This document shows positions 1-24,000 of a stretch of DNA of 24,000 nucleotides, one piece after another. Every line of letters starts with the position of its first letter. Positions within the stretch are counted from its first letter, which is position 1. Made by a program: the position numbers and the translations under genes. The notes under the pieces were generated by a model, which was not told the DNA's origin, made no database searches, and saw nothing but the letters and a program-made list of their open reading frames with translations. This DNA comes from Crossiella equi (lineage in GTDB: Bacteria; Actinomycetota; Actinomycetes; Mycobacteriales; Pseudonocardiaceae), in the NCBI RefSeq assembly GCF_017876755.1, contig NZ_JAGIOO010000001.1, positions 2,937,786-2,961,785 on the forward strand, given 5' to 3'.

Positions 1-1584
1 CTTGGTGAGCTCGGGGCTGAGCGCGTCGGCGGGGCCCTTCTCGCACTTGGCGGACTCGGCGAGGGCACCGGCGAGCTGCCGGGTGCAGCTGGTGAAACCC
101 TTGTCGTCCATGCTGGGCTGGCCCTGGCACTCCTGCGCGGTGGGCAGTGCGGGACCGCTGAAGGCCCAGACGCCGAGCACCACGGCGAGCACCACGACCA
201 CCGCTGCGGCGATCCCGCCGACCAGGAGCTTGGGGTTGCGGGGCTTGGGGTTGCGGGGCTTGGGGTTGCGGGGCTTGGGCGCGGCCACGGCCTGCCCGGG
301 GTAGCCGCCCCCGTGCGGGGCGTACCCCGGCTGCTGCTGCACCGGGTAGCCGGGCGGCGGCGTGGGCTGCCCGGGGTAGCCGGGGACCTGGGCGGGCTGC
401 GTGACGTGCGCGGGTTGGGTCACGTGGGCGGGCTGGGTGACGTGCGGCTGCTGGTACCCGGGCGGCGCCTGGTGGGTGACCGCGGGCGGCATCTCCCCGG
501 TCCGGATGGCCCCGCCGTCGTGGGGCACGTGGTGCACCCCCATGGCCACGGCCGTCTCGGGCTGGTCCAGGCTGGTCGGCACGACCCGCAACCGGTCGGC
601 GATGAGCTGCGCGACCAAGGGGATCCGGCTGGACCCGCCCACCAGGTAGATCCCGGCCAGCTGCTCGGGCGTGACCCCGGCACGCTGGATGGTCGTCCCG
701 AGCAGCTCGACACTGCGCAGCATGCTGGGCCGGATCAGTGCCTCCAGCTCGGCGCGGGAGACCAGGACGTCGGAGAACTCCTCCGGCATCGGCACCTCGG
801 TCTGCTGGTGCCGGGACAGCACCTCCTTGGCCTCCCGGACGTCCTCCAGCAACGTCCGACGGGCCCGCCGGTCCGCGGTGGACTCGGGCCGCAACAACCG
901 CTGCCACCGCCCGGGATCCCGGAAGGACACCTCCCGCCCGACGTGCACGAGCAGGGCGTGGTCGACATCGAGCCCCCCGAGATCGGGCAACCCGTCCTCG
1001 GCCAGCACCACAAAGCCCTCGTTGGTCACTCCGACCACGGCCACGTCGAAGGTCCCGGCCCCGAGGTCGTACACGGCGAGCGCCTGCCCGGGCGCGAGCT
1101 CCCGGTCCGGCACGGACGCGAAGTGCGCGGCGGCGGCGACGGGCTCGGGCACGAGCACGAGGTTGGGCCCGAGCCCGGCGAGCCGGGCGGCGGAGATGAG
1201 GGCGTTGCGCCGCACGGCCCCCCACTGCGCGGGGTGCGTGAGCCGAACCTCGTCGGGCATCCCACCGTTGAGCTGCCGCGACACCTCCTTGGCCACCCGC
1301 TCCAACACGGCGGCCAGGGCATCGGTCACCGTGAGCACGGTGGTCCCGAGGAGCAACGTGGTCTCGTCGATGCGCCGCTTCGGGTTGGGCTCGAACCGGG
1401 ATGGATCGAGCCGCGCCTGCCGCTCGGCATCCCGCCCCACCAGGAGCGTGCCGTCCTCGTTAGCGTAGACGGCCGAGGGCATGGTGGCCGACCCGTCGAC
1501 CTCGATCACCCGCGGCGGAAGACCACGAGTGGACAACACCGCGACGGTGTTGGATGTGCCCAGGTCGACTGACAGGACGCGCAC
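1..1584 (-). CDS. Hsp70-family ATPase (actin-like nucleotide-binding domain) fused to Pro/Gln-rich repeats, one TM helix and a Cys-containing extracytoplasmic tail; 3' end runs off the window
   Basis: Not in the ORF track because there is no stop inside the window. GTG at 1584 is preceded by GAAGGGAAG. My minus-strand translation reads VRVLSVDLGTSNTVAV ... AVYDLGAGTFDV ... IYLVGGSSRIP (Hsp70 phosphate-1, phosphate-2 and adenosine motifs). It continues HVTQPA x3, PRNPK x3, LLVGGIAAAVVVVLAVVLGVWAF (TM), then ...CQGQPSMDDKGFTSC...CEKGP. The frame stays open through position 1. The + ORF 313..1572 is its antisense shadow. Confidence 0.8.
   Translation of the reverse strand, partial: MRVLSVDLGTSNTVAVLSTRGLPPRVIEVDGSATMPSAVYANEDGTLLVGRDAERQARLDPSRFEPNPKRRIDETTLLLGTTVLTVTDALAAVLERVAKEVSRQLNGGMPDEVRLTHPAQWGAVRRNALISAARLAGLGPNLVLVPEPVAAAAHFASVPDRELAPGQALAVYDLGAGTFDVAVVGVTNEGFVVLAEDGLPDLGGLDVDHALLVHVGREVSFRDPGRWQRLLRPESTADRRARRTLLEDVREAKEVLSRHQQTEVPMPEEFSDVLVSRAELEALIRPSMLRSVELLGTTIQRAGVTPEQLAGIYLVGGSSRIPLVAQLIADRLRVVPTSLDQPETAVAMGVHHVPHDGGAIRTGEMPPAVTHQAPPGYQQPHVTQPAHVTQPAHVTQPAQVPGYPGQPTPPPGYPVQQQPGYAPHGGGYPGQAVAAPKPRNPKPRNPKPRNPKLLVGGIAAAVVVVLAVVLGVWAFSGPALPTAQECQGQPSMDDKGFTSCTRQLAGALAESAKCEKGPADALSPELTK
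229..279 (-). repeat. In-frame 15-bp tandem repeat, 3 full units plus a partial one (cttggggttgcgggg), encoding (PRNPK)3 just before the TM helix
   Basis: Units at 229-243, 244-258 and 259-273 are identical; a partial unit covers 274-279. Confidence 0.9.
391..444 (-). repeat. In-frame imperfect 18-bp tandem repeat x3 encoding HVTQPA HVTQPA HVTQPA
   Basis: The reverse complement reads cac gtc acc cag ccc gcc / cac gtg acc caa ccc gcg / cac gtc acg cag ccc gcc. The units differ only at synonymous third positions. Confidence 0.85.
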
Positions 1585-1718
1585 AGGTCTTCCCTTCACC
1601 CGGCTAGCTGCGGGGGTGATGCTGCCATGTCCGAACGGAGCAGTGTGGGCGGATCCCCGAACTCGGGAACCGTGTCGGCCAGGCACAGCGCCTTTGGCGT
1701 TGGCCGCGGAGCAGCCGA

Positions 1719-2291
1719 TCAAGAACCGGCGTTCCCAGGTCGTGCCCGAACGTGCATCTTCTCCCCCTGCGGCCCGAACAGGCTCAGAATCTCCACCGGC
1801 CCTTCCCCGGTAGACCCGAACCAGTGGGGCAACCGGGTGTCGAACTCCGCCGCCTCCCCGACCTTCAGCACGATGTCGTGATCGGCCAGCACCAACCGCA
1901 GTTTCCCGCTGAGCACGTACAGCCACTCATAACCCTCATGTGTCCGGGGATCCGGCTTGTCGCGCTTGGCCTCGATGACCATCTTGAACGCCTGCAAACC
2001 CCCCGGCTGCTGCGACAGCGGCAGGATCGTCGAGTCATGGTGCTTCATCGGCTTCAACCGCACCCGGGGATCCCCCACCGGCGGCGCCCCGACCAGCTCA
2101 TCCAGCGGAACCTGGTGGGCGTGCGCGATCGGCAGCAGGAGCTCCAGGCTCGGCTTGCGCTGACCCGACTCCAGCCGCGACAGGGTGCTGACCGAGATAC
2201 CCGTGGCCCGCGAGAGAGCCGCCAGGGTCGCGCCGCGCTGCTGCCGGATGTGTTTGAGCCTGGGGCCTACCGCCGCGAGCACGTCTTCCAT
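1719..2291 (-). CDS. XRE-family HTH transcriptional regulator with C-terminal cupin domain
   Basis: 190-aa ORF. N-terminal HTH: LKHIRQQRGATLAALSRATGISVSTLSRLESGQRKPSLELLLPIAHA. C-terminal cupin-like segment: HEGYEWLYVLSGKLRLVL...GEAAEFDTRLPHWF. ATG at 2291. Confidence 0.85.
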   Translation of the reverse strand: MEDVLAAVGPRLKHIRQQRGATLAALSRATGISVSTLSRLESGQRKPSLELLLPIAHAHQVPLDELVGAPPVGDPRVRLKPMKHHDSTILPLSQQPGGLQAFKMVIEAKRDKPDPRTHEGYEWLYVLSGKLRLVLADHDIVLKVGEAAEFDTRLPHWFGSTGEGPVEILSLFGPQGEKMHVRARPGNAGS

Positions 2292-2312
2292 CCATCTATT
2301 GCAGAAACAGCA

Positions 2313-2323
2313 ACAAAGTTTGT
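2313..2323. promoter_or_regulatory. Candidate operator: 5-1-5 palindrome ACAAA-G-TTTGT in the AT-richer 65-bp divergent intergenic region (2292-2356)
   Basis: Read directly. It lies between the divergent XRE-cupin and methyltransferase starts. The palindrome is short, so chance occurrence is possible. Confidence 0.25.
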
Positions 2324-2356
2324 CAAGTTGGCGGGGTCAGGCGCACCCTGGCCACC

Positions 2357-3232
2357 ATGAGCGAGCACAAGCACGGCCACGGACATGGGCACGGCCACGG
2401 CCACGACGACGCCTTCGACTGGAGCCGGATGGCCGATCTCCTGGAGAACGAGGGCGAGGTGCACAGCCCGTACGTCCGCCAGGCCTTCGACGAGCTCCGC
2501 GACCTCAGGCCCCGCCGCGTCCTCGACATCGGTGCCGGACCCGGCGTCGCCGCCTGTCGGCTCGCCGAGGTGTTCCCCGAGGCCGAGGTGGTCGCCGTCG
2601 ACGGCAGTGCCGAGCTGCTCCACCGGGCACAGGACCGCGCCAAGCGGCTCGGCGTCCGGCTCACCACCGTCCAGGCCGAGTTCCCCGACGACCTCGCCTC
2701 GCTCGGGGAGGCCGATCTCGTGTGGTCCGGGCAGGTCGTGCACCACGTCGGGGACCAGCTCGGCACGCTCCGGCAGCTCGCCGGGCTGCTGCGACCGGGT
2801 GGGGTGCTGGCCATCGTCGAGGGTGGGTTGCCCGCCCGGTTCCTGCCCCGCGACCTCGGGTTCGGGACGCCCGGCTTCCAGGTCCGGCTCGACCTGGCGC
2901 AGAACGAGCGGTTCAACCGGATGCGGGAGGAGCTGCCCGGGACGGTTCGGGTGGTGGAGCACTGGCCCGCTCTGCTCCTCGAGGCCGGGCTGGTCCAGGC
3001 GCGTACGCGCACCTTCCTGGTTGAGCACCAGGCGCCCGTGGCCGACGGGGTTCGGGAGCACGTGCGGAAGCTGCTGGAGCGGTACGAGTCGCTGGCCGGG
3101 GAACAGCTGTCCGAAGAGGACGCCACGACCCTGGCCCGGCTGCTCGACCCCGCCGATCCCGCCGGGGTGGACAACCGGGCTGACGTGTTCTTGACCACCG
3201 CCAAGTCGGTGCACTACGGGCGCAAACCCTGA
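2357..3232 (+). CDS. Class I SAM-dependent methyltransferase with N-terminal His/Gly-rich tail
   Basis: 291 aa. Motif I is VLDIGAGPGVAA. A further segment reads LRPGGVLAIVE. The N-terminus is MSEHKHGHGHGHGHGHDD. GC3 is high. Confidence 0.8.
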   Translation: MSEHKHGHGHGHGHGHDDAFDWSRMADLLENEGEVHSPYVRQAFDELRDLRPRRVLDIGAGPGVAACRLAEVFPEAEVVAVDGSAELLHRAQDRAKRLGVRLTTVQAEFPDDLASLGEADLVWSGQVVHHVGDQLGTLRQLAGLLRPGGVLAIVEGGLPARFLPRDLGFGTPGFQVRLDLAQNERFNRMREELPGTVRVVEHWPALLLEAGLVQARTRTFLVEHQAPVADGVREHVRKLLERYESLAGEQLSEEDATTLARLLDPADPAGVDNRADVFLTTAKSVHYGRKP

Positions 3233-3241
3233 CCTGGTGGC

Positions 3242-3574
3242 ATGCTGGCCGTCGTGTTGTGGAACGTCATCAGCGGTGTGCTCGCCGTGGTCGCGATCGC
3301 CCTGCTCGTCTTCGGCCAGTCCGGCACCGCCACCGCGCTGCTCTTGGTCGCCGTGGTCATGAGCATGATCGGGTCCTACCAGGCGACGAAGAAGCGGGAA
3401 CGGGAGTTCCGGGCACGGTTTCACTCGGTCGAGCGGATTCTGGAGACGCATGACCTCGATGAGGTGAAGGAGCTCCGGGCGGAGCGGGGTGAGGTGGTCG
3501 CGGTGCGGGCCGTCCGGCGGCACTTCCCCGGTATCTCGCTCACCGACGCGGTCGCACTCGTGCGCGCGCTGTAA
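3242..3574 (+). CDS. Small membrane protein (two predicted TM helices) with a C-terminal segment resembling the ribosomal L7/L12 C-terminal fold
   Basis: 110 aa with very high GC3. Hydrophobic N-terminal half: VVLWNVISGVLAVVAIALLVF ... ALLLVAVVMSMIG. The tail EVKELRAERGEVVAVRAVRRHFPGISLTDAVALVRAL resembles the IKxVRExTGxxLxEAKxLV pattern. That resemblance is an inference. Confidence 0.65.
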   Translation: MLAVVLWNVISGVLAVVAIALLVFGQSGTATALLLVAVVMSMIGSYQATKKREREFRARFHSVERILETHDLDEVKELRAERGEVVAVRAVRRHFPGISLTDAVALVRAL

Positions 3575-3604
3575 CAACGGCGCCAGCCGGTCCGACGGCC
3601 GGGT

Positions 3605-4876
3605 GTGACTCCTCGTCGCCACCCGGTCGCGGGCCGCCGCCAGCCCCACCCGGCCGCGGGCCGTCCCCGGTACCGCCGACCCGGGTTCCTCGCCGGGGCC
3701 GTCGCCGCGGTCAGCCTGCTCGTCGCCGTCATCGCGCTCTGGCCCGCCTTCGGCAGCTACCTGGCCCTGGACAGCAGCCTGTCCGTGGCCAAGGTGGCCG
3801 TGGCGGACAGGCAGGCCGAGTACTCCGCCCGGGACGTCGAGGCAGGCACCGCCACCGACGGCAAGGCCGACGTCGCCACCCTCGACATCACCCTGGCCAA
3901 CGCGGGCCAGCGCGCGGGCGTGGTCAACCGGGTCGAGCTCCGGGTGCACAACGTCTGGGCCCCGGCCTGCGGCGGGGGCGGCGGGCTGACCACCAGCGTG
4001 CGCTACGACTTCCTGCTGCCCGGCGACATCGCGGGCCTGCCCAAACCGCACCCGCTGTCCCGCACCGCACCCCAGTTCCAGGTGGAGGGCCTCAAGAACG
4101 ACGTGCTCGGCATCTCGGTCGGGCCCGAGCACCTCGGCGAGCTGGCCTGGAACTGGCTCGTCGACTTCTCCGTGACGCTGCACCAGAACGACGGCCCGCC
4201 CCTGGACGCCGGGCGCGCGGTGCTCATGGACCGCGACCGCCTCGACGACGTGCTCAACCTGGTCGGCACCTTCGACCACTACGGCGACGCGAACATGATC
4301 GCCACCAACAAGGAGTGCGCCTACCGGGCGGTGCGCACCCTGGACACCGCGCTCGCGGTGCCCACCGACCGCAAGTCCCCGGCCATCCAGGAGCTCCGCG
4401 ACGGCCTGGCCGAGCTCGGCTACGCCCCCGGCGCGCCCGCCCCCACCACCTCGGCGGCGCCGTCCGGTCCGATGGACTCCATCCCGCTCAGCACCCCGGC
4501 CGCGCCCACCCCCTCCGCCGCGCCCGGTTCCCCGCCGGACCAGCGCCGCTGGGTCGCCCAGCTCGCCTCCCTGCCCGGCGAGACCACCCCGGCCGAACGG
4601 GAACGCGCCCGCGCCGACCACCAGCACCGCCTCGGCGCCGAGGTCAAGGTGCTGGAGAGCAGCCGCTACCCGTCCCTGGTGCCCGGCTACTGGGTGCTCT
4701 ACCAGCCCGGCCCGTTCCCCGACGGCAGCGCGGCGCTGGCCTTCTGCCACGACCGGGGCTTCCGCACGGAGAGCTCCTGCGTCGGCCGCTATCTCGGTAC
4801 CAGCCCCGAGCAACGCGTGCTCACCTGCCCGTTCTCGGCCAACGGAAGCCGCCGCAACTGCTACGGACCGGTCTGA
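3605..4876 (+). CDS. Membrane-anchored hypothetical protein (Arg-rich N-terminus, one TM, Pro/Ala-rich linker, Cys-containing C-terminal domain)
   Basis: 423 aa with a GTG start at 3605. TM segment: FLAGAVAAVSLLVAVIALWPAF. Linker: APGAPAPTTSAAPSGP...TPAAPTPSAAPGSPP. The C-terminal stretch WVAQLASL...YWVLYQPGPFPDGSAALAFC has a SPOR-like pattern, which is only weakly supported. The start codon is uncertain. Confidence 0.6.
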   Translation: MTPRRHPVAGRRQPHPAAGRPRYRRPGFLAGAVAAVSLLVAVIALWPAFGSYLALDSSLSVAKVAVADRQAEYSARDVEAGTATDGKADVATLDITLANAGQRAGVVNRVELRVHNVWAPACGGGGGLTTSVRYDFLLPGDIAGLPKPHPLSRTAPQFQVEGLKNDVLGISVGPEHLGELAWNWLVDFSVTLHQNDGPPLDAGRAVLMDRDRLDDVLNLVGTFDHYGDANMIATNKECAYRAVRTLDTALAVPTDRKSPAIQELRDGLAELGYAPGAPAPTTSAAPSGPMDSIPLSTPAAPTPSAAPGSPPDQRRWVAQLASLPGETTPAERERARADHQHRLGAEVKVLESSRYPSLVPGYWVLYQPGPFPDGSAALAFCHDRGFRTESSCVGRYLGTSPEQRVLTCPFSANGSRRNCYGPV

Positions 4877-4884
4877 CGCGCGGA

Positions 4885-4907
4885 TTGTCGGGGTCCCGGG
4901 CAAGGAT
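4885..4907 (+). promoter_or_regulatory. RecA-NDp / PafBC-type DNA-damage promoter candidate for lhr, implying a leaderless transcript
   Basis: TTGTCGGGG (4885-4893), 8 nt, AAGGAT (4902-4907), 6 nt, then ATG (4914). The mycobacterial RecA-NDp motif is tTGTCRgtg-N8-TAnnnT. The -10 keeps the A at position 2 and the T at position 6 but lacks the first T. Confidence 0.45.
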
Positions 4908-4913
4908 GGGGGC

Positions 4914-9476
<4,563 letters not shown>

Positions 9477-9494
9477 CCCGCCAAAATCATTTCC

Positions 9495-9932
9495 ATGGGG
9501 ATTCGCGGGAGCAACTCCGTGGTGGGTGGCCTGGCCGTCGTGCTGGTGGCGGCGGCCGTGCTGGCCATCCCGGTGTGGCTGTTCACCGGGCTGTTCGACA
9601 CGGCCTCCGCCGAGGAGAACGCGGCCGCCGACGCCGCCAAGAAGGCCAACACCCTGGGCGAGTCCCTCCACCGCCAGCGCCTGGCCGCCGCCTCCGAGCA
9701 CACCCGGGCCGCGCAGTCCCAGAAGGGCGTCGAGGTGCTGCGCACCGAGGGCGTGTCCCGCGACCTGGGCGGCGTCTCGCTGCTGGTGCGCGTCACCGGC
9801 GAGGGCTGGCGGACCAACTGGATGGTCGGCGACCGCCGGGTGGGCCCGCCGGAGTCCACCGCGGTGCGCTGCTACACGATCGCGCTGAACAAGCCGGGCC
9901 AGCCGCTCACCAGCCCGGCGGCCTGCCCGTAG
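9495..9932 (+). CDS. Hypothetical membrane-anchored/secreted protein
   Basis: 145 aa with nearly 100% GC3. N-terminal TM/signal anchor VVGGLAVVLVAAAVLAIPVWLF. Two Cys residues near the C-terminus. Starts 18 nt after the lhr stop, so probably co-transcribed. Confidence 0.7.
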   Translation: MGIRGSNSVVGGLAVVLVAAAVLAIPVWLFTGLFDTASAEENAAADAAKKANTLGESLHRQRLAAASEHTRAAQSQKGVEVLRTEGVSRDLGGVSLLVRVTGEGWRTNWMVGDRRVGPPESTAVRCYTIALNKPGQPLTSPAACP

Positions 9933-9955
9933 AGCCGGGGCCGGGCCGGTCCGAC

Positions 9956-10945
9956 CTAGAACAGTTCCGGGTAGGCATTGAGCGCGGGCTGTCCGCCGAG
10001 GTGGGCGTAGAGCACAGTCGAGTCTGCCGGGATCTCCTTGCGCGCCACCAGGTCCACCAGCCCGGCCATGGACTTGCCCTCGTACACCGGGTCGGTGATC
10101 ATGCCTTCGACCCGGGCGGCCAGCCGCATGGCCTCCAGGGTCCGCTCGTCCGGCAGCCCGTAGTGCCCGGCGTGGTAGCGCTCGTCCAGGACGAGGTCCC
10201 CGGCCGGGATCTCCTTGTCCAGCAAGGCCCCGGTGCGCTCGGCGATCCGCCACACCTGCTCCCGGGTGGCCTCGGGCGCGGCGGAGGCGTCGATGCCGAT
10301 CACGCGCCGCGCGGGTCCCCCGGCGAACCCGGCGATCATCCCCGCCTGCGTGGACCCGGTCACCGAGCACACCACCACGGTGTCGAAGAAGACCCCGAGC
10401 TCCCGCTCCTGCGCCGCGACCTCCTCGGCCCACGAGGCGAACCCGAGCCCGCCGAGCGGGTGGTCACTGGCCCCGGCCGGAATGGCGTAGGGCTTGCCCC
10501 CGGCCGCGCGCACCTCCGCCAGGGCGTTCTCCCAGCTGGGCCGGTACCCGATGTCGAACCCGGCGGCCGACCGCCGGATCTCGGCCCCGAGCATGCGGCT
10601 GAGCTGCAGGTTCCCCACCTGCTCGGAGGTGTTGTGCTCGACCCAGTCCTCCTGCACGAGCACGGCGCGCAGCCCGGCGACCGCGGCCGCGGCGGCCACC
10701 TGCCGGGTGTGGTTGGACTGCACCCCGCCGATCGAGACGAGCGTGTCGCACCCCTGGGCCAGGGCCTCGGCGACGAGGTACTCCAGCTTCCGGGTCTTGT
10801 TGCCCCCGTAGGCGAGCCCGGAGTTGCAGTCCTCCCGCTTGGCCCAGATCCGCGCCCCACCGAGGTGGGCGGACAGCCGCCGCAGCTCGTGCACGGGCGA
10901 GGGCCCGAACAGCAGCGGGTACCGGTCGAACTCGGCAAGCCTCAT
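9956..10945 (-). CDS. acdS: 1-aminocyclopropane-1-carboxylate (ACC) deaminase
   Basis: Trimmed from ORF 9956..11161 to the ATG at 10945 ([17 protein letters not shown]). PLP lysine motif [13 protein letters not shown], then [10 protein letters not shown], then [10 protein letters not shown]...[19 protein letters not shown]. The YE and HLGG contexts carry the Glu/Leu pair that separates true AcdS from D-cysteine desulfhydrase. Confidence 0.85.
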
Positions 10946-11595
10946 GACGCACTCCCGTCCTGGTGGGCGACGAGGGTCGCCCAGTTGGCCTCGACCAGCG
11001 CCCCGGCCCGCGCGGCGTCCCCGGCGGCACAGGCGCTGACGATCTCCTCGTGCATCCGCACGGACTCCCGGGCAGCCGAGGAGTCGAAGCGCAGCAGCAC
11101 AACCCGGTGCAGCACGGGCAGGTACCGCCCGATGGTGTCCGCCACGGCACCGTTCCCGCACGCGTTGACGGCCACGTCGTGGAAGGCCTCGTCGGCGGCC
11201 AGGGCCGCGAGCGCGTCCTCGGCGGCCAGCGCGGCGGCGAACACCTCGTTGGCCTGCCGCATGGCCCCGATCTCGGCGGCCCCGAGCCGGGGCACGGCCA
11301 GCCGGGCGGCCACGGCCTGCATGGCCTGCACCACGACCTGGGCATCCCGCACCACCACGGGATCCACGGCGGTCACCCGGGTGTAGCTGTGCGGCTTGGT
11401 CTCGACCAGCCCCTCGTCCGCCAGCCGGGCAAGCGCTTCCCGCACCGGCGTCCGCGACAACCCGAGCCGCTCCGCCAGGTCCACATCCCGGATGATCTCC
11501 CCGGGCGCCAGGTCCCCGACCACGATGGCGTGCCGGATCGCCGCCAGTGCCCGGTCCCGCAACAGCGACCGGTCGACCCGACTAATATATTGCAT
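10942..11595 (-). CDS. GntR-family transcriptional regulator (FadR-like, FCD C-terminal domain); likely AcdS regulator
   Basis: 217 aa. wHTH: [29 protein letters not shown]. All-helical C-terminal domain. Its stop overlaps the acdS start as ATGA (10942-10945), which suggests translational coupling. Confidence 0.85.
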
Positions 11596-11832
11596 ATCAC
11601 GACGGTAGCCGACGGTCCCCGGCGAGCGGAAGACCCGGGCTCAGACGGTGCCGACGATCCGGCCGAGCGGGTGCGCGCGGGCGACGGGCGCGGCGAGCCG
11701 TCCCGCGCCGGTGGCGGGACGGTGATCGAGACCAGCCTGCCGTCGGGGCACAGGCCGCGGGCCGCCGATGGCCTCCTGACGGCGAGCCGTGTGACGACAC
11801 GTCGCGGTCCGGCGCGGCGGAGGTGCACGGTC

Positions 11833-11910
11833 CCGCACACGCACCAGCCCGCGCCCCAAGTCCTGGGGCGCGGGTTGCTGGTGTCTCGGCCGGGGTGCGC
11901 TCGTGTGCGG
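11833..11910. repeat. Extended imperfect inverted repeat (about 26 bp of pairing) in the rsr-GntR intergenic region
   Basis: CCGCACACG (11833-11841) pairs with CGTGTGCGG (11902-11910). CACCAG (11842-11847) pairs with CTGGTG (11878-11883). CCCGCGCCCCA (11848-11858) pairs with TGGGGCGCGGG (11864-11874), with loop AGTCC. There is a 3-nt bulge and an 18-nt internal loop. Confidence 0.6.
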
Positions 11911-11948
11911 CACCGGGGCCGGTGGGGGAAAAGTTGTTGGCGCCCGGG

Positions 11949-11983
11949 CCGGGCCGAGCCGTCCCCGTGAGGGCTCGGCCCGG
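11949..11983 (-). terminator. Probable rsr terminator hairpin (12-bp GC stem, 11-nt loop)
   Basis: CCGGGCCGAGCC (11949-11960) is complementary to GGCTCGGCCCGG (11972-11983). It starts 12 nt after the rsr stop. On the minus strand a short UUUU lies about 17 nt downstream, so there is no canonical adjacent U-tail. Confidence 0.45.
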
Positions 11984-11994
11984 GTCCCGGGCGG

Positions 11995-13521
11995 TCAGAA
12001 CGGCCAGTCGCCCCGGCCGGTGCGTTCGATCAGCGCGAGCTGGTCGAACGAGCGGTCGGAGAGGCCGCCGAAGGTGTGGCGGTGCGGCATGGCCGGGGTG
12101 TGGGCCGGTTCGTGGCCCGCCAGGTTCCAGGTGTAGACCGGGGTGCGGGCCGGGATCGCGCGGTGCACGTCGCCGTCGCTGTGCTGTTCGTCGGTCAGGA
12201 TCACCACGCGGTCGTGACCGGCGTAGTTGTCCCGCAGCGCACCGTGCGTGTCGGTGCCCTCGCCCAGGAAGTAGCCCTCGCGGTTCCAGCGGGCCAGGCC
12301 GACCAGCAGCGACTCGTCGCGGCGCGGCGGGAAGACCCGGTAGCCGCTGGAGTAGGACACCACGGTGGCCCGTTCCGCCCTGGCCGCCAGGGCCAGGCCG
12401 AAGGTGACCGCCGCGTCCCAGCGCAGCAGGCTGCCGCGTCCGGACAGGGGCCAGCGCATCGAGCCCGAGGTGTCGACCAGCACCAGGGTGCGGCCCGGCA
12501 GGCTCGGTACCGAGGACAGCGAGTGCCCCAGCGCGGTGTCCACTGTGGACTGCCAGCGGGGACCCGCCGCCCGGTGGGCCGACAGGAAGCGCAGGGGCAG
12601 CTGCCGGGAGCGGGCCACCTGGTCGGCGTCGGCCAGTCGTGCACCGATCGCCGCCGCGACCTCCTCCGGCAGCCCGGCCTCGTCGAAGTTGCGCAGGTTG
12701 CGCAGCAACGCCATGTAGCCCATGGACGGCACGACCGCCGCCCACGCCCGCGCGTCCAACGGGCCCTGCAACCAGCCCGCCAGCGCCTCCCACGTCATGC
12801 CCGCCGAGCGCAGTGCCGCCACCGCGTGCGCCGGGTCGGCCTCGACCAGGGCCCGGCGCCGCGCGAGCGGCAGTTCCACCAGCTCCTGCCGCGCCCGCAG
12901 CACCGGCAGCTCCGCCACCGACCCCGCGCGGTCGTGCCGCGCGTCGATCAGGTGCCGGAACAGCTTGCCCTGCAAGGCGTCCCGGGGTGTCGGGTGGGTG
13001 AGCTCCAGCACGTCGGCGAACCGGAAGGCCCGCGCCGAGGAGTCCCACTTGAGCGCCGAGCGCTCGTCGTAGAGCTCGCGGACGGCGTCGGCCACCCCGC
13101 GCTTGACCGGCTTCGGGATCGCCCGGCCGTACCGGGCGGTCCAGTAGGCCAGCAGCTCACCCGGCTCGTCCGCCCGCCGCAGCACCGAGGCCACGACCTG
13201 CCGGGACAGGCCGGGCAGACCGTGGTCGAGCCGCGTGCGGGCGAACTCGGCCGCACCGGCCAGCGCGGCCGAGCGCAGGTTCGCGCCGGACCGCAGCCAG
13301 CCGAGCAGCCGTGCCGTCCACAGTGGATCGGCCAGCGTGGCCTCGCGGACCAGTGCGGCGTAACGGGAGTCCCGCTGCTCCGCCGCCTCGTACGCGGTGT
13401 GCTCGCCGACCAGGTTGTTGACCGCCAGCAGGAAGAGCTCGGTGCGGAGGTCCCGCCCGTGCGCGACACCGCCCTCGTGCGTGCGCCGCCGGAGCCTGGT
13501 CAGCACGTTGAACTTCCCCAC
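11995..13521 (-). CDS. rsr: Ro60-related protein Rsr (TROVE domain plus vWA domain with MIDAS-like motif)
   Basis: 508 aa. GTG start preceded by GGGAGGTG. N-terminal TROVE-like region: THEGGVAHGRDLRTELFLLAVNNLVGEHTAYEAAEQRD ... MGYMALLRNLRNFDEAG. C-terminal vWA: TLVLVDTSGSM (DxSxS) ... VVILTDEQ. Further supported by the adjacent Y-RNA-like element. Confidence 0.85.
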   Translation of the reverse strand: MGKFNVLTRLRRRTHEGGVAHGRDLRTELFLLAVNNLVGEHTAYEAAEQRDSRYAALVREATLADPLWTARLLGWLRSGANLRSAALAGAAEFARTRLDHGLPGLSRQVVASVLRRADEPGELLAYWTARYGRAIPKPVKRGVADAVRELYDERSALKWDSSARAFRFADVLELTHPTPRDALQGKLFRHLIDARHDRAGSVAELPVLRARQELVELPLARRRALVEADPAHAVAALRSAGMTWEALAGWLQGPLDARAWAAVVPSMGYMALLRNLRNFDEAGLPEEVAAAIGARLADADQVARSRQLPLRFLSAHRAAGPRWQSTVDTALGHSLSSVPSLPGRTLVLVDTSGSMRWPLSGRGSLLRWDAAVTFGLALAARAERATVVSYSSGYRVFPPRRDESLLVGLARWNREGYFLGEGTDTHGALRDNYAGHDRVVILTDEQHSDGDVHRAIPARTPVYTWNLAGHEPAHTPAMPHRHTFGGLSDRSFDQLALIERTGRGDWPF

Positions 13522-13565
13522 CTCTGCTCACCTCCCGCGAATGCGAACATGACTGTGTACCAACG

Positions 13566-13717
13566 AAAAAAGTTTTGGGTGTGCCCGAGATCCAAGTCGG
13601 CGACGGTACAAACGTGCTCTGCCAAGCTGAGCTACCAGGCCCGGAGACCTGAGAGGGATTCGAACCCCCGACCTCGCCGTTCTGAGCGGAAGTAACCGTT
13701 GCCTGCGCACCGGGCAC
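13566..13717 (-). ncRNA. yrlA: YrlA-type bacterial Y RNA candidate with a circularly permuted tRNA-like domain (boundaries approximate)
   Basis: Minus strand: AGGUC, then T arm GGGGG-UUCGAAU-CCCUC (13669-13653). Next UCAGGUC (13652-13646), UCCG tetraloop (13645-13642), GGCCUGG (13641-13635), UA. Then D arm GCUC-AGCUUGGCA-GAGC (13632-13616). The flanks can pair: GUGCCCG (13717-13711) with CGGGCAC (13587-13581), and ACGGU(U)AC (13699-13692) with GUACCGU (13609-13603). A U6 tract sits at 13571-13566, 44 nt upstream of rsr. Confidence 0.75.
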
Positions 13718-13724
13718 AAGAGGA

Positions 13725-13753
13725 ACACTAGCCGGGGAACCGCGGTCCCCCAA
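13725..13753 (-). promoter_or_regulatory. Candidate promoter for the Y RNA (-35 TTGGGG, 17-bp spacer, -10 TAGTGT)
   Basis: -35 at 13753-13748 and -10 at 13730-13725. The predicted start, about 7 nt downstream, falls at G13717, the first base of the terminal helix. Hexamer matches are weak and the spacer contains the upstream gene's terminator-like hairpin. Confidence 0.3.
13734..13750 (-). terminator. Possible terminator hairpin after the TipA-like gene (GGGGAC CGCG GUUCCCC)
   Basis: Starts 9 nt after the TAA stop at 13759-13761. Followed by the moderately U-rich GGCUAGUGUUCCUCUU. Confidence 0.3.
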
Positions 13754-13758
13754 CCGAA

Positions 13759-14511
13759 TTATCCGAGCTCGCGCTCGGCGTAGACGCGCATCGCGTCCCG
13801 GATGAACTCGGCGGTACCGGCACCGAACTGCTCGTAGTTCCTGGTGAACCGCTCGTCCGCGACGTACAGCTCACCGATCCCGGCGAACTGCGCCGCGGTC
13901 GGCCGACGCCCCTGCCAGCCCGCCACGACCCACTCGTAGTGCCGCGCCACCACGGCCTGCACCTCGGCGTCCCCGGCGTCCTTGCCCGAGGCGGCCGCGG
14001 CGGCCAGCGCCGTGGCGATCTCCTCCTGCTCCCGGAAGTGCGCGCGCCGCCCGTCCTCGCCGAGCTCACGCCACCACCGGTCACCACGCGCGTAGGTCTC
14101 CTTCCCCCAGCGCCGCGTGACCTCTTCCTCGTACCGCGTGTGGTCAAAACCGTCGAACACCTCGGCGGCCATCAGTGGTTCACCTCTCTCCGTCTTCCGC
14201 AACGTCGTCCGCACCGACTCGATCTGCCGCCCGATGCGCTGCCGCTCCTGTTCGAGCAGCGCCAGGTGGGTGCGCAGCGCGGCGACGGTGTCCCGCTGCC
14301 CGCCGAGCACCTCGGCGATCGCCGGGAGGCCCAGGCCCAGCTCGCGCAGCAGCAGGATGCGCTGCAGGCGCACGAGCGAGTCCTCGTCGTAGAAGCGGTA
14401 GCCGTTGCGGCCGACGCGGCTCGGCGGCAGCAGCCCCAGCTCGCCGTAGTGGCGGAGCGTGCGGCTGGTGGTGCCCGCCGAGCGCGCGAGGTCCTGGATC
14501 GACCACTCCAC
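13759..14511 (-). CDS. MerR-family transcriptional regulator, TipAL-like (N-terminal MerR HTH plus C-terminal TipAS antibiotic-recognition domain)
   Basis: Trimmed from ORF 13759..14949 to the GTG at 14511 (GGGAGG lies 8 nt upstream; an alternative GTG is at 14520). HTH region: WSIQDLARSAGTTSRTLRHYGELGLLPPSRVGRNGYRFYDEDSLVRLQRILLLRELGLGLPAI. TipAS-like tail: ...RWGKETYA...ELYVADERFTRNYEQFGAGTAEFIRDAM. About 250 aa, similar in size to TipAL. Confidence 0.85.
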   Translation of the reverse strand: MEWSIQDLARSAGTTSRTLRHYGELGLLPPSRVGRNGYRFYDEDSLVRLQRILLLRELGLGLPAIAEVLGGQRDTVAALRTHLALLEQERQRIGRQIESVRTTLRKTERGEPLMAAEVFDGFDHTRYEEEVTRRWGKETYARGDRWWRELGEDGRRAHFREQEEIATALAAAAASGKDAGDAEVQAVVARHYEWVVAGWQGRRPTAAQFAGIGELYVADERFTRNYEQFGAGTAEFIRDAMRVYAERELG

Positions 14512-14545
14512 CGCGCCCACCTCCCTCGTCGTTCGGACGAGAACC

Positions 14546-14576
14546 ACGGTAGAAGTTGACGCAGCGTCAAGGTCAA
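14546..14576 (-). promoter_or_regulatory. MerR-type promoter: -35 TTGACC, 19-bp spacer containing the 7-1-7 palindrome TTGACGC-T-GCGTCAA, -10 TACCGT
   Basis: On the minus strand: -35 at 14576-14571, palindrome at 14570-14556, -10 at 14551-14546. The overlong 19-bp spacer with the dyad inside it is the hallmark of MerR/TipA autoregulated promoters. Confidence 0.65.
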
Positions 14577-14590
14577 GCCGCGAAACCGGG

Positions 14591-15352
14591 TTAGCCCGAT
14601 GCGGTGGCCAGGCGTTGCAGCGCCCACAGCTGGGCGGTGGCGTCCCGGCTGCCCGCGAGCGTGACCGCGCGGTCGGGCATGCGGCCCCACAGCCACAGGT
14701 AGACCGCCATCGGGTCGCCGGTGACCAGCCCGTCCGCCCCCGCGGCCTCGGTGGCCGAGACCCGCTCGGCGACGGTGCCCTCCGGGCCGGTGTGCACCAG
14801 CCAGGCGTGCCCGCCGCAGCGCACGCCGACGGTGGCGCGCCGCGGGCCGGTGATGCCCAGGCGGCCGAGGCGGTAGCCCAGCCACAGCAGCAGCGCCTCG
14901 TCCACGCCGTCCACGGCGAACTCGGGCGCCACCTCCAGCAGCGGCGCACCGGCCGCGGCCTGCGCGTCCACCCGGTGCAGCGTGGACTCGTGCGCCAGCC
15001 GCCGCCGCCAGAACCCGTAGCTCGTGTCAGCGGGCCACCAGGTCGGGCAGGGCGCGTACGCGTCGTGCGCGGCCAGCTCGCCGACCAGCACGGCCAGCCC
15101 GGTGCGCACCTGCTCCACCGGCGTGCCGGGCGGTTCGCCGACGACCAGCGGCGGCGCGCCGGTGCGGATCCAGCTCACCGCGAGCCGGTAGCCGAGCGCG
15201 GCCGCGCGGACCGCCTCGCCGAGCGTGCGCCGCGGCCAGGCGGGCACGGCGCTGCCGAGGTCGGCCCCGGCAGCGCACGCGGCGAGCAGTTCCCCTTCGT
15301 TCTGGAGCGTGTCGAGCAGCTGGGACGGATCGACGAGTGCCTGCGCGCTCAC
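14591..15352 (-). CDS. Maleylpyruvate isomerase-family (DinB-fold) mycothiol-dependent-enzyme-like protein
   Basis: Trimmed from ORF 14591..15505 to the GTG at 15352, which overlaps the upstream stop as GTGA. 253 aa. Contains FWRRRLAHESTLHRVDAQAA (the family E...H metal motif) and a C-terminal GDPMAVYLWLWGR segment typical of this actinobacterial family. Confidence 0.7.
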   Translation of the reverse strand: MSAQALVDPSQLLDTLQNEGELLAACAAGADLGSAVPAWPRRTLGEAVRAAALGYRLAVSWIRTGAPPLVVGEPPGTPVEQVRTGLAVLVGELAAHDAYAPCPTWWPADTSYGFWRRRLAHESTLHRVDAQAAAGAPLLEVAPEFAVDGVDEALLLWLGYRLGRLGITGPRRATVGVRCGGHAWLVHTGPEGTVAERVSATEAAGADGLVTGDPMAVYLWLWGRMPDRAVTLAGSRDATAQLWALQRLATASG

Positions 15353-15822
15353 CTGTCTGCCTCGTGCAGGACCCGCTCGGCGAGCACGAGGAAGTCCTCG
15401 GTCTGCCGCAGCAGGTCGTCGGCGTCGCGCTGGGTGACCAGGCGGGTGATGCCCGCCTGCACCTGGGCCCGCCGCTGCGAGCCCGAGGCGTAAAACGCGG
15501 CCCATTCCCGCAGCTCAGGGGCCGCGTTGGCGAGCAGCACCCACACGCTGGTGGGCTTGGCCCGGCCCGGCCGGGGCTTGGCGCGGATGGCCAGCACCGA
15601 GGCGGCCGCGCGCAGGGCGGCCAGGTGGGCCACCGCGTAGCGCTCGGCGGGCTGGGGCTCGCGACGGGCCGACTCGAGGCCGCGCTGGGCCTGGGCGAGC
15701 AGCCCGGCGGCGGCCACCGGCCCGGTGCGCGGGCGGTAGGGGAACTCGGGGGCGCTGCGGCTCACGAGCGCGCCGGAGCGACCAGCGGTGGAGTGTCGAG
15801 GGAAGGGAATGGAAACAGTCAT
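15349..15822 (-). CDS. SAV_6107-family HEPN-like domain protein
   Basis: Trimmed to the ATG at 15822, with GAGGAGG 6 nt upstream. 157 aa. The sequence ERYAVAHLAALRAAASVLAIRAKPRP...VWVLLANAAPELREWAAFYASGSQRRAQVQAGITRLVTQRDADDLLRQTEDFL matches my memory of that family. No Rx4-6H motif is visible. Confidence 0.65.
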   Translation of the reverse strand: MTVSIPFPRHSTAGRSGALVSRSAPEFPYRPRTGPVAAAGLLAQAQRGLESARREPQPAERYAVAHLAALRAAASVLAIRAKPRPGRAKPTSVWVLLANAAPELREWAAFYASGSQRRAQVQAGITRLVTQRDADDLLRQTEDFLVLAERVLHEADR

Positions 15823-15937
15823 CACGGCCTCCTCGAACGACGTCAGACGACGACTCCGCTGAGGGGAAGCCAGCGGTGCCGGGCGGCGAGGTGCTTCCCC
15901 CACCCCGCCGCCCGGCTTCGTCCGTACGCACGCCCTC

Positions 15938-15953
15938 TCGAACACGCGTTCGA
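15938..15953. promoter_or_regulatory. LexA SOS box, perfect match to the actinobacterial consensus TCGAAC-N4-GTTCGA
   Basis: The sequence is TCGAACACGCGTTCGA. It lies in the divergent intergenic region, 116 nt upstream of the HEPN-like ATG and 97 nt upstream of the GNAT GTG. On the minus strand a candidate promoter sits just upstream: TTGAGC (15991-15986), 18 bp, TAGGCT (15967-15962). The box would therefore cover the predicted +1. Confidence 0.6.
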
Positions 15954-16049
15954 ACGAGTGCAGCCTAACCCGGGGGACCGACAGAGCTCAACCCGTCTCG
16001 GCGTGGGGCGGAACACCGTCCGGCCACGCGGTCATGGTCTGATGGGACG

Positions 16050-16625
16050 GTGAGCGCAGCAGAGCACCCGGGCATCAGCGAGACCGTCGTCGACCTCAGC
16101 GCCGACGACCTCCGCCTCCGCCTCGGCGAGGCGCTGGCGCTCTACGTGGCCGCGATGCGCTACCCGCCGAGCACGGTGCAGCAGCGGGCGCCGATGTGGC
16201 TCGCGCACATGGTGCGGGCGGGCTGGCGCTGCGTGGGCGTCTTCGACGAGCAGGGCGCGCTGGCCGGGGTCGGCTACGGCTACCGGGGCGCCACCGGGCA
16301 GTGGTGGCACGAGCAGGTGCGGCGCGGGCTCACCGCGGTGGCCCCCCCGGAGTCCGTGCAGCACTGGATGAGCGACTACTTCGAGCTGACCGAGCTGCAC
16401 GTGCGCCCGGACGCGCAGGGCCGGGGCCTGGGCGAGCGGCTGCTGCGCGCGCTGCTCTCCCGCACCGACTCCGGCACGGTGCTGCTGAGCACCCCGGAGG
16501 GCCCGTCCCGGGCGTGGAAGCTGTACCGGCGGCTCGGGTTCGAGGACGTGTTGCGGCACTACACCTTCACCGGGGACCCCCGGCCCTTCGCCGTGCTGGG
16601 CCGGAGGCTCCCGGTTCAGGACTGA
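16050..16625 (+). CDS. GNAT-family N-acetyltransferase
   Basis: 191 aa with a GTG start. Acetyl-CoA motif: ELHVRPDAQGRGLGERLLRALL ... AWKLYRRLGF. Its position is equivalent to Rv2170 in the M. tuberculosis lppM neighbourhood. Confidence 0.8.
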   Translation: MSAAEHPGISETVVDLSADDLRLRLGEALALYVAAMRYPPSTVQQRAPMWLAHMVRAGWRCVGVFDEQGALAGVGYGYRGATGQWWHEQVRRGLTAVAPPESVQHWMSDYFELTELHVRPDAQGRGLGERLLRALLSRTDSGTVLLSTPEGPSRAWKLYRRLGFEDVLRHYTFTGDPRPFAVLGRRLPVQD

Positions 16626-16640
16626 GTCACGCCCGGCCCG

Positions 16641-18317
16641 TCACGCCTGGCGCAGGCGCTCGCGCAGCAGGTCCAGGCCCATCGCGCCCATGCGCAGCGC
16701 GCGCTCGTGGAAGCGCTTGAGGTCGAACTCGGCGCCTTCGCGCTGCTTGGCCTCGTCGCGGGCCTGCAACCACAGTCGCTCACCGAGCTTGTAGGAGGGC
16801 GCCTGGCCCGCCCAGCCGAGGTAGCGGTCGATCTCGTCGCGCACGTGCGTGGCGTCGGTGATCGTGCGGGTGAGCATGAACTCCAGGCCCAGCTCCGGCG
16901 TCCACCGCTCGCCCGGGTGGAAGCCCGACCCGGCCGGGATGCGCAGCTCCAGATGCATGCCGATGTCCACGATCACGCGGGCGGCGCGGAACAGGTGCGC
17001 GTCCAGCATGCCGAGCAGGTTGCCGTCGTCGTTGAGGTAGCCCAGCTCGCGCATGAGCCGCTCGGCGTACAGGGCCCAGCCCTCGCCGTGCCCGGACACC
17101 CAGCACAGCAGGCGCTGGAAGGTGTTCAGGCGCTGCGCCTCGTGCACCGCGGTGGCGATCTGCAGGTGGTGACCCGGCACGCCCTCGTGGTAGACGGTGG
17201 ACACCTCGCGCCAGGTGGAGAACTCCTCCTTGTCCGCGGGCACCGACCACCACATGCGGCCCGGGCGGGAGAAGTCGTCGGTGGGCCCGGTGTAGTAGGC
17301 GCCGACGCTGCCGCCGGGCGGCGCGATGCGGCACTCCAGGGCCATCAGGCGTTCGGGGATCTCGAAGTGCACACCGCCGAGGTCGGCCAGCGCGCGGTCG
17401 GACAGGTCCTGCATCCACGCCTGGAACGCGTCCTGGCCGTGCACGCGGTAGCGCGGGTCGGCGTCCAGCGCGGCGGCGGCCTCGGCCAGCGTGGCACCCG
17501 GCTTGATCCGCCCGGCCACCTGCTTCATCTCGGCCTCGACGCGGGAGAACTCCTCCCAGCCCCAGTCGTAGGCCTCCTGGAGGTCCAGGTCGGCGCCGGT
17601 GAAGAAGCGCGAGCACAGCTGGTAGGTCTCGGCACCGACCGCGTCCTTCTCCGGCGCGGTCCTGGCCAGGTCCTCGCGCAGGAAGCGCCCGAACCCGGCG
17701 TAGGCGGCGGAGGCGGCCTCGGCGTGCGTGCGCAGCTCGGTCAGCAGGGTGGGGCTGATCCCCTCGACGGTGTTCGCGGCGGCGACGAACCCGGCGAAGA
17801 AGGAGTCCCCGCCGCGCTGCCCGGCCCAGGTCTCGCACTGCTCGGCGACGCGGCGGACCTGGCGGATGGCGGCGGTGCGGCCCTGGGCCGCGGAGTGGGT
17901 GAGGGCGGCCTTGACCTGGTCCAGCGCGGTGCCCATGCCGGACAGGCGGGTGCTGATCACGGCCCAGTCCTGCTCGGTGGCGCTGGGCATGAGGTCGAAG
18001 GTCTGGCGCAGCTCGTGCACGGGGCTGGCGATGACGTTGAGCTCGCTGGCGTCCAGCCCGGCCTCGTGGCGCTCCAGGGTGAGGCCGACGCGCTCTGAGA
18101 ACACCTCCTTGGCCGCCTGCTCGTCCGCGTTCGCGGCCTCGGTGGCCCGCAGGTCGCGGAGCGCGGTGCGGGCCAGCTCGGCGCGGCCGTCGTGCCCGTC
18201 CGGGGAGTAGTCGGTGAGCTGGTGGTCGTGGCCGGGGACGCCGAGGTAGGTGGCGGTGTTCGGGTCGAGCGCGGCCAGGTCGCGGACGTAGCGCTCGCTG
18301 ATCTCGTGGACGGACAT
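16641..18317 (-). CDS. DUF885-family protein (putative metallopeptidase-like)
   Basis: Trimmed from ORF 16641..18626 to the ATG at 18317 (MSVHEISERYVRDLAALDP). 558 aa. Contains YHEGVPGHHLQ and GEGWALYAERLM, both characteristic of DUF885. Confidence 0.8.
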   Translation of the reverse strand: MSVHEISERYVRDLAALDPNTATYLGVPGHDHQLTDYSPDGHDGRAELARTALRDLRATEAANADEQAAKEVFSERVGLTLERHEAGLDASELNVIASPVHELRQTFDLMPSATEQDWAVISTRLSGMGTALDQVKAALTHSAAQGRTAAIRQVRRVAEQCETWAGQRGGDSFFAGFVAAANTVEGISPTLLTELRTHAEAASAAYAGFGRFLREDLARTAPEKDAVGAETYQLCSRFFTGADLDLQEAYDWGWEEFSRVEAEMKQVAGRIKPGATLAEAAAALDADPRYRVHGQDAFQAWMQDLSDRALADLGGVHFEIPERLMALECRIAPPGGSVGAYYTGPTDDFSRPGRMWWSVPADKEEFSTWREVSTVYHEGVPGHHLQIATAVHEAQRLNTFQRLLCWVSGHGEGWALYAERLMRELGYLNDDGNLLGMLDAHLFRAARVIVDIGMHLELRIPAGSGFHPGERWTPELGLEFMLTRTITDATHVRDEIDRYLGWAGQAPSYKLGERLWLQARDEAKQREGAEFDLKRFHERALRMGAMGLDLLRERLRQA

Positions 18318-18399
18318 GGCTCCAGACGCTACCGGCTCGGTTCCACTTCTTTGTGCGCGAGCAAGGACACCGCGCCGTCCCGGCTGGCAGGATGACGCC

Positions 18400-19065
18400 G
18401 TGTCCCTGTCCCGGCGCCTGTTCGCCCTGCCCCTGCTGGGACTGCTGTGCGCCTTCCTGATGTCCGGGTGCGTCAAGGCCACGATGACCATGGCGGTCTC
18501 CGAGGACGACCGGGTCTCCGGTGAGCTGGTGCTGCTGACGCTGCCCGCGCGGGAGGGCGACCTCGGCCCGCAGCTGAAGGTGCCCGCCGAGCTGGCCAGC
18601 CGCGTGCGCTCGCTGCCGCACGGCAAGGACGGCTACCACGGCTCGCAGCTGTTCTTCAGCGCGCTGACCTTCGAGGAGCTGCGCCAGCTGTCGGCGGCCA
18701 CCGAGCTGCTCTCCACCAACTACAAGCTCCAGCTGCGCCGCTCGGGCGGGCTGGTCACGCTGAGCGGCTCGGTCGACCTGAGCGCGCTGTCGGCGGAGAA
18801 CACCGACGTGCGGCTGCGGGTGAGCTTCCCGGGCCGGGTCGCGAGCACCAACGGCAAGCAGGAGGCCGACGGCATCTCCTGGGCGCCCAAGGCGGGGCAG
18901 ATCAGCGAGCTGTCGGCCACCGTGTCCTACGCCGACCAGCGCACCGAGTCCTGGCAGTACTGGGCGATCGTGGTCGCCTCGGGCTCCGGCGCGGTGGCCC
19001 TGCTGGTGTACGTGCTGGCCTTCCTCGCCCACCGCCGCTACGTGGCCCGTCTGGAGGAGGCCTGA
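18400..19065 (+). CDS. lppM: LppM-family lipoprotein (lipobox plus C-terminal TM anchor)
   Basis: In-frame GTG at 18400. Signal peptide and lipobox: SRRLFALPLLGLLCAFLMSGC. Mature N-terminus VKATMTMAVSEDDRVSGELVL. C-terminal TM YWAIVVASGSGAVALLVYVLAFLA. Synteny with Rv2171. Confidence 0.7.
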   Translation: MSLSRRLFALPLLGLLCAFLMSGCVKATMTMAVSEDDRVSGELVLLTLPAREGDLGPQLKVPAELASRVRSLPHGKDGYHGSQLFFSALTFEELRQLSAATELLSTNYKLQLRRSGGLVTLSGSVDLSALSAENTDVRLRVSFPGRVASTNGKQEADGISWAPKAGQISELSATVSYADQRTESWQYWAIVVASGSGAVALLVYVLAFLAHRRYVARLEEA

Positions 19066-19748
19066 TGCCCATCACCCTCGCCGTGGCCCAGCCGCGGATC
19101 CACTCGTTCGCGTTGGCGGACAACGTGCTCGCGCACGCCGATCTGGTCCGCGCGGCCGGTGCGCGAGTGGTGGTGTTCCCGGAGCTGTCGCTGACCGGCT
19201 ACGAGCACACCGCCCCGCCGGTCGCCGAGGACTCGGAAGCGTTGCGCCCCTTGGTGCAGGCCTGCGCGACCACCGGCTCGCTGGCCCTGGTCGGCGCCCC
19301 GGCCGACGGCCACATCGCGGTCCTGGCCGTGGACGGCGGGGGCGCGCGGGTGGTCTACCGCAAGATGTGCCTGACCGAGGACGAGGCCCGCCACTTCCGC
19401 CCGGGCACCGCACCGGCGGTGCTGACCGTGGACGGCGTGCGCCTGGGCCTGGCGGTCTGCAAGGACACCGGCCACCCGGAGCAGGCCGAGGCCACCGCGG
19501 CGCTGGGCATCGACGTCTACGTCGCGGGTGTGGTCCAGACCGCCGACCGCACCGGGGTCCAGCACGGGCGCGCCCGCGCGGTGGCGGCCAAGTACGACGT
19601 CTGGGCGGCGACCGCGAGCTTCGCGGGCCCGACCGGCGAGGGCATCACCGACACGGCGGGCCGCTCGGGCATCTGGCGCCCGGGTGGCGAGCTGGTCGTG
19701 GCGGCGGGTGCGGAACCAGGTGAGTTCGTCCGGGCGGAGGTCGGCTGA
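19065..19748 (+). CDS. Carbon-nitrogen hydrolase (nitrilase superfamily) protein
   Basis: 227 aa. Glu-Lys-Cys triad contexts: VVFPELSLTGY, VYRKMCL, LGLAVCKD. The start overlaps the lppM stop (TGATG). Confidence 0.8.
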   Translation: MPITLAVAQPRIHSFALADNVLAHADLVRAAGARVVVFPELSLTGYEHTAPPVAEDSEALRPLVQACATTGSLALVGAPADGHIAVLAVDGGGARVVYRKMCLTEDEARHFRPGTAPAVLTVDGVRLGLAVCKDTGHPEQAEATAALGIDVYVAGVVQTADRTGVQHGRARAVAAKYDVWAATASFAGPTGEGITDTAGRSGIWRPGGELVVAAGAEPGEFVRAEVG

Positions 19749-20134
19749 TGCGACGACAGGTCATCCTGAGCGGCTCCACGTTCGAGGAGACGATCGGCTA
19801 CGCCCGGGCGGTGGTGGTGGACGGCCACGTGCACGTCTCCGGCACCACGGGCTTCGACTACGCGACGATGACCATCGAGGACGACGTGGTGGCCCAGGCT
19901 CGGCAGTGCCTGCGCAACATCGCCGACGCCCTGGCCCAGGCGGGCTGCACGTTCGACGACGTCGTGCGGGTGCGCTACCTGCTGCCCGAGCGCGAGGACT
20001 TCGAGCCGTGCTGGCCGGTGCTGCGGGAGGCCTTCGGCACCGTGCGCCCGGCCGCGACGATGATGGTGTGCGGGCTGTCCGACCCCCGGATGCGGATCGA
20101 GATCGAGGTCGACGCGCGCAAGCCGGGCGCCTGA
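19748..20134 (+). CDS. RidA/YjgF/UK114-family protein
   Basis: 128 aa. Contains GYARAVVVDGHVHVSGTTG ... QARQCLRNIADALAQAG ... VVRVRYLL ... RIEIEVDA. The start overlaps the previous stop (TGATG). Confidence 0.8.
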   Translation: MRRQVILSGSTFEETIGYARAVVVDGHVHVSGTTGFDYATMTIEDDVVAQARQCLRNIADALAQAGCTFDDVVRVRYLLPEREDFEPCWPVLREAFGTVRPAATMMVCGLSDPRMRIEIEVDARKPGA

Positions 20135-20211
20135 GCCGTTCCCCGGGCATATCGTCGGTATATCAGAAGGCACATACGGTCTGACAACGTCGAGGTGCCT
20201 TCACTGGCGGT

Positions 20212-20712
20212 ATGAGCTGCCGATCCGCGCTCGTCGCCGCCCTGGTGTGCGTCAGCGCCGTGTTCATCGTCGCGGGCGCCGTCCCCGGCGGGGTGACCGT
20301 CTTCGACAACAGCCCGGCCGTGGCCAACCTGGACCCCGGGCTGCGCGAGGCCCTGCGGCGGGCCGCGGCCGACGCCCGCCGGGACGGGGTGGAGTTCGTG
20401 GTCAACAGCGGCTGGCGGTCCCGGACCGAGCAGGCGGAGCTGTGGCGGGAGGCGGTCGCCGAGCACGGGTCGGCGCGGGCGGCCGCCCGCTGGGTGGCCA
20501 GCCCGGACACCTCGGCACACGTCTCCGGGCACGCGGTTGATCTCGGCCCCGCCGAGGCCACCGCCTGGCTGGCCACGCACGGCGCCGCGTACGGGCTGTG
20601 CCAGGTCTACGACAACGAGCCCTGGCACCACGAGCTGCGCCCCCGGGCCGCCGTCGACGGCTGCCCGCGCCGGTACCCCGACCCCACGCACGACCCGAGG
20701 CCGCGGCGCTGA
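20212..20712 (+). CDS. M15-family D-Ala-D-Ala carboxypeptidase (VanY-like), secreted or membrane-anchored
   Basis: 166 aa. N-terminal signal anchor ALVAALVCVSAVFIVAGAV. Zn-ligand motifs SAHVSGHAVD and NEPWHHE. Confidence 0.8.
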   Translation: MSCRSALVAALVCVSAVFIVAGAVPGGVTVFDNSPAVANLDPGLREALRRAAADARRDGVEFVVNSGWRSRTEQAELWREAVAEHGSARAAARWVASPDTSAHVSGHAVDLGPAEATAWLATHGAAYGLCQVYDNEPWHHELRPRAAVDGCPRRYPDPTHDPRPRR

Positions 20713-20725
20713 CCGCTCCCCGCGG

Positions 20726-20959
20726 TCAGGACACCTTCGAGTCCGCCTCGGGTGGCATCAGGCGGAGGAACGGGCCCGCCTCACGCTTGGCCAGCACGTC
20801 CGCCCGGCGCTTGCGCCACCACGAGCGCAGCACCACCACGGTCAGCACCACCGCCACGACCAGCCACACCACCAGCACGATCGTCAGCTGGGCCTGGTCG
20901 GTCAGCAGCGGTTGCGGCTCCGGGGTGGACGGGGACGCGGCCAGGAGGCGAGCGAACAC
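20726..20959 (-). CDS. Small single-pass membrane protein
   Basis: 77 aa with a GTG start and AGGTGG upstream. Very high GC3. TM segment LTIVLVVWLVVAVVLTVVVL followed by the basic stretch RSWWRKRR. Confidence 0.55.
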   Translation of the reverse strand: MFARLLAASPSTPEPQPLLTDQAQLTIVLVVWLVVAVVLTVVVLRSWWRKRRADVLAKREAGPFLRLMPPEADSKVS

Positions 20960-21119
20960 CAGTGCACCACCTTTCGCCGGGTTTGTTGACCATAGCGAAA
21001 GTCATGTGGCGCAACGGCATTCACCACATCCGTTCATCACAAGGAGACCGTATGCGACGAACGTCTGCACCTGAGTGGACCAATCGCCCCCTACACACCG
21101 TGTGGGCGGGAAGGCACAT

Positions 21120-22013
21120 TCAGGCCCTGGCTGGCACCAAGCCGACGTTCTCCAAGACTTCCCGCGTCGCCGTCGACTTGTTCAGCGTGTAGTAGTGCAG
21201 GTTCAGCACGCCCTCGGACAGCAGCCGCTGCGACAGCTCGGTGGCGATGGCCACGCCCTCCTGGCGCACGGCCGCCGGGTCCTCGGCGATCGGGGCGATG
21301 CGGGCCTCGATCTCCTCCGGGATCGGGTCGCCGGACAGCTCGGCCATGCGGCGCACGCCCTTGACCGAGGTGATCGGCATCAGGCCCGGCAGCAGCGGGG
21401 TGCGGGAGACGTCCACGCCCCGGGCGGCCACGCGGTCGCGCAGGCGCAGGAAGTCCTCGGCCCGGAACACCGTCTGGGAGACCGCGTACTCCGCGCCCGC
21501 GTCGAACTTGCGCACCAGGTTGTCCGCGTCGGACTCCAGGTCGGCCGAACGCGGGTGGCCGTTGGGGAAGCAGGCGACACTGACGCAGAAGTCACCGAGG
21601 CTGCGCACCAGGCGCACCAGCTCCTCGGCGTAGAGCAGGCCCTCCGGGTGCTGGACCCACTCGCCGTGCGGGTCGCCGGGCGGGTCGCCCCGCAGCGCCA
21701 GGACGTTGGTGACCCCGGCGGCGGCGTACCAGCCGATGATGTTGCGCAGCTCGGCGATCGAGTGGTTGACCGCGGTCAGATGGGCCACCGGGATGAGGGT
21801 GGTCTCCTGGGCGATGCGGCCGGTGATGCGGATCGTGCGGTCCCGCTTGGACCCACCCGCGCCGTAGGTGACGGAGACGAAGGTGGGGTCGAGGGGCTCC
21901 AGGTCCCGGATGGAGCGCCACAGCTGCTTCTCCGCGTTCTCGTCCCCCGGCGGGAAGAACTCCACCGAGAACGAGGGCCGTGCTTCGCACAGCCGTTCCA
22001 CCACCGACGTCAT
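21120..22013 (-). CDS. Methylenetetrahydrofolate reductase (Rv2172c-type MTHFR)
   Basis: 297 aa. Contains FSVEFFPP, FVSVTYGAGGS, PVAHLT, VLALRGDPP and LHYYTLNK, all MTHFR-family signatures. Syntenic with Rv2172c. Confidence 0.88.
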   Translation of the reverse strand: MTSVVERLCEARPSFSVEFFPPGDENAEKQLWRSIRDLEPLDPTFVSVTYGAGGSKRDRTIRITGRIAQETTLIPVAHLTAVNHSIAELRNIIGWYAAAGVTNVLALRGDPPGDPHGEWVQHPEGLLYAEELVRLVRSLGDFCVSVACFPNGHPRSADLESDADNLVRKFDAGAEYAVSQTVFRAEDFLRLRDRVAARGVDVSRTPLLPGLMPITSVKGVRRMAELSGDPIPEEIEARIAPIAEDPAAVRQEGVAIATELSQRLLSEGVLNLHYYTLNKSTATREVLENVGLVPARA

Positions 22014-22176
22014 GCGCCAAGGCTACTGGTCCCGTTCCGGCCGGGATCGGCCGTTCCAACAATGTGGAAGACCGTGGGTGCGGGACTACCTGGCTGGCCG
22101 CCGATACCAGTTCGCCGATTTGGGAGTTTCACCACCCGGGCATGCGCCGCGCACGGGGAACACGCAGGATTAGGGG

Positions 22177-23286
22177 GTGCCCCCACACCCGCTGGTCCTC
22201 CACCCCGTCGACGCCGAGCTCGTCTCGCACGTGCACACCGCGCTCCGGGACTTCCTGGAGGAACGGCGCGTCGAGGTCAACCACATCGACGAGACCGTCG
22301 CCGCCGCGATGGACTCGCTGACCAGGTTCATCCTCGACGGCGGCAAGCGCATCCGCCCGACCTTCGCCTGGTGGGGCTGGCGCGCGGGCGGCGGGCGGCC
22401 GGAGTCCCCGGACGCCGCCGAGGTGCTGCGCGCGGTCAGCGCCCTGGAGCTGATCCAGGCCTGCGCCCTGGTGCACGACGACCTGATGGACTCCTCGGAC
22501 CGCCGCCGCGGCCAGCCCACGCTGCACGTGCGCTTCGCCATGCAGCACCACGCCGCGGGCTGGGCGGGCACACCGGACTCTTTCGGCCTCTCCGCCGCGA
22601 TCCTGCTCGGCGACCTGGCCCTGGCCTGGGCCGACGACATGCTCTACGACGCCGCGCTGGACCCGGCCGCCCTGTCCCGGGCCCGCCCGGTGTGGCGCGC
22701 CATGCGCACCGAGGTGCTGGTCGGGCAGTACCTGGACGTGCTCGCCCAGGCCCGCGCGGCCAACGAGCCCGAGACCGCGATGCGCATCAACCGGTACAAG
22801 ACGGCCGCCTACACCGTGGAGCGCCCGCTGCACCTGGGCGTGGCGCTGGCCGGTGGCCCGCCCGAGCTGGTCGACGCCCTGCGCGCCTTCGGCACCGACC
22901 TGGGCATCGGCTTCCAGCTGCGCGACGACCTGCTCGGCGTGTTCGGCGACCCCAAGGTCACCGGCAAGCCCGCGGGTGACGACCTGCGCGAGGGCAAGCG
23001 CACCTTACTGGTGACGCTGGGCCTGCGGCGGGCCGAGGAGCGGGGCGACCGGGCCGCGCTGACCGCGCTCCAGGAGGCCATCGGCAACCCGGCGCTGGAC
23101 GAGGCGGGCGTGGACCGCACCCGCCAGCTGCTGCACGAGCTGGGCGCGGTCGAGGCCGTGGAGGAGCGCATCACCGCGCACACCGAGGCCGCCCTGTCCG
23201 CGCTGGCGACCGCCCCGGTGGCCGAGGAGGCCGCCCGCGGCAAGCTCGCCGAGCTCGCCATCGACGCCACCCGCCGCGACCACTGA
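22177..23286 (+). CDS. Polyprenyl diphosphate synthase (geranylgeranyl diphosphate synthase-like, IdsA2-type)
   Basis: 369 aa with a GTG start. First Asp-rich motif LVHDDLMDSSDRRRG; second FQLRDDLLGVFGD. Syntenic with Rv2173. Confidence 0.88.
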   Translation: MPPHPLVLHPVDAELVSHVHTALRDFLEERRVEVNHIDETVAAAMDSLTRFILDGGKRIRPTFAWWGWRAGGGRPESPDAAEVLRAVSALELIQACALVHDDLMDSSDRRRGQPTLHVRFAMQHHAAGWAGTPDSFGLSAAILLGDLALAWADDMLYDAALDPAALSRARPVWRAMRTEVLVGQYLDVLAQARAANEPETAMRINRYKTAAYTVERPLHLGVALAGGPPELVDALRAFGTDLGIGFQLRDDLLGVFGDPKVTGKPAGDDLREGKRTLLVTLGLRRAEERGDRAALTALQEAIGNPALDEAGVDRTRQLLHELGAVEAVEERITAHTEAALSALATAPVAEEAARGKLAELAIDATRRDH

Positions 23287-23306
23287 CACGAGCCGCGACA
23301 AACAGG

Positions 23307-23330
23307 GTGTGCCGGTCGGCTCGCGCACAC
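23307..23330 (+). terminator. Possible terminator hairpin after the polyprenyl synthase gene
   Basis: GTGTGCCG....CGCGCACAC starts 21 nt after the TGA at 23284-23286. The stem is imperfect (one bulge) and there is no U-tail. Confidence 0.3.
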
Positions 23331-23550
23331 GCTCTCCGGACCCAGGCCGTCCCTGGCGGCGTTGCCGGGGCAACCACGTACGCCCCGGTATGCGGCCGCC
23401 TCGGCGCCCTGCCAGGAACGACCTGGATCTCGAAGTCCGCGCACACGATCCGACCGGCACACCCTGACCGCAACACCGCTGATACGCTGCGGCAACACAC
23501 GACGCCGACGTCAGCCGATCGAAGGACACTCGATCGAACGCATCGGGACA

Positions 23551-23565
23551 CACATCAATGATGTG
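23551..23565. promoter_or_regulatory. 7-1-7 palindrome CACATCA-A-TGATGTG upstream of mptA (candidate operator)
   Basis: Read directly. It is the most AT-rich spot of the 330-bp leader and lies about 50-60 nt upstream of the candidate mptA starts. Confidence 0.2.
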
Positions 23566-23615
23566 CGTCTCGTCCTCGGCCATCCCGTGCCGGGCACGAG
23601 TGCCACTGTGGGACC

Positions 23616-24000
23616 ATGGGGTCCGCGATGACCTCCATTCCCTCGCTCCCCCGCTCCGGCGCCGGTCCCGAACCGGTGCGGCTGGCGCACGAGATCACCG
23701 AGGTGATCCCGCCGCTGCCGCCGCTGAGCCAGCCGGGTGTTGACGGGGTCACCCAGCCGATGAACCGGCCGGAGGTCCCCCGCGTCCCGGTCGCGAAGCC
23801 CGAACCGGCGCCCCGGCGTGGCGTGCGGCTGCGCACGGTGCTGCTCGGCGCGCTCGGCGCGGCCATGGTCACCCTGGGCGGCATCGGCGCGGGCGGGGTG
23901 CTCGTGCACGACCCGCTGCTCGCGGACAGCGGTTTCTCCTGGGTCCGCTTCGGCCACGGCAAGGACCTGGCCACCGCGGTCCTCTACGGCGGGCTCGCGC
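23616..24000 (+). CDS. mptA: Alpha-(1->6)-mannopyranosyltransferase MptA-like integral membrane glycosyltransferase (N-terminal part; runs off the window)
   Basis: Open frame with no stop to the window end, so it is absent from the ORF track. First in-frame ATG at 23616, alternative at 23628. The translation ...RLRTVLLGALGAAMVTLGGIGAGGVLVHDPLLADSGFSWVRFGHGKDLATAVLYGG resembles the MptA N-terminus (HDPLL...W.RFGHG). Synteny with Rv2174. Confidence 0.6.
   Translation, partial: MGSAMTSIPSLPRSGAGPEPVRLAHEITEVIPPLPPLSQPGVDGVTQPMNRPEVPRVPVAKPEPAPRRGVRLRTVLLGALGAAMVTLGGIGAGGVLVHDPLLADSGFSWVRFGHGKDLATAVLYGGLA

Follow-up and report, generated by a model that had tools for sequence, protein, structure and literature searches.

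Known Y RNAs and related systems

YrlA RNAs are encoded on the same strand as a Ro60 gene and within 4 kb of it, and actinomycete examples are known (PMC4201824). The YrlA RNA of M. smegmatis binds Rsr, undergoes cleavage by RNase P and receives a CCA tail (Chen et al. 2014, PMC4201824), and crystallography of the S. Typhimurium RNA reveals a tRNA-like fold (PDB 6CU1; bioRxiv 10.1101/312249). Two short motifs have been described for these RNAs, i.e. GNCGAAN0-1G near the 5' end, a putative Ro60 contact, and YUAY (PMC4201824). Further traits of the class are stability, binding by Rsr in vivo and tRNA modifications (Psi55, D).

We analysed a 24,000-nt stretch of DNA from Crossiella equi (the window; positions below refer to it). 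Comparative analysis indicates that 13581..13717 on the minus strand very probably encodes a YrlA-class bacterial Y RNA, in which a rearranged tRNA look-alike is fused to a putative Ro60-binding stem. YrlA is a known RNA family; the C. equi RNA is a new example of it, one whose score with the standard Rfam model is insufficient for annotation. The proposal in a preliminary description of this DNA, that a YrlA-type Y RNA lies upstream of rsr, is thus supported, most of the YrlA-defining features that can be tested from sequence being present.

The order of elements is the same as in YrlA (RF02553; M. smegmatis, S. Typhimurium), i.e. 5' stem with a Ro60-type motif, YUAY, 'V', T arm, closed acceptor, UA, D arm and 3' stem. 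The T-loop and D-arm sequences are nearly identical, and the M. smegmatis gene is likewise upstream of, and co-oriented with, rsr. The C. equi RNA is also similar in length (~137 nt versus ~147 nt), but differs in its 5' motif (see below). Deinococcus radiodurans Yrn1 and the metazoan Y RNAs (RF00019) share with it a terminal stem formed by the two ends, with a conserved sequence on the 5' strand that in those RNAs is bound by Ro60, and in Deinococcus the Y RNA gene also adjoins rsr. By contrast, the metazoan Y RNAs lack a tRNA-like module; in Yrn1, a T arm and partial D features are all that is present, and their orientation differs. In circularly permuted tRNA genes, e.g. those of Cyanidioschyzon merolae, the 3' half comes before the 5' half and the acceptor stem starts out capped by a loop, as in the C. 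equi RNA; the ends of the C. equi RNA, however, extend into a conserved putative Ro60-binding stem, and nothing suggests maturation to a decoding tRNA. Y RNA-like genes directly upstream of a Ro60 homologue also occur in Thermus phage phiLo (Yrl1/Yrl2; PMC12135203) and, as YrlAs, in mycobacteriophages (PMC4201824). The phiLo Yrls are defined by a CGAA motif plus a stem, rather than by a tRNA-like module, and the locus in the window, unlike these, is chromosomal.

The rsr locus of Crossiella equi

The Y RNA gene (minus strand, ~13717..13581, ~137 nt, its ends being placed by the terminal helix and by how far homology reaches) lies just upstream of rsr, with ~60 nt between its 3' end and the rsr GTG start codon at 13521 on the same strand. 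The preliminary description had assigned the wider interval 13566-13753, of which the part from 13722 to 13753 is better viewed as promoter-like sequence containing a hairpin, rather than as RNA. Its assignment of the adjoining ORF as rsr holds. The product (11995..13521, minus strand; 508 aa; WP_086783433.1 of C. equi), the GTG start of which is preceded 9 nt upstream by GGGAGG, is a Ro60 homologue with TROVE (Pfam, 6.6e-13) and VWA_2 domains. It matches Thermus phage Ro60 structures (PDB 9KOP/9L5Y) at 1e-23, the phiLo protein being its closest PDB relative, and shares 38-44% identity with phage 'Ro-like RNA binding proteins'. A Ro60/Rsr (TROVE) gene is thus present within 4 kb and on the same strand, as is typical of YrlA RNAs.

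The Rsr protein is encoded on a 9.4-Mb contig, and no phage genes were seen among the neighbours checked. Nearby genes include gntR and an ACC deaminase gene; the rtcBA/rtcR context of Salmonella YrlA is absent. The locus represents a simple, one-RNA version of those in Streptomyces, Nocardia and relatives, which have Y RNA arrays of 2-5 units. A covariance model scan of the window revealed no second copy or YrlB-like RNA, the next-best match scoring 15 bits, whereas M. smegmatis and most relatives have a YrlB-like partner or multiple copies.

The permuted tRNA-like module

Direct reading of the minus strand reproduces, almost base for base, the order of arms given in the preliminary description, with the T arm 5' of the D arm and the two separated by a closed 7-bp acceptor-like hairpin. 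The variable loop (AGGUC, 13674-13670) is, by direct reading and alignment, of class-I type and contains the equivalents of G46 and C48. It is followed by the T arm (GGGGG-UUCGAAU-CCCUC, 13669-13653), for which 100% of alignment cells are paired, with double changes in 3/5 pairs, and then by the acceptor-like stem (13652-13635), with double changes in 6/7 pairs (58 sequences), the strands of which, UCAGGUC (13652-13646) and GGCCUGG (13641-13635), are capped by a UCCG tetraloop (13645-13642). UA (13634-13633), equivalent to U8 and A9, leads into the D arm (GCUC-AGCUUGGCA-GAGC, 13632-13616), as judged by reading and Rfam alignment; these elements, together with the equivalents of A26 and of C27 G28, span 13613..13634, an assignment also based on covariation. 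Both the T and D arms align to the Rfam YrlA model at high posterior probability, and the order characteristic of YrlA, i.e. a nearly invariant T stem-loop (GGUUCGAnUCC) 5' of a D stem-loop (GUAGCUCA..GG..AGAGC), is present.

The acceptor-like stem is 7 or 8 bp in 69/93 homologues, and its pairing is retained through 20-37 double changes per pair. By inspection, the positions involved in tRNA tertiary structure are all compatible at the level of sequence, i.e. the U8-A14-A21 triple (U13634, A13628, A13620), the A9-U12-A23 and C13-G22-G46 triples, the Levitt pair G15:C48 (G13627:C13670), and the contacts of G18/G19 (G13623 G13622) with U55/C56 (U13663 C13662) and of U54 with A58 (U13664, A13660). 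The possibility that the acceptor loop, U-CC-G, represents an encoded discriminator plus CC, favouring RNase P or CCA enzymes, was considered but rejected; in relatives, most loops are either UNCG-like or unrelated (UUCG, ACAG, CUCG and others), so this is not a family feature.

As anticipated in the preliminary description, the module escapes tRNA finders. ARAGORN called no tRNA genes in the window, the Rfam tRNA model gave no match in it, and there is no cloverleaf in the native order, a tRNA being called only after artificial de-permutation of the sequence.

Flanking helices and a Ro60-binding-type motif

The 5' and 3' ends of the RNA pair in a series of helices (P1-P4). The terminal helix proposed earlier (13717-13711 / 13587-13581) is present, and is extended by G13710:C13589 with U13588 bulged, to give P1, with strands GUGCCCGG (13710..13717) and CUCGGGCAC (13581..13589) and double changes in 5/8 pairs (58 sequences). 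The 5' strands of P3 (GGC) and P4 (ACGG), at 13696..13703, pair with 13601-13599 and 13606-13603, respectively (CCGU, C, GCC; 13599..13606); 97.8% of cells are paired, and double changes occur in 6/7 pairs. A stem with a single bulged U had been proposed at 13699-13692 / 13609-13603. Its four pairs at 13699-13696 / 13606-13603 covary, whereas its three further pairs (U13695:A13607, A13693:U13608 and C13692:G13609) fall away, being 56% paired in relatives versus 54% in shuffles.

Between two of the flanking helices is a Ro60-binding-type motif, GGUGCGCAGG (13702..13711), which apparently corresponds to the region with GNCGAAN0-1G / GGUCCGA in known Y RNAs; the corresponding sequence in vertebrate Y RNAs (hY1) is GGUCCGA(AGG). 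The motif was not part of the earlier account. In 58 homologues the block GGUGCG(C/A)AGG is invariant or nearly so. The segment UGCGCAGG (13709-13702), which stands in place of the GNCGAAN0-1G of YrlA, agrees with it at 4/6 specified positions without matching the literal pattern, and relatives have UGCG(C/A)AGG. One pair in the Ro-binding region is a G-G mismatch in the window (G13706/G13593). The linker that follows (UUACUU, 13690..13695) is nearly invariant in the alignment and supplies, as UUAC (13695-13692), a YUAY motif before the V region.

Homologues, covariation and model scores

In a permissive scan of 501 nt, the Rfam YrlA model (RF02553) matched 13699..13594 over its full length (1-114) at 37.2 bits (E=1.2e-6), a significant score, yet one below the curated gathering score of 69 bits; correspondingly, a Rfam scan of the whole window at gathering thresholds returned nothing. 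The check proposed in the preliminary description thus speaks for its reading. The model likewise gave no YrlA match at threshold in 19 related actinomycete loci or in the locus of Streptomyces phage BRock, indicating that it under-covers the whole subfamily, and that the shortfall is not specific to C. equi. The middle 7-bp helix of RF02553 is absent from the C. equi RNA, and the model places the 5' Ro60 motif on the wrong segment (13699-13692 instead of 13711-13702). The Rfam Y_RNA model (RF00019) gave no match in 13400-13900, even at E up to 10.

Searches with nhmmer, using the C. equi RNA alone, identified homologues down to E=8e-25, with homology starting at ~13718 and covering 13581..13717, and our covariance model R1 scores the RNA at 136.8 bits (13721..13574). 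Of 68 related actinomycete loci, 61 have homologues upstream of rsr and on its strand, typically in arrays of 2-5 units. The model has 151 matches in the window plus these 61 loci; all but one share the strand of rsr, and nearly all are upstream of it at a distance of up to about 800 nt, a few (in loci L003, L004 and L059) being 1.5-2.1 kb upstream. Two R1-positive YrlA-type RNAs are also present in phage BRock, upstream of a protein 42.5% identical to C. equi Rsr.

The folding energy of the RNA is indistinguishable from that of shuffled sequence (z = -0.5 and -1.3), so the support for its structure comes from comparison rather than from thermodynamics. In a 38-pair model, 95.3% of cells are paired across 58 sequences, versus 37-45% in controls with slid partners, and 348 double-change cells are observed, versus 42-74 in the slid controls; none of 500 shuffles reached the observed score. 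RNAalifold independently predicts P1-P4 and the T, AS and D helices. The capped stem and flanking helices are thus conserved, and covary, at orthologous rsr loci, an outcome in favour of the preliminary description.

The V hairpin as a possible anticodon arm

The hairpin CCG-CUCAGAA-CGG (13677..13689), the stem of which covaries, corresponds to the V arm of the literature, there seen as a class-II-like long variable arm. In the actinomycete YrlA subfamily, it may instead mimic an anticodon arm, such that the module would amount to a whole tRNA, circularly permuted at the junction of positions 28 and 29, from whose anticodon stem the putative Ro60-binding stem would project; this is a tentative reading of the sequences, to which we give somewhat less than even weight. 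The hairpin can be read as tRNA positions 29-41 and is directly continuous with a 2-bp helix, in which CG (13675..13676) pairs with 13614-13613 as a putative anticodon-stem remnant (tRNA 42-43 : 27-28); the two add up to 5 bp, as in a tRNA anticodon stem. Both pairs of the stub covary (17 and 16 double-change sequences), several complementary dinucleotide combinations occurring among relatives. Thus, the molecule does open where the anticodon stem would be, as described previously, though not simply so, since a stem remnant and an anticodon-arm-like hairpin are kept.

The 7-nt loop, CU-CAG-AA, fits the pattern Y32-U33-NNN-R37-A38 (C32 U33 CAG A37 A38), with the 5-nt class-I variable loop next to the hairpin. 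A total stem of 5 bp is found in 44/82 unique RNAs, and in the 63 RNAs modelled with a 7-nt-loop hairpin, Y32 occurs in 54, U33 in 48 and R37 in 50; such a hairpin is absent from 19/82. The module is collinear with a real phage tRNA-Arg, to which 35 nt are 91% identical. With the de-permuted C. equi sequence ARAGORN calls a 77-nt tRNA(cag), using the hairpin as the anticodon arm; however, this is weak evidence because, with the arm shuffled, 24-34 of 58 de-permuted sequences (41-59%) are still called. The 'anticodon' triplet differs freely from one orthologue to another, and also among tandem paralogues. In some paralogues, entire tRNA identities are copied, e.g. a D arm of tRNA-Glu type and a variable loop of 4 nt, combined with the loop CUCUCAA or CUUUCAA.

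Promoter-like and downstream sequences

A -10-like hexamer, TAGTGT (13725..13730), and a -35-like TTGGGG (13753-13748), with a 17-nt spacer, would place the start of transcription at ~13718-13716. Scans for consensus sigma-70 promoters and intrinsic terminators gave no sites, so the promoter proposal rests on the conserved position of TANNNT and of an AT-rich motif. Among 62 sequences (the 61 loci and the window), 26 have TANNNT ahead of the first Y RNA by 2-3 nt, and a further 11 have it at 15 nt, whereas background windows >18 nt upstream give 0-3. The AT-rich ATAATTCGG (13762-13754) precedes the -35-like hexamer, and AAT(T)CG-type motifs recur across genera at the same distance from the -10.

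An 8-bp hairpin, UGGGGGAC-CGCG-GUUCCCCG (13733..13752), predicted by folding, comes directly after the stop codon (TAA, 13761-13759) of the upstream MerR/TipAS gene. It was rejected as a part of the Y RNA; homology begins at ~13718, and the hairpin is in the putative promoter spacer, between the -35-like and -10-like hexamers. A role for the MerR/TipAS gene as a dedicated regulator is likewise without support, tblastn finding no homologue of it in any of the 68 related loci. Downstream, the U6 tract noted earlier is present (13571-13566), 9 nt after P1 and 44 nt before the rsr GTG; it does not, however, form a canonical intrinsic terminator, nor is it conserved among relatives.

Alternative explanations

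The proximity of the element to rsr raises the question of whether it acts in cis, as a 5' leader of the rsr mRNA that is never released, e.g. as an autoregulatory Rsr site or a stabilising structure. The rsr start is on the same strand, with no canonical terminator intervening, the units of relatives are spaced 0-10 nt apart, implying a transcript shared with rsr, and in many relatives a hairpin sequestering the ribosome-binding site is present just before rsr. We nevertheless regard an exclusive leader role as improbable, given that the homologous, co-transcribed RNAs of M. smegmatis are processed to discrete, Rsr-bound species (PMC4201824) and that arrays of 2-5 diverged units are hard to explain in this way. 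A leader role and that of a released Y RNA are not mutually exclusive.

There is a very small probability that two neighbouring tRNA genes, the first contributing the T arm and the second the D arm, have decayed or been rearranged into an element with no present function. Across genera, helices P1-P4, which have no tRNA counterpart, and the GGUGCGCAGG block show conservation and covariation, 61/68 loci have the element linked to rsr, and the acceptor-like hairpin has kept its pairing through the double changes described above; purifying selection on structure excludes a pseudogene. The failure of ARAGORN and the Rfam tRNA model to find a tRNA in the window also speaks against this explanation, and the mean column identity of the homologues (57%) argues against recent copies of one mobile sequence. 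The module is tRNA-derived in sequence, as its match to phage tRNA-Arg illustrates, a pair of adjacent, real tRNA-Thr genes of phage BRock scores 22.7 bits with the family model, and a dimeric-tRNA origin has been proposed for YrlA in the literature; such an origin is, however, a statement on ancestry, rather than on present function.

Chance resemblance in a GC-rich intergenic region, or coding by the mechanically called ORFs that overlap it (13157..13753 and 13528..13728), would accord with the unremarkable folding energy, but hardly merits credence in view of E-values from 1e-6 to 1e-32 in three independent searches, substitutions that are compensatory base-pair exchanges rather than codon-like, and the out-of-frame overlap of the 198-aa ORF with rsr, so that the earlier view of these ORFs as spurious is upheld.

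Proposed mechanism and implications

As a YrlA-class Y RNA, the C. equi RNA probably partners the Rsr whose gene begins 60 nt downstream. Its transcript probably runs on into rsr, with the Y RNA then being released by processing, as for M. smegmatis YrlA/YrlB. The RNA, the fold of which is supported by covariation, would comprise two modules. The first is the long interrupted stem formed by the 5' and 3' ends (P1-P4), in which Rsr may bind the conserved GGUGCGCAGG on the 5' strand, likely equivalent to the sequence through which other Y RNAs contact Ro60. The second would be a permuted, L-shaped tRNA-like structure comprising, in order, the anticodon-arm-like hairpin, the 2-bp remnant, the variable loop, the T arm, the 7-bp acceptor, U8 A9 and the D arm. 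By analogy with Yrn1 and YrlA, the RNA may tether or gate Rsr and show its tRNA-like module to a tRNA-recognising partner. More speculatively, because the C. equi RNA shares with M. smegmatis YrlA an acceptor-like stem of exactly 7 bp, RNase P is predicted to cleave it between G13642 and G13641, which would leave two halves held together by base pairing.

A Ro60-Y RNA pair can now be placed in Crossiella equi (Pseudonocardiaceae). Because RF02553 misses them, annotation pipelines are expected to leave such genes blank or to call their 5' halves as weak tRNAs; the covarying alignment of 58 sequences could be used to reseed the Rfam YrlA family. The purpose of the tRNA-like module is a central question of the bacterial Ro60 field, and the 7-bp acceptor-like stem and the anticodon-arm-like hairpin lead to predictions of RNase P cleavage, CCA addition and anticodon-loop modification. 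If the anticodon-arm reading is true, Ro60 RNPs might display anticodon arms that serve as decoys or sensors for tRNA-directed factors, e.g. anticodon nucleases, the ribosome or modification enzymes.

Identification of the RNA and its neighbour

The minus-strand ORF 11995..13521 (GTG start) encodes TROVE and VWA domains, has as its only PDB relatives 9KOP/9L5Y (Ro60 of Thermus phage phiLo), and its product shares 38-44% identity, end to end, with actinophage proteins that carry the annotation Ro-like RNA-binding protein; it is thus a genuine rsr (exact protein WP_086783433.1 of Crossiella equi, on a 9.4-Mb contig). YrlA RNAs adjoining rsr have been described in >250 bacteria and phages, including, among actinomycetes, Gordonia, Streptosporangium and M. 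smegmatis, the last with experimental validation (PMC4201824). The preliminary description was correct in identifying a YrlA-type Y RNA upstream of rsr: the element has the defining architecture, and departs from it only in its curated Rfam score and literal 5' motif.

At curated thresholds Rfam gave no match in the window, and ARAGORN called zero tRNAs there, as had been anticipated for tRNA scanners. The proposed covariance-model check, made as a permissive Rfam scan of 13400-13900, gave a match to YrlA (RF02553) at 13699..13594 of the minus strand with the whole model aligned (E=1.2e-6), although its 37.2 bits lie below the gathering score of 69. The score is low because the model's 5' motif was placed on ACGGUUAC (13699-13692) and the middle helix could not form. 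YrlA did not reach the Rfam threshold in any of 19 related loci tested or in the locus of Streptomyces phage BRock, so the shortfall is the model's and not that of the window locus. Folding energy is unexceptional (z = -0.5 for the reported interval, -1.3 for 13722-13575); thermodynamics therefore adds nothing, and the case depends on comparison with relatives.

Conservation and covariation

A scan with the Rsr protein, taking one genome per species, gave 68 loci, all at 40-64% protein identity, from Nocardia, Streptomyces, Kitasatospora, Planotetraspora, Streptosporangium, Lentzea and others. With the window RNA as sole query, nhmmer found homologues upstream of rsr in nearly all 68 (E down to 8e-25), the homology starting at ~13718 and ending at ~13578, which makes the RNA ~137 nt long; M. 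smegmatis YrlA is of similar size (~147 nt; PMC4201824). The window RNA and 57 homologues were aligned (mean column identity 57%); from this alignment RNAalifold predicted the outer helices as well as the stems of the T arm, the acceptor-like hairpin and the D arm, with compensatory changes in 23 of 33 pairs. Conservation and covariation at orthologous rsr loci, to which the preliminary description had looked for a decision, are present: in a hand-completed structure of 38 pairs, 95.3% of cells are paired, compared with 37-45% in slid controls (3' partners shifted 1-3 columns), 348 cells carry double changes, compared with 42-74, and the observed structure score was reached by none of 500 shuffles. 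R1, a covariance model built from the same 58 sequences, scores the window element at 136.8 bits and its second-best match within the window at only 15 bits, so the element is single copy there; its 151 matches fall in the window and 61 of the 68 loci, and only one of them is off the rsr strand. The nhmmer homologues, the covariation test and the R1 matches at rsr loci exclude chance or protein coding. What comparison shows at the window locus is an RNA of two modules, conserved and covarying, and linked to rsr.

A decayed fusion of two tRNA genes, the case that the preliminary description had set against its own reading, is excluded as a present-day description, since helices foreign to tRNA covary. 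A tRNA dimer does fit the ancestry of the element: a real tRNA-Thr pair of BRock scores 22.7 bits with R1, and the 5' halves of some homologues are weak tRNAs for ARAGORN and the Rfam tRNA model. These halves (L006 2264-2326 and L058 2251-2317, both related rsr loci; 17 homologues) score 30-32 bits with the Rfam tRNA model (gathering 29) or are called as tRNA by ARAGORN in native order. They comprise the Ro60-motif strand, the hairpin, the T arm and the first acceptor strand, and probably give rise to spurious annotation of tRNAs or pseudo-tRNAs before rsr genes.

Architecture of the window RNA

Direct reading of the minus strand located every element listed in the preliminary description. The 5' and 3' ends form helices P1-P4. 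P1, the outer helix previously drawn as 13717-13711/13587-13581, pairs 13717-13710 with 13589 and 13587-13581, U13588 being bulged. An invariant or nearly invariant block, GGUGCGCAGG (13711-13702), holds the putative Ro60 motif and P2, including C13707:G13592; G13706 opposite G13593 is a mismatch in the window RNA, and G-C or G-U in relatives. This block appears to be the counterpart of the GNCGAAN0-1G/GGUCCGA Ro60-contact motif, the literal GNCGAAN0-1G pattern being absent from the window RNA, which has UGCGCAGG, and from relatives, which have UGCG(C/A)AGG. P3 (13703-13701/13601-13599) and P4 (13699-13696/13606-13603) follow. A longer helix with a bulged U, proposed earlier for this region, stands for four of its pairs, the other three being no better than shuffles.

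The linker UUACUU (13695-13690), within which lies the YrlA motif YUAY, leads to the hairpin CCG-CUCAGAA-CGG (13689-13677) and a two-bp helix (C13676:G13613, G13675:C13614). Then come, in order, the variable loop AGGUC (13674-13670), the T arm GGGGG-UUCGAAU-CCCUC (13669-13653), the acceptor-like hairpin UCAGGUC/UCCG/GGCCUGG (13652-13635, 7 bp with two G-U pairs), UA (13634-13633, equivalent to U8 A9), the D arm GCUC-AGCUUGGCA-GAGC (13632-13616) and A13615.

The equivalent of hairpin 13689-13677 has been treated as a long variable arm (PMC4201824). In the window RNA it lies 5' of the covarying two-bp helix and a normal 5-nt variable loop, a position that would correspond to tRNA nucleotides 29-41, a refinement that may be new. 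The 3-bp hairpin and two-bp helix make a 5-bp stem. The same total of 5 bp is possible in 44 of 82 unique RNAs, and 19 of the 82 lack the hairpin. The 63 RNAs that could be modelled with a hairpin loop of 7 nt include 54 with Y32, 48 with U33, 50 with R37 and 43 with A38; positions 34-36 vary without restriction. Between positions 40 and 74, anticodon loop through T arm, the window RNA shares 91% identity with a phage tRNA-Arg. ARAGORN calls the artificially de-permuted window sequence a 77-nt tRNA(cag), and accepts 88% of real sequences compared with 41-59% of those with shuffled arms. Support for reading the hairpin as an anticodon arm is moderate, limited by the acceptance of shuffled arms and by the RNAs that lack the hairpin; the reading is somewhat less likely than not, and stands beside the main finding rather than in its place.

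Transcription and genomic surroundings

The upstream part of the interval given in the preliminary description, 13722-13753, is not RNA, and has a stop codon nearby, a hairpin and promoter-like hexamers. On the minus strand, the stop codon TAA of the upstream MerR/TipAS-type gene lies at 13761-13759, folding gives an 8-bp hairpin at 13752-13733, and a -35-like TTGGGG (13753-13748) stands 17 nt from a -10-like TAGTGT (13730-13725). A strict consensus promoter scan missed this pair. Among 62 sequences (61 loci and the window), TANNNT ends 2-3 nt before the model start of the first Y RNA in 26 and 15 nt before it in 11 more, with 0-3 occurrences in other 12-nt windows >18 nt upstream; a further 24-30 nt or so upstream, the sequences repeatedly show an AT-rich AAT(T)CG motif. 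This positional conservation supports TTGGGG/TAGTGT as a putative promoter, from which transcription would start at ~13718-13716.

A scan between the RNA and rsr found no canonical terminator. The U6 tract noted earlier, 44 nt before the GTG of rsr, is present at 13571-13566, 9 nt past P1, and is unconserved in relatives. Given both observations, the RNA would most likely be transcribed together with rsr and then processed, a route demonstrated in M. smegmatis (PMC4201824). A purely cis-acting leader is less probable, as the arrays of diverged units in relatives and the M. smegmatis precedent favour RNAs that are released; one element could serve in both ways. In many relatives a CCUCC...GGGGG hairpin lies after the last Y RNA and before rsr, where it would occlude the ribosome-binding site of rsr (L018 2381-2440, L036 2387-2435, L006 2397-2440, L002 2375-2415; fold z-scores -1.8 and -2.7 in two loci, about -0.3 in two others). 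It is absent from the window, where GGGAGG (13536-13531) has no upstream CCUCC partner.

The upstream ORF, 13759-14949 (-), encodes a TipAL-like MerR-HTH and TipAS regulator; its MerR domain starts only at residue 150 of the mechanical ORF, the true start probably lying near 14505. The stop codon of this ORF and the AT-rich element of the putative promoter overlap. No homologue was found in any of the 68 loci, so the ORF is not part of a conserved unit. Downstream of rsr are genes for a GntR/FCD regulator (10942-11595, -) and a 1-aminocyclopropane-1-carboxylate (ACC) deaminase (~9956-10939, -; TIGR01274, 516 bits). The rsr-gntR-acdS linkage is conserved across genera: about 15-17 Streptomyces loci (L014-L050, about 4050-5820) have gntR and acdS after rsr in matching order and orientation. 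Over full-length matches, identity is 50-55% for GntR (a single truncated match of 75 aa has 65%) and 70-76% for ACC deaminase. No rtcB/rtcA was found at the window locus. A 1520-aa Lhr-type large helicase (4914-9476, +; DEAD, Helicase_C, DEAD_assoc and four Lhr winged-helix domains) is encoded convergently with the deaminase, ~2.5 kb from rsr.

Arrays and variants in relatives

The window has one Y RNA unit, whereas most related actinomycetes have tandem arrays about 150-800 nt upstream of rsr (e.g. L018 1990-2140, 2145-2227, 2232-2380; L001 1685-2469), units often being just 0-10 nt apart. Copies per locus number one in 10 loci, two in 29, three in 14, four in seven and five in one. The usual Streptomyces pattern places a ~83-nt unit between two YrlA-type units; this unit is YrlB-like, keeping the Ro60-binding stem without the tRNA module. 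Two Nocardia loci (L003 714-905, L004 693-884) have an extra YrlA-type unit ~1.6 kb upstream of rsr (98-102 bits), which a ~45-nt insertion after the D arm lengthens to 192 nt.

Paralogous units with particular tRNA identities occur at L062 2081-2227, L067 2239-2397, L036 1879-2021, L047 1879-2024 and L064 2231-2377, and as second units in L045, L057, L029 and L050. One group has what we take to be a tRNA-Glu-type D arm (UC-GUCCAGUGGCCCAGGAC) with a variable loop of 4 nt, and three of the five listed units have CUCUCAA or CUUUCAA as their hairpin loop; another has a D arm presumably of tRNA-Leu type (UG-GCGGAA.GG.AGACGC) and a longer V (hairpin) region. One Kitasatospora locus has, ~2 kb before rsr, a borderline Rfam match to the Streptomyces sRNA Scr4115 (L012 282-393, -; 58.7 bits, gathering 58) that is probably unrelated.

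BRock (NC_048650) has two unannotated YrlA-type RNAs (2955-3106 and 3307-3451; 53 and 57 bits with R1), mid-way in a large phage tRNA array and upstream of gp191 (CDS 3535-5106), an annotated 'RNA-binding protein' 42.5% identical to the window Rsr; weaker matches between the two RNAs (3108-3213, 3219-3306) may be further Y RNA units.

Proposed mode of action

By analogy with the family, Rsr would bind the P1-P3 region via the 5'-strand motif; the tRNA-like module would fold into an L shape and be recognised by tRNA enzymes, possibly also by an effector such as PNPase, and the Y RNA would thereby tether or gate Rsr in RNA decay or repair. In its acceptor-like stem the window RNA has exactly 7 bp, like M. 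smegmatis YrlA, whose cleavage by RNase P is attributed to this length (PMC4201824); on this speculative analogy, cleavage is predicted between G13642 and G13641. A stem of 7 or 8 bp is the rule in the subfamily (69 of 93 RNAs). The UCCG loop as a mimic of discriminator plus CC is given no weight, being unconserved in relatives.

The significance is modest, and rests chiefly on the annotation gap that the RNA marks, on its simple, single-copy form of the usual arrays, and on testable predictions about a possible anticodon arm and RNase P.

Follow-up and report, generated by a model that had tools for sequence, protein, structure and literature searches.

A predicted LexA operator upstream of a HEPN_SAV_6107 operon in Crossiella equi and its conservation among Actinomycetota

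LexA regulons outside model organisms are largely uncharted, and one short palindrome in the genome of Crossiella equi raises the question of what else LexA may control. The palindrome, TCGAACACGCGTTCGA, occupies positions 15938-15953 of the 24-kb stretch of DNA analyzed here (24,000 nucleotides; hereafter the window) and lies in a 227-nt intergenic region shared by two divergent transcription units. On the minus strand this region leads into a predicted two-gene operon that encodes a HEPN_SAV_6107 protein (157 aa, 15349..15822; PF18726, E = 3.4e-35), followed by an MDMPI-like protein of the DinB fold (253 aa, 14591..15352; PF11716, 25.0 bits). On the plus strand it leads into a GNAT gene (16050..16625), whose start codon is 97 nt from the palindrome. 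A sequence-only reading of this DNA had described the flanking genes in the same terms, and our family matches agree with it. Is the palindrome an operator for LexA, and if so, which of the two units does it serve?

The same reading had matched the palindrome to an SOS box at 12 of 12 specified bases and had reported no second full match in the 24 kb, and both statements are borne out. TCGAAC-N4-GTTCGA, the SOS box of actinobacteria and of M. tuberculosis, is matched at all 12 specified bases at 15938-15953, and our scan of the window returned this site as the only one with zero mismatches. The site is a perfect palindrome that reads TCGAACGCGTGTTCGA on the gene strand (minus). Perfect boxes were absent from all 100 dinucleotide-preserving shuffles of the window, and the base composition (74% G+C) leads one to expect about 4e-4 of them per window. 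Two other sites, at 12044-12059 and 21985-22000, carry two mismatches each and are both within coding sequence. Since 0.57 sites with two or fewer mismatches are expected by chance and 3 of the 100 shuffles reach three such sites, the excess of box-like sites rests on the perfect box.

LexA of Streptomyces venezuelae recognizes tCGAAC-N4-GNNCGa, a site validated both by ChIP-seq and with surface plasmon resonance (Stratton et al. 2022, PMC9380542). Similar to the S. venezuelae LexA sites at recA, lexA and dnaE2, the window box is a 16-bp palindrome of this type in a promoter region, and it is closer to the consensus than most of the validated sites in Table 1 of that study (PMC9380542). The difference lies in the genes: the window box stands before HEPN_SAV_6107 and MDMPI-like genes, which are not known as repair genes. 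We consider it likely, with a probability of roughly 85%, that LexA uses the palindrome at 15938-15953 as a functional operator on the promoter of the minus-strand HEPN_SAV_6107/MDMPI (DinB-fold) operon. As far as our literature searches could tell, neither this predicted operator nor the predicted SOS-regulon gene pair had been described before, and those searches returned no LexA regulon study of Pseudonocardiaceae.

Much of our confidence comes from related genomes. Searching with a HEPN protein profile and keeping one genome per species, we collected 80 loci totalling 644 kb. A perfect box precedes the HEPN gene in 45/45 assessable loci outside Streptomyces; one further locus (L014), truncated by a contig end, was left out of this count. 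The 644 kb contain 46 perfect boxes, one locus (L016) having two, and every one of them is upstream of the HEPN gene; chance would supply about 0.01 in this much sequence. The genera represented are Crossiella, Umezawaea, Amycolatopsis, Actinokineospora, Actinosynnema, Pseudonocardia, Actinophytocola, Lentzea, Labedaea and Saccharothrix, together with several MAGs. When five loci from uncultured Actinomycetota (L081-L085, discussed below) are added, the number of perfect boxes rises to 51, all at the same place, with none elsewhere in about 0.7 Mb. The sequence-only reading had proposed the orthologous loci as a test of its claim. The box is there in all 45 loci from Pseudonocardiaceae and related bacteria and in the five deep-branching Actinomycetota, and it is missing from all 34 loci of the Streptomyces type. 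In Amycolatopsis the box appears displaced, at -665 to -933 from the conserved HEPN domain, and the protein there carries at its N-terminus a long, repetitive extension; with this extension considered, the box lies about 60-105 nt from the start codon.

Could the palindrome have arisen by chance, or act as a hairpin in RNA with no role as a DNA operator? The minimum free energy model does allow it to fold into a hairpin at the transcript's 5' end. Among the orthologous boxes, though, the 12 half-site bases are invariant and do not covary, while the N4 spacer varies freely. Because invariant half-sites around a free spacer are the signature of a protein-binding site rather than of an RNA helix, and with 51 perfect boxes at the same place against about 0.01 expected, we regard chance or a pure RNA hairpin as having next to no probability.

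The position of the box relative to the promoter points to the HEPN operon as its target. Reading along the minus strand, a -35 hexamer TTGAGC (15991..15986) is followed after 18 nt by a -10 hexamer TAGGCT (15967..15962) and after a further 8 nt by the box (15953..15938), which is exactly the geometry that had been read from the window earlier. This arrangement recurs. In 46/51 of the box-bearing promoters listed, a TAnnnT hexamer stands 7-9 nt before the box, and a -35 of the form GGTTGAG/CTTGAC is kept 17-18 nt above the -10 in nearly all of them; these conserved -35 and -10 elements are all oriented toward the HEPN gene. A scanner for sigma-70 promoters and terminators made no call between 15700 and 16150. 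Its thresholds demand a closer match to consensus and are too strict for these hexamers, so we judged the promoter by conservation instead.

This layout suggests how control could work. With the transcription start expected about 7 nt after the -10, a box that begins 8 nt past the -10 would span roughly +1 to +17, and a LexA dimer bound there would keep RNA polymerase from the start site. DNA damage would then lead to RecA-stimulated self-cleavage of LexA and free the promoter. The transcript would bear a structured leader of about 115 nt, which probably adds a post-transcriptional step of control.

While the box could instead chiefly control the divergent GNAT gene (16050-16625), or both units equally, as its place in a shared intergenic region, with the GNAT start codon 97 nt downstream, might lead one to suppose, the gene order in other genomes makes this unlikely. 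GNAT is the divergent neighbor in the window and in Crossiella locus L001. In most other Pseudonocardiaceae the neighbor is a YbaK-like tRNA_edit gene, which separates GNAT from the box and of which the window and L001 have no copy, and in Streptomyces it is an ABC ATPase gene. Because the divergent neighbor changes between lineages, the box belongs to the HEPN/MDMPI-like operon. In addition, it is to the HEPN promoter and gene alone that the box keeps a constant spacing; the -35 and -10, both conserved, point toward HEPN; and any GNAT promoter would have to lie beyond the HEPN -35, about 40 nt or more away from the box. We thus rejected GNAT as the target on synteny.

A regulator other than LexA, such as a MerR/TipAS protein or another dimeric helix-turn-helix protein, would be a different way to explain the palindrome. 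Many dimeric regulators bind palindromes, and a MerR-TipAS regulator gene (14508..13759) begins about 80 nt downstream of the operon. MerR-type sites sit within the spacer between -35 and -10, yet the box is downstream of the -10. Only the window and L001 have the MerR gene beside the operon, while outside Streptomyces the box is universal, and in other lineages it heads genes for translesion-type polymerases. Together with the 12/12 match to the SOS box and the fit to tCGAAC-N4-GNNCGa (PMC9380542), these observations leave another regulator a very improbable reading, and we continue with LexA as the predicted ligand.

The operon itself begins with a well-placed ribosome-binding site, GAGGAGG at 15828..15834 (minus strand), 5 nt before the ATG at 15822..15820. 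The longest minus-strand open reading frame would instead use a GTG start inside the box. We discarded this start as an artefact, given the conserved Shine-Dalgarno sequence, the ATG and the RNA-type conservation in between. Extended starts of this kind are used in some database entries. Downstream, the stop codon of the HEPN gene overlaps the GTG start of the MDMPI-like gene (GTGA), and the two genes are presumed to be translationally coupled. A HEPN gene with an MDMPI-like gene after it recurs in nearly all Pseudonocardiaceae loci.

The second protein scores 25.0 bits against PF11716 (cut-off 24.2), 21.8 against PF07398 (cut-off 29.5) and 37.3 against TIGR03083 (cut-off 50). MDMPI stands for mycothiol-dependent maleylpyruvate isomerase, whose N- and C-terminal domains have the DinB fold, named after the SOS-induced B. 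subtilis gene dinB. The resemblance to dinB is that it, too, is under an SOS box; the matches of the window protein to DinB/YfiT-fold thiol-dependent enzymes, of which MDMPI is one, are weak.

For the HEPN protein, the AlphaFold2 model (mean pLDDT 85) is a helical bundle preceded by ~33 residues that are predicted to be disordered. Its best PDB matches are HEPN domains, 2hsb, 1wol and 3o10 (sacsin), at query-normalised TM-scores of 0.55-0.59 and with weak E-values. Sequence searches of the PDB returned no relative for the HEPN profile, nor for the DUF6504 protein introduced below. The catalytic Rx4-6H motif of HEPN domains is not conserved: R61 is invariant, and H66 is replaced by Tyr in many relatives. 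This agrees with the HEPN survey of Anantharaman et al. (2013), in which the SAV_6107 clade lacks the motif, and that survey is the only place where our literature search found SAV_6107 mentioned. The family is widespread among actinobacteria, one search returning more than 5,000 HEPN_SAV_6107 proteins. The box marks it as a candidate for the damage response and offers a route into the function of a HEPN protein that does not look catalytic.

A further link to DNA damage comes from distant lineages. Our lookup of relatives gave five loci from uncultured Actinomycetota (L081-L085), four of them distinct as L082 and L083 are the same. Each has a divergent YbaK-like gene and then, in the order of the predicted operon, DUF6504, HEPN_SAV_6107 and a DnaE-type polymerase, about 1,300-1,400 aa in length; in L084 two unannotated genes come ahead of the polymerase gene. 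A methyltransferase and then Pol IV (Y-family) follow the polymerase in L081-L083, and in L085 the methyltransferase is seen ahead of the end of the locus. Each of these 10-12 kb loci has a single perfect box, and it heads the unit, just after TTGAC-N17-TAnnnT. The DnaE-type polymerase scores nearly equally as DnaE1 and as DnaE2, below both cut-offs. A small gene between the box and the HEPN gene also occurs in two Pseudonocardia loci (L015 and L072) and in a MAG (L071), where it encodes DUF6504. A homologue search with DUF6504 returned unnamed metagenome proteins only, and our literature search found nothing for DUF6504, nor for the combination of HEPN, dnaE2 and LexA.

The layout of these loci resembles imuA-imuB-dnaE2, the LexA-controlled mutagenesis cassette. 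As there, an SOS box in L081-L085 heads two small proteins and then a DnaE-type polymerase, with a Y-family polymerase present in L081-L083. Unlike that cassette, the small proteins are not ImuA or ImuB by Pfam, and the Y-family enzyme is Pol IV rather than ImuB. The window operon is further removed, consisting of HEPN and MDMPI-like genes with no polymerase. Because the ties of the HEPN family to an SOS box and polymerases reach well beyond Pseudonocardiaceae, this distribution argues that the predicted operator is ancient and that the protein takes part in the DNA-damage response. Neither gene of the window operon had been considered a classical SOS function; that view needs qualifying, as a family found elsewhere behind an SOS box with a DnaE-type polymerase and Pol IV is not wholly foreign to the damage response.

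In Streptomyces, a genus that gave the SAV_6107 family its name and that is without the box, the picture differs. The 34 Streptomyces-type loci contain no perfect box, and some have CCGAAC-N4-GATCGA, which differs at two positions. What all 34 do keep is TGTCAGTG-N8-CACGAT (CACGAT being the hexamer in nearly all). In 34/34, TGTCRGTG-N8 followed by a -10-like hexamer lies close upstream of the HEPN gene, and nearly all have the fuller form gatTGTCAGTG-N8-CACGAT. In S. venezuelae we took vnz_08605 to be the HEPN orthologue from its gene order beside the ABC ATPase gene vnz_08610. LexA ChIP in this species gave 498 peaks (Stratton et al. 2022, PMC9380542). The part of that dataset covered here lists no LexA ChIP peak for vnz_08600 or vnz_08605 and has neither among its mitomycin-induced genes; in the same part, vnz_08610 is induced (log2 1.86) and has no ChIP entry (PMC9380542). 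Since Streptomyces loci are without the box and vnz_08605 is without an entry in that part, the predicted control of the HEPN_SAV_6107 family by LexA is lineage-specific.

The Streptomyces element resembles the binding motif of a second damage-response regulator, PafBC, and a motif of this type is also found in the window. TGTCGGTCCCCCGGGTTAGGCT (15962..15983, minus strand) has the form TGTCGG-N10-TA-N3-T and overlaps the promoter spacer and the -10, which read TGTCGG-TCCCCCGGGT-TAGGCT. The published PafBC motif is tGTCgg(N10)tA(N3)T, and PafBC promoters are described as having no -35 (PMC8635444). In mycobacteria, PafBC also controls canonical SOS genes, recA included (PMC8635444). As in the mycobacterial PafBC (RecA-NDp) promoters, the window motif has the correct distance to the -10.

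Could PafBC activate this promoter after damage, through sigma adaptation, with LexA repression on top? Such dual control would add to the LexA reading rather than replace it, and it would have its counterpart in mycobacteria, where PafBC promoters are activated in this way. TGTCGGTCCCCCGGGTTAGGCT fits tGTCgg(N10)tA(N3)T exactly and is the sole match in the window, and 2 of 100 shuffles reach one match. Compared with TGTCRGTG-N8-TANNNT, the window motif has one mismatch, and perfect versions stand at the same place in Crossiella locus L001 and in L003, L029 and L069, which include Umezawaea and two MAGs. Near matches (TGTCCG/TGTCCC) occur in the deep-branching L071, L084 and L085, and the element shared by 34/34 Streptomyces-type loci supports PafBC input as well. 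Against this, the window promoter has a conserved TTGAG/TTGAC -35 at 17-18 nt above the -10, whereas PafBC promoters lack one, and of 46 distinct box-bearing promoters only about 10 have the critical GTC triplet of the -26 element, many showing TGCCGG, TTCCGG or unrelated bases instead. Moreover, the M. smegmatis PafBC motif appeared not to be conserved in S. venezuelae (Stratton et al., PMC9380542), and the inferred orthologue vnz_08605 is not among the mitomycin-induced genes in the part of the list noted above. Weighing these points, we consider dual control a possibility worth keeping in mind though not the expected outcome. PafBC as the sole controller we rejected, because most orthologous promoters lack the GTC and there is a -35.

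It seems reasonable that the ancestral promoter was under dual LexA/PafBC control, with the inputs kept differently in each lineage. Either way, predicted damage signals stand at promoters of this family in three lineages, as an SOS box in Pseudonocardiaceae and in uncultured Actinomycetota and as a PafBC-type motif in Streptomyces, and in some lineages the HEPN gene is predicted to be co-transcribed with DNA polymerases. The apparent exchange of LexA and PafBC control between actinobacterial lineages makes the family a useful one in which to study such exchanges.

Between the operator and the start codon lies the 5' leader (15823..15937, minus strand), which appears to be a conserved RNA structure. 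We aligned 31 distinct leaders with MAFFT and built a covariance model (R1), which matches the window at 15925..15820 with 91.4 bits (E = 1e-16). Another 41 sites, spread over 40 Pseudonocardiaceae loci and each of them upstream of the HEPN gene, are found with R1, which has no match in Streptomyces or deep-branching loci. Searching the window and the intergenic region against Rfam 15 gave no match at gathering score, only spurious hairpins with E > 0.6. The leader is a compact RNA element, previously undescribed, with strong covariation in its first hairpin.

That hairpin, P1 (15878..15916, minus strand), has a stem of 15-16 bp and an invariant loop, GGGGAAG (15900..15894). It is the one hairpin that RNAalifold predicts, with compensatory changes in 10 of its 15 pairs. 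In a separate count, the cells of the P1 alignment are paired in 97.2% of cases, against 43-60% in slid controls, and none of 500 shuffles reached the observed covariation. A G-U pair, present in 20/31 sequences, is consistent with an RNA in the HEPN sense orientation. The second hairpin, P2 (15856..15876, minus strand), carries the loop GCUUCCCC (15871..15863), which has as its complement the P1 loop or, in another pairing, the Shine-Dalgarno region. One compensatory pair is seen in P2 and two in P3, which precedes the Shine-Dalgarno sequence. The P1 and P2 loops (GGGGAAG/CUUCCCC), both invariant, are complementary in every sequence and may pair with each other. In the Shine-Dalgarno sequence, columns 134-136 of the alignment (GAG) are identical in 31/31 leaders and columns 137-140 are conserved at 90% or more.

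The window leader folds with a minimum free energy of -82.4 kcal/mol (z-score -4.87), and in this fold GGCUUCC pairs with the Shine-Dalgarno region GGAGGCC. Across the alignment this helix is 76-92% paired, without covariation; we propose it as a hypothetical helix that would sequester the Shine-Dalgarno sequence. Similar to leaders that do so, such as riboregulators and RNA thermometers, the window CUUCCCC, a conserved run of pyrimidines, may pair either with the Shine-Dalgarno sequence or with the competing purines of the GGGGAAG loop. The window leader differs from these in that only P1 is backed by covariation and in having no Rfam match. Its function could be that of a translational switch, of a protein-binding site or of a stabilizing 5' structure.

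A more speculative picture would join these threads. HEPN_SAV_6107 may be an ancient, dedicated DNA-damage protein of Actinomycetota that was once, with DUF6504, the partner of an SOS-controlled DnaE-type/Pol IV cassette. In Pseudonocardiaceae its synthesis might be gated at two or three levels: by LexA, possibly by PafBC, and by the structured leader, which would control translation or mRNA stability, its GGGGAAG loop either competing with the Shine-Dalgarno sequence for CUUCCCC or binding a protein. We offer this account tentatively and think it doubtful that every part of it will hold. What the comparison of genomes adds to the palindrome is its conservation throughout a bacterial family, the link between HEPN and polymerases, the apparent exchange of LexA and PafBC, and the structured leader.

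The association of leader and box extends into metagenomes. A metagenome scan for the apex of P1 gave 120 stretches, 105 of them unique and with enough flanking sequence. In forty-three of these 105 a perfect SOS box lies no more than 100 nt upstream (at 13-37 nt where the spacing is listed), and another 58 show no extended stem and no box and appear unrelated. The remaining 4 have the stem by a crude test and no perfect box; one of them has a box with a single mismatch, and another (L143) has none.

The window is 82-84% identical in nucleotide sequence to Crossiella sp. S99.2, and further along it are genes for LppM, MTHFR and a polyprenyl synthase, which together recall the Rv2170-Rv2173 neighborhood of M. 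tuberculosis.

Between the SOS box and the HEPN_SAV_6107 start codon lies a conserved, structured 5' leader (15823-15937, minus strand), whose hairpin P1 (15878-15916, minus strand) is recognizable by covariation. In the leader alignment, 10 of the 15 P1 pairs covary and the GGGGAAG loop is invariant; a CUUCCCC element elsewhere in the leader is complementary both to this loop and to the Shine-Dalgarno region. No Rfam family matches the leader, and we know it from this context only, in 41 Pseudonocardiaceae loci (counting the window) and at least 43 metagenome contigs. In L076, the HEPN-gene locus of one Actinosynnema genome, the covariance model gives two partial matches about 100 nt apart (1620-1953). 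The leader is thus interrupted there: unrelated, AT-richer sequence separates the partial copies, which points to an insertion downstream of the operator and ahead of the HEPN gene.

On the other side of the SOS box, an exact copy of the mycobacterial PafBC motif, tGTCgg(N10)tA(N3)T, occupies 15962-15983 on the minus strand; the window has no second copy. This promoter has a -35 as well. The exact motif suggests that the HEPN promoter, besides being repressed by LexA, may be activated by PafBC. Most orthologous promoters have not kept the PafBC element.

Both the SOS box and the leader are missing from all 34 Streptomyces-type loci (L028, L033-L048, L051-L060, L064-L068, L074 and L080). Upstream of HEPN_SAV_6107, about 90-210 nt from the HEPN match, each of the 34 carries TGTCRGTG-N8 and then a -10-like hexamer; nearly all share the form gatTGTCAGTG-N8-CACGAT. 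By its sequence, this is a predicted promoter of the PafBC type, one mismatch away from the motif. For S. venezuelae, Stratton et al. (2022; PMC9380542) noted that the M. smegmatis PafBC motif seemed not to be conserved.

The surroundings of the promoter also vary. In other Pseudonocardiaceae and in deep-branching lineages, a YbaK-like gene lies between the HEPN promoter and the GNAT gene; the corresponding Crossiella intergenic stretch (window 15954-16049; 3771-3866 in the Crossiella locus, L001) has none. The YbaK-like gene was lost in the Crossiella lineage, and the GNAT gene therefore now adjoins the operator. Operator number can differ as well: upstream of its HEPN gene, a Pseudonocardiaceae MAG (L016) has one perfect SOS box at 3691-3706 and a second at 3764-3779, 73 nt away.

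In uncultured Actinomycetota, the order SOS box, DUF6504, HEPN_SAV_6107, DnaE-type polymerase recurs in L081, the identical L082 and L083, and L085 (within 5000-12000). The polymerase is about 1,300-1,400 aa long and divergent in sequence. A methyltransferase gene comes next in all four loci and a Pol IV gene is found in L081-L083, while a YbaK-like gene lies divergent to the cassette. L084 and L071 show a similar arrangement. This cassette does not seem to have been described yet.

Pseudonocardiaceae HEPN_SAV_6107 proteins have a common N-terminus, M-x3-[LIV]-D-F-P (A1 alignment), which reads MTVSIPFP in the window protein (15822-15724, minus strand, for residues 1-33). It leads into a disordered linker whose length varies and which in Amycolatopsis has grown to about 200 residues of proline-rich repeats. 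The N-terminal motif could be a short docking motif, for instance a clamp-binding peptide.

At the far end of the operon, TGTCGGTG-N8-TAnnnT, perfect or with one mismatch, stands directly 3' of the MDMPI-like gene in many Pseudonocardiaceae (L002, L004, L006, L008-L010, L012, L014, L017, L019, L020, L022-L024, L027, L029, L049, L062 and L069). Counted from the HEPN match, it lies at roughly +1150 to +1305; L070 has a similar motif at +1350. Since a start codon follows within about 5-9 nt in most of these loci, the predicted transcript would be leaderless. The gene concerned encodes a Glyoxalase_6 (VOC) protein in L008. In the window, this place is taken by a MerR/TipAS gene.

Elsewhere in the window, a large Lhr-type helicase gene (4299-9476, plus strand) encodes DEAD, DEAD_assoc and four Lhr winged-helix domains. 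In mycobacteria lhr is damage-induced; upstream of the window gene we found no PafBC or SOS motif. Ahead of a gene for a TROVE/Ro60-like protein with a vWA domain (11995-13527, minus strand), the stretch 13594-13699 (minus strand) matches YrlA (RF02553), a Y-RNA-like family, at 37.2 bits, below the gathering score of 69 (E = 5.7e-6, 2.4 kb searched). Together they probably form a bacterial Ro/Y-RNA module.
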